Shown one piece after another: positions 1 through 64,000 of a stretch of 64,000 bases of DNA. The stretch lies in NCBI GenBank assembly GCA_002269645.1, contig NIVC01001195.1, positions 248,001-312,000 on the forward strand, in the 5' to 3' direction. Each line of letters begins with the position of its first letter. The first letter of the stretch is position 1. A program made the position numbers and the translations under genes. The notes beneath the pieces are model-generated. The model searched no databases and was not told where the DNA came from. It worked only from the letters and a program-made list of their open reading frames with translations. This DNA comes from Macrostomum lignano (Eukaryota).

Positions 1-416
1 CAAAGGGAAGGCTACTGCCAACCCCGGCATCTCCGGCAAGAGCGGGGCGCAGTCTAAGGCCCAAGGAAAGGCGCAAGCCGATCCCAAAGCCAAAGCTGCA
101 TCTCCCCTCTGCTAGCAGCAGTTCGGCGACCGCGGTAACGGCTCCGGCCGAGCCCCGGGAACCAAACCTGCCAGTCGGAGAAGGAGTTGAGGACGAGGCC
201 GGGTCTTCGGAATCCGAGCTCTCCTCGGCCACCTTGGTGGGGTCTGAAGGTAAAGATGCAGGTGAGGAAGCTTCCTCCATCCTGTCATCGGAGCCTGAGG
301 ACTCTGCTGGGGGGGCCGGTGGGGGTGAGGAGGCCATGGACGTCGACCAACTCCCATCTCCCAGTCAAGCCCCAGCGGCCTGGGACGAGGACGATCTGTT
401 GTCCAAGTCTCCTTGA
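1..416 (+). pseudogene. 3' part of LINE ORF1 (Lys/Ala-rich then acidic tail), one frameshift near 105
   Basis: The frame starting at base 2 (KGKATANPG...KAKAASP) continues into the frame at 108 (SASSSS...WDEDDLLSKSP*, TGA 414-416) across a C run, just upstream of ORF2. Confidence 0.6.
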
Positions 417-455
417 TGGCCCTGGGCTCTAGCCAGATATTGCATTTAATACAGT

Positions 456-3400
456 ATGACTAAGCTCCACGCTGCCAAAGGAGCGACATTCTGTCTGCAA
501 ATAAATTTACAGCATTGCGTATCTGCGTCAGTAAATCTGATGAAGATTGCTGAGCTGTACAGGCCAGGCCTCATCCTGATCCAGGAACCCTGGATGCGCA
601 ACGGTAAGTTGCCCAACATTCCCTCTGGCTACTCTGATTTTTATGTGTGTGGCCCGGGAACAGCCGCCCTAGAGCGGCTATCCTCGCTGCTAGCCATCTC
701 CAGGCTTGGCTGAGGACTGATCTCTCTGATGGAGACCTTTGCGTCATCCAATCTAATCATTTCTCTCCGCGTACGTGTCTTGTTGCCTCGGTTTATATCC
801 CAGGCGACAGAGACCCTGCTCCGAGAGTTTACTGCGCCTTGCGCAGTACTGCGAGTCCCAGAACGCTGAGCTGTGCTTAGGGGGCGACCTCAACGCGCAC
901 CACAAGCACTGGGGCAGCAAAGATACCAACACTAGAGGAGAGGAGCTTCTGGCCCTCATCTCTAACACAAACCTCATGCTCTGCAACCGCGGCAGCACTC
1001 CTACCTTTAATAATGGCAGATGGACCGAGGTCCTCGACGCCACACTCGTTACCCCAAGACTCTTTGACAGAGTCAAGGAGTGGAGAGTCTGGTCTGAGGA
1101 GCCCTCCCTGTCTGACCACTGCTTTATCGCCTTTAATATCGCGGACACTAAAACCCAGTCTCCGATCACTTGGAGACGCAATATCCGCAACACTGATTGG
1201 GCGGCCTACAAGGCTGCCCTTGATCTGCACCTGCAGGAACTCACGGACTTACGTCCGATTGAGACCTGCGAGGATGTGGATCATATGGCTGAGACGCTGA
1301 CAGGTTGCATTATTGCAGCCTACGAAGCGGCTTGTCCTGCTCGCGCCTACAGAGGCAAGACCTCGGCGCCGTGGTGGAACCCGGAGCTGGGGAAACTCAG
1401 GCGGAAGGCCAAAAGCCTTCATCGCCGTGCCATGAAGACCGGAAACCCGGAGGACATGGAGCTTTTCCGGCAAGCCTCCCGCAATTTCAAATCTGAAGTG
1501 CGCAAGGCCAAGGAATGTAAGTGGCGCCAATTCTGCAATGAATTGGATCAAGACAGACCTACTTCTAGGCTTGTCAAGGCCCTTACAATGGACAAAATGT
1601 CCAAATTAGCCATGATCAAAAAAGATGATGGCTCTCTTACTAAAGACCCTGAAGAAGTGCTTCAGCATATGCTTAGCACATTCTTCCCGAGGGTACCTAC
1701 TGCTAGACCGGAGCCCAACCATTCGATGGATGGAGCCACCCTAGCGGCGGGCATTGTCACTGAAGACCTAATCGCTCGTGCGGTCAGAACCTTCAAACCC
1801 TTCAAATCTCCTGGACCTGATGGTATCTACCCTGTTCTCCTTCGTGAAGCAGCCAAGATACCCTCGTTCCTGAGACTCACCCGCAATCTTATGCGGGCCT
1901 CTATCCAGCTGGGATACGTTCCCAAAAGCTGGACTGAAGCTCGAGTAGTCTTTATTCCCAAACCTGGGAAGGGTGACTACCAAAGCGTCAAGGCCTTCCG
2001 GCCAATTAGCTTAACGTCAGCAATGCTTAAGCTCACTGAGAGGCTTATTCTCTGGCGGCTGCTCTCCTGCGAGCTGACAGCGATGCCCCTCAGCAATAAT
2101 CAGCACGCCTTCCGTACCGGGAGGTCGACTGACAGCGCCCTGCATGCGATTGTCGAAAAGATTGAACGGGCGGTACTGGGTGACGGTTACGCCCTGGCTC
2201 TCTTTCTTGACATTGTTGGCGCCTTCGACAACGTTATCTTTGAAGCGTTTCAGAGGGCCCTTCAAAATCGCAAAGCTCATGCTACCCTCATACGGTGGAT
2301 CATGTACATGATCTCCAACCGTACGGTCACTGCCCAACTTCTTGGGCAAACTGCCTCCACCAGAGTCTGTAAGGGTGGACCCCAAGGCGGAGTCCTCACC
2401 CCGACGCTCTGGAACCTGGTCATGGACGCTCTTCTGAGTGACTCCCGACCTGACCCCGTCTTCAAAGTCGGGTATGCTGATGACGTCACGGCCATTGTGG
2501 CAGGACCGTCTCCCAGCACGCTCAGGGATCTGATGCAGAGCTTTATCCGCAAAGCAGAATCCTGGGCCAATGACAATGGTTTGGAACTCTCTGAGCCCAA
2601 AACCGTTGCCATTATGTTTACCAGCAGACTACGCTGGAACATACGTCCTCTGCAGCTCTACGGCAGAGATATTGCCTTCGCGCACCAGACCAGATGTCTC
2701 GGGGTCACACTTGACCACCGGCTCAACTGGTCCTTCCACGTGAAAGCAAAAGCTAAGCGTGCCTCAGCCATCCTGGCCCAGCTCCGACGAGCACTTGGCA
2801 CTTCTTGGGGTCTATCCCCAAAGCGGCTTTGGTGGATCTATACTTCCGTAGTTAGACCTGCCATTACGTACGCCTCTGTTGTCTGGGTTAGCGCTACCCA
2901 GGTCAAAAGCCATGCAGACCTGCTCAACACGATCCAAGGCAGAGCGTGTAGGCTCATCTGCAACGCCACCAGGTCCACGCCCTTTGCTGGCATGGGGGCC
3001 TTTCTTAATCTTCCGCCTCTTGACCTCTTCATCAGGGGTGAGGCGGCTAGAACGACGCGGCGTCTAATTGATGCCGGCGTCAAATTCATTTACATGAGAG
3101 CACCTGCTAAGCGGAACCTTGTCCCGCATAGCGATCTGTGCCTCAACTTTCTCAACGAGTGTCAGGCCAATCGCGTCTTCACCGATGGCATTGCCTCAAC
3201 GCTCAACCTGAGACAGCGCTACTCCGTAGCTATCGACTCGCGCGATAACATCAATGACCATTGGAACCCTGGTGAGCTTCATTGCTACACCGACGGTTCT
3301 AAGCAGTCAGCCAACACCGGCTTTGGTGTTGGAATCTTTCTGAACGGGAGGGTCATCGCTACCCACGCTCAATACACTGGGGTCAACTCCAGTGTTTTCC

Positions 3401-4194
3401 AAAATGAAGTTCTGGCCATCAGCTCCTGCACTGCAGAGCTTCTCGCCACTGGCGTTACTGGTAAGAACATCATTTTCCATTCGGACAGCCAAGCTGCCTT
3501 GCACGCCATCAGTGGCTGCAGCACCAACTCTGCTACAGTCCTTGACTGTATCAAACTCCTCAATGTGTTGGGTTCCGCCAACAAAATTACCCTTAAGTGG
3601 GTTCCGGGGCATGTGGGGATCCGAGGAAATGAGTTGGCTGACACCCTTGCAAAAGTTGGTGCCTCCGGCTCCTCTCTCGGCCCCGAACCTCTTGTCCCGA
3701 TTCCTGGCTGTGTCATCGACTCGCGCATCAAAGCGTGGATCAGGACTCAGCACCGCTCGACTTGGGCGAACCGCACGAACTGCAGGCAATCCAGAGGCGC
3801 TGTCCCTCAGCCCTCTCACCAGCTCCGGAAGCTCCTCTTGCGCCTCTCGCGCAGAGACATCCGGGCTGCCACCATGACCCTCTCTGGTCACGGCTGCTTC
3901 TCCAGGCACCAGTACCTGCAGGGCAACGCCACCAACGCCACCTGTAGTTTCTGCAACTCAGGTGACGAAACCGCTGAGCATTTCGTCAGCATCTGTCCCG
4001 CCTTCACGCGGGCCAGACTCACTTACCTCGGGCCACACACATCTATTACTGAAGCGTGCAAACCCGAAAACTTTAATCAGCTCATGCGCTACCTTCGGGC
4101 CACCCGCAGGGCTGAACTCTCCTTTCCAGAGAGCACCATAGCTGCTGGCGACACTGGGGGACCTCCCTGGGCGGCGCCAACCCTCCGTCCATAG
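456..4194 (+). CDS. LINE ORF2 polyprotein (endonuclease, reverse transcriptase, RNase H, zinc knuckle) with two -1 frameshifts in the endonuclease (~655, ~825)
   Basis: Three overlapping ORFs (456.., 647.., 775..4194) together give a continuous APE domain. The 1139-aa ORF is uninterrupted from mid-APE to the C-terminus. Confidence 0.9.
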
Positions 4195-4293
4195 CGACGC
4201 GTCGGCCGTTCAGGGACTAGCGGAATGGGCGCCCGCGCCTTCCCGCTGTGTCCCCTCCGGGACAGCCCTGCAGCTAAGTCAAAGTAAGTCAAG

Positions 4294-4790
4294 CCCCCTG
4301 CCCCAATGGCCAACTACCCCACTCCCTGCCCCTCATAGCCACCCCCTCTCACCCTGCCCCAATGGCCAACTACCCCACTCCCTGCCCCTCATAGCCACCC
4401 CTCTCACCCTGCCCCAATGGCCAACCACCCCACTCCCTGCCCCTCATAGCCACCCCCTCTCACCCTGCCCCATGGCCAACCACCCCACTCCCTGCCTCTC
4501 ATGGCCACCCCCTCTCTCCATGCCCCTATTGACAACCACCAGAATTCCTGACTTTCATAGCCACCCCTCTCTCCCTGCCTCCATGGCCAAGCACCCCTCT
4601 CCCTGGCTTTCATAGCCACCCCTCTCTCCCTGCTCCCATGGCCAACCACCAGACTCCCTGACTTTCATGGCCACCCCCTCTTTCCCTGCCCCTCATAACC
4701 AACTTGAACCTTCCTGCCTGCTGCCCTGCCGCTTCTCTTCCTGCCCATGGACAACTGCCCCCACTCCCAGCCCCACATAGCCAACCACCT
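4294..4790. repeat. Minisatellite, 55-56-nt unit built from two ~28-nt subunits, decaying rightwards
   Basis: ccctgccccaatggccaactaccccact / ccctgcccctcatagccaccccctctca repeats. Confidence 0.85.
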
Positions 4791-5637
4791 CAATCCAGAC
4801 CCAATAGATTCTTATCATTGATTCTTAATCAGCAAATCAAGAAACACACGAACACAAAAAATTACATTCTCTAAAATAATTTCGCATTATAGTAGATACA
4901 CTACAAACGTTATCATGTGAAGAAAAAACGGAATTAATACAGCTAAATTCATTCAACTTAAATCATTTATGCCTTTTACTTTGTAATAAAATCATCACGA
5001 ATAAAATTGCTTTGGCCTAATAAGAAGGTCTATTTACGCAATACATAGCACATGAAATTTAAACGGACGCAAGATACAGGTCCATTATAGAAAAATATGA
5101 AAATTTTATGAAGAAACAAAAGTAATACCAATTCAAAACGCTTTATATGGCCTCGTACGCTTCATCTCCGTTGCATGCCAAAAATAAAAAGCTGTTAATG
5201 CTTGTTTGCAATATCTTATCTATCTTCTGAATCGCAGTCCATGCACCTGATCCATATCTTGGCGTTTCTAGAATTTTTTTTATTGGTGTTGAAGAACATT
5301 GTGAAAAAGTATTCATTTGCCGAGAGAAAACCGCACTGTTCAGTAATAAAACACACTTTTTGTTAGACTGTTAGACCATGTCAAGGGGGGTCAGCTGACC
5401 TCATTCACTGGGGTCATTTGACCTTGTCAAGGGGGGGGGTCAGCTGACCTCATTCTGTGGGGGTTAATAGACCCTGTCGAGTGGGGTCACTTGACCTCAT
5501 CAAAAAGGGGTTCATTTGACTTAACGAATGAATTAAGGGAGCAGTCTGCTTACAGACACCATGAGCAGCAGAATGCAGAGCGGCAGCGCAGTTTCAGATG
5601 ATCAGACGATCCACAATGACTCAGCCGAGGCACCGCT

Positions 5638-8600
5638 TCAGGCGTTCGGCTCGCTGATCTGTTGCATGAAGATTTGAAAACGGCCCGGATGGCGGAGATC
5701 CGGGCTGGTGTGAAGGCAGAAGCGGGACTCGAACTCCATCTGACCCACGCACTGCGGGGCGATTGCGGTCTTGACAGGTTTCTTGTCTCAGGGCCTCACC
5801 TGTGCCTGTCTCAGGGCCTCACCTGTGCCTGTCTCAGGGCCTCACCTGTGCCTGTCTCAGGGCCTCACCTGTGCCTGTCTCAGGGCCTCACCTGTGCCTG
5901 TCTCAGGGCCTCACCTGTGCCTGTCTCAGGGCCTCACCTGTGCCTGTCTCAGGGCCTCACCTGTGCCTGTCTCAGGGCCTCACCTGTGCCTGTCTCAGGG
6001 CCTCACCTGTGCCTGTCTCAGGGCCTCACCTGTGCCTGTCTCAGGGCCTCACCTGTGCCTGTCTCAGGGCCTCACCTGTGCCTGTCTCAGGGCCTCACCT
6101 GTGCCTGTCTCAGGGCCTCACCTGTGCCTGTCTCAGGGCCTCACCTGTGCCTGTCTCAGGGCCTCACCTGTGCCTGTCTCAGGGCCTCACCTGCGCCTGT
6201 CTCAGGGCCTCACCTGTGCCTGTCTCAGGGCCTCACCTGTGCCTGTCTCAGGGCCTCACCTGTGCCTGTCTCAGGGCCTCACCTGTGCCTGTCTCAGGGC
6301 CTCACCTGTGCCTGTCTCAGAGCCTCACCTGTGCCTGTCTCAATGGTTCACCTGTGCCTGTCTCAAGGCCTCTCATGTGCCTGTCTCAAGGCCTTTTCTG
6401 TGCCTGTCTCAATGCCTCACCTGTGCCTGTCTCAGGGCCTCATCTGTGCCTGTCTCAATGCCTCACTTGTGCCTGTCTTAACTTATCACCTCTGCCTGTC
6501 TCAATGTCTTACCTATTCCAACCCGCTAATGTTTCCCGTCACGTGCTGTAATCAGCTGGTTGATGCTACTCAAGTTAGATACTACTAGCAAAAGTAGCAA
6601 GGCTTGAAAATGTAGCAGGTAACAAATGTGACAAATAGAATTGGATTTTTGAGCTTGTTGGCAATTAAAACACTTAAGCATTTGCAGCCAGAGGGTCTTG
6701 AATTTGCACACTGGGCAGCTCAAGATGAATGCACTGAGACTGGCAGCTTTCTATTCAAGTAAGCGCTGTGCCAATGCTGTTTAAGAGACCATTAAATTCC
6801 CGCCAGCTGTACAGCAGCGCAGCAGGCCGTTGCTGAGCACTCACCTCATCAGTGATGCTCACGGGAATTCCGCCAGGGCCGTGCAGCAAAACCTGCGAGA
6901 TTTTGTCCGAATCCAACTGGAACAGGCCGGACACCTTGGAGCAGAGCTCCGCCTGCGACAGCTGCGCCAGGTACACCGGGTGGAACACTGCAATATTGGG
7001 TCAGGGGTCATTGGGTACACCGGGTGGAACACTGCAATATTGGGTCAGGGGTCATTGGTACACCGGGTGGAACACTGCAATATTGGGTCAGGGGTCATTG
7101 GGTACACCGGGTGGAACACTGCAATATTGGGTCAGGGGTCATTGGTACACCGGGTGGAACACTGCAATATTGGGTCATAGGGTCACTGGGTCATAGGGTC
7201 ACTGGGTCATAGGGTCACTGGGTCATAGGGTCACTGGGTCATAGGGTCACTGGGTCATAGGGTCACTGGGTCATAGGGTCACTGGGTCATAGGGTCACTG
7301 GGTCATAGGGTGACTGGGTCATAGGGTGACTGGGTCATAGGGTCACTGGGTCATAGGGTCACTGGGTCATAGGGTCACTGGGTCATAGGGTCACTGGGTC
7401 ATAGGGTCACTGGGTCATAGGGTCATTGGGTCATAGGGTCACTGGGTCATAGGGTCACTGGGTCATAGGGTCACTGGGTCATAGGGTCACTGGGTCATAG
7501 GGTCACTGGGTCATAGGGTCACTGGGTCATAGGGTCACTGGGTCATAGGGTCACTGGGTCATAGGGTGACTGGGTCATAGGGTCACTGGGTCATAGGGTC
7601 ACTGGGTCATAGGGTCACTGGGTCATAGGGTCACTGGGTCATAGGGTCACTGGGTCATAGGGTCATTGGGTCATAGGGTCACTGGGTCATAGGGTCACTG
7701 GGTCATAGGGTCACTGGGTCATAGGGTCACTGGGTCATAGGGTCATTGGGTCATAGGGTCACTGGGTCATAGGGTCACTGGGTCATAGGGTCACTGGGTC
7801 ATAGGGTCACTGGGTCATAGGGTCACTGGGTCATAGGGTCACTGGGTCATAGGGTCACTGGGTCATAGGGTCACTGGGTCATAGGGTCACTGGGTCATAG
7901 GGTCACTGGGTCATAGGGTCACTGGGTCATAGGGTCACTGGGTCATAGGGTCACTGGGTCATAGGGTCACTGGGTCATAGGGTCACTGGGTCATAGGGTC
8001 ACTGGGTGATGGTTCATGGGTCATAGTTCCCATGGTTATTGGAGCAACTGATCATCATGAAGCACATCAGATGAAGGACAGGAGTGTCTGTCCACTCCAG
8101 CTATTAGGGTGCACACTTCAGGCACTTCATGCACTTCAGGTCATATGCTAGCTCATAGGAACATGAAGCATGAAGGGTCCCGCACCGCTCTCGCTCTCCT
8201 GGCTAACGTAGATCAGCAGCGGCGGCCGCTGCCTATTTCGGCCGGTCAGGCAGTTGGCCAAGCGAATGCCTTCAACCCGGCCGCACAACTCGGCCAGGTC
8301 GGCCCGGTTCAGCCGCAGCAGGTCGGTTCCGCCGAAGCCGGCCAGCCTGCCGATGAGTTCCGGCTGGAACCGGTGCCGCTGCAGCCAGTCCGCCACTTGG
8401 CGAGGCGAAGTCGACGGCGAGATGGACAGCGGCTGTGGCCTCGCCGAGGCGTCGGTGGTCGAAGGCGGAAATGGCGGATGCGGAGGCGGTGAGTGCGCGG
8501 ACAGCGGGCTGCCTGTTGAGGCGCCGGAGCTGAAGGAGCCCGCCGGCTGCTGCTGTGGCTGCTGGCTGCGAAGGAGGGAGAGAGCAGGGTAATGGTCGAG

Positions 8601-11600
8601 TCATTGGCAGGTAAAACCGGTTAGTGGCGACTGAACGATGCGTCCAAGAAGTGATGTAAACCCCAGTCCAAGGAGTGACGGAAATTCCAGTCCAGGGAGT
8701 GACGGAAATCCCAGTCCAAGAAGTGACGGAAACCCCAGTCCAAGGAGTGACGGAAACCCCAGTCCAGAGAATGACGGAAATCCCAGTCTAAGGAGTGACC
8801 GAAAGCCCAGTCTGGGTTTTTTAAGGTTGGAAATCCAGTTGCCAATGGCTATTTTTGGTTGCCCATTGGCAACTAGCTAAATTCTCAAGGACAGACTAAG
8901 CACTGTATGACTGCAGGAATAAGACTGTCTGGGACTTGTTATTTGCATTTTAATTTTTCGCAACTTAGTATTTGCCACAACTTAGATTCATATGGCACTT
9001 TTATTATACTTTACAAAATCATTTTTTGAAATTGGCAACTGGCACAGGGAAAATAAAGTTGCCAGATTGGCCTCTGATGCCAAAAATCCAGTTGCCAATG
9101 AGATTTTTAAGGGGCCAAAAACCCAAATGGCCCAAAAAATAAACCCAGAGCCCAGTCTAAAGAGTGACGGAAATCCCAGTCTAAGGAGTGACGGAAATCC
9201 CAGTCTAAAGAGTGACGGAAATCCCAGTACAAGGAGTGACGGAAATCCCAGTCCAAGGAGTGACGGAAATCCCAGTCTAAAGAGTGACGGAAATCCCAGT
9301 CCAAGGAGTGACGGAAATCCCAGTCCAAGGAGTGACGGAAATCCCAGTCCAAGGAGTGACGGAAATCCCAGTCCAAGGAGTGACAGAAATCGATCCCAGT
9401 CAAATGAGTGACCTAAATAGCACTTACGAGAACATCTCAGGCTCCGCAGGCGCCATCTGTGCAAGCGCGCTTCCCAACGAAGACTTGCCGAGAGCGCAGC
9501 AGTGGCTCGGCAGACTGCCGCAGCTGCTGGTGCTGTTGTGCCGGTGGGTCCTGCTGTCAGCCGCGGTCGAGACTGGCGGCGTCAGGGCAGTTGGCCGGAA
9601 CAGGGTGACCGGCGCAGACGGCTGGTACTTGCTGCGCTCGGCGTCTGTGCGCCTTTCGAATTTCTTAAAATCCATCTTGTGCTTGCGGTCGGCGCCCTTC
9701 GGCTTGAACACCTGCGCGCCGGTCACGGGGGGGGCGCTGCGACTCAGGGCAAGGCGGCTGGAGAAGAGAGCACAGGTGTGGGCCAAAGGAACGGAGGGAT
9801 GGGGAATTGTGAGGGAGGGATGGGGAATTGTAAGGGAGGGACGGGGAATTGTGAGGGGCGGATGGGGATGTGAGGGAGGGATGGGGATGTGAGGGAGGGA
9901 TGGGGAATTGTGAGGGAGGGATGGGGATGTGAGGGAGGAATGGGGATGTGAGGGAGGGATGGGGAATTGTGAGGGAGGGATGGGGAATTGTGAGGGAGGG
10001 ATGGGGAATTGTGAGGGGCGGATGGGGAATTGTGAGGGAGGGATGGGGATGTGAGGGAGGGATGGGGAATTGTGAGGGGAAGTGGGAGGGGAAGTGGGGA
10101 TGGGGAATTGTGAGGGAGGAATGGGGAATTGTGAGGGAGGAATGGGGATTTGTGAGGGAGGGATGGGGAATTGTGAGGGAGGAATGTGGATTTGTGAGGG
10201 AGGGATGGGGAATTGTGAGGGAGGGATGGGGAATTGTGAGGGAGGGATGGGGAATTGTGAGGGAGGGATGGGGATTGTGAGGGAGGGATGGGGAATTATG
10301 AGGGGAAGTGGGAGGGGAAGTGGGGATGGGGAATTGTGAGGGAGGAATGGGGAATTGTGAGGGAGGAATGGGGATTTGTGAGGGAGGGATGGGGAATTGT
10401 GAGGGAGGAATGTGGATTTGTGAGGGAGGGATGGGGAATTGTGAGGGAGGGATGGGGAATTATGAGGGGAAGTGGGAGGGGAAGTGGGGATGGGGAATTG
10501 TGAGGGGAAGTGGGAGGGGAAGTGTGGATGGGGAATTGTGAGGGAGGAATGGGGAATTGTGAGGGAGGAATGGGGATTTGTGAGGGAGGGATGGGGAATT
10601 GTGAGGGAGGGATGGGGATGTGAGGGAGGGATGGGGAATTGTGAGGGGAAGTGGGAGGGGAAGTGGGGATGGGGAATTGTGAGGGAGGAATGGGGAATTG
10701 TGAGGGAGGAATGGGGATTTGTGAGGGAGGGATGGGGAATTGTGAGGGAGGAATGTGGATTTGTGAGGGAGGGATGGGGAATTGTGAGGGAGGGATGGGG
10801 AATTGTGAGGGAGGGATGGGGAATTGTGAGGGAGGGATGGGGATTGTGAGGGAGGGATGGGGAATTATGAGGGTAAGTGGGAGGGGAAGTGGGGATGGGG
10901 AATTGTGAGGGAGGGATGGGGAATTGTGAGGGAGGGATGGGGAATTATGAGGGGAAGTGGGAGGGGAAGTGGGGATGGGGAATTGTGAGGGAGGAATGGG
11001 GATTTGTGAGGGAGGGATGGGGAATTGTGAGGGAGGGATGGGGAATTGTGAGGGAGGAATGGGGATTTGTGAGGGAGGGATGGGGAATTGTAAGGGAGGG
11101 ATGGGGAATTGTGAGGGAGGGATGGGGATTGTGAGGGAGGGATGGGGAATTATGAGGGGAAGTGGGAGGGGAAGTGGGGATGGGGAATTGTGAGGGAGGA
11201 ATGGGGATTTGTGAGGGAGGGATAAGGAATTGTGAGGGAGGGATGGGGAATTGTGAGGGAGGGATGAGGAATTGTGAGGGAGGGATGGGGATTGTGAAGG
11301 ACGGATGAGGAATTGTGAGGGAGGGATGGGGATTGTGAGGGAGGGATGGGGAATTGTGATGGAGGGATGGGGATTGTGAAGGACGGATGAGGAGTTGTGA
11401 GGGAGGGATGGGGAATTGTGATGGAGGGATGGGGAATTGTTAGGGGAAGTGGGGATGGGGAATTGTGAGGGAGGGATGGGAATAGTGAGGGGAAGTGGGA
11501 AGGGAATGGGGAATTGTGGGGGAAGTGATAGGGGAATGGGGAATTGTGAAGGAGTGATGGTGAAAGTGAGGGGAAGCGGAGGAAATGGGGAATTGTGAGG

Positions 11601-13572
11601 GGAAGTGGGAGCGAAAGCCAGAAGCAGCAAAACCGGAAACCATTGAACCACAACTCTCACCTTGACCTGAGCGGCCACGCTGCACAGGTGATCGCCGCTG
11701 TCTTGGTCGAAGGTGTCAATCTGCAGGCGGAAGGGGACTCCCTTCTCTCCGCCGTGCTTCCTGGTTGTGAACTCGGTGCTGATGCAGTTGAGCTTCGCGC
11801 AGGCAGCGCACGGAGCTCCCGGCTGCCACAGGACCTCCACCGCGTTGATGCAGGCAGGGGAGGCGGCGATCCCGCGCAGGTTGTAGGACAGCGGGATGTC
11901 GATGTCGAGAACCCGTTCGCCAGGCCGGTTCTGGCGCCAGCACTCCAGGTGCTCCTGCTCCATGAACTGCAGGCGCCGGTCGTAGAAGCCGGCTCGAAAC
12001 TCGCTCTGGGGGTTGCCAGGCGGGGTTGTCGCAGTGACTGGGCTTTTGCCATTGGCTGCTTAGCTAAATGACCTGTTGATCCCCTCCCTACCTGCTCATC
12101 CCCTTCCTACCTGCTGATCTCCCCCCCACCTGCTGATCCCCTCCCTACCTGCTGATCCCCTCCGTACCTGCTGATCCCCTCCGTACCCGCTGATCCCCTC
12201 CCTACCTGCTGATCCCCTCCCTACCTGCTGATCCCCTCCGTACCCGCTGATCCCCTCCCTACCTTCTGCTCCCCTCCGTACCTGCTGATCCCCTCCGTAC
12301 CCGCTGATCCCCTCCCTACCTGCTGATCCCCTCCCTACCTGCTCATCCCCTTCCTATCTGCTGATCTCCTCCCTACCTGCTGATCCCCTCCCCACCTGCT
12401 GATCCCCTCCCTACCTGCTGATCCCCTCCGTACCCGCTGATCCCCTCCCTACCTGCTGATCCCCTCCCTACCTGCTGATCCCCTCCCTACCTGCTGATCC
12501 CCTCCGTACCTGCTGATCCCTCCGTACCCGCTGATCCCCTCCCTACCTGCTGATCTCCTCCCTACCTGCTGATCCCCTCCCCACCTGCTGATCCCCTCCC
12601 TGCCTGCTGATCCCCTCCCTGCCTGCTGATCCCCTCCCTGCCTGTTGATCCCCTCCCTACCTGCTGATCCCCTCCCTACCTGCTGATCCCCTCCCAACCT
12701 TTGATCTCCTCCCCACCTGCTGATCCCCTCCCTACCTGCTGATCCCCTCCCTGCCTGCTGATCCCCTCCCTACCTGCTGATCCCTTCCCCACCTGCTGAT
12801 CCCCTCCCTACCTGCTGATCCCCTCCCCACCTGCTGATCCCCTCCCTGCCTGCTGATCCCCTCCCTACCTGCTAATCCCCTCCCCACCTGCTGATCCCCT
12901 CCCTACCTGCTGATCCCCTCCCCACCTGCTGATCCCCTCCCCACCTGCTGATCCCCTCCCAAGATTCTGAATTTTGATCCTACTCAGCCGCTCAGCAACA
13001 TGCTCAGAAGATTTCTCACTCTAAGATTTCGCGCTATGTCCGCACTGGCAGAGCAGGACATTGTCACTTCATACGGCTGACCTGCAATTGAGAAACAACT
13101 TGAGGATTAGGTCCGAAATTAAAATCAAGAGTTAAAATTTTTGTTAAACTATAACTGTGGACTCGCCTTGATTCAAATAAGTCAGCGGCTCCTCATTGAG
13201 CTTAATCAGGGGCGAGGTGCAGGCAGACAGAGCGAAGTTGAACTGAAGCTCCGCGCCGCCGACAGACCGCTCCGGACAGGCGAATGACGCAGCGCCGGCA
13301 TCGTGCTGGGCGGTGGTGGCAAGCTTGAATGGAGCCAGCGGCAATGGCAGGACCACGGGCGGCTCTGCAGATGCGACTACAGGTGACAACAGATGGAGCT
13401 GCTGAATTTGATCTGGCCCAGCAACCAGACTGATCAGCTGGTTCTCAAAGCCGGCTACAGTTAGCAATGGCGGGATCATTGGCTGCCACTCGCCAGTCTG
13501 GAATCCTGGCCTGAGTTGCACAAAGCCTGCAGCTGAGCCCTGTGCCAGGGGCAGAGGTCCGTTGGCTGACAT
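5638..13572 (-). CDS. TFCP2: CP2/LSF (grainyhead-CP2 family) transcription factor, ~577 aa, 7 exons
   Basis: Exons (minus): 13572-13167, 13081-13020, 12005-11661, 9711-9428, 8565-8186, 6987-6845, 5751-5638, phases consistent. Motifs: TSPLIKLNEEPLTYLNQG-QPYEV, FYDRRLQFME..WRQNRPGERVLDIDIPLS, CISTEFTTRKHGGEKGVPFRLQIDTF, QVKVFKPKGADRKHKMD, SAM-like WLQRHRF..FGGTDLLRL, C-terminal FHPVYL..GPGGIPVSITDE. Confidence 0.93.
5782..6500. repeat. 23-nt minisatellite in TFCP2 intron 6 (~30 copies)
   Basis: unit ctcagggcctcacctgtgcctgt. Confidence 0.97.
6971..7180. repeat. 43/44-nt tandem duplication spanning the TFCP2 exon 6 splice acceptor (5 copies)
   Basis: gtacaccgggtggaacactgcaatattggg.. starts at 6971, 7015, 7058, 7102, 7145. 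Confidence 0.95.
7181..8010. repeat. 16-nt minisatellite in TFCP2 intron 5
   Basis: unit gggtcatagggtcact. Confidence 0.97.
8640..9395. repeat. 24-nt minisatellite in TFCP2 intron 4, split by a MITE
   Basis: unit cccagtccaaggagtgacggaaat on both sides of 8812-9148. Confidence 0.95.
8812..9148. mobile_element. 337-bp MITE-like DNA transposon with an 8-bp target-site duplication
   Basis: TIR ctgggttt..aaacccag. TSD agcccagt at 8804-8811 and 9149-9156. Internal motif aaatccagttgccaatg at 8831 and 9084, plus inverted attggcaact copies. Confidence 0.75.
9790..11620. repeat. 21-nt G-rich minisatellite filling TFCP2 intron 3
   Basis: unit gggagggatggggaattgtga, + strand almost C-free. Confidence 0.97.
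12075..12960. repeat. 19-nt minisatellite in TFCP2 intron 2
   Basis: unit cctgctgatcccctcccta. Confidence 0.97.
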
Positions 13573-14258
13573 GGTCAGTTCAGTCAGTGTGACTCAAGTT
13601 AGAACATGAGATGCAAAGCCACATTGAGTTTAACACTCAGTAGGGAGTGTAAAGCGTTGCTCAAAGAGAAACAAACTTATTCTATGAATCCAAATAGAAA
13701 AGTTTTCACATCTTTCATTTTTTGCTTAGCATGTAGCAGACAGACCTTGAATTCCCCTTAATCAGATTTAGCTATTAAAAATAATAGGTCTGTAAGCTTA
13801 CACAAAAGAGTAAATAAATTATTATATGCAGCAAAAAATATAAAAAAGAATGTATTGTATATTGTAGACTAACTAGACTTCATATAACATTACAATTTTA
13901 AGCTATACCAAATCAAAGACATTATGTAAAATTATATTAAAAATATTCAAATCATATATTATGTATTAAAATTCACATTGCAAATCAATCAAATTAGTTG
14001 CACATAATTTAAAATAAAAGCATAAGTCTGCCAGTTTTGATATGAAAGTAAATTTCTTTGTGGTCTCTTTAACCTTTGTGGCTGTGTAGGTTTATAGCCA
14101 AACCATTTAATAGTATAACAAATTGGTTCAAAACTATATCATTAGTCAAAACAATGCGAAATAAATTGTGAGTTAAATTTCTTTTATGACTTGATTCTTT
14201 ATGCCATAAAAACCAGAAGCTTATGAGTTTGACAGGACTCTTTCAGCTAATTCAAAAT

Positions 14259-14516
14259 CAAGAACTACTTAACAGCTCAGGACGTTAGGCCCTACACTCG
14301 CGAACCGCTTGCTTTAGCTGTGTCTATGGCTTTTCAATAGCCTTTTCAATAAAGAAACAAGTGCTAAAATATATCTACTGATAGATAATTATAATTTTTT
14401 CGCGTTATAATATTTATTTTCACAACTATACAAACAGCTAAAGCAAGTGGCCTTTTCTAGAATTTCTACCATTCGCGACCGCGAGTGTAACGCCCTGAGT
14501 TGTTAAGTAGTCCTTG
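14259..14516. mobile_element. Foldback/MITE-like element with long imperfect inverted arms
   Basis: Left caagaactacttaacagctcaggacgtta..cactcgcg..cttgctttagctgt matches the reverse complement of right acagctaaagcaag..cgcgagtgtaacgccctgagttgttaagtagtccttg. Exact ends and TSD ambiguous (TA or TTAA). Confidence 0.7.
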
Positions 14517-15449
14517 TTCAACTTTCTCTAAAATATACGAACGAAGACCAGAAAAAATGACAAACGTAATGTATTATAATATAGTATTAGCTAGTATACA
14601 TTGACAAATAATTAGGAAATGAAATTATTATCAACGATTCAAGTAACATTGTCCTAGAAAAGAAAGCACTCCTAAAGCGATTGCGATATTCTCAAATATG
14701 GCTTGTCCATTAAATACACAGCGGAAGGTGGTGGCGGCTTGAGCGCGATAATTTTTATTAAATTAAATATCTTCGTTTAAAAAGTTAATGTGCTTAAATA
14801 AGCAAAATATCATAAAAATAAAGCACACTTTAAATTATGCTTTTGCTAAGTGTCTTGCTACTTTTAAGTCACAAGCTAATTTTTTTTCGGTAGTTGGACG
14901 TTACCATTTGTTTAAAAGCATAAGTTAAAAACTACAACACCGTTGACTACAATAATGACTTTAAAACACTACAACACACGCGATAAACTACGTGCCAATA
15001 AAAGTCCCACGTCAAAAATGTACAGGGATTAGATGGCGTTTTAATACGTGTATTCTAGCACTTTTTGAATTTAAGGCGTAAAAATTTGTTCTAGCTTTAA
15101 AAGATTGGTTATAGTTATACCAATTGCAACTAGACCCCCTATATTGAAGTACAATACATGTATGCATAGCATAGCATAGGAATAGTTCACTCATTTTGGA
15201 TTAAATATCATTTGTATTAAAGATCACTTGTAGCAAAGTGTACCCCCTGATTGTCATTTATTTTTACCTTGGTTTTTTGTCTTTTCATATACTTTGGGTG
15301 TGTCAAAGTTTGTCACTGTATACCTGTCTAGATTATATAGGCATAGGCCTATACACTTGTGGGTAGTGCAGCTACAAATTATATTTAGTGTAAGCTATAC
15401 CAGTGCATTTAAGATGCATTAGGTGTTTACAGACCAACCTATTGGAAGA

Positions 15450-18400
15450 GTTTAATAAGTAGATTTAGCAGGGACAGCACAATCAAAATTTGTCTATGCA
15501 GCAAATAATAATCATCATGAATCTTGACAAGATGCCTGCACCAAGCAGATCTGCAAGGTGTTTAGTAGCTGGGGTTTGAAATTTGAATGACAACCTAAAC
15601 TGCCTGGTTGCTAAGGATCAAGGATGAAACCTGGTTCCACCTGGATGGCAAGGGCAGCAAGGCAGACATGTTGGTACTCATGTTGGGTTGGATAAAGTAC
15701 CCATCAGCACTCTGCTCCAAAAGCAGTGCCTTGCCAATAGAAGCACAATGCTGCATCCCAAAGCAACTGTTGAGTTAAACTACTAGTGATTGCGCCAATG
15801 TATCTTTGTGGCTCTTAGGCCTACATGTAGACTAAAAATTGGCAATTTGGTATAGATAAACATGTCATTATAGATAAAAGACTATGATAAAAATCTACAA
15901 TAAATCAACAGAAATCAACAGCTTTAGATACTGGTTATTAACTTAAAAATATCTAACAGTAAAATAACTATTTATATCCTGGTTTGACCTTACAAAAGAG
16001 ACCTGAGGATGCCATTGCCAAACATGCATTGAACAAAGACCTAGCACAATACTCTCATTGATTGCCTTTCGCTACAACAGAAGCTTGATAGAAACAGCAG
16101 TACAGTTAGAAGCAGAAGCTTGAGCTTTAGAGCTGGGGTGCAATGGCCAAAATTCATGTCAAATTAGGCTTCCAGAAATGTCTGTGCAAGCACAGACTTC
16201 AATTGCTAGGTTGATTTTATCAGATCACTTGTCAAAGCAGATGTAAATTGATTACAATCATAAAAAATGGACAATAAAAACTACATTAATAGTTTGCTAA
16301 TATAGTAAATATAGTAACTAATTAGAGATTTAGTATATTTGCAATAAAACAAAAAACAGTAGAGAAACAAACAATACACAATTTCTTAACATCAATATTT
16401 TTTTAATAAAATAGTACTTGATGAGATAAAGTAGGCCTAAATGAACAGGAGCTAAAGTTATTTTTATATTTACCACTGTCATCAACAAGTACTACCAATC
16501 TAATTGCAAGCTCTTCAATGCAGGTAGGTCTACACCAGCAATGTAAAACCAATTTTCGCCCTGAAGCAACAACATAGATGTAACCCTATGAATGTGAAAA
16601 TAAAACAATAAGGGTAAACTCTCCTTTATTATTGTGTCTGAGAACATGTCTAAGTGACAGAAACAATAAATGGCCAGATTAAAAAAAACAAATGATGGAA
16701 GAGTTAAGAACTTACATTCCACTGCTCAATGGTATGTGGTGGGTTATGGCTATGTTGGCTCTAAAGACAATTGGCACACAGTTGCAAAAAGTGGCACAAG
16801 GTGCACCAAAAATGCGTACTATGAGCTGAATTGAATGCAGGTACCCATTGGCTTTGCAAATTTGCCATAGGCCACTTGATCATGTCTTTGTTGCTCCTCC
16901 CAGCCTGTTTCGGCAGCCTTAATGCATTCCTCATAGTAACTATTTAGTTCCTCATAGTTATCACAGGGTGGCTCATTAGCTGGTAATGTAGCTGTAACTG
17001 TCGCAGCTTTTTGGCCAGGCTGCATGCTGATATGAAAAGAAAAGACTCTAAGAATCCTACTTCTCTTGTCTGTTGCTACTTAATCAATTGTTTTAAAATA
17101 TAAAACGATGAAAATTGCCTAGTATGGGGGGATTCCATGCAGACCAAAGGGATTTTTTATTATACTTACTATCTAAAGGTTCATTAATAGTCATCAAACA
17201 AGCTCAAAATGTTTAAGAATTATTGAAAATATCAGTGAAACTAGATGCGACTTATAAATATATTAACTTCATTTAGCCTAGTTTAAATAGATGCATTTCA
17301 TAGTTTCCACTTGACCATAATAATTTAAGCAAAGATGAAAACTTACAAAACTTAAGCATAACTTACAATGCCTGACTGTTATGTATAGAAATCTGTCACT
17401 TGACAGCTTGTTGGTCAGGCACATAGTGCCGTGAAGAAAACTGCACATTGGAAACCTTTTCATGCAACATTTTGGCTTGCCTTGATCTCTAAAATATATC
17501 TTTTTTATATATTACAAAGCAGAAAATTTCTTAAAAAACTTATTTAACAAAACAGTAAAAAAAATTTATGTACTATAGATAGAATTTAGTACCATATTTT
17601 CACATTTATTATAGAAATAGAATTTAATAGAAATTGCTATTAAATTCAGCATAGAAATTCAGCAAATTCAGCAAATTTAGCATTAATATAGAATTTTTTT
17701 CAATAAAAGAAATATTAAATAGAAACAAAATTTATACAAATATAATATACTAAATTATGTCTATTACAACAAGAAAAAGGAATTAAAGGCAATTGGCAAA
17801 TGGCAAAATTATAGCAAAATGGAAAAATTGTTTTCTATGTTCCCCTTGTATATTTTAGGCCTAAGAAAATTAAAATCACAATCACAATCACAAACAATCA
17901 TTTAAAATTTTACTATATAAGCTTAACTTCATCTACAAAATCAACATTCACTTTTACACAATCTACACCATTGCATTATATATAGAAAATTTTTACCAAT
18001 TATTCCAATCATTCTTCAAACTCAAAAAGATATCTTTTTAGGCCCAAAAATCTCTAGGCTCCTAAATTGGTTAAACTTCTGGAAGCTAAGGCTATGCTAT
18101 TGTCCTTGGTGGCTGCAGTCTCTTAATTGGTGCTGCCAATAGCAGGATGTCTAGAAGCAACAATAGAATCAGTGCTTGCCTTGCTAGTTGAGTCATTATT
18201 AGGATCATTTACCAAGTGTAGAGTCCTCTTATTCATCTCTTTTCTATTTGGAATAAGTAAGTTAGTTGATAAGTGTTAAGTATAGCAGGATTTTATTAAA
18301 ACTTATATTGTGATATAGTACAATAGTCTTCTATTTGCTAGCCAACTTGTCCAATTCAAATCTTTCTATCATTGTCATTGAATTCTACTTTTTGTTCTCT

Positions 18401-18600
18401 TTCTCAATCTTCAGAGACTTGTTAGTTGACAATGGGATTAACTCATCATTGAAGACAAAATGGCATTTACCATCAGAAATATCATCCCAATAAACCAAGA
18501 TATGTTGCATTCTAGAGGCCATTTGCACTGAATTGATGGTTGCAGGAGGCCTGTTGGCACCCTGGCACAACAAATTTAAGGTTGAGTCAAATTAATTCAT
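15450..18600 (-). pseudogene. Decayed, intron-containing KDZ (Kyakuja-Dileera-Zisupton)-like transposase
   Basis: Minus frame from 16239: IEVCACTDISGSLI*HEFWPLHP...TAVSIKLLL*RKAINES, resembling the CxC cysteine cluster of KDZ transposases. Further 3' (~15700-15770): HCASIGKALLLEQSADGYF, resembling the CxxC..DGNF first catalytic motif. Other exon-like islands with in-frame stops lie at ~16820-17025, 17370-17490, 18050-18240, 18385-18570. Motif match is from memory. Confidence 0.5.
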
Positions 18601-18970
18601 AATTGATGCCTTGCCCCATTCTTGGCTTAGTTTGGCCTGGAAACCATAGAGCCATAGAGTATTTTATAAAAATCATTTATATATAACAATTTAAAAAAAT
18701 AAAACTTTTCTTTGATATTACTATAAAGTATTTTAATGAGATAATAGGCCTAAATAAAAGATGTAAAATTTGTATTTCTAATTGCTATTGAAATAAAAAC
18801 ATGAAATGCATTATCAATATGCTCATGGTCATGCGATCCATATCCACTATGGCACCTGAATATTCAATAATGTGGTTTGTTTCCTTTGTTATCTTACAAA
18901 ATATCTTTAATGAAACCAGGTGAAATCCAGCTATCCTATTTACCCAAATTCCCTCAGCCTAGCAACTGGC

Positions 18971-21900
18971 ATGACAGGTTCTTCACCAGACTTGCTTGGT
19001 CGTCGCATTGAACTAGATGGCCATTTTGGCATTGTGAAATACATTGGGCCAGTGGGGAGCAGTCGAGACACCTGGTTGGGGATAGACTGGGACGAACCTG
19101 AGCGCGGCCGGCACAATGGCACCCACAATGGAGTGCAGTACTTTAAGGTAGGTGTTGCATAAATTTGTCCCTTGGCTGCTCTCAGTCATGGGAAAATGTG
19201 CACTGCATAAGGCCAATAAGTTACTATTAAAAAGCATAAAAAGCTGAAATGGTTTCTGAGAAGCTTTCATAACACAAAAAATTAGTGGGAAGAATGATAA
19301 AAGGCACAACCTGAAAAGTAGAACCAGAAGCATGATAAAAGACACAACCTAAAGAGTTGGAAGTATGATGAAAGACAACCTGAAGAGTTGGGAGTATGAT
19401 GAAAGACAACCTGAAGAGTTGGGAGTATGATGAAAGACAAGCTGAAAAGTTGGGAGTATGATGAAAGACAAGCTGAAGAGTTGGGAGTATGATGAAAGAC
19501 AAGCTGAAGAGTTGGGAGTATGATGAAAGACAAGCTGAAGAGTTGGGAGTATGATGAAAGACAACCTGAAGAGTTGGGAGTATGATGAAAGACAAGCTGA
19601 AGAGTTGGGAGTATGATGAAAGACAAGCTGAAGAGTTGGGAGTATGATGAAAGACAACCTGAAGAGTTGGAAGTATGATGAAAGACAACCTGGAGAGTTG
19701 GAAGTATGATGAAAGACAAGCTGAAGAGTTGGGAGTATGATGAAAGACAACCTGAAGAGTTGGAAGTATGATGAAAGACAAGCTGAAGAGTTGGAAGTAT
19801 GATAAAAGACACAACCTGAAGAGTCGGAAGTATGATAAAAGACACAACCGTAAGAGCCGGAAGTATAATAAAAGAAATAGCCGAAAAAGCTTCAGTTACA
19901 TTAGCTTATGTCACGTGACAGTTGATTCATCCTATAAAGGTTTACATGTGTGCCATATGCAAGCAGATAAATCTCCAGGCAGTTCTGCTGTCCCAATGCT
20001 TGCATCCTGACAAGTCCCAATCCCGCGCATTCACCAGGCTGCGCAGGCCACGTCAGCCTCCTTCGTGAAGGCCAGCCGCGTCAATGCGGGCATCGGGCTG
20101 CTGGAAGGCATTATTCAGCGGTACACCGCGCCAACGGACGATTTCTGTGGACTCAGCCAGGCCGAGCTGGCATTCGAAGGCGATCACAACAGGGATGCCA
20201 AGCCTATTGAGCTGTTCGGCATGGTCAAGACGGCTCAGCGAATTTCACAGCTGGCAACGCTGCAGTCGGTCCTGCTGACGGGTGAAGTTCTGCTCCTTGC
20301 ACCTGCTGCTTGTGCTGAGATTGGGGACCTGGTTGTCGTATGTAAAAGCAAGAAAATTCCTATTATGAAGATAATAGCCCCTAAAATCTATATCATTGCG
20401 TGGGGAATCCCTATTCTTCAGTGAGGACCCCATTTAGGGAGTCGTTTCGTTAGCGCTTAACTTTCTACTGACTCAAGTAGACTAAATAGAGTTTTTTTAA
20501 TGCGAAAGCGATTCTAATTCAGAAAGTGCCGCCGAGCAGATGCACTTTAGACTCAACTCAGTGATTCTACTGCGACTATCTCGCCTCAAGTACGACTCCA
20601 CAGCCCCAGAGTCACTTGCGTTGTTCCAGAGTCGTTTCAGAGTCGCAGACAATAAAACGCCTCAAATGGACTCTTAGGCAACTCTTGAACGACTTTTTGA
20701 CAATTTGTACCGTAACCTTGAGTGGGGAATCCCTATTCTTGCTTGGGAAATCTCTATTCTTGCTTGGGAAATCTCTATCCTTGAGTGGGGAATCCCTATC
20801 CTTGAATGTGGGGAATCCCTATCCTTGAGTTGGGAATCCCTATCCTTGAGTGGGGAATCCCTATCCTTGAGTGGGGAATCCCTATTCTTGCGTGGGAAAT
20901 CCCCATCCTTAAGTGGGGAATCCCTGTCATTGGTTGTGGAATCTCTATAATTTAGTGGGGAATCCCTATAACTGAGTGGGGAATCCATTTTCTTAATTGG
21001 GCAGTCCCTATGATTGAGTGGAAAATCTGTAACCATGATTTGGAAATTCCTATTTTTTAGCGAGGAATCCCTATTCTTCAGCGTGGAATCCCTATTATTC
21101 ATCGGGGAATCCCTATTCTTCAGCTGGGAATCCCTATTCTTCAGCTGGGAATCCCTATTCTTCAGCGGGGAATCCCTATTTTTCAGCGGTAATCCCTATT
21201 TATTACTGAGAAATTCTTTAAATATCTAATAATGGGTAAATATCTCTAATAACCAATATTTGGATCTCACGATTGTAGATTTTTCATCACGTATAAAATA
21301 TTGGTTTCAATTGCAGTCTAAGATTTGAAATGCAAATCCTGTTATTTATAACCGCATCAAATTTCTGCACCCAGGCGTTCCCGTGGCATTCTGCAGCACC
21401 GAAGATGCCAGCGAACTGAGCAGCCGCCTGCCCAGTCTCACCGAGCTGGACCTGAGTCTCACCCTGTTCCACGACTGGGTCGAGTTGGCCAGAGTGGCCA
21501 AGGCTCTGCCAAATCTTCGGGTGCTCAATCTCAGCCAGAATGTGCTCGCCTCGCCTGTTGGTGCGTGCGGTGGACTGACTGTAATGTTTTTATTAGGATA
21601 GAAATGTATTTCTAACAGGTACAGGTAGATAGAGGGAGATAGAACAGGTAGATAACGGCAGATGAAACAGGTAGATAATGGTAGATAGAACAGGTAGATA
21701 ATGGCAGATAGAACAGGTAGATAACGGCAGATAGAACAGGTAGATAACGGCAGATAGAACAGGTAGATAACGGCAGATAGAACAGGCAGGCAACCCAATG
21801 GGTGCCAGATCGCAGCTCGCCAACTCCCCGCAGGTTTTGTCCCCGACCCAGCCGACTCATTCGGCTCGCTGGAGTCTCTGGTGCTCAACAAGGTCGGTCT

Positions 21901-24140
21901 CGACTGGCCCGAATGTTTAACGTTGTGGCGCCTGGCGCCAAAACTGCGCCGATTGGCGCTGTCGCACAACGCCATCTCGGCCGTCACCGGGGACCTGCCG
22001 GAGCACGCGGCCAACCTGCTTGAGCTCGACCTGGCCTTCAATCCGCTGGACTCCAACTGCATGGCCGGTCTGAGCTGCCGTTTGCCCAGTTTGAAATTGC
22101 TGAACCTGGCCGGCTGCCAGCTGACCGAGTTCAGCCTCCCGGATGAGGCTCAGGTAAAATATTGCAACGACTCAAACAAATGTGCTTTAGTCTACAGCGA
22201 CTTTGGCACGCCGCAGATACGACTCTACGGCCCCAGAATCACCACAGAGTCGCAGACAATAAAACACCTCAAACTGACTTGAGCGACTCTTTGGCGTTGT
22301 TTTAGAGTCCTCTAGAGTCACTTCTTTCCTTTCTTACCTGTGTTACCTAAAACGACTCTGGGAAATCTATTTGTAACTCGCCTGCATGAGGATGGATAGC
22401 GGACCATAAAACTGCTCAACACTTCACAGGCCCCGTTCCCATCGCTGGAGTCGCTGGCTCTGTCCGGCAATCGCCTGGCTGACTGGGCCTCCGTGTCCCA
22501 GCTGCACCGGCTGCCCAAGCTCAGCTCGCTAATCCTGCTGGATAACCCTCTGTGGACTGCTCAGGACGAGGCCACGTCTAGGTTTGTAATGCTAGCATAT
22601 TGTGGTCTTGTGTCTTTGTTCCTGATGTCTGATTCCCAGTGTGTCTTTGTTCCTGTTCTGTCTGATTCCCAGTGTGTCTTTGTTCCTGTTCTGTCTGATT
22701 CCCAGTGTGTCTTTGTTCCTGATGTCTGATTCCCAGCGTGTCTTTGTTCCTGTCCTGTCTGATTCCCAGTGTGTCTTTGTTCCTGTCCTGTCTGATTCCC
22801 AGTGTGTCTTTGTTCCTGATGTCTGATTCCCAGTGTGTCTTTGTTCCTGTCCTGTCTGATTCCCAGTGTGTCTTTGTTCCTGTCCTGTCTGATTCCCAGT
22901 GTGTCTTTGTTCATGTCCTGTCTGATTCCCAGTGTGTCTTTGTTCCTGTCCTGTCTGATTCCTAGTGGAAATCCTATTGAATTATTAGGAGTGCCTTTGT
23001 TCAAATTCTATCTATTCTACCTGTAGTGCATGAAACTTGAATTAATTATTAAAGTAAGAAATAAGTCTTCGTTCCAGCCGGCCACACTCAGCCCCCAGCC
23101 CGCCTCAACCCAACACAGGCAGCTGGCCATCGCCCGCCTGCCCCGCCTGCGGCTGTTGAACCGCAGCCGTATCGAGCGCGACGAGCGGTTCGGGGCCGAG
23201 ATCGACTACCTGAAGCGGCACTACGCCCAGTACCGCGATCTCACGGCGGCCGGCGGCGACCCGGAAGCTGCAGCCAAATTTAAGCGGCTTCATCCAAGCC
23301 TGCCAGTCCTATTAGACAAGCTGGGCGCCCCGGATGAGGCCGAGATGGCCGGGACGGCGGCGCGGGCGCTGAAGGACTCGGTGCTGGAGGTGCGGCTGCG
23401 CTGCAAGCGGGCCGACACGGGAGAGGTGAGGAGGCCGCTGAAGTGCTGAAGTGGAACTGTTTAGCTAATACTGACTGCCACTTGAATTAGCTCGAAAACC
23501 CCAAAGTATCTCCGTGAATTCTCAAGAATCGCCCTGAACCATCCTGAAGAATCGCCCTGAACTATCCTGAAGAATCGCCCTGAACCATCCTGAAGAATCG
23601 CCCTGAACCATCCTGAAGAATCGCCCTGAACAAACCCCAAGAATCGCCCTGAACAAACCCCAAGAATCGCCCTGAACAAACCCCAAGAATCGCCCTGAAC
23701 AAACCCCAAGAATCGCCCTGAACAAACCCCAAGAATCGCCCTGAACAAACCCAAGAATCGCCCTGAACAAACCCCAAGAATCGCCCTGAACAAACCCCAG
23801 GAATGGCCCTGAACAAACCCCAAGAATCGCCCTGAACAAACCCCAAGAATCGCCCTGAACAAACCCCGAGAATCGCCCTGAACAAACCCCAAGAATCGCC
23901 CCGAACCCACAGGAGAGCAAGCAGATGGCAGTCACGAAGCGCCTGCCGGGCCGCATGCTGGTGCAGCACCTGATCGCCTTCATCCGCAAGGCCTTCCGGC
24001 TGCCGCCAACAGCCCATGTTGAGCTTTTCTACCTGTGCGACAATATGCCGGGCATCGAGTACCCCATGGAGGTGGAGACTCGCGAAGTGCTGTACTACAA
24101 TATCGCCTCTGGGGACACGATTCTGGCCAAGTACTCATGA
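18971..24140 (+). CDS. TBCE: Tubulin-specific chaperone E (CAP-Gly, LRR, UBL), ~537 aa, 7 exons
   Basis: Exons 18971-19147, 20038-20281, 21375-21560, 21834-22153, 22430-22581, 23119-23425, 23913-24140, all GT-AG and in phase. CAP-Gly WLGIDWDEPERGRHNGTHNGVQYFK, LRR repeats, ERFGAEIDYLK, C-terminal UBL KRLPGRMLV..LYYNIASGDTILAK. Confidence 0.95.
19290..19870. repeat. 31-nt minisatellite in TBCE intron 1
   Basis: unit gaagagttgggagtatgatgaaagacaagct. Confidence 0.95.
20720..21200. repeat. ~21-nt degenerate minisatellite in TBCE intron 2
   Basis: core gggaatccctattctt. Confidence 0.9.
21615..21790. repeat. 23-nt minisatellite in TBCE intron 3
   Basis: unit gatagaacaggtagataacggca. Confidence 0.92.
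22615..22965. repeat. 30/33-nt minisatellite in TBCE intron 5
   Basis: unit ctgattcccagtgtgtctttgttcctgtcctgt. Confidence 0.95.
23525..23905. repeat. 23-nt minisatellite in TBCE intron 6
   Basis: units gaatcgccctgaaccatcctgaa then gaatcgccctgaacaaaccccaa. Confidence 0.95.
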
Positions 24141-24561
24141 CGAGCTGATGGAGAGCTTGTGAAGCTGTTCTGCTTTCTAGCGACCTGCGTTTCTATCATT
24201 TTGTTATACTTTTTCAAACCCGCTGCTTCCATTGAGCCAGTGGTAGATGAGGCCCTTTTTATTTCATTTTTGTTTTGTAAATATATGCAGTACCCGAGTA
24301 GCAGCGTTGCTTTTTGGATTTGAGTTTGATCAGTTCTGAAGCAGTTCTACCTGGTTAGCCTCTTTCTCTTTGTTATTTTTCCTTCGGATGACATAGATTT
24401 AATAGGTAGGTTGATTGAATAATGTAAATCAGCAGCAACCAGGTGTGCTAGAGTTCAATAGCAGTGTCACAGGCTGTGTCCCGTGCGGATTAACAAATTA
24501 TAAATGTCTCACTGTGTGTGTCTGTATGTATTTAACGGAACAGATTGGGCCTAAGATGATA

Positions 24562-24562
24562 T

Positions 24563-24617
<55 letters not shown>

Positions 24618-24747
24618 GGACAGGCACTAAGACAGACACTAAAACGCAGAGACAGACAGACAAACTGGCAGACAGACAGACAGACAGATAGACAGCCAGC
24701 CACTTAGTCGGACAGACAGACAGACAGACAGACAGACGGGCAGACAG

Positions 24748-24782
<35 letters not shown>

Positions 24783-24823
24783 GGCAGACAGACAGACAGC
24801 CAGCCACTTAGTCGGACAGACAG

Positions 24824-24858
<35 letters not shown>

Positions 24859-24940
24859 GGCAGACAGACAGACAGACACATAGACAGACAGGCAGACAGA
24901 CAGACAAGACACTTAGACAGACAGACAGACGGGCAGACAC
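24562..24940. repeat. (CAGA)n microsatellite between TBCE and DCTD
   Basis: gacagacagaca.. with interruptions. Confidence 0.97.
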
Positions 24941-25017
24941 ACATGAGCAGATATTTAGCAGCTTAATGTCAGCATGGCCGGCAGCTCAAGATTCCAAACG
25001 CAACCCTTGGTTTCCAG

Positions 25018-26417
25018 GCGAACAGCTGCAGTTCGCAGAGCAGCGGTGAGTCGGGTAAGCGAGCTGACTACATCAGCTGGGAGGAGTACTTCATGTCCGT
25101 TGCCTTCCTGTCTGCCCAGAGGAGCAAGGACCCGGCGACGCAGGTGAGGCCAAGGCGGGTGGGGGGGCAGAGCAGCTCAAGCGGTTTCGATTTCTTGGGC
25201 GGCCACAATAATTTGGGACTTTTGCACGAAACGCGCAGGAAGGCCGACCCCAAGGGACAGGGTATTTACATGCCTGCCGTTGATCTCAGGACCACTGTAC
25301 ACCCCGTGTGAGCGGAATGGACATGCCTGCCGTTGATCTCAGGACCACTGTACACCCCGTGTGAGCGGAATGGACATGCCTGCCGTTGATCTCAGGACCA
25401 CTGTACACCCCGTGTGAGCGGAATGGACATGCCTGCCGTTGATCTCAGGACCACTGTACACCCCGTGTGAGCGGAATGGACATGCCTGCCGTTGATCTCA
25501 GGACCACTGTACACCCCGTGTGAGCGGAATGGGCATGCCTGCCGTTGATCTCAGGACCACTGTACACCCTGTGTGAGCGGAATGGACATGCCTGCCGTTG
25601 ATCTCAGGACCACTGTACACCCCGTGTGAGCGGAATGGACATGCCTGCCGTTGATCTCAGGACCACTGTACACCCCGTGTGAGCGGAATGGACATGCTGT
25701 CGTTGATCTCAGGACCACTGTACACCCCGTGTGAGCGGAATGGACATGCCTGCCGTTGATCTCAGGACCACTGTACACCCGTGTGAGCGGAATGGACATG
25801 GCTGCCCGACTGCCTAGCGGCAGCGCCCACTTCCCCCTTTGCTAGCAGTGACAGATAGGGAGTTGCCTAGTCAGAGCTTATTCCTTAGTCTTGTCTAAGC
25901 TGTCATAATATGAAACCGGCCGATATGTATGGTAAAACACTCTGCAAAGCGGATTTTGCCTATTCGCACTCAGGTAGGCTGCTGCATTGTAAACAAGCAG
26001 CGCAAAATTGTGGGCGTTGGCTACAACGGCATGCCGATCGGCTGCTCGGACGATCAGTTGCCATGGCAACGCCAGACGCCGGGCGATCCGCTGGGCTCGA
26101 AGTATCTGTTTGTCTGCCACGCGGAGATGAACGCCATCATGAATAAGAACTCCGCCGACGTGCGCGACTGCACCCTGTACGTGGCCCTGTTCCCCTGCAA
26201 CGAGTGCGCCAAGATCATCGTGCAGTCGGGCATCACCGAGGTGGTGTACCTGTCCGACAAGTACTGCGGCACCGTGCAGAACGAGGCGGCCAAAAGAATC
26301 TTTCGGATGGCCGACGTGAAGTTCAGGCAGTTCACGCCGAGCCGACGGTCCATTGTGATCGACTTCGACCAGCTGCCGGAAGAGACCGAGGCGGCGCTGG
26401 CACTGACCCTGCGGTAG
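25018..26417 (+). CDS. DCTD: dCMP deaminase; exons 25018-25143 and 25974-26417; start codon not found in frame in the genome
   Basis: [29 protein letters not shown]|VGCCIV..GYNGMP, zinc motifs CHAEMNAI and PCNEC. Acceptor tttccag|GCG at 25017/25018. In-frame TAA at 24964 with no in-frame ATG until 25093. Confidence 0.95.
25269..25800. repeat. 53-nt minisatellite (~10 copies) in the DCTD intron
   Basis: unit catgcctgccgttgatctcaggaccactgtacaccccgtgtgagcggaatgga, head-to-tail with no spacers. Confidence 0.97.
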
Positions 26418-26499
26418 AACCTGTCTGGAATTGTGTCAAGGTCTCAGCAGAACATTGAATGCGAGTTTCGAGTTTCGCTATAATCCCTGGGAATCGCAT

Positions 26500-27735
26500 T
26501 AAACCAACCTGAAGAATCGCCCTGAACCATCCTAAAGAATCGCCCTGAACCAACCTGAAGAATCGCCCTAAACCATCCTGAAGAATCGCCCTGAACCATC
26601 CTGAAGAATCGCCCTGAACCATCCTGAAGCATCGCCCTGAACCAACCTGATGAATCGCCCTGAACCATTCTGAAGGCTCGCCCTGAACCATCCTGAAGAC
26701 TCGCCCTGAACCATCCTGAAGAATCGCCCTAAACCATTCTGAAGAATCGCCCTGAACCATCCTGATGAATCGCCCTGAACCATCCTGAAGAATCGCCCTG
26801 AACCATCCTGAAGAATCGCCCTGAACCATCCTGAAGAATCGCCCTGAACCATTCTGAAGAATCGCCCTGAACCATCCTGAAGAATCGCCCTGAACCAACC
26901 TGAAGAATCGCCCTGAACCATCCTGAAGAATCGCCCTGAACCATCCTGAAGAATCGCCCTGAACCATCCTGAAGAATCGCCCTGAACCATTCTGAAGAAT
27001 CGCCCTGAACCATCCTGAAGAATCGCCCTGAACCATCCTGAAGAATCGCCCTGAACCATCCTGAAGAATCGCCCTGAACCATCCTGAAGAATCGCCCTGA
27101 ACCATCCTGAAGAATCGCCCTGAAACATCCTGAAGAATCGCCCTGAACCATCCTGAAGAATCGCCCTGAACCAACCTGAAGAATCGCCCTGAACCATCCT
27201 GAAGAATCGCCCTGAACCATCCTGAAGAATCGCCCTGAACCATCCTGAAGAATCGCCCTGAACCATTCTGAAGAATCGCCCTGAACCATCCTTAAGAATC
27301 GCCCTGAACCATCCTGAAGAATCGCCCTGAACCATCCTAAAGAATCGCCCTGAACCATCCTGACGAATCGCCCTGAACCATCCTGAAGAATCGCCCTGAA
27401 CCATCCTGAAGAATCGCCCTGAATCATTCTGAAGAATCGCCCTGAACCATCCTGAAGAATCGCCCTGAACCATCCTGAAGAATCGCCCTGAAACATCCTG
27501 AAGAATCGCCCTGAATCATTCTGAAGAATCGCCCTGAACCATCCTGAAGAATCGCCCTGAAACATCCTGAAGAATCGCCCTGAATCATTCTGAAGAATCG
27601 CCCTGAACCATCCTGAAGAATCGCCCTGAAACATCCTGAAGAATCGCCCTGAACTATCCTGAAGAATCGCCCGGAACCATCCTGAAGAATCGCCCTGAAC
27701 CATTCTGAAGAATCGCCCTGAACTATCCTCAAGAA
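26500..27735. repeat. 23-nt minisatellite downstream of DCTD, same family as TBCE intron 6
   Basis: unit gaatcgccctgaaccatcctgaa. Confidence 0.97.
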
Positions 27736-28330
27736 TGCGGTGGTGTTGAATTTTGGCTATATTTACTGTTATTAACCAATCCTGCAAAACGCAGCTGTTT
27801 AGCTTTTAGAAAATTCCGAAGGTTAGAAAATGTTTGCTTCGCTACTAGCTGTCACATATAAGTAGTGACCTATGGCTTTTATGGCAAACAATTTTTTTAA
27901 GCTTCTTATGGTGCTGATTAAGTGCTGTCAATCTGTTATCTGAAATTTTACTTGCATTTGTATTCGATATCTTCATCAGCAGCAATTACAAGCGTATTAT
28001 AATAATAATTTTTATATTTAAATAATTTTTCACAGTTTCGATAATAACTAATTCTACAAGTGAATTTTAACAATAAAATATTTTATTTATATTTAGTTTA
28101 ATAATAACAAATATACTTTGTAGTTCGCTTCCACCAGCATTTTTTTCCTATTTCGAATTAAGTCGGTCTTCATTTAAACAAAAAACGGCTTAAGTTTAAA
28201 CATTTTAGACATCTCTTTTTAAACAACTCTTGTGCTGCTCTCGTTCCAGAGGTGTCTGCGTTTTGAATTTTCGCGATAAAAAATTTCAAAGCCGGAAAAG
28301 TGCGTTAAAAAGGAAACGTTATAATTGGCC

Positions 28331-31300
28331 ATGGCCGCCTCGTCCGCCGGTTCTGACGGCCCGCCATCGGTGCCGCAGTTCAACATCACCGGCCGGCTCG
28401 GGGCTGGCACCTACGCCACCGTCTACCAGGCCATTAGACAGGTGTGAAAGCTGAGTCCAGACTGTGGGAAGTCGAAGGCTGCCTGTTTTGCGCAGCAAAA
28501 TCAGAGTTTGGAAAAGCGATAACCGGGGCAGAGCAGATGAGCGTCAAATGGGCCAGAGGGTACATGCTCGGCGATTAGAATGCCAGGGTCGCTGTTCACC
28601 CTGAGTGAGCGTGTGTATGATTGCGTGCTTGCGTACAGTATTGGGGGGGGGCTTGTATGTGCTCAGAAGTCTGTTTTAACTCCCACAATGATCCATAGCA
28701 ACTCCCACAAACGTCCATAGCGACTCCCACAATGATCCATAGCAACTCCCACAATAATCCATAGCAACTCCCACAAACGTCCATAGCGACTCCCACAATG
28801 ATCCATAGCAACTCCCACAATGATCCATAGCAACTCCCACAAACGTCCAAAGCGACTCCCACAATGATCCATAGCAACTCCCACAATGATCCATAGCAAC
28901 TCCCACAAACGTCCATAGCGACTCCCACAATGAGCCATAGCAACTCCCACAATGATTCATGGCAACTCCCACAATGAGCCATAGCAACTCCATGGCAACT
29001 CCCACAATGATCCATAGCAACTCCCACAATGAGCCATAGCAACTCCATGGCAACTCCCACAATGATCCATAGCAACTCCCACAATGAGCCATAGCAACTC
29101 CCACAATGAGCCATAGCAACTCCTACAATGATCCATGGCAACTCCCACAATGAGCCATGGCAACTCCCACAGTGAACCATAGCAACCCCCACAATGATCC
29201 ATGGCAACTCCCACAATGATCCATAGCAACTCCCACAATGATCCGTAGCAACTCCCAGGATGAGCCATAGCAACTCCCACAGTGAACCATGGCAACTCCC
29301 ACAATGATCCATGGCAATTCCCACAATGAGCCATGGCAACTCCCACAATGAGCCATGGCAACTCCCACAATGAGCCATGGCAACTCCCACAATGAGCCAT
29401 GGCAACTCCCACAGTGAACCATAGCAACTCCCACAGTGAACCATAGCAACTCCCACAATGATCCATGGCAACTCCCACAATGAGCCATGGCAACTCCCAC
29501 AATGAGCCATGGCAATTCCCACAATGAGCCATGGCAATTCCCACAATGAGCCATGGCAACTCCCACAATGAGCCATGGCAACTCCCACAATGAGCCATGG
29601 CAACTCCCACAGTGAACCATAGCAACTCCCACAGTGAACCATAGCAACTCCCACAATGATCCATGGCAACTCCCACAATGAGCCATGGCAACTCCCACAA
29701 TGAGCCATGGCAATTCCCACAATGAGCCATGGCAACTCCCACAATGAGCCATGGCAACTCCCACAATGAGCCATGGCAACTCCCACAGGGAACCATAGCA
29801 ACTCCCACAGTGAACCATAGCAACTCCCACAATGATCCATGGCAACTCCCACAATGATCCATGGCAACTCCCACAATGAGCCATAGCAACTCCCACAGTG
29901 AACCATAGCAACTCCCACAATGATCCATGGCAACTCCCACAATGAGCCATAGCAACTCACACAGTGAGCCATAGCAACTCCCACAATGATCCATGGCAAC
30001 TCCCACAGTGAACCATGGCAACTCCCACAATGAGCCATGGCAACTCCCACAATGAGCCATAGCAACTCCCACAATGATCCATGGCAACTCCCACAATGAG
30101 CCATGGCAACTTCCACAATGAGCCATGGCAACTCACACAGTGAGCCATGGCAACTCACACAGTGAACCATGGCAACTCCCACAGTGAACCATGGCAATTC
30201 CCACAATGATCCATGGCAACTCCCACAATGAGCCATAGCAACTCCCACAGTGAACCATAGCAACTCCCACAATGATCCATGGCAACTCCCACAATGAGCC
30301 ATGGCAACTCCCACAGTGAACCATAGCAACTCACAATGGCTCTTCCAACTTGCAGGGCGGCTCTCGCGAGGTGGTGGCCATCAAATGCGTGAGCAAGAAG
30401 AGCCTGACCAACACTTCTAAAGAGAATCTGCTCAAAGAGATCGAGCTGTTGAAAACGCTGAACCATCCGCATATTGTCCGGTTGATTGACTTCGTGTGGG
30501 ACGCGAATCACATTCACCTCATCCTGGAGTACTGCTCAGGTGGCGACCTGCTGCGGTTTATCAAGCTGCGCCGCTGCCTGTCCGAGTCTGTGAGTCTGGC
30601 GTGCCTTCTGTTGATGCAGTGGATTCGGTCTCAGTAAAGTAGGTCACCTTGGAGCATTCAAGATTGGAGATTTAAATCAGGGCTGGGGTGATAAGAATGG
30701 AGGAGGTAGATTAGACTTAGCTGATGAGAGGATGGGATTAGATGATGAAAGGATGGGATTAGATGATGAGAGGATGGGATTAGATGATGAGAGGATGGAA
30801 TTACATGTAGATGATGAGAGGATGGGATTAGATTATTAGAGGATGGGATTAGATGATGAGAGGAAGAGATTAGGTTATTAGAGGATGGGATTAGGTTATT
30901 AGAGGATGGGATTAGATGATGAGAGGATGGGATTAGGTTATTAGAGGATGGGATTAGGTTATTAGAGGATGGGATTAGATGATGAGAGGATGGGATTAGG
31001 TTATTAGAGGATGGGATTAGATGATGAGAGGATGGGATTAGATGATGAAAGGATGGGATTAGATGATGAGAGGATGGGATTAGATGATGAGAGGATGGGA
31101 TTACATGTAGATGATGAGAGGATGGGATTACATGTAGATGATGAGAGGATGGGATTAGATTATTAGATGATGGGATTAGATGATGAGAGGAAGAGATTAG
31201 GTTATTAGAGGATGGGATTAGATGATGAGAGGATGGGATTACATGTAGATGATGAGAGGATGGGATTACATGTAGATGATGAGAGGATGGGATTAGATTA

Positions 31301-34300
31301 TTAGATGATGGGATTAGATGATGAGAGGAAGAGATTAGGTTATTAGAGGATGGGATTAGATGATGAGAGGATGGGATTAGATGATGAGAGGATGGGATTA
31401 GATGATGAGAGGATGGGATTAGATGATGAGAGGATGGGATTAGATGATGAGAGGATGGGATTAGATGATGAGAGGATGGGATTAGATGATGAGAGGATGG
31501 GATTAGATGATGAGAGAATGGGATTAGATTATTAGAGGATGGGATTAGATGATGAGAGGATGGGATTAGATTATTAGAGGATGGGATTAGATTATTAGAG
31601 GATGGGATTAGATGATGAGAGGATGGGATTAGGTTATTAGAGGATGGGATTAGATGATTAGAGGACGGGGTTAGATTATTAGAGGATGGGAGGATGGGAT
31701 CAGTTGAATGGAGATAAGATTGGATGAGAGATGATGCGATTAGATTGGAGAGGAGATATTGTTATTTACAGGCGATGACCGGTAACTATCTGGGCATCTC
31801 CCACGCCCCCCCCAAGCTGGTTCGCCGGTTCCTGCAGCAGCTGGCCCTGGCGCTGCGCTACCTGCACAGCCGCAACGTGGTCCACATGGACCTGAAGCCG
31901 CAGAACATCCTGCTGACTGGCGGGGACAGCCCCAAACTGAAGATTGCCGATTTCGGCTTCGCGCATCACCTGAAGTCGGACAGTCACGCTGACCAGGTGC
32001 GCGGCAGCCTGCTGTACATGGCCCCGGAGATTGTTGTTGACAGGCGGTACAGCCCGAAGTGCGACCTGTGGTCGGTGAGTTACCAGCTTGTTCTGCTCTG
32101 TGTAATAGTAAGGGATTCCCTATCTTTATTTACTGTTGCTAAGGGATTCCCTATCTTTATTTACTGTTGCTAAGGGATTCCCTATCTTTATTTACTGTTG
32201 CTAAGGGATTCCCTATCTTTATTTACTGTTGCTAAGGGATTCCCTATCTTTATTTACTGTTGCTAAGGGATTCCCTATCTTTATTTACTGTTGATAAGGG
32301 ATTCCCTATCTTTATTTACTGTTGATAAGGGATTCCCCAGATTTCTACACTGTTGCTAATGGATTTCCCAACTTTCTCTACTGTTGCTAAGGGATTCCCC
32401 CTATCTCTATCGTTGCTAAGGCATTCCCCCATCTCTTTATTGTTGCTAAGGGATTCCCAGCTTCTTTACTGTTGCTAAGGGATTCTCCACCTGTCTCTAC
32501 TGTACTGTTTTTCACTGTACTGTACTGGTATCTCTACTATGGTTTCAATCATACGATCAGCTAGCTAAAGCATCTCCCTGTTTCTATCCTACTCGTACCC
32601 GAAGCTACGAAATTTCTCACTTCTTAGCCATCGCTAAGGGATTCCCCCCCATCTCTTTTCTGTTGCTAAGGCATTTCCCAGCTTCCTTCCTAATCGCAGT
32701 TAGCAGGTCTCGAACACTCCCGCAACCCAGGTGGGCATCATCCTCTACGAGTGCCTGTTCGGCCGAGCCCCGTTCGCCTCGGAGACGCACGAGGATCTGC
32801 TGCGCAAGATCGCCAGCCCGGAGCCGTTGTCCGTGCCCGCGGTCCAGTGCCTCGCCGGTCGGGAGGTGCCCCTGACGGCCGCCTGTCAGGACCTGCTGAC
32901 CAGGCTGTTACAGCGCGACCCCCGTCATCGCGCGGACCACGCGGCCTTCTTCGGGCACTCGTTCATTGACTTGGATCACGCGCCATCGGCCGAGTGCCTA
33001 GAGAAGGGCAAGAGTCTGGCGCTGCGGGCGGTCAAGGCGGACTCCGGCGGGGAACTCGAGGAGGCATTTCGGCTGTACCGGCTGGCGCTGACTTACCTGG
33101 TGCCCGCGCTGCACTGTGAGCTCCAGTTTTGGCGTTGGCTTGCCTAGTCATGCACTTGAACTGCTCATAGTCCAGCCGTGCATTGTTTCTCAATTGCCAT
33201 TTGCTTCCAGACGAGGACAGCGCGCAGAAGAAAGAGCAGCTCCGCGATCGGGTAGGCAGTGCCTATTGGCTGATAGAGGCACAAGACAGCAGTCTGATTG
33301 AGGCCCGATAGTCACCTGAGACAGCCTGATAGTCACCTGAGAGAGAAGTCTTATAGAGAAATGGGACAGTCTGATAGACACACGAGATAGTCTGATAGAG
33401 ACAAGAGACAGTCTGAAATAGACACGAGACAATCTGGTAGAGACAAGAGACAGTCTGAAATAGACACGAGACAATCTGGTAGAGCCACGAGACAGTCTGA
33501 TAGTCACCTGAGACAGTCTGAAATAGACACGAGACAATCTGGTAGAGACACAAGACAGTCTGATAGAGACAAGAGACAGTCTGATAGTCACCTGAGACAG
33601 TCTGATAGAGACACGAGACATTCTGATAGAGACAAGAGACAGTCTGATAGAGACAAGAGACAGTCTGATAGAGACAAGAGACAGTCTGATATAGACAAGA
33701 GACAGTCTGATAGTCAACTGAGACACTCCGATAGTCACCTGAGACACTCCGATAGTCACCTGAGACACTCCGATAGTCACCTGAGACAGTCTGATAGACA
33801 CACGGGGCACTGATAGACACACGGAACAATTTGATAGACACAAGACAGCCCGATAGACACACGAGACAGTCTGGTGGACACATGGGACAGCCTGGCGGAC
33901 ACACTTCAGTCCGAACCCTGCACCACCGTCCAGATCTATGAGTACATGAGCCGAGCCGAGTACCTGCAGTCGGAGGTGACGCAGGGCCGGCCGAAACGAC
34001 CGCCCGTTGCCGAGTCACGCTGGAATCGGTTGCGTGAGTCAGCTGGCTGAGGCCGATTACTCATACTTGCACTTTTACACAGCTTGCGTTTTGAATTGCA
34101 CTTTATTCACTGTATCAATTTTAGTGGAACTGTGCAAGCCCGACCAAGATATCATGGCCAGCCTGAAGGAGATATCAGCCTTCAATCATAAGGTGATTTT
34201 TTCTCAACTTTTCGCTACTGTCAGTAGGCAAATTGAGCATCGTGAGAATATTTTTTTCAGAATTAGAATTTTTTGCGTTTGCTAATTCTTGCTTTTCAGT

Positions 34301-35625
34301 TATAAAAACCCTTCTGTTTCTTTGTTTCAGCTGAGCTTGGGCGCCCACGAGGAAGCCCTGGCTCTGTTCGAGACTTGTTGCGACAAACTGCTCGAGTTAA
34401 TCAGGAGTGAGAATTATTTATTAATCATATTTTGTGTGAGAACTAGTCTACATAGTTCTGTTCGTAACTTTTTTATTCCTTGTGCAGAAGAACCCGAAGG
34501 TGAAAGAAGGACCCTGCTGTGCGAAGTGGTGAGAAAATTGAAATCCATTTTTCACATACCAGGTTTTTTATTGTTTCTTTTGTCTCCGATTGTCTCCAAT
34601 TGTGTCCGATTGTCTTCAATTGTGTCCGATTGTCTCCAATTGTGTCCGATTGTCTTCAATTGTGTCCGATTGTCTCCAATTGTGTCCGATTGTCTCCAAT
34701 TGTGTCCGATTGTCTCCAATTGTGTCCGATTGTCTTCAATTGTGTCCGATTGTCTCCAATTGTGTCCGATTGTCTCCAATTGTGTCCGATTGTCTCTAAT
34801 TGTGTCCGATTGTCTCTAATTGTGTCCGATTGTCTCTAATTGTGTCCGTTGTCTCCAATTGTGTCCGATTGTCTTCGATTGTGTCCGATTGTCTTTAATT
34901 GTCTTCTGTTGTCTCCAGGTGGACTTCAACCTGTCAACTGCGGAAAATGTCAGAAAGTTCATTCGCTCCAAGAATAGCGAGAAACCCAAGGCCGAGCTTC
35001 AAAAGGCTTTGGAGACTGACCAAGAGATGAAGTCGGAGGGTGAGACTGGGGATTGGCTGACCCACTGGGGGATTGGGGCTGACCCACTGGGGAATGGGAT
35101 TGACCCATTGGGGAATGGGGCTGACCCACTGGGAAATGGGACTGACCCATTTGGGAATGGGGCTGACCCACTGGGGAATAGGGTGGTTAACGTATAAATA
35201 GTTAACCCCCTGAGAGTCAGGAGTAGCTGACACCCTGAGAGTCAGGAGTAGTTGACACCCTGGGAGTCAGGAGTAGCTGCCACCCTGAGAGTCAGGAGTA
35301 GCTGACACCCTGGGAGTCAGGAGTAGCTGACACCCTGAGAGTCAGGAGTAGCTGACACCCTGGGAGTCAGGAGTAGCTGACACCCTGAGAGTCAGGAGTA
35401 GCTGACACCCTGGGAGTCAGGAGTAGCTGACACCCTGAGAGTCAGGAGTAGTTGACACCCTGGGAGTCAGGAGTAGCTGACACCCTGGGAGTCAGGAGTA
35501 GCTGACACCCTGAGAGTCAGGAGTAGCTGACACCCTTGGAGTCAGGAGTAGTTGACCCCTATCTGATTAACAACCAACCTCATGTGTGCCACCCCTCTGC
35601 AGGTTACAACTGTGCCGTGATGTGA
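28331..35625 (+). CDS. ULK3: Serine/threonine kinase ULK3 (kinase plus two MIT domains, C-terminal CaaX), ~485 aa, 11 exons
   Basis: Exons 28331-28441, 30356-30589, 31817(or 31772)-32074, 32731-33115, 33211-33251, 33934-34033, 34125-34192, 34331-34406, 34488-34528, 34919-35039, 35603-35625. Motifs [52 protein letters not shown], end GYNCAVM*. Confidence 0.93.
28680..30335. repeat. 22-nt minisatellite in ULK3 intron 1
   Basis: unit ccatggcaactcccacaatgag. Confidence 0.97.
30715..31690. repeat. 21-nt minisatellite in ULK3 intron 2, with 27-nt variant units carrying TACATGTA
   Basis: unit gatgggattagatgatgagag; variant gatgggattacatgtagatgatgagag. Confidence 0.96.
32110..32480. repeat. 31-nt minisatellite in ULK3 intron 3
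   Basis: unit gctaagggattccctatctttatttactgtt. Confidence 0.93.
33300..33900. repeat. 21-nt minisatellite in ULK3 intron 5
   Basis: unit gacagtctgatagagacaaga / gacagtctgatagtcacctga. Confidence 0.93.
34580..34915. repeat. 20-nt minisatellite in ULK3 intron 9, running into the acceptor
   Basis: unit ttgtctccaattgtgtccga; the intron ends ttgtctccag. Confidence 0.95.
35045..35560. repeat. Two adjacent minisatellites in ULK3 intron 10 (~21-nt gacccactgggaatgggg; 25-nt gacaccctgagagtcaggagtagct)
   Basis: direct tandem copies at 35045-35185 and 35205-35560. Confidence 0.93.
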
Positions 35626-36164
35626 CAGCCGGTCCGCTCAACACTCCCACCTGTACCTGCAGTGTAAAGATGCAAAGCCGCCCCTCATGTGCAGTATCTG
35701 TGCGCCCCGGCTCCATACAGTGTATTGTTTTATTCAGAAATTCACATCTGCAATTCTGGATTTGCTTATTAATTATTCAGTTTTGATGGTGCCATCGCGG
35801 TTTGTTGTGAAATCGAAAACAGTTTTTTTCATTGTAAACTTTATAAGTATTAGCAGCAGAACATTTAATAATCCAGACCCACTTATTCAAATATTCCGAC
35901 TTAAAGAGCCAATCAGAAAACTCTGCATTGTGCATGCGTTTAGTTTGTTGATTATATAGTTGAATAGATGTTTGGTTACAAGTAAATTTGTTATACTCTG
36001 ACACCGAATGAAAAGTTGAATAACTTGATAGAATTCATTGAATGAATTACAGTACTTTTAAATAGACGAATTTGCTGAGATTGAACACACTATTACAGCT
36101 CAAAACTTTTGCTCTGCCAATTTCACTGCGAACTGTCAGCATGGAGTTCCGGCTGTCAGAATCA

Positions 36165-36900
36165 GCTGTTGACCCACTGGGGAGTTGGGGGCAGTTGACC
36201 AACTGGGAGTTTTGGGGGGGCAGTTGACCCACTGGGGAGTTGGGGGCAGTTGACCCACTGGGAGTTTTGGGGGGGGGCAGTTGACCCACTGGGAGTTTCG
36301 GGGGGCAGTCGACCCACTGGGAGTTTTGGGGGCAGTTGGCGCACTGGGAGTTGTGGGGGGGCAGTTGACCCACTGGGAGTTTTGGGGGGGGCAGTTGACC
36401 CACTGGGAGTTGTGGGGATGGGCAGTTGGCGCACTGGGAGTTGTGGGGGGGGCAGTTGACCCACTGGGTGTTGTGGGTCGGGGCAGTTGACCCACTGGGA
36501 GTTGTGGGGATGGGTAGTTGGCGCACTGGGAGTTGTGGGGGGGGGCAGTTGACCCACTGGGAGTTGTGGGGGGGGGCAGTTGACCCCCCACTTGGAATCG
36601 CGTGGGGTAGTTGACCCACTGGGAGTTGTGGGGGGGGCACTTGACCCACTGGAAGTTTAGGGGGGGGGCAGCTGACCCACTGGGAGTTGGGGGGGGCAGT
36701 TGACCCCCCACTGGGAATTGCGTGGGACTGTTGACCCACTGGGAGTTGTGGGGGGGCAGTTGACCCACTGGGAGTTGTGGGGGGGGGCAGTTGACCCTCG
36801 TTGGAAATTGTGTGGGGTATTTCACCCAAGCTAGGAGTTGTAACAGTGGACCCACTGAGAGTCGTTGAAGGGGGCAGTTGACCCACCAGGCGTCGTGGGG
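36165..36900. repeat. ~29-nt G-rich minisatellite between the convergent ULK3 and lectin-gene 3' ends
   Basis: unit gcagttgacccactgggagttgtgggggg. Confidence 0.93.
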
Positions 36901-37186
36901 GGCAGTTGACTCAACTGTAAGTCATGGGGGTGGGGCAGTTGACCTACATGATTGAGTATTCCAATGCTTCAGCTTGTTAGTTTTAGCGGCACAGCTGAGT
37001 ACAGCTATACCTGTCCATAAATGTTCATCAAGGACTTCAGACACAACATTATAATTGACAGTACGTTTGAATTTGTAAGGCTGATTACACGAAGCAGAAA
37101 TTTTTCTTTGCCTTGGACCCAGATATCAGCTGCTTGGTTCTTCATCATCCAGTGTGCAGACGAGCCTCAACAAGTTCCTTCAAAAT

Positions 37187-40100
37187 CTACTTCAACTTTT
37201 TCAGCGACTTCAGCCGTTTCAGGTTGGTCTTCAGCAGGTTGATATCTCGCGACAAGGTCGAAAGATCCAGGACGATGACCAGAACGCTGAACATGACTAG
37301 GATGATGATGACCACGGCGCCGATGCTCTGAGCGCTGTCCGCCTCTTTGGCCGGTGGTACATAGTGCTTCCTGCCGGCCAGGTCCAAGTTCGCCGTTTTC
37401 TCTGTGAATTATAGGTGGGGAGGGGACATCCGGGTTGTAGGTGGGGACATTCGGGTTGTGGGTGGGGACATCCAGGTTGTTAGTAGGGACATCCAGGTTG
37501 TTAGTAGGGACATCCGGGTTGTGGGTGGGGACATTCGGGTTGTGGGTGTGGACATTCGGGTTGTGGGTGGGGACATTCGGGTTGTGGGTGGGGACATCCG
37601 GGTTGTAGGTGGGGACATCCGGTTGTAGGTGGGGACATCCGGTTGTGGGTGGGGACATCCGGGTTGTGGGTGGGGACATTCGGGTTGTAGGTGGGGACAT
37701 CCGGTTGTGGGTGGGGACATCCGGGTTGTCAGTGGGGACATCCGGGTTGTTAGTGGGGACATCCCGGTTGTAGGTGGGGACATCCAGGTTGTAGGTGGGG
37801 ACATCCGAGTTGTAGGTGTTAAAATCCGGGTTGTAATAGAGTGCATGTAACATTTAACTGCTTGAATGTGATTGAGCGAGTAGCACAAAACATTAAATGC
37901 GTTGTAGAGTATATCGCAGGTCCACTAAATGAGCTCCTTACGGATGCAGCTGGGCAGCTGGGTGATGTTCCACGTGCCGTCGCTCTTGCAGTAGGCGATC
38001 GGCTCTCCAACGCCCGTGTCGGAGGTTTCGGTGCACTGGAAGGCTATCACGGAAGCGTACGGGTACTCGTCCGGGATGTTGACTGCAGCTGCTTCCACAG
38101 TTACGCGAGTGCCGTTGCCAAACTCGATGGTGACGTTGTTTTTAAAGCTCTTTGTCTTGATCAGGGTGCTGGCGTCGGTGCTGCGAGGCATCAGAGTGTC
38201 TGACAGACAGCTGACGGCTGCAGGACGTGGATGGAATTTTGCTTATTTGACTACTTTTTGACTAAAGGCAAAATTTTCACCAGAACTACTTTATTCAGTG
38301 ACTGGGAACTCTTGCCCCCTAGCAAAAAATATACAAAGGACTTGCTTAAGAAATTCCGTCAACTTGAGCAAAGGCTACTCAATAAAAATATTTATTGGCT
38401 TAACTGGGTGTTTTATGTTTTCATTGTGTTTTCATAGCTCTATAATAGCCCATCAATCGTGGCCTGTTCATCCAGATGTGTGCATCATGCACTAGCTTAC
38501 GCTTGCAGTTGATGGTCTTCAAATTGTTGAGGTCGGTGCCGTAGATGCCGATCCACTGGCCGCTGATGAGGCTGCCGTTGCTCAGGTCGCACTTGATTAT
38601 CTTGTCGAACTGCCTGTCCTCGAAGAAGTAGCCGGCCTGCTTGCACTTGATGCTCACCTGGTTGGGATAGTAGGGGAAGCTGGACAGCTGGAATTCGCCG
38701 TACTCTCGCGAGTCCTCGCGGTTGTAAGCTTTGTACGAGATTGAGTTCGGGTTGATCACGTTCATGATGGGCTCGCACTTCACGGCTGGAATGAATTGCA
38801 GTTGAGTGCATCATGACTCGCACATTTAAAAGCTGACAATGACCTTCCCGTCTGTCTTTCACTTGGTTTGGCCAAATCCAGTTTAATGGGGTGTAGCATA
38901 TCTGAGCTTTCGATGACACTCACCGGTGCAAGTGTTGAGGTCCGGCGGCTGCCATTCGCCCATGGTCTTGTCTATCCAGTTCTGGCCGCAGGCGACGCTG
39001 CTGCGCACGCTGGACAGGTTTGTGTAGGACACGTAGCCTCTGCTGCAGTTCACTGTAAAGCTGTCCGTGTAGTTGTAGAAGTTCGAGGTCAATACGGACT
39101 CGTACGGCTTCACGTGGGGAATCTTCAGGTCCGTCTTCAGCATGGTGGCGTTGCAGCGAATGGCTGCGGTTTTACAGGGGTGGCGGTTTTGGTTAGCTGA
39201 CGCTTAAGGCAAACCAGCTATTTGTGAGTTCACGCTCATTCCGCTGACCCCCGAGCACGTACGCAAGGAAAAATTCACGCAGGGTGTACAGCGGCACTGT
39301 CTTTCTTTTCGCTAGCCAAATATGTGCAAGGGGATCGCAAAGAGATACGAGTTTGTCGCTTTTTGCAAGCTGGTGCTGGCGCCCCAACGATGCGCCCCTT
39401 CCAAATAAAAAATCCTGGCTATGACCCTGCGACCTACACAAGTAATTAATCTTTAGGTCTCAACACGAAGTCACAGTAGCACAATAACTCATATGTAAAT
39501 GCTACTCACGGTTGCACACCTCGATGACATTGCTGGCAAAAGATCCGTCAGCGAAGCAGTAGATCTGGTTGGCTCTCAAGCCATCGGCCGTGACCGGATA
39601 GGACACCTTGGCCGTGAGGCTGTCGCTGGCCCGGTAGAAGCCCGGCCGGCACTGCACATTCATCAGCTGGCCGTAGTTGGCGGTGTCAGGGTAGAACTCC
39701 ACGCCGTAGCTCGTGTTGGCCAGGCGCATCGTCAGGCTGTTGTACCGGGAGGCCAGTGACGTACTGGGGTTGCACGTGGCCGCTGATCGGGTTTAAAAAA
39801 GATTTATTAAAATAACAATACACTCGTACTAGCGGATCGTTTATCACGAGTGTTGTGTACGGCACACTAATATGTTTTTTTCATGTCATTTGCTCGTTAA
39901 ACTTTGAACGCATGTAAAAGAATCCCTCTTGCGGTGACCAACTGACTGACCTTCATTTTAAGTCTCTAAATCTGCATCCAATAGTCGCCTTGCCTTTAAC
40001 TTGCTGCGACACGAACTCACCCGCCTCACGAAAGATTCGCTTCCAACTAACTTCTCGCTACTCGATACTCGTAGTAGCTCGCAGGCGATCTCTTAATGTT

Positions 40101-43100
40101 AAGAAACCGGTACTGGCCTAGGTAAAGTGGTAGCCTTTGCCGTCAGATATCTTCTAAAGCGGACTCTCGGCAAACTCATTCACTTGAGAAGCTCTTTCCA
40201 GCCAGCTTACAGCAGCAGTCACAGGGACCCCTCTTGCCTGTGCCTCACTGCAGTTAGCTAGCGCTCCCTCTATCACCCCTTACGAGTACGATGATATTTA
40301 GGACAAAAAATGATATTTAGGACAAGCGAAAAATTCTTAGCGAGAAATTCGTCGATCGACGATTCTCATACTAGCGTAGACCCATTGTGAGTTTCTTCTA
40401 TTCTTTTGTCCTGCTTCCCAGGTGCCTACTAGGTCTCACTACTGGTCTCACCAGATTTCTCGCAGAACACAGCGAGCAGGGCCCCGCAGTCGGCCTTCCG
40501 CAGTCCGGTACTCTGGCTCCACTCGGCGTTATCCGCGCTGAACGTGACGGTGAAGAACGCGCAGCTGCCGCTCTGCGTAGCGCCGCCGCTAGGGTCCCAG
40601 GACGAGTTCTTGACAGTCAGGCCGCTTGTTTGCCATTGCCAGGTGCCTCCTGCGATAGTGTTGGAAGAAGTTCTTAGCGCTTGAAAAGCCGCTTTTGTTT
40701 ACATTGGCTGGTCTTTGACAATAGATTTAGTTGGCGTGACAATGTAGACATGCAAAAATGACAGTTTTTGGTTTCGGTTTTACCGACAGCTCAGCCGCAG
40801 TTATTGCGCAGCGCATCACAAGGATTTTTCAGGCCGTTTTTCAGTTTTCCAGGCCGCTGCCTGGCTATTTCTGTGAGCATTTTTTGCAGTACACCTTCGT
40901 AATGGGCTCTATTGATAGGCGCAGCTCTTCTAGGAAGTCGATTTAGATGCCTTCCTATGCATCCCAGAAAACGGTCGCCATGACTTTGGCCATGAAGTGC
41001 TCAGCTCGGAACTTCTTTTGACCCGACGGATCCTTGAGGCAGCCACTCCTTTAACTGGAGTTTTACTAAGAATGGTCTTGGTAGATCCAAATCTCATCTA
41101 CGTTTTAGATCATGCATGGAGTCTGTAGTAATTTATACTTAAGACCCAAAAGCAAAAAGTAACTTTTCTATCCCCAGGGCATAGAAAAGTAACTTTCTCT
41201 ACGCACCATCGTTGACAGCGTCAGTCCAGATGCTGCTCCCGGTGGCCTCGGTCTTGATGCAGTAACGAAAGAAGTCCAGCGACTCGGCTCGGCTGTCCAG
41301 CTGAATGAGCCGAGCAGCGGCATCACTGCAGACGCTTTTAGCCTCCGACTGGTTCACCGCCAGGGCGTTGCTGATCCGCTTGTAGCATTTGCCGGACAGC
41401 GGGTAGTAGTTCCAGCTGGCGTCGCCGCAGGCGTCCATCACGTTGGGAGCAAGAGCACTCGAAGCTGCCGAAATGCCTGCCAGCGATTAAGGGAAATTCG
41501 AGTCTGGGAGTTTTTGTCGCTGAATCTTAAAGCTTCTAGGGTCTATTCTAATGGTGCAGGCATGATCCAAATCCAGATGAACTCACTCAACAACATCTAA
41601 GGACGGAATAAGTATAAAATACTTTCTGTGGCAATCAACCGACCAAATAACTTCTATGAACTGTTCTTTGCGCCGCCTGAGGCACTCAAAAGCTGGACCC
41701 CTACTGCCCCTGAGCCACTCTTAGGAGCAGCTCACACCTGCCCTTCGAGCCAATCTTAGGAGCAGCTCACACCTCCCCTGAGCCACTCTTAGGAGCAGCT
41801 CACACCGCCCCTAAGCCACTCTTAGGAGGCAGCTCACAGCTCCCCTGAGCCACTCTTAGGAGCAGCTCACAGCTCCCCTGAGCCACTCTTAGGAACAGCT
41901 CATGCCTCCCCTGAGCCACTCTTAGGAACAGCTCATGCCTCCCCTGAGCCACTCATAGGAACAGCTCATGCCTCCCCTGAGCCACTCTTAGGAACAGCTC
42001 ATGCCTCCCCTGAGCCACTCTTAGGAACAGCTCATGCCTCCCCTGAGCCACTCATAGGAACAGCTCATGCCTCCCCTGAGCCACTCTTAGGAACAGCTCA
42101 TGCCTCCCCTGAGCCACTCATAGGAACAGCTCATGCCTCCCCTGAGCCACTCATAGGAGCAGCTCACACCGCCCCTGGGCCACTCTTAGGAGCAGCTCAC
42201 ACCGCCCCTTAGCCACTCTCAGGAGCAGCTCATACCGCCCCTGGGCCACTCTTAGGAGCAGCTCACACCGCCCTTTAGCCACTCTCAGGAGCAGCTCACA
42301 CCTCCCCTGAGCCACTCATAGGAGCAGCTCATACCGCCCCTTAGCCACTCTCAGGAGCAGCTCATACCGCCCCTGGGCCACTCATAGGAGCAGCTCATAC
42401 CGCCCCTTAGCCACTCTCAGGAGCAGCTCACACCGCCCCTGGGCCACTCTTAGGAGCAGCTCACACCGCCCCTGGGGCACTCTACCCAGTGACAAGCTCT
42501 ACCTAGGCACTCAGTTTAACCACCTGTGCACTTGCATAGTTTTCCCATGCAAATGTGTATTATACTCGCATCCCCAAGTGGCTATTGTAGAATCTTCACA
42601 CAACTGTTTCTGCAAGCAACTCACTTGATTCTACTAGGAGAAGACAATAGCTGTTTTGTAGAGACAAAAGGTGTGAATTGTTGGATTTGCTGAGAACTGA
42701 GAACTTGCCTGTTTAGTTGGCTTGTCTACTCCATATCTCTGCCCCTGCTCGGCATGCAGTGCAAGCAGTAGCTATCGATCTACGTGATGTTGGGTGAGAG
42801 CTTGCCCTCAGCATCTGTTCTGGAGATTTTACCTGTTGCTAGGAGAGTTATTGAGCACCTGCCATTGTATCCACAGTTTAGATGTGTAGTTTGCGACACT
42901 CGTTCTTTTTACACATGCATGAATGATGCGCGCTATGCAGATGTCGGGGGCGTAGCTAAACTCAAATGAAATCAACCCCCTCCCAAAAAAGATACCCTGC
43001 TTTAATAAAAGCTCCTGTCTAACATCTTTGCCAAATGTACGTATTTCCATTGCCCTTTACATGTACGAGCGTAGTTAGGGTTCGATTTCAATGGATCTTT

Positions 43101-43307
43101 CAAGCCCGAATACCACAGCAGCCATGTTTCATTACTTTCACTCTGTTTCTGAGCAATCATAGTACGTGTATTCTACGAGCGTAAAAGTGCTAGTAGTCAC
43201 TAATTATTGGCTATAATCTTATTAGAGGCTACACAAAATCACCGGTGCCACTTACAGATGAGCAGAAAACAGAAGGCCGCGCTGGTTACGATGCCCTGTG
43301 CTAGCAT
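37187..43307 (-). CDS. Type I membrane protein: signal peptide, C-type lectin-like domain, four sushi/CCP-like modules, TM, short basic tail (selectin/furrowed-like), ~602 aa
   Basis: Exons (minus): 43307-43256 (MLAQGIVTSAAFCFLLI), 41476-41207, 40649-40452, 39782-39510, 39163-38924, 38785-38501, 38217-37942, 37401-37187, all introns phase 1. CTLD signatures W..Y..SGKCYKR, SEAKSVC, IWTD, WQW, DC..AVFCE. CCP-like C..G(F/Y)..C..G.W..C modules. TM SIGAVVIIILVMFSVLVIVL. Confidence 0.85.
37410..37830. repeat. 21-nt minisatellite in the last intron of the lectin gene
   Basis: unit gtggggacatccgggttgtag/gg. Confidence 0.95.
41705..42480. repeat. 33-nt minisatellite in lectin gene intron 1
   Basis: unit ctcccctgagccactcttaggaacagctcatgc. 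Confidence 0.95.
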
Positions 43308-44313
43308 TCTCGTTTTTCTAGAAAGTCAAATCGTCCGAGCTTTGTAGAGTTTTGCTTCTCCGTAAAGCTGCTATCGAGAAATAGAGACGGCCCAGGAGAG
43401 AGTCAGGTGGAGGAATCGGCTTAAAAGCCCCCCGGCTGAGCAGGCCGCCGGCCGAGGCAGGCCGACCGATTGTGGGGGGATATTCTCGTTGTCAAGGAGA
43501 CTCAGAGACAAAAGAAACACAACAGCAAAAACCGTGTAGCCAGAATTGAGCTCCCCACCCCCCCCCAATCATTCCAGGCTCCCAAATCCTTCCCGGCCAG
43601 CTCAATCCTACTCCATCTGCTGCAACTCATCCCGTCCTGCAGCATCCCAAATCCCACATCTCGGGCAAATTGGGGGAGGGCAACAGCCACCCGCCAGGAC
43701 GAAGGACGAAACTGCATCAGAATTTCGGGTGTTCCAGCTTCCGAGCCGTGTCCCCGCTCACCCGCTCCGCCCCCAGAATTCTCTTCTCCGCTTTGTTCTT
43801 TGGCTTTTTTCACTCTGCCTGCAGCAGCCGCTCAGGCATGACTGTTGCTCAGTCTGGCTTTCTTTCGCAAATATTGGAGGCCGAGGCGGGGTTTTGGCCG
43901 GGCGCTGGATCGACAGAAACATTTATGGGGGGGGGGGGAATCGCGCATTCTGCTGCAGATTCGTGAGCTACATGCATACATAGTTTCCACTGAGACGAGC
44001 GATGAAGCGCAGGGGCAGAGAGAGAGAGAGCTGATGTCTGGGCTGGCATGGCTTAGCAATTACCCTCCTTCTGCATACGGGTTGCTACGCTCCCGAGGGC
44101 CTACTGCAGGCGGGTCGATCGCTCAAACACCTGCTGCCAGTTCTCGCGCAAACAACCTCTCAGGCGGTTCGGCTCAGCTGGAATTGGGAGACACGGCAGC
44201 TGTAGAGACAAGTTCATAGACTTGCTTTCCCTAAAATCATCAGAGTGAGGCGGAAGGCCTTATAGTTTCAATAGATGGAGTGGCAGCGAAGAGTTTGTGC
44301 TGCTTTGCGCGTG

Positions 44314-44389
44314 TATTTATATGAGATTTACAAACAACGCCAGATTGAGGGGCCAAGGGAGGTGCGAAAAGGTGGCATGGCGTGATTGG
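44314..44389 (-). promoter_or_regulatory. CCAAT and TATA boxes in the LTR (copied in the other LTR)
   Basis: minus-strand CCAAT at 44389-44385 and TATAAATA at 44321-44314. Confidence 0.55.
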
Positions 44390-44589
44390 CTACGCCAACC
44401 CCCCCGGCTTAGCGAGCCGGCTAGTTTGGCGCGTACCCACCCCACCTCAGCTAGACAGAGGCGGGGGGGGGGTTTCCAGTGCGGCTGCACTGGTGCTGCC
44501 GGTCGCGTAGTCTGGCCGCCACACAGCTCCCCCCAGCACCGAGCTAGGCCCCGAACGTCGGGTGGTAGCCGAGGCAGCGAGAGCGCCGA

Positions 44590-45065
44590 GGAGCGGGCGC
44601 CGAAGGCGGCGGGGGCGCGAGGCGGGCGCCGAAGGCAGCAGAGCGCCGATGGCAGCAGGTCGCCGAGCGGGCGCCGATGGCAGCAGAGCGCCGATGGCAG
44701 CAGGTCGCCGAGCGGTCGCCGGGCGGGCGCCGAAAGCAGCAGGGCGCCAGGCGGGCGCCGAAGGCAGCAGGGCGCCAGGCGGGCGCCGAAGGCAGCAGCA
44801 GGGCGCCAGGCGGGCGCCGAAGGCAGCAGCAGGGCGCCAGGCGGGCGCCGAAGGCGGCAGGGGCGCGAGGCGGGCGCCGAAGGCAGCAGGGCGCCAGGCG
44901 GGCGCCGAAAGCAGCAGGGCGCCAGGCGGGCGCCGAAGGCAGCAGAACGCCAGGCGGGCGCCGAAGACAGCAGGGCGCCAGGCGGGCGCCGATAGCAGCA
45001 GGGCGCCAGGCGGGCGCCGATGGCAGCAGGGCGCCAGGTGGGCGCCGAAGGCAGCAGGGGCGCGC
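44590..45065. repeat. 28-nt GC-rich minisatellite inside the TRIM
   Basis: unit gcagcagggcgccaggcgggcgccgaag. Confidence 0.92.
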
Positions 45066-47823
45066 GGCCGTACCACACCAGAGGCAATCGACAGTCAGTT
45101 GCCGCCGTGAGCCGGATCGATGCTCCTGCACAGAGGCTGGGGACGTTAGGCTAGCAGCAGCGGTGCTAACCTAGAAGTAGCTGCAGCGTGTGGCGCTGGT
45201 TGGTCCAACGCGGGGGCCGAAAGGCGAGACCCCAGGAGCTACCGGGGGGCGGGCTGACTGGGCCGATTCGTGCTGCTGGGCTGCGGTGCTGCTGGGCTGC
45301 GGTGCTGCTGTGCTGCGGTGCTGCGGTGCTGCGGTGCTGCTGTTGCAGTCGGCCAAGGCGGTTGGCTGCCAGGACCGCACAGGGCCGACCAGGTAGGCCC
45401 AGCGTTCCGCGCTGGGTGTCGGGCTCACCAATGAGGCGGAAGGCCTTATAGTTTCAATAGATGGAGTGGCAGCGAAGAGTTTGTGCTGCTTTGCGCGTGT
45501 ATTTATATGAGATTTACAAACAACGCCAGATTGAGGGGCCAAGGGAGGTGCGAAAAGGTGGCATGGCGTGATTGGCTACGCCAACCCCCCCGGCTTAGCG
45601 AGCCGGCTAGTTTGGCGCGTACCCACCCCACCTCAGCTAGACAGAGGCGGGGGGGTTTCCAGTGCGGCTGCACTGGTGCTGCCGGTCGCGTAGTCTGGCC
45701 GCCACAAGAGTTTATTTGTCAGACAAAAGTTCTTATAGCGTTATTCTGTAATGGAAAAACATGCATAGGGAGTTTCGCATAAACAGTAGCGTGAGTCATT
45801 TGCCCCAGGCACATCAAGCTGGCTGGGTGCAGTCGCCCCACCAGCCAGGCGTGCTGAAGCCTACGTGCGAACACACCCAAGCTCTCGATCCCGGTTGTGC
45901 ACCGCCACAATGTAAATGTAAAAGTAAAGCTGGATGCAAGTCAAAATTTTCGATGCGGCGCAGCCATGTGCACTTGCAGTGTGGGCTTGATTGTAAATTT
46001 AGTGAGCAATTCAAGGCTTTTTGGTACCAGTATCGAGGTATGGCATACAGTGTTGAAAATTCGGAAGAAATTTGAATGAAATTCGAATGCGTACATGTAT
46101 ACTGTACATGAGCATGCATCGATTGTAATTCATGCAACGTATAAGTAGGCAACGTAAAAATATAAGTGCTTCATGTAATATAAATTATTGTTATATGTGT
46201 TTGTATAACTAACACATGCATCAGGATTGTTTGTTACACCGGAACCAGTAACCATAGAATTTCATTGAGCACGCGTTCTTTGTGTTGTCCAAATTTTCAA
46301 AATCGGCTTTTACACGATTTTTTTGTATCGCTCGCTCGCTAGGTTCATCCAATCCATTATATGCACCAGTGACCAGTCACACCCATGAACCGATGAATAA
46401 CTTTTTCGCCACCAACTTAGCGTAGCTTAGGCCTAGCGAAAGTTTTTATCGCGATTTGGATTTTTTCGGAAGCAGATGCAAGCAAAATCAGAAGATAGCT
46501 TGTCTTATAATTTTGCAAGCTGCTTTTTTAATTGTTATTGAAATATAGTTAAATAGTATAGCATTAAATGACTAGATAATTAACTCTATCAATCATGTCT
46601 ATATCCTCAATGACTGTATTATAAGACCTACTCCTTCTGAAAGACAGCTGTTTTTTTATTCTGGATTAGGGCCTTTGCATCCTAAGGCTAAGGTGCTAAT
46701 AATATCTATTGTACTTATAACTTACAGTGGATCGTCTTGACTTTGGTTTGGTTGACAGGATTTTATTATTAGTTACCACTTAGCTTTGGTTTAGGATTTG
46801 AGGATAGCCTACAAGTATACAAGTTATAGGCCTAAGTAGATAATCTAATAATCTCTTGCTAATAACTCAAGGTTGAAGAGGATACTTTTTGGAATTGAGG
46901 CCTGAGCCAATGGGCCAAGTAAAGTGGACCTATCCAATATTAGGGTCAAAATTATTACATTTTGTTAAGATCTTCATGGGATCTACAACCCAAGGATTTT
47001 GGCCTTTTGGGATAGGCCCTAAGTTCTAAGTAGCTTGTTATTGAGATCATATACTTATCTAGTATCTATAAGTTTTGAATAGGGACCTAGCCTAGTATAT
47101 AGAGGATTGGATTATAGATATCATATTAGAATTTAGGGATTAGAGGTTATTTAGTAAGATCAGGATCCAAATTTTTTAAATATTTATAGCTTTGGTTGAC
47201 ATAAGATTTTATTAGTTAGCTTAGCTTAGTGTTTAAGGATTTAAGTATGAATAGTCACTAAACTCTAAAGTAGGCCCTAGGCCCTAGTATCTAAATTAAA
47301 TAGTGCATTTTAATCATAACATAAAATTTTTATTGGTAGGGATTATAAAATTTATGGCCTAGCCTAATTTTATATATAATATTTAAAAAATGTATTCTAC
47401 CCAAGAGTAAAGACCTATTATATAATCTTAACTATGATAATGAATAGATTTTGTATTTATAGCAATAATAAGCCTTTATGTTAATTTATAGGCCTATAAT
47501 AATCATTAGTTTATTATTTGTTAAACTTATTATGTTTTATACAATATAATATAAAACCTATAGTTGAATAGGCCTACTTTAATTAGTAGCTAGAAAGCTC
47601 TTCTAAAATCTATAATATGAATATTTTAATAAGGTTTACACCAAAAAAGCCTTTTGTAAAGTTGTGGGCTTCGTTTTTTTGCATCTAAGATGCAGCATTT
47701 TATTAGCATGACAAATTTTTGAGTCAATTTTAAAACTATTGTGTTAGATACATGTTTGTGTTTATAGTTTTAAAAATTTTAAACTTGAAATAGAGACAAT
47801 GGTTTAATGTGTATCAAATTGCA

Positions 47824-48063
47824 TCTTATATACTAAAAATGAAAATCTTACTTGCTTGCTTGCTTGCTTGTAATCAATTAGAGAAAAAATGGCTTAACCA
47901 ATTTTCATGAGACTTGCATTCATGAAACAAATACATTTATCTGGTGATTTGCTTTTTTATTAGTCATTATAACAAAGCCATTGGGAATTTAACAACACTA
48001 GTTAATGAAGACAAAGTCTTTTCGCCCCAGTGAGCTTTGGGGTTGGAATTTTATAATACCTAG
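47824..48063 (+). mobile_element. Short non-autonomous Helitron-like element
   Basis: A|TC 5' end (tcttatatactaaaaatgaaa), (CTTG)n tract, aatggcttaaccaattttcatga motif, hairpin cccca..tgggg at 48025-48042, CTAG|T 3' end at 48060-48063. Confidence 0.55.
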
Positions 48064-49538
48064 TGTTGTATCGATTATTTAAGGACTTCCAAGGCATTAT
48101 TAACGCTGATGCTCCTAATGTTTTGTGTCGTGTCATTCATAAAAGTTAACCTAATAGATAAAGTAAGGCAAGAGTTGTAAAATGCCTCTAATGTCAAATG
48201 ATTTATAGGAAGGGAATGGGGATGTCGATTCCCTAGGAAATTATCTTATTGGGAACCCCGGTGAAAAGAAAAAAATAAGTAAAAATGGCGGATAACTTAG
48301 ATCGTAAGTGGAATTTTTTAAACTTTGATTTAAGCTTTGTACTACATATTCAAGGTGTGCAAGGGTAAAAACTTTAAACAAAATTTTTTTAAAACTATTT
48401 GACAACGTGGCATCCCAAAATTGTGTCGGAAAGGTGCATTTGTCGGAATGCATGCTCAACAGCTACGCTCGTAAGATAATTAATGAATGAGACTGTTTTT
48501 ATAATCCAAATTTTTATTTCTTGCAGATATATGTAAATCACCATTTTGTCCTTGTCTAATAGGGAGTATATGTATGACACCCCCCTATGCGGCTATGCAT
48601 CAAGCCGTCAATGCAGACCAACACAGTAGTAAGTAAGGCTTCTTTTTCCTGACGGGTTTATTTCTACGTGCAATTTGCTTGATTGAATGACTAATAGTGA
48701 AAAAACAATCAAATGTGTGTTGTGTTTGAAATACATGTAATACATTGAAATAAGCAGTTATGCGGTAAAAGAGCATATAGACAGAGTTTCAATCAGCTTT
48801 CTGTGATTCATTTTCTTATTTTAATGGCAAAAATTAAGTTACAAATGCATTTTTAAATACTTTTTCTCCCCATGGTCCCCGGTCCAATTCCCCGGGGAGT
48901 ATTCCCCGACAAGCTCCCCGGGAGCACTCCCGGCCCCGGGGTCGACATCCCTAGAAGGGAAACTATGGGCATAAGTTCTGCAACACAAATACAAGTTGCT
49001 AAGCATTAATAGACGCACTGCAGTTGTGCAAAGTATCGATAAAATGTAATGGAATTGCTCGAATCACCAAGAGTCCCCAAGACCCATAAAACTGGAGAAA
49101 CTGGCAGGATATATAGCAGATACATGTAGCTAGGCCAGCCAGAATCAGAAGTGATGGGTGGGTGCCGGGTGGGTCAAGTGATCATGGGTTGGGTTCGACT
49201 TCGATTGTATTATTCCTTCTTAATCTTATGCAATTAATTGTACATTTGGTATGAAGTAACAGTAATTATCCTTGACCATGCTAATTTGCTAAAGAGTAAA
49301 GACAAGTCAAAGTCAAGTTAATAAAAATAGACACACACAGTGTAACAATAACAATGGTTTAGAGCCATTTTATAATAGCGGCGGAGCTCACTGAAGAACT
49401 AGATATAATACATAAGTAATCTACAATTTAATAAAACAAGTTTTCATATTAGTTTTGGTTATCAGTTTTGTTTTGCAAATTTAACGAATGTCTGCAATCA
49501 CCTAAATTTCAGCCTAGAAGTCAGTCAGCCCAAGCCAA

Positions 49539-49949
49539 ATGCCAAAACCAACTGACAAAGCCGCCACAACCGCCAAGTCTGCAAAGCAGAAGCCGCAGAA
49601 CAAGCAGGCTGTGAGGCGGATCGCCCACCTGCAGGCGGTGGCCAGGCTGCTGGCCGGGCAGGGCGGCCAGGCTGGCCAGATGCTGGCCAGGCAGCATGCC
49701 GAGGCCCTGTTCACCCTGGCCGAGAAGTCGCAGACCCGGCCGCCGCCGCTGCTTCGACGCGGCTTCTGCCGACGCTGCCGACTGCCGCTGGTTAGCGGCG
49801 TCACCGCAGAAATTCGCTGCCGACGGCGTCGGCGGCACCGGCGGATGGTTGGCGTGGTGACGTGCCGGCTGTGTCGGAGCTTCGCCACGTACGGGTTCCG
49901 CCAGTGCGACTGGATTCGGGCAGTGCTGCCGGGGCCGTCAGGGTCGTAA
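49539..49949 (+). CDS. RPP21: RNase P subunit Rpp21/Rpr2 family, 136 aa, single exon
   Basis: RRIAHLQAVA..LAEKSQTRPPPLLRRGFCRRCRLPLVSG..VTCRLC: two CxxC zinc-ribbon pairs typical of Rpr2. Confidence 0.85.
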   Translation: MPKPTDKAATTAKSAKQKPQNKQAVRRIAHLQAVARLLAGQGGQAGQMLARQHAEALFTLAEKSQTRPPPLLRRGFCRRCRLPLVSGVTAEIRCRRRRRHRRMVGVVTCRLCRSFATYGFRQCDWIRAVLPGPSGS

Positions 49950-50399
49950 CTCATCTGCGAGTCATCTGCAGTCCCGCGCCTGCATTGAACGTTTTGTGCA
50001 TTTTGGTTGGCTTAAAATCGTCCAATTCTGTGCAAAACTTTCCAACTTATTTTCCATACTACTGACTACTTTAGCTGCTAGTAGTAAGAGGAATTGACTC
50101 GCTACATTTGCATTTTTACGCTTAGCAGTTTGGAGTTAAGTTCGATGTTAAATTATCTGCTGTTGCTTGAATACACCGGTATTTTACCTGTATTGCTTGT
50201 TAATCAGGTAATGTTTTTGTATCTATTTCACACATTCTTTGTTTTTGTCACTAATTTTTAAAATGTAAACTGGTACCTTTAAACAGAAAATGTAAAGTAA
50301 ACCGGTGTCTTTAAGTGTGAACTGAAATTTAAACTTGTAACTTGAGTCATAAACTTCAATCAATGTAAAGTGATATCTTGAAACACAAAGTTTAAGGTA

Positions 50400-52070
50400 A
50401 ATTGGTATCTTGAAACACAAACTGCAAGGTAAACTGGTTTTTGGATCATAAACTGCAAGGTAAACTGGAATTTTATGTCATAAACTGCAAGATAAACTGG
50501 TATTTTGAGTCATAAACTGCAAGGTAAACTGGTATTTTGGGTCATCAACTGCAAGGTAAACTGGTATTTTGGGTCATAAACTGCAAGATAAACTGGTATT
50601 TTGAGTCATAAACTGCAAGGTAAACTGGTATTTTGGGTCATCAACTGCAAGGTAAACTGGTATTTTGGGTCATAAACTGCAAGATAAACTGGTATTTTGA
50701 GTCATAAACTTCAAGGTAAACTGGTACTTTGAGTCATAAACTGCAGGGTAAACTGGTATTTTGAGTCATAAACTGCAAGGTAAACTGATATTTTGGGTCA
50801 TAAACTGCAAGGTAAACTGGTATTTTGGGTCATAAACTGCAAGGTAAACTGGTATTTTGAGTCATCAACTGCAAGGTAAACTGGTATTTTGAGTCATCAA
50901 CTGCAAGGTAAACTGGTATTTTGAGTCATCAACTGCAAGGTAAACTGGTATTTTGAGTCATCAACTGCAAGGTAAACTGGTATTTTGAGTCATCAACTGC
51001 AAGGTAAACTGGTATTTTGAGTCATCAACTGCAAGGTAAACTGGTATTTTGAGTCATAAACTGCAAGGTAAACTGGTATTTTGAGTCATAAACTGCAAGA
51101 TAAACTGGTATTTTGAGTCATAAACTGCAAGGTAAACTGGTATTTTGGGTCATCAACTGCAAGGTAAACTGGTATTTTGGGTCATAAACTGCAAGATAAA
51201 CTGGTATTTTGAGTCATAAACTGCAAGGTAAACTGGTATTTTGGGTCATCAACTGCAAGGTAAACTGGTATTTTGGGTCATAAACTGCAAGATAAACTGG
51301 TATTTTGAGTCATAAACTTCAAGGTAAACTGGTACTTTGAGTCATAAACTGCAGGGTAAACTGGTATTTTGAGTCATAAACTGCAAGGTAAACTGATATT
51401 TTGGGTCATAAACTGCAAGGTAAACTGGTATTTTGGGTCATAAACTGCAAGGTAAACTGGTATTTTGAGTCATCAACTGCAAGGTAAACTGGTATTTTGA
51501 GTCATCAACTGCAAGGTAAACTGGTATTTTGAGTCATCAACTGCAAGGTAAACTGGTATTTTGAGTCATCAACTGCAAGGTAAACTGGTATTTTGAGTCA
51601 TCAACTGCAAGGTAAACTGGTATTTTGAGTCATCAACTGCAAGGTAAACTGGTATTTTGAGTCATAAACTGCAAGGTAAACTGGTATTTTGAGTCATCAA
51701 CTGCAAGGTAAACTGGTATTTTGAGTCATAAACTGCAAGGTAAACTGGTATTTTGAGTCATCAACTGCAAGGTAAACTGGTATTTTGAGTCATCAACTGC
51801 AAGGTAAACTGGTATTTTGAGTCATAAACTGCAAGGTAAACTGGTATTTTGAGTCATAAACTGCAAGGTAAACTGGTATTTTGAGTCATCAACTGCAAGG
51901 TAAACTGGTATTTTGAGTCATCAACTGCAAGGTAAACTGGTATTTTGAGTCATCAACTGCAAGGTAAACTGGTATTTTGAGTCATAAACTGCAAGGTAAA
52001 CTGGTATTTCGGGTCATAAACTGCAAGGTAAACTGGTATTTCAGGTCATAAACTGCAAGGTAAACTGGTG
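50400..52070. repeat. 32-nt minisatellite (~50 copies)
   Basis: unit taaactgcaaggtaaactggtattttgagtca. Confidence 0.97.
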
Positions 52071-52739
52071 ATTCCGCCACTCGTAAAGTCCAACTTGAAT
52101 TGACTTCAATGCAAAGCACAAAGTCTTTCTTATTTAGGCTTGGGCTGGCCTCGAAGCCAACGCACTGGGTAAGCCATTCCGTCTATCTTAGGAAATTTCT
52201 TTTGACTTTCCTTTAGTTTGCTTCGGGTCTGTCATGTATCGTACAAGAAAATGGAAGCCAATTAAAACTTTGTCGCAACCGCAATGAACTCCTCGAGGGC
52301 AGAGCTTGGTCCTGTTTGGGACACCGCATGCGGACCTGCATTGTTTATTGGCTAATGCTGCATCAAGGATTGGTGGAAGCTGCTTCCTGCGCCCCGCGGC
52401 CGAATGAAGTGAATTAAGCGAATCTGCAGGCCTCCCTGTGCCACCGGCTTTAATGCGTTCAAGAATTGCCGGCCGGGTTTCTTGCTCCCGCGATCCCCAA
52501 TGCTGAAGCTGCTTTGTATTTGCATCTCGTGCCTCGGAGCCTGGCTGCATTCCTTCGTCATTTACAGAACAGCAGAACTTACAGGGTGCAGGCGGCTGGG
52601 AGCTTCTGCTGGTTTTGCTCAAGGAGTCTTTAAAGCAAGCCTAATTAGATTTGAATTGGAAGTGTTGGAGATGCGCAGAGTGAATCATTTTTAAACAGCA
52701 ATTTTTCAGTTCCAAGACGCTTGTTAGGTCACTTGATAA

Positions 52740-53295
52740 ATTAGCAATCCAATCTATATTGTTAGGTCCCCAATTCGCTATAGATTAGCAATCCAGTCTC
52801 TATTGCTAGGTCCCCAATTCGCTATAGATTAGCAATCCAGTCTCTATTGCTAGGTCCCCAATTCGCTATAGATTAGCAATCCAGTCTCTATTGCTAGGTC
52901 CCCAATTCGCTATAGATTAGCAATCCAGTCTCTATTGCTAGGTCCCCAATTCGCTATAGATTAGCAATCCAGTCTCTATTGCTAGGTCCCCAATTCGCTA
53001 TAGATTAGCAATCCAATCTATATTGCTAGGTCCCCAATTCGCTATAGATTAGCAATCCAATCTCTATTGCTAGGTCCCCAATTCGCTATAGATTAGCAAT
53101 CCAGTCTCTATTGCTAGGTCCCCAATTCGCTATAGATTAGCAATCCAATCTCTATTGCTAGGTCCCCAATTCGCTATAGATTAGCAATCCAATCTCTATT
53201 GCTAGGTCCCCAATTCGCTATAGATTAGCAATCCAATCTCTATTGCTAGGTCCCCAATTCGCTATAGATTAGCAATCCAATCTCTATTGCTAGGT
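52740..53295. repeat. 44-nt minisatellite (~12 copies)
   Basis: unit tgctaggtccccaattcgctatagattagcaatccagtctctat. Confidence 0.97.
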
Positions 53296-54349
53296 TTGTT
53301 CGGCAGACGAAACTCTGTCGAATTCGGAAAGTTGTCAATTTTTGAGTGACAGACATCCGTCAGAGGTTGCCCCAGGATTCAGGCAGGAACTCAGCTGGAT
53401 TCTGTTTGCTCTGTTGAGTCGACTCCGATAAGTCACACCAAATACTCACTTCTCTGCCGCATGAGCAGCCTGCAATGATAGCTGCAGGCCTTTGCAGTGT
53501 TTCTTATGCCAGCAACTGCTCAAACCTGTGGGTTTCGGGTCTGGGAGGCCTGGAGCTGCCCTGAAGCCGCCATCTGGGGGAATCCTTATCCATTTCCCTG
53601 GCCCGCCAGCCATGGGGTAACGGGATCCCCGAGATCTGAGCTCCTAAAGCTCTCTCAAATGCAAACACAGCCGAGCATTCCTGAGCAAACAGCTCAGCTG
53701 GGCAGCAGCCACAGCTGTGACGACACGCAACACGGGAGCCAAGAGTGCACTTTTGGTGTCAGTTTCGAATTCAGCTATCGCGGCTATAGGATGAGGCAAT
53801 TTTATATAAAAACTGTTGAAACTGCTGCAGTGCAGGTCAGGTCGTACCCCTAAGATGCTATTTACATGTCGGTGGGTGATAGCGCTAAATTGTATTTTTC
53901 CGTACTGACGTGTCACCACTTTGGTCAGCATAAAAATCATTTTCCGCCTCTCCCCTGTCTCGGCGATCTCTGCACTGTCTCCAACAGGCAATTGAAACCA
54001 AAATTCTGCCGAGCTCTACCGCGAGCACTTGCAAGCAAATGCGCAGATCGCAGAGCAGACAGATTAGATAAGCCGCACCGCCCACCCCCTCCCTGAGTAA
54101 CCAAGCAAGATAAAAGCTGTTTCCGAACTGATAAGGGCTGCGCAGGGACACGAAGAGTGTTGAGAGCATTTTCATCAGCTCGCACAGATCCCCGAAGGTT
54201 TGTGTGCTCAGCTGGACTGAAACAAGCTTGCCTGCATACCCGGCACTGGGGATAGAGATCCCCCATCTTCCGGCTCAGGCAGTCTTCCTTCTGCAGGGTG
54301 TTTGTCCTCCGCTGCCCTGCCATTGGCTGCAGGCTGGGCCGCACCCACA

Positions 54350-54660
54350 TCGCTGAGCCAGCTGCTATTACCTGCTGCGCACGGCCTCAGCCAGCTGCTA
54401 TTACCTGCTGCGCCCGGCCTCAGCCAGCTGCTATTACCTGCTGCGCACGGCCTCAGCCAGCTGCTATTACCTGCTGCGCCCGGCCTCAGCCAGCTGCTAT
54501 CACCTGCTGCGCACGGCCTCAGCCAGCTGCTATCACCTGCTGCGCCCGGCCTCAGCCAGCTGCTATCACCTGCTGCGCACGGCCTCAGCCAGCTGCTATC
54601 ACCTGCTGCGCCCGGCCTCAGCCAGCTGCTATCACCTGCTGCGCCCGGCCTCAGCCAGCT
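54350..54660. repeat. 33-nt minisatellite
   Basis: unit cctcagccagctgctattacctgctgcgcacgg. Confidence 0.96.
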
Positions 54661-54677
54661 GACCCCTGACCGAAGCG

Positions 54678-55058
54678 ATGGGCCTGGCCTCCGAGGTTGA
54701 CGACTTCCTGCTGCACTCCAGCGGCAACACCCTGCAGCTCTGCACCTTCGCCATCCTGCTGCTGTTTCCTGGCGCCGCCGGCCTCTTCATCGTTGGCGGC
54801 GCCTTCCTGGCTGATGTACAACTGAGGGCCAAGTACTCCTGGCTGCTGCCCTGCTCCGTTGTCATGACGTGTCTGGGCGCCGCGCTGCTGGTTGTCGGAT
54901 CGACAGTCATCGCCAGGCTGTGCCGGTCGCACCGGAGGCAGCAGCGGCTGCGGATGAGCAGGCAGAGCGGCGCTGCTGCCGGCCACCGGCCGCTGGTGAC
55001 ACCTGCCGGGTGGCAGCAGTACCGAACTGTCCCCAGCAGCACCATTGTGCAGGTGTAG
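54678..55058 (+). CDS. Hypothetical 126-aa protein with two predicted TM helices and a basic cytoplasmic tail
   Basis: GC-rich codon usage like neighbouring exons. Hydrophobic segments CTFAILLLFPGAAGLFIVGGAFL and WLLPCSVVMTCLGAALLVVGSTVIA, followed by RLCRSHRRQQR. Confidence 0.65.
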   Translation: MGLASEVDDFLLHSSGNTLQLCTFAILLLFPGAAGLFIVGGAFLADVQLRAKYSWLLPCSVVMTCLGAALLVVGSTVIARLCRSHRRQQRLRMSRQSGAAAGHRPLVTPAGWQQYRTVPSSTIVQV

Positions 55059-55199
55059 CTGCTTCTCCTGGTGAGCAACATCACCCACCTGCTGCATTTC
55101 TGCTTCTATTAAGGCTGAAGCTGATCGACACAATGTACACGTGTAGAGGAGGCCTGTGTTTGCTTTATAGTTTTTCTTTTTCGTTATAATGTCCTATCT

Positions 55200-57640
55200 A
55201 GACTGTAAGTGTCACTCTTGATGTCACTCCCAGTGTCACTCCGACTGAAAATGGTCACTCCCAGTGTCACTCCAACTGAAAATGATCACTCCAACTGTAA
55301 ATGGTCACTCCCAGTGTCACTCCAACTGTAAATGGTCACTCCCAGTGTCACTCCAACTGAAAATGGTCACTCTGATCCCAGTGTCACTCCGACTGAAAAT
55401 GGTCACTCCGATCCCAGTGTCACTCCAACTGAAAATGGTCACTCCGATCTCAGTGTCACTACAACTGTAAATTGTCACTCACAGTGTCACTCCGACTGAA
55501 AATGGTCACTCTCAGTGTCACTCCAACTGAAAATGGTCACTCCCAGTGTCACTCCAACTGATAATGGTCAGTCGGTCACTCCCAGTGAAACTCCCAATAT
55601 CATTCTGTGTCACTCTGATTGAAACTCACAGTGTCACTCCAACTGAAGGGTTTAATGTCACTCCCTTTGAGTCCCCTCTGTGACTCCAGTAGTGGTACCG
55701 CAAGAGCTGCTTGTGCATGTACAGCAAGAGCGATAGACTGGAAATCCACATTTTTACTCTATCTTTTTCTTGTTCAGAATTCTGTAGTATTGGCTCCTGT
55801 ACACAAGTGGAAAGATTTTTAATTACTCGGAAATAATTTTGTCTGATTGTATAAAAAATGAAAACCATCCGCTGCTGAACTTTGATTGCTTTTGTTTAAG
55901 TTTTTTTAGATTCAAAAATCAATTTTTATTTAAAATAAACGTAACTGCAATGGCATTTGAACACGAGAGTTTTGTTTGCGTAGTTTGAAATTTGAGAGAT
56001 AAAAAATAGCAAATCTTTTAATGGAGATTGTCAATCAAAAAATGATTCTGACCGCAAACTACAATTTTCAGAAAAATACAAAATTAGAGTAATTGACGAG
56101 TCTGTATTTGAATATTTAGCAGTGCTGGCAGACACACCGTGACACAGTTCCTTGTTCACATCAAATCACGGGGACACAAATCATGAATCGTGTCAATTGA
56201 AGCTCAGTTGCAATTCATCTTCATTGTCCCAATTTCACTCTTTTCGCTCACTCTCTCTGTCTGAAATTGTCACTTCCAGTGTCTGCAATTGTCACTCCCA
56301 GTGTCTGCAATTGTCACTTCCAGTGTCTGCAATTGTCACTCCCAGTGTCTGCAATTGTCACTCCAGTGTCTGATGCAATTGTCACTCCCAGTGTTGCAAT
56401 TGGCACTCCCAGTGTTGCAATTGTCACTCCTAGTGTCTGCAATTGGCACTCCCAGTGTTGCAATTGTCACTCCTAGTGTCTAAAATTGTCACTCCCAGTG
56501 TCTGATGCAATTGTCACTCCCAGTGTCTGCAATTGTCACACCCAGTGTCTGTAACTGTCACACCCAGTGTCTGCAATTGTCACTCCCAGTGTCTGCAATT
56601 GTCACTCCCAGTGTCTGCAATTGTCACTCCTAGTGTCTGCAATTGTCGCTCCCATTTTCACTCCCAGTTTTACTAGCTACAATAGATAAATTGAAATCGT
56701 ATTAGAAAAAATAGTAAAAATGATCATACTACTTACTGTATTAAGTAACCATCTGCGGACACAAATTCATGTGCAATATGCATGCATTTAAACGGATATT
56801 CTCAGTGCTGAAATATTTCACAAGTGTGCAGTGACATTTACAATGTAGCTCAAAACTTGTCCAAGTAAAGTGAAAGTGTAAATTGCAATCCTTATTGCCG
56901 CAGCTTCAAATCTACCTACAAATTTCACTCAGGAGCACAACGGTTGTCACTCCCACTGTCATCCCTATTGTCACTCCCACTGTCATCCCTATTGTCACTC
57001 CCACTGTCATCCCTATTGTCACTCCCACTGTCATCCCTATTGTCACTCCCACTGTCATCCCTATTGTCACTCCCACTGTCATCCCTATTGTCACTCCCAC
57101 TGTCATCCCTATTGTCACTCCCACTGTCATCCCTATTGTCACTCCCACTGTCATCCCTATTGTCACTCCCACTGTCATCCCTATTGTCACTCCCACTGTC
57201 ATCCCTATTGTCACTCCCACTGTCATCCCTATTGTCACTCCCACTGTCATCCCTATTGTCACTCCCACTGTCATCCCTATTGTCACTCCCACTGTCATCC
57301 CTATTGTCACTCCCACTGTCATCCCTATTGTCACTCCCACTGTCATCCCTATTGTCACTCCCACTGTCATCCCTATTGTCACTCCCACTGTCATCCCTAT
57401 TGTCACTCCCACTGTCATCCCTATTGTCACTCCCACTGTCATCCCTATTGTCACTCCCACTGTCATCCCTATTGTCACTCCCACTGTCATCCCTATTGTC
57501 ACTCCCACTGTCATCCCTATTGTCACTCCCACTGTCATCCCTATTGTCACTCCCAATGCCATCCCATTGTCACTCCCACTGTCATCCCTATTGTCACTCC
57601 CAATGCCATCCCATTGTCACTCCCACTGTCACTCCCGATG
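55200..57640. repeat. Three related GTCACTCC-core minisatellites (55200-55690 ~31 nt; 56270-56650 22 nt; 56940-57640 24 nt)
   Basis: units gtcactcccagtgtcactccaactgaaaatg; tgcaattgtcactcccagtgtc; ttgtcactcccactgtcatcccta. Confidence 0.93.
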
Positions 57641-60600
57641 TCACTCGACCAGCCAGAAGGCTGCCACCGAGTCGAGCGGCACCGTCACGTCTTTCTCTTG
57701 CGGCCCGACAATGTCCTGCGACCCGTCCTCGGGCGCGAACCAGGGCCTCCACCGGCCGCTGGGGAAGTGCACCGTGCGGGATTTTGCGCCGGGCTCCAGC
57801 ACCGGGGCCGCCAGGATCGAACGGCCCAGCAGGAACTGGTCGGCGCTGCCCGGCCGGCCGTCCTTCAGCCACCACATCGGACGCAGCAGGGGGTCACCGT
57901 TGGCCAGAAGGTCAGCCAGAGCCGACTTCATGTTGTCGCGGAAGCGGGGTTCACTGCGGATGGCCAGCAGACGCCTGGAGATGTTCACCACCTCCTGTGG
58001 GTTAGGGAGATTAGCTAGATTAGCAATCCATTCTGTTCCAGCTCATCCCTGATCGGCTAGATTAGCAATCCATTTTGTTCCAGCTCATCCCTGATTGGCT
58101 AGATTAGCAATCCATTCTGTTCCAGCTCATCCCTGATTGGCTAGATTAGCAATTCATTTTGTTCCAACTATCACTTATTGGCTAGATTAGCAATCCATTC
58201 TGTTCCAGCTCATCACTGATTGGCTAGATTAGCAATCCATTCTGTTCCAGCTCCTCACTGATTGGCTAGATTAGCAATCCATTCTGTTCCAGCTCCTCAC
58301 TGATTGGCTAGATTAGCAATCCATTCTGTTCCAGCTCCTCACTGATTGGCTAGATTAGCTATCCATTCTGTTCCAGCTCATCACTGATTGGCTAGATTAG
58401 CAACCCCCCACTGACCTCATCGTAGTGCCATGGCGGCACAGACAGCTGCAGTGATGGCATGAGTACAGTTGCCTGCAGCCAGCGGATGTACAGCTCCCTG
58501 TCCGGGTAGCAGTTCCCGTCCAGGCCGTCCGGTCCTTCGCAGTAGGCGTTGCCGCCCACCATGTCGGGTAGATGAAAATTGTAGCCGATGAGACAATGCA
58601 GCAGGGCGGAGGTGACCATGGCTTTAAGTCCGTTGTCCAGGCCCCAGTGCGAGTCCTTGTCGATGGCGCGGACAGTCAGCGGCAGGTGCTGGGCGCGGAA
58701 GCCGACGCGGACCTCCTGGCGGCGCCGCAGGGGGTCGAGGCGGATGCCGAAGTCGGCCCAGGCGTTCGCGTACCAGCCGGGGTTGCTGCGGTTGTCGAAG
58801 CCGCGAAGGCGGGAGTTCTCGGGCAGCCAGTTGAACTCGCCGGCATCCAGCTTGAAGGAATCCACGCCGAAGTCCGTCTTGAGGAGTTGGAGCTCCTGCA
58901 TCAGGTACCTGTGGTGTCCGGGATTCAGCGATAAGCACTGATGGACTGGGGGAATTTCGCTCCTCTCTATTGAGGGAATATAATAACCCCATAGTACTTG
59001 TAGGTTCCAGTGTCTTATGGTAGTTTCTGGTGTCGTATGGTAGGTTGCGGTGTCTTATGGTTGGTTCCGGTGTCTTATGGTAGGCTTCGGTGTCTTATGG
59101 TAGGTTCCGGTGTCTCATGGTAGGTTCCGGTGTCTTATGGTAGGTTTCGGTGTCTTATGGTAGTTTCGGGTGTCTCATGGTAGGTTCCGGTGTCTTATAG
59201 TAGGCTTCGGTGTCTTATGGTAGGTTTCGGTGTCTTATGGTAGTTTCGGGTGTCTTGTGGTAGGTTTCGGTGTCTTATGGTAGGTTGCGGTGTCTTATGG
59301 CAGGTTTCGGTGTCTTATGGTAGTTTCTGGTGTCGTATGGTAGGTTTCGGTGTCTTATGGTAGTTTCAGGTGTCTTGTGGTAGGTTGCGGTGTCTTATGG
59401 TAGGTTTCGGTGTCTTTGGTAGGTTGCGGTGTCTTATGGTAGGTTTCGGTGTCTTATGGTAGTTTCGGGTGTCTCATGGTAGGTTGCGGTGTCTTATGGT
59501 AGGTTTCGGTGTCTTATGGTAGTTTCGGGTGTCTTGTGGTAGGTTTCGGTGTCTTATGGTAGGTTGCGGTGTCTTATGGCAGGTTTCGGTGTCTTATGGT
59601 AGTTTCTGGTGTCGTATGGTAGGTTTCGGTGTCTTATGGTAGTTTCAGGTGTCTTGTGGTAGGTTGCGGTGTCTTATGGTAGGTTTCGGTGTCTTTGGTA
59701 GTTTCTGGTGTCGTATGGTAGGTTTCGGTGTCTTATGGTAGTTTCGGGTGTCTTGTGGTAGGTTGCGGTGTCTTATGGTAGGTTCGGGTGTCTTAGGGTA
59801 GGTTTTGATGTCCTGTGCAGGATCTTCCAGCTCCTTTCTGAAGGCCTTCAAAGCCTGCCTGCGCCACTCACTTTGACCCTTCACCCTCCACATCCGTGAT
59901 GTCCACCATGGCCGCGCTGAGGTTCGCCCCGCGCCACCAGCTGGTGAAGGCGGGCTCGTCCAGCCGCGTCCTTGAGGTGAGCAGGAAGCTGCCGTTCCTC
60001 CTGGTCACCTGGGCTCCCGTGGCGAACGCCTCCGAGTCTTTGTTGACAAACGGGTGCACCCAGAGCGTCAGGTTGTAGCCCTGGTCGTGCACCCCCCTGA
60101 CCATGGCGGCCGGGTCGGGAAACCGAGCTGTGTCAAACACGTGGTCGCCGTAGTTCACCGTCCATTTGTCGTCGACTCCGAGCTGGGAGGCCGGCAAAGC
60201 ATTGGCGCTGATGTTGTGCGCGAACTCCAGCACCTGGGATTCGAGGGGCGGGCTGGGCCGCTGGTTTTTCAGTTGCTACCCAGTTGCTATGTACTCCAGT
60301 CACGATTTTGGGTCATGAAGATTGGGGTCACCGGGAAAAGGGCATTGAGATGAGGTCATCGGGAAAGGGGCATTGAGATGAGGTCACCGGGAAAGGGGCA
60401 TTGAGATGAGGTCACCGGGAAAGGGGCATTGAGATGAGGTCACCGGGAAAGGGGCATTGAGATGAGGTCATCGGGAAAGGGGCATTGAGATGAGGTCACC
60501 GGGAAAGGGGCATTGAGATGAGGTCACCGGGAAAGGGGCATTGAGATGAGGTCACCAGGAAAGGGGCATTGAGATGAGGTCACCGGGAAAGTGGCAATGA

Positions 60601-61527
60601 GATGAGGTCACCGGGAAAGTGGCAATGAGATGAGGTCACCGGGAAAGTGGCAATGAGATGAGGTCACCGGGAAAGGGGCATTGAGATTGAGATTGAGCAA
60701 CAGAGCCAGCATCAAGCGGCACCGCAACTCACGGACTCCTGGGTGATGCCGGCCTTCAGGTAGGCCCAGGTGGACCAGACAGGCCTCTCAAACAGGTCCC
60801 TTTCTGGTGTTTCGCTGGGTCCCCGCCAGAACTGGGTGGCCCGGTAGAGCGACTTGATGTCGGCGCCCGAGCAGACGGAGTAGGCGAGCAGCGGGTCTCC
60901 CGGATTTCTCGCCGCCAGATTGCCGTAGACTTCAGCGCTGCGGCTTCCGCTGAGGCAGAGCCTGCCGCCGGAGATGCTGACGTACAGCGGCACCGAGTCC
61001 TCAACGAACACAGCGAAGCCACCCGTGGAGATCCAGAATCGCTCGATTGCCCCGCCGAACTGTCGCAGGTAGACGTCGCTGGGCACGTAGGCCGTCCGCA
61101 CCTGCTCACCTGTGTTGAGCGGCCAGTCCTGGCGCCACATCTCGGCGCCGCCGAACCAGAACTCGCCGCTCATGTCGAAACAGTCCGTGACCTCCTTGAC
61201 CGACTGGGTGAGCCGCCACTCGAACAGCCGGCAGGAGGCGTTCGCCGCGGGGTCGGCGTTCTGCCTGACATAGGCGGCCGAGCTGTCGCCGCAGTGGAAG
61301 TACTTGCCGGACCTCTTGGCCGTGTTGTTGAGGTTCAGCTGCACTTTCAGCCGCTTGCCCGAAGGCGCGGTGAGCAGCAGCTGGTCGAGCTTCACGTCGT
61401 GATCAGGGCAGGTGCGCTCCCGGGGCACGAGTGTGGGCAGCAGAGCGGTGATGACAAAGGTGGCGGTGAGGCAGACCAGGATGAATCCGAGGAGGGCCAG
61501 CAGCTGGCCGCTGATTTTGAGTCCCAT
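57641..61527 (-). CDS. MYORG: MYORG-like family GH31 glycosidase, type II membrane protein, ~667 aa, 4 exons
   Basis: Exons (minus): 61527-60733, 60233-59872, 58908-58416, 57994-57641. N-terminal TM, WFGGAE, PVWSTWAYLK, VDDKW, FPDP, LWVHPF, nucleophile motif FKLDAGE, PDMVGGN, ELYIRWLQ, DQFLLG, LAAPVL. Confidence 0.92.
58010..58400. repeat. 42-nt minisatellite in MYORG intron 3
   Basis: unit ggctagattagcaatccattctgttccagctcatcactgatt. Confidence 0.95.
59010..59810. repeat. 20-nt minisatellite in MYORG intron 2
   Basis: unit ggtaggtttcggtgtcttat. Confidence 0.95.
60320..60690. repeat. 28-nt minisatellite in MYORG intron 1
   Basis: unit gagatgaggtcaccgggaaaggggcatt. Confidence 0.96.
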
Positions 61528-62419
61528 GGTTGGATGGCGCAGCAACGGACTGAGCGGCCAACCGAGCTAATAAATAAAGATTCTCAAGGCTGCGAGGTGT
61601 GTTTGCTGAACAGTTGACGTTTCGTTGGCTTGACGGGGGGCCACCTGTTGCGCTAAAATAACTGCGGCTTGAGTTCGCAGCTCAGGGGTGCAGGTAAATC
61701 ATAATCATAGCGACGGAGCAGCGGTGGTCATTGGGGTGGGACGAGTCCCAAAGATAAGATATAACACCCCACAGCCAGCGACCAATGGTTTCCTTTTTTC
61801 GTCACACACAACTTTGAACTCGATTATATATGGTTTGATTCTCTTGGTTCTCTGCAAAAGTTCTCTCTTGGGTTAAACACGCGTATATAGCGTTAAGTTC
61901 GGTCTGAAAAAGCTGCCGAAATGGCTCCGAGCGCGAACGATGCACTTCTTATGATCAGAAAGAGGTCTAGTGATATCTTGCGCTTTTTAGTAAATTAGAC
62001 TAGCGATTTGCCCCCCTTTAAGGTATCTGCGGTTTTCCATCGTGTTTCGAACTTTTGCTGAAGCAGCCAGAAATAAATACTGTTTGAGTCTAAACAAGTT
62101 TAGACTCGAACAGTTGTAGAAGTGCAACTTTTTTGTTCGATTTCAATCTCATTGATTTTCTCGCTGCATTAATTTTGCCAGTTAGTTGGTAACTCTTGGA
62201 AGTACAGGTACGGCAGCAGATCGCTGCAGGGAGAAGAGCGGAGAGCACATGAAATACGACTCAACTCAATAAAGGGGGAGAGGAGCCAAAAGAAACCTCA
62301 CTGCTCGCTCTTAAGACGCGACCCTGGATGATTCACCGCGACTGTACTGTATCGAGACTCCAGCGTGTCAGGCTCATTCATGCTTTCTGCTTACAGGCGC
62401 GAGCAGGCCGAAGCCGGGG

Positions 62420-62620
62420 TTGCTGCCTTGTAGGCTAAGGGCTAAGGCGAACAGAAGCACTTTCGAACGATCACTGAGTATTGGGACCTTGTAGGCTAAG
62501 GCGAACAGAAGCACTTTCGAACGATCACTGAGTATTGGGACCTTGTAGGCTAAGGCGAACAGAAGCACTTTTGAACGATCACTGAGTATTGGGACCTTGT
62601 AGGCTAAGGCGAACAGAAGA
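62420..62620. repeat. 54-nt tandem repeat (~3.5 copies)
   Basis: unit gtaggctaaggcgaacagaagcactttcgaacgatcactgagtattgggacctt. Confidence 0.93.
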
Positions 62621-62999
62621 CACAGTTCCGAAGTTCATTTTATGCCAGCGTGTCCGAGATGGCTTCATCGCTTATAATCTCAAATCAATCAGCTGCCAAC
62701 TTTATAAGCATGTTTTAACTTCTTTTAATTTTAGTTCAATAAAAATTAAATAGAGTTGAAGGGTGCTTCGTCCTCCCTATTCTATCAATGGTCAGGTGGG
62801 GAGGGCGAGCTCAGGATTGTGAATTGCTCAGGAGCAAAACACTTGCTATTCAGAGGACCAAAGTAATATAGAAAACAGTGTCACCTCAGTTCATCAGTTT
62901 AACGTTTACGGTGTTTTCTGTCCAAGCAAATTACGGCAGTAAATCGTTTAGCGGAGGTGGCGTCAGGTGACCTTGCGGCCCAGCCGTCACGTGACTCGG

Positions 63000-63608
63000 T
63001 CACTCGCAGTAGAACCAGAACACGGCCGCCGAGGCCAGAAAGCTCGGCCTCTCCAGCGTGCAGGTGACGAAGTCGTCCAGCTCCGAGTCGCCCGCAGTTC
63101 TCGACGCCATCATGAGGTGCTGCTGCTCCCGCTGCGTCACCGTCACCATGACAACGATCTTGTAGCGCGGGCAGCTGAAGTTGTTCTTCATCCGGCGCTT
63201 CACGTCTTCGGTGACCATCTTGGCCAGCTTGGGCGTCGCCTTGGCGTCGTAGCGCGACTCGGCCAGGAAGAACTTCAGGCTGTTCTCGGCGATGCGGCGC
63301 ACCTCGGCGGCCGGGTACCTGGCGGCGGGCTCCGGGCCCAGCCGGTAGCTGTTCTCCTGCCGGCGCACCGGCCGGTTGCGGCGGTGCCGGGCGCGCAGGT
63401 CGCCGATGCGCCGCTTCAGCATCATCAGCGTGGCGAGGCTCGGCTGCTTCACCTTGGCGGCGGCTGGGGCGGAGCCCGAGAAGGCCGGAGACTTCGATAG
63501 GTGCCGCCGATCGCCGCCAGATGAAGCGGCGCTTGTCGTCGTCGGCGGCTGCGGCGGCGGCGGCGGGCCCAGCCTGCGACCGGTTGCGCTGGACGTGGAT
63601 GTTGCCAT
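63000..63608 (-). CDS. Tctex-1 family dynein light chain (TCTEX1D-type), ~202 aa; upstream in-frame ATG at 63710 also possible
   Basis: QENSYRLGP..YDAKATPKLAKMVTEDVKRRMK..PRYKIVVMVTV..ASR..DSELDDF..FLASAAVFWFYCE*. ATG 63608 has GTCATGG context, 9 nt after acceptor ccgcag. Confidence 0.85.
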   Translation of the reverse strand: MATSTSSATGRRLGPPPPPQPPTTTSAASSGGDRRHLSKSPAFSGSAPAAAKVKQPSLATLMMLKRRIGDLRARHRRNRPVRRQENSYRLGPEPAARYPAAEVRRIAENSLKFFLAESRYDAKATPKLAKMVTEDVKRRMKNNFSCPRYKIVVMVTVTQREQQHLMMASRTAGDSELDDFVTCTLERPSFLASAAVFWFYCE

Positions 63609-64000
63609 GACAACAGGCTGCGGTATCCAACTGTGCCTTGGCTGTGTTGCTCTGATTTCCTCCCTGAGTCTCGGCTTTGCTTTTATAAGCTGCCCCAGCC
63701 TCCGGAGCATTCAGCTCAGCCCGGGGGGGGGGCAAAGCTGCTTACAGAATGCTTTGAACGGCTCGCTTCCTCAGTTACTGGGGAAACAAAAGGAGTTGGC
63801 GCTGCTACTGCGGCAGCCGGAAAAAGGGCCCGGGCGTTTTGGGCTGTGTGCTCAGCGGGAAATGGATCCTGTGCAGGGGAGAGCTGGGAGGCTCTCTGCC
63901 CTGCTCCCATTTTCTCTCTGTTGCTTTGACAACCGCCATGAGCTGCTGGTTGAGAATGCATAGATAGGGGAGGGGTGAAAACACAATGAGGCTGAGGCCC

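What the first reader, a model, noticed from the sequence alone, without database searches (positions are those of the whole stretch)
24964..25143. DCTD lacks an in-frame genomic start codon; a spliced-leader AUG would supply it exactly in frame
Seen: the conserved N-terminal block ([13 protein letters not shown]) lies upstream of the first in-frame ATG (25093). The frame is closed by TAA at 24964, and a clean acceptor tttccag|GCG (25017/25018) opens it in phase 0. Upstream is only a (CAGA)n tract and the TBCE 3' UTR, where I found no convincing ATG-bearing exon. Established: flatworm spliced-leader exons end in AUG, which can act as the initiator Met. Inference: trans-splicing gives [19 protein letters not shown].., an N-terminus of normal DCTD length, so a nucleotide-metabolism gene would depend on the SL for its start codon.
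Basis: partly seen in the sequence, partly recalled or inferred. Interest (0 to 1): 0.78.

Follow-up and report, generated by a model that had tools for sequence, protein, structure and literature searches.

The report
Flatworm DCTD borrows spliced-leader start codon
The dCMP deaminase gene of the flatworm Macrostomum lignano has no start codon of its own in the genome and almost certainly gets its AUG from the trans-spliced leader, which is a real but ordinary example of a mechanism known in flatworms since 2006.

Summary
The DCTD frame is closed by TAA at 24964-24966. The first in-frame genomic ATG is at 25093, and the conserved [13 protein letters not shown] block (25054-25092) lies upstream of it. 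TTTCCAG|GCG at 25017/25018 opens the frame in phase 0.

The window is Macrostomum lignano: a UniRef model from that species is 100% identical over 24997-25143. Its 35-nt spliced leader ends in ATG. The published M. lignano annotation flags the DCTD gene (Mlig008437.g9) as TRANSSPLICED and as a stringent neoblast gene.

The acceptor fits the published trans-acceptor motif [T/C]TNCAG. The 877-nt spacer holds no other + strand match and no GT[A/G]AG donor. The three ATGs just upstream of the acceptor are out of frame or terminated.

The mechanism is not new. Cheng et al. 2006 described the SL AUG as an initiator, Echinococcus surveys found many such mRNAs, and a Macrostomum genome paper calls the SL's final ATG a translation start codon.

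Parasitic flatworm DCTD models have genomic ATGs (one confirmed in the conserved-block exon, two on tiny annotated first exons), so the loss may be lineage-specific.

Verdict: new member of a known kind, low interest. The practical lesson is for annotation: the UniProt model is 5'-partial.

The parts
18971..24140 (+). Upstream same-strand gene TBCE. It has a genomic ATG at 18971, a CAP-Gly first exon and a stop TGA at 24138-24140. It is the likely upstream cistron of the same transcriptional unit.
   Evidence: CAP-Gly Pfam hit on 18971-19147. C-terminal exon and stop read. ORF list.
24141..25017 (+). Intercistronic spacer or outron, removed by trans-splicing. It contains the TBCE 3' UTR, a TATAAA at 24499 and the (GACA)n tract.
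   Evidence: No GT[AG]AG donor on the + strand. Only weak ATG..GT combinations exist. Poly(A)-like hexamers are listed.
24563..24943 (+). (GACA)n microsatellite, 95 copies, inside the outron. Subtracting it leaves a 496-nt repeat-adjusted distance from the TBCE stop to the acceptor.
   Evidence: TRF. The operon rule of <1 kb repeat-adjusted distance is from PMC8629364.
24964..24966 (+). In-frame TAA that closes the DCTD frame upstream.
25012..25017 (+). Predicted SL trans-splice acceptor TTCCAG, matching the M. lignano motif [T/C]TNCAG. Eleven of the 15 bases upstream are pyrimidines. The following base, 25018, is in phase 0.
   Evidence: Motif from PMC8629364.
25018..25143 (+). DCTD exon 1 (42 codons, ANSCSS...DPATQ). 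With the SL AUG it gives [19 protein letters not shown]...
   Evidence: 100% identical to UniRef A0A1I8HAE0 residues 8-49.
25054..25092 (+). Conserved N-terminal block [13 protein letters not shown], located upstream of any genomic in-frame ATG.
25093..25095 (+). First genomic in-frame ATG. It encodes Met27, the invariant Met of the EYFM motif and an internal residue in all orthologues.
25144..25973 (+). Intron 1 (GTGAGG...CTCAG), phase 0, carrying a 53-bp minisatellite at 25268-25806. The intron position after PATQ is shared with Echinostoma caproni.
25974..26417 (+). DCTD exon 2 with the zinc-binding motifs CHAE and PCNEC. The stop TAG is at 26415-26417.
28072..28077 (+). The only canonical AATAAA between the DCTD stop and the next gene. 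It is a candidate DCTD poly(A) signal (inference).

Best explanation
This is the dCMP deaminase (DCTD) gene of Macrostomum lignano, lying downstream of TBCE on the same strand.

Proposed mechanism: the pre-mRNA is SL trans-spliced. The 35-nt spliced leader, whose last three bases are AUG, is joined most likely to G25018 after the TTTCCAG acceptor. The outron is removed, and with it the (GACA)n tract and three unusable upstream ATGs. The SL's AUG then sits directly in frame, and translation yields a 190-aa enzyme, [27 protein letters not shown]...

Shown:
- there is no genomic start codon;
- the residues upstream of genomic Met27 are conserved;
- the acceptor matches the motif and is in phase 0;
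- the species identity and the SL sequence;
- the published TRANSSPLICED flag for the gene.

Inferred:
- the junction lies exactly at 25017/25018;
- ribosomes initiate at the SL AUG;
- TBCE and DCTD share a polycistronic precursor.
For: (1) Species. UniRef A0A1I8HAE0 (M. lignano dCMP deaminase) is 100% identical over 24997-25143 and across most of exon 2.

(2) The M. lignano SL ends in ATG, and about 30% of its genes are trans-spliced (PMC8629364). A Macrostomum genome paper calls the SL's final ATG a 'translation start codon' (PMC10468722).

(3) M. lignano DCTD (Mlig008437.g9 and a second cluster) is annotated TRANSSPLICED from SL-containing RNA-seq reads. I read the '.g9' suffix as one gene cut from a multi-gene transcriptional unit (PMC5816591 supplement; TBONE method in PMC5730564).

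(4) TTCCAG at 25012-25017 matches [T/C]TNCAG. It is the first + strand match after the TBCE stop. The only other match, 25026-25031, is out of phase and gives a 6-aa peptide.

(5) Seven of the 11 AGs in the open stretch are in phase 0, so the in-frame outcome does not depend on the exact site.

(6) There is no GT[AG]AG donor anywhere in 24141-25017.

(7) The ATGs at 24943, 24966 and 24974 are terminated or out of frame.

(8) The Pfam domain starts 6 residues before Met27, and the human DCTD structure aligns from K15.

(9) The SL AUG leaves 14 residues before KR. That lies inside the orthologue range (median 20, interquartile range 7-41).

(10) The repeat-adjusted distance from the TBCE stop is 496 nt, under the published 1-kb operon threshold.

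(11) The S. mansoni orthologue Smp_009530 is also SL trans-spliced.
Against: - No read, cDNA or protein showing the SL joined to 25018 could be reached. The protein collection holds no M. lignano transcript-derived DCTD.
- The published flag gives no coordinate, and I cannot prove that Mlig008437.g9 is this exact copy of a duplicated genome. Its listed length (4409) does not map cleanly onto this window.
- The acceptor motif alone is only modestly improbable by chance, at about 0.08.
- About 35% of M. lignano cis donors lack GT[AG]AG, so a weak-donor mini-exon is not excluded.
- Initiation at the SL AUG is untested for this mRNA.
Confidence: 0.8

Rival explanations
1. A short ATG-bearing exon upstream is cis-spliced to the 25018 acceptor or a neighbouring one, as in the Schistosoma gene models. 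The start codon would then be genomic after all.
For: Schistosoma and Echinococcus DCTD models begin with tiny ATG mini-exons. Sixty-two ATG..GT..AG combinations in 24141-25017 would keep the frame, for example ATG 24148 with CTT|GTGAAG joined to CTGCAG|25032, or ATG 24247 with TTT|GTAAAT joined to 25018.
Against: None of these donors matches GT[AG]AG. So many chance combinations show that their existence carries no weight. All of them lie inside the TBCE 3' UTR, so a DCTD promoter would have to sit inside TBCE. The peptides they encode are not conserved. The gene is annotated as trans-spliced.
Confidence: 0.06
2. An assembly indel is responsible: one base is missing between ATG 24974 and about 24996. 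The true gene would then start at ATG 24974 (MAGSS...).
For: ATG 24974 is only one frame off, and a single inserted base would bring it in frame. Long-read assemblies do carry indel errors, and the UniRef model shows frameshifts in exon 2 of another copy.
Against: An independent sequence (A0A1I8HAE0) reads the identical frame from 24997 onwards. That leaves only 20 nt with no homopolymer longer than 2. That model is also 5'-partial, so no start codon was found there either. The consensus acceptor and the TRANSSPLICED flag are explained without any error.
Confidence: 0.03
3. Translation starts at the genomic Met27 (25093), through leaky scanning past the SL AUG or on transcripts that are not trans-spliced. 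The enzyme would lack the upstream block.
For: ATG 25093 is the only genomic in-frame ATG. Phage T4 dCMP deaminase has a short N-terminus (own knowledge). The E. granulosus survey notes that not all SL AUGs need be used.
Against: Residues K15-F26 are conserved at the amino-acid level: 9 of 12 are identical to human, and K15, R16, W22 and E24-F26 are invariant in flatworms. That requires them to be translated. Met27 is an internal residue in every orthologue. On a trans-spliced mRNA the SL AUG is the first AUG and is in frame.
Confidence: 0.05
4. The SL still supplies the AUG, but at another phase-0 AG (24972, 24984, 24990, 25038, 25050 or 25059) instead of or as well as 25017.
For: All of these AGs are in phase 0 and give full-length in-frame proteins of 176-205 aa.
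Against: None of them matches [T/C]TNCAG, and their pyrimidine content is 5-8 of 15 against 11 of 15 for 25017.
Confidence: 0.05

Closest known systems
[quoted passage not shown]
   Same: The SL exon ends in AUG. The acceptor lies in frame inside the conserved coding region. No genomic AUG precedes the conserved N-terminal residues. In E. granulosus, 143 of 187 SL-bearing clusters are full length when the SL ATG is used, and 4 of 8 abundant ones require it (PMC3510090).
   Different: The species is the free-living macrostomorph M. lignano, and the gene is DCTD. In the parasitic flatworm DCTD models I examined, the start codon is genomic, so this gene's dependence appears lineage-specific. I found no experimental proof of translation for it.
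slORFs (SL-created open reading frames; slORFfinder, PMC9851317)
   Same: Both rest on the idea that the SL donates the start codon and that genome-only annotation misses the true ORF.
   Different: slORFfinder was applied to nematodes, Oikopleura and trypanosomes with Ribo-seq data, and mostly finds new or alternative ORFs. Here the SL completes the canonical conserved ORF.
Downstream genes of SL-resolved operons (C. elegans SL2 type; M. lignano operons of Ustyantsev & Berezikov 2021)
   Same: There is a same-strand upstream gene, a short repeat-adjusted spacer (496 nt, under 1 kb), a trans-splice acceptor at the 5' end, and a '.g9' gene cut from a multi-gene transcriptional unit.
   Different: In nematodes the SL carries no functional initiator. 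M. lignano has one SL for all targets. Co-transcription of TBCE and DCTD is inferred, not shown.
Human DCTD (PDB 2W4L) and other metazoan dCMP deaminases
   Same: E = 1.2e-70 with alignment over residues 15-179. The HAE and PCxxC zinc motifs and the KRxDY..W.EYFM N-terminal block are all present.
   Different: The human gene, and the orthologue models examined here, encode their own ATG 4-40 residues upstream of the KR block.

Membership tests
SL-AUG-initiated flatworm mRNA (Cheng et al. 2006 class) | The host has an SL RNA whose exon ends in AUG | tested here: met
   The window is identified as M. lignano. The SL is CGGTCTCTTACTGCGAAGACTCAATTTATTGCATG (PMC8629364).
SL-AUG-initiated flatworm mRNA (Cheng et al. 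2006 class) | The mRNA is SL trans-spliced | tested here: met
   Met by literature look-up only. M. lignano DCTD Mlig008437.g9 and the sister cluster are flagged TRANSSPLICED (PMC5816591 Suppl. Table 2). I did not inspect reads.
SL-AUG-initiated flatworm mRNA (Cheng et al. 2006 class) | The acceptor places the SL AUG in frame with the main ORF, with no intervening stop | tested here: met
   The predicted acceptor at 25017/25018 is in phase 0 and gives a 190-aa ORF. Seven of 11 candidate AGs are in phase 0.
SL-AUG-initiated flatworm mRNA (Cheng et al. 2006 class) | No genomic in-frame AUG upstream of phylogenetically conserved N-terminal residues | tested here: met
   TAA at 24964, first in-frame ATG at 25093, and the conserved K15-F26 block upstream of it.
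SL-AUG-initiated flatworm mRNA (Cheng et al. 2006 class) | The exact SL-exon junction is observed in cDNA or reads | not testable with these tools
   No M. lignano transcript data are in the reachable collections.
SL-AUG-initiated flatworm mRNA (Cheng et al. 2006 class) | Translation initiates at the SL AUG | not testable with these tools
   This needs Ribo-seq, N-terminal proteomics or a reporter assay.
dCMP deaminase (DCTD, Pfam PF00383) | Cytidine/deoxycytidylate deaminase zinc-binding domain with HAE and PCxxC motifs | tested here: met
   PF00383 at 95.3 bits (cut-off 25), residues 21-136. CHAE and PCNEC are invariant in the alignment. PDB 2W4L matches at E = 1.2e-70.
M. lignano operon, downstream gene (Ustyantsev & Berezikov 2021 criteria) | Same-strand neighbour, downstream gene trans-spliced, repeat-adjusted intergenic distance under 1 kb | tested here: met
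   From the TBCE stop at 24140 to the acceptor at 25018 is 877 nt. Subtracting 381 nt of (GACA)n leaves 496 nt. I measured from the stop codon, not from the unknown poly(A) site.
M. lignano operon, downstream gene (Ustyantsev & Berezikov 2021 criteria) | Co-transcription on one precursor RNA | not testable with these tools
   The only evidence is the '.g9' name, read as a gene cut from a multi-gene transcriptional unit.

The most novel reading that the evidence does not exclude
Macrostomum has lost the genomic DCTD start codon that the parasitic flatworm models retain. This neoblast-enriched nucleotide-metabolism enzyme would then be made only from trans-spliced mRNA. SL trans-splicing efficiency would act as an obligatory gate, and possibly a regulatory one, on dTTP-precursor supply in stem cells.
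Probability: 0.1. Interest if true: 0.45.

Novelty: new member of a known kind. Interest (0 to 1): 0.2.

Why it matters
The main consequence is for annotation and experimental design.

- **Annotation.** Genome-only gene callers cannot find a start codon for such genes. The public M. lignano model (UniRef A0A1I8HAE0) is 5'-partial and reads through the acceptor. Pipelines for SL-using flatworms should test 'SL-AUG + acceptor' ORFs.
- **Reporters.** Transgenic reporters built from such loci need an artificial ATG, or the outron plus acceptor must be kept.
- **Biology.** This is one more conserved housekeeping gene whose expression strictly requires trans-splicing. The genomic ATGs in the parasitic flatworm DCTD models suggest that start codons can be lost once an in-frame SL AUG is available. 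That fits existing ideas and does not change them.

Tried and rejected
(1) I looked for transcript-derived M. lignano DCTD proteins that would show the N-terminus directly.
- Two searches of the 5.8-billion-protein collection, one full length and one with an N-terminal query that included the read-through residues, returned only the UniRef genomic model.
- The spliced M-ANSC... protein could not be looked up.
- The exon-2 ORF is not on record.

(2) I tried to use the published transcript length (4409 nt) to back-calculate the 5' end. The implied 3' end falls inside a 22-bp minisatellite with no poly(A) signal, so the check is uninformative. Repeat lengths probably differ between assemblies.

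(3) I searched the window for an SL RNA gene and found none.

(4) I searched for DCTD in the supplements of the 2025 flatworm SL paper and found no hits.

(5) Cheng et al. 2006 is not held in the library. Its content is cited through papers that describe it.

(6) I considered the ATG 24974 ORF, which ends exactly at a consensus donor GCG|GTGAGT at 25046 in phase 0, as an alternative first exon. Splicing it to exon 2 would delete the conserved N-terminal helix, so I rejected it as the route to functional enzyme.

(7) I rejected the idea of a conserved flatworm-wide feature, because the Echinostoma, Schistosoma and Echinococcus models carry genomic ATGs.

Full report
**1. What is in the sequence**

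I read 23800-27000 and translated all frames by script.

- The dCMP deaminase frame (positions with mod 3 = 1) is closed by TAA at 24964-24966.
- It then reads [59 protein letters not shown] up to a consensus donor CAG|GTGAGG at 25143/25144.
- Exon 2 runs from 25974 (after CTCAG|) to TAG at 26415-26417.
- The only in-frame ATG in exon 1 is at 25093.
- TTTCCAG|GCG lies at 25017/25018, and both exons are multiples of three, so this acceptor is in phase 0.
- ATG 24943 is in frame but runs into the TAA (MSRYLAA*). ATG 24966 and ATG 24974 are in the other two frames.

**2. The residues upstream of the genomic ATG are coding**

I numbered the protein from a hypothetical SL Met: M1-A2...K15-R16...M27.

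- Pfam PF00383 matches residues 21-136 starting at profile position 2 (95.3 bits).
- Human DCTD (PDB 2W4L, E = 1.2e-70) aligns from K15 as [13 protein letters not shown] / KRDDYLEWPEYFM.
- In an alignment with 19 flatworm DCTD sequences, K15, R16, W22 and E24-M27 are invariant.

Met27 is therefore an internal residue of a conserved helix, not a plausible N-terminus.

**3. Whose genome this is**

The best-matching named protein is UniRef A0A1I8HAE0, 'dCMP deaminase, Macrostomum lignano'.

- A local tblastn shows it is 100% identical to 24997-25143 and to most of exon 2.
- It is frameshifted in the last third of exon 2, so it comes from another copy or assembly.
- That model begins [13 protein letters not shown]... 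It has no Met and reads straight through the acceptor, so the annotators found no start codon either.

The density of 20-55-bp minisatellites is compatible with this repeat-rich genome.

**4. The spliced leader**

- The M. lignano SL is the 35-mer CGGTCTCTTACTGCGAAGACTCAATTTATTGCATG.
- About 30% of genes are SL trans-spliced.
- The enriched trans-acceptor motif is [T/C]TNCAG, and the cis-donor motif is GT[G/A]AG.
- Operons are called when the repeat-adjusted spacer is under 1 kb (PMC8629364).

**5. Published evidence for this gene**

Supplementary Table 2 of Grudniewska et al. 2018 (PMC5816591) lists the M. lignano DCTD homologue.

- Entries: Mlig008437.g9; clusters MligTCv3c-16405.0 and .1; human DCTD hit at 3e-77.
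- Both clusters are marked {TRANSSPLICED} and 'Neoblast, stringent'.
- In that annotation, trans-splicing is called from SL-containing RNA-seq reads mapped to the genome. Genes are 'cut' out of multi-gene transcriptional units by the TBONE pipeline (PMC5730564).
- I read the suffix .g9 as marking a gene cut from a polycistronic unit.

This is independent experimental support that DCTD mRNA carries the SL. It does not give the junction coordinate.

**6. The acceptor**

- On the + strand, the only YTNCAG matches between the TBCE stop (24140) and the conserved block are 25012-25017 and 25026-25031.
- The second is out of phase. An SL AUG joined there would give MFAEQR*.
- Of the 11 AG dinucleotides in the open stretch, 7 are in phase 0, because they end in-frame CAG, AAG or GAG codons.
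- The AG at 25016-25017 has the best pyrimidine tract, 11 of 15.
- From the shuffles, the chance expectation of a phase-0 motif match in the 90-nt open stretch is about 0.08.

The motif is modest evidence alone but coherent with everything else.

**7. Alternatives**

*Cis exon.*
- No GT[AG]AG exists on the + strand anywhere in 24141-25017.
- With any GT allowed, 62 ATG..GT..AG combinations keep the frame. This shows that such combinations arise by chance.
- All of them lie in the TBCE 3' UTR and encode unconserved peptides.
- Strong-donor candidates exist only inside TBCE coding exons.

*Indel.*
- ATG 24974 would come into frame with one extra base.
- The independent UniRef copy fixes the frame from 24997, leaving 20 nt without homopolymers longer than 2.

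*Initiation at Met27.* This contradicts the conservation described in section 2.

**8. Context**

- TBCE lies upstream on the same strand, with a CAP-Gly first exon and a genomic ATG at 18971. Its stop is at 24138-24140.
- The spacer to 25018 is 877 nt, of which 381 nt are (GACA)n. That gives 496 nt repeat-adjusted.
- If the TATAAA at 24499 marks the TBCE 3' end (inference), the adjusted distance is about 110 nt. That is near the roughly 100-bp mode reported for M. lignano operons.
- Downstream, a ULK3-like kinase (Pkinase and MIT domains) starts with its own ATG at 28332.

Of the three same-strand neighbours, only DCTD lacks a genomic ATG.

**9. Comparison across flatworms**

- S. mansoni DCTD (Smp_009530) is in the SL-trapping list, with a mean of 316.5 reads (PMC5832876 Dataset 5). 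Trans-splicing of this gene occurs in both lineages.
- The parasitic flatworm models have genomic ATGs.
- In E. caproni the ATG lies 8 codons before KRTDY in the same exon, and the same phase-0 intron follows PATQ.
- The Schistosoma and Echinococcus models use short ATG mini-exons. I did not verify these models.

Dependence on the SL AUG therefore looks like a Macrostomum-lineage state.

**10. What is known**

- SL-AUG initiation in flatworms was described by Cheng et al. 2006. That paper is not held, but it is described.
- In E. granulosus, 143 of 187 SL-bearing clusters are full length with the SL ATG, and 4 of 8 abundant ones need it to match conserved N-termini.
- slORFfinder generalises the idea.

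This finding is a correct, well-supported instance of a known mechanism, in a gene already annotated as trans-spliced.

**11. Verdict**

- Novelty: new member of a known kind. Interest: about 0.2.
- The useful outcome is the annotation lesson and a concrete junction string to search for in public reads.

Noticed in passing
window 24974-25051: The out-of-frame ORF from ATG 24974 (MAGSSRFQ...RRAA) ends exactly at a perfect donor consensus GCG|GTGAGT (25046) in phase 0, and a second donor-like GTAAG follows at 25055. If it were used with the exon-2 acceptor, it would produce a DCTD lacking the conserved N-terminal helix. This is probably chance or a cryptic site.
   Followed up: partly
window 23523-23906 and 26491-27736: Two arrays of a related 23-bp minisatellite share the core GAATCGCCCTGAAC and bracket DCTD. 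One lies in the last TBCE intron and the other (54 copies) in the DCTD 3' region.
   Followed up: no
window 28245-28334: The ULK3-like kinase gene (Pkinase and MIT domains) has its own ATG at 28332. A TTCCAG| acceptor motif lies at 28245-28250. An SL AUG joined there would open a 10-codon uORF (MRCLRFEFSR*) that ends before the genuine ATG.
   Followed up: partly
window 757-4191 (+): An intact 1145-aa ORF of a non-LTR retrotransposon, with endonuclease (Exo_endo_phos_2), reverse transcriptase (RVT_1) and RNase H domains.
   Followed up: partly
whole window; e.g. 9793-11491, 28678-30332, 50394-52069: Nearly every intron and spacer holds a 16-55-bp minisatellite (46 TRF rows with score of at least 300). 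The 21-bp GGAGGGATGGGGAATTGTGAG array at 9793-11491 gives a GC skew of 0.78.
   Followed up: no
UniRef A0A1I8HAE0 (P0005) versus window 24997-26411: The public M. lignano DCTD model is 5'-partial. It skips VGCCIV...SDDQ and is frameshifted over residues corresponding to 26270-26350. This indicates an error-laden assembly or a decaying paralogue.
   Followed up: partly
L002 1501-1520; L004 1501-1690: The Schistosoma DCTD model starts with a 13-nt coding mini-exon (ATGGTTGATAACG|GTACGT). The Echinococcus multilocularis model implies a GC-AG first intron (TCAG|GCTAGG...TTTCAG|AT). Both 5' ends deserve checking against SL-read data, because S. mansoni DCTD is trans-spliced.
   Followed up: no
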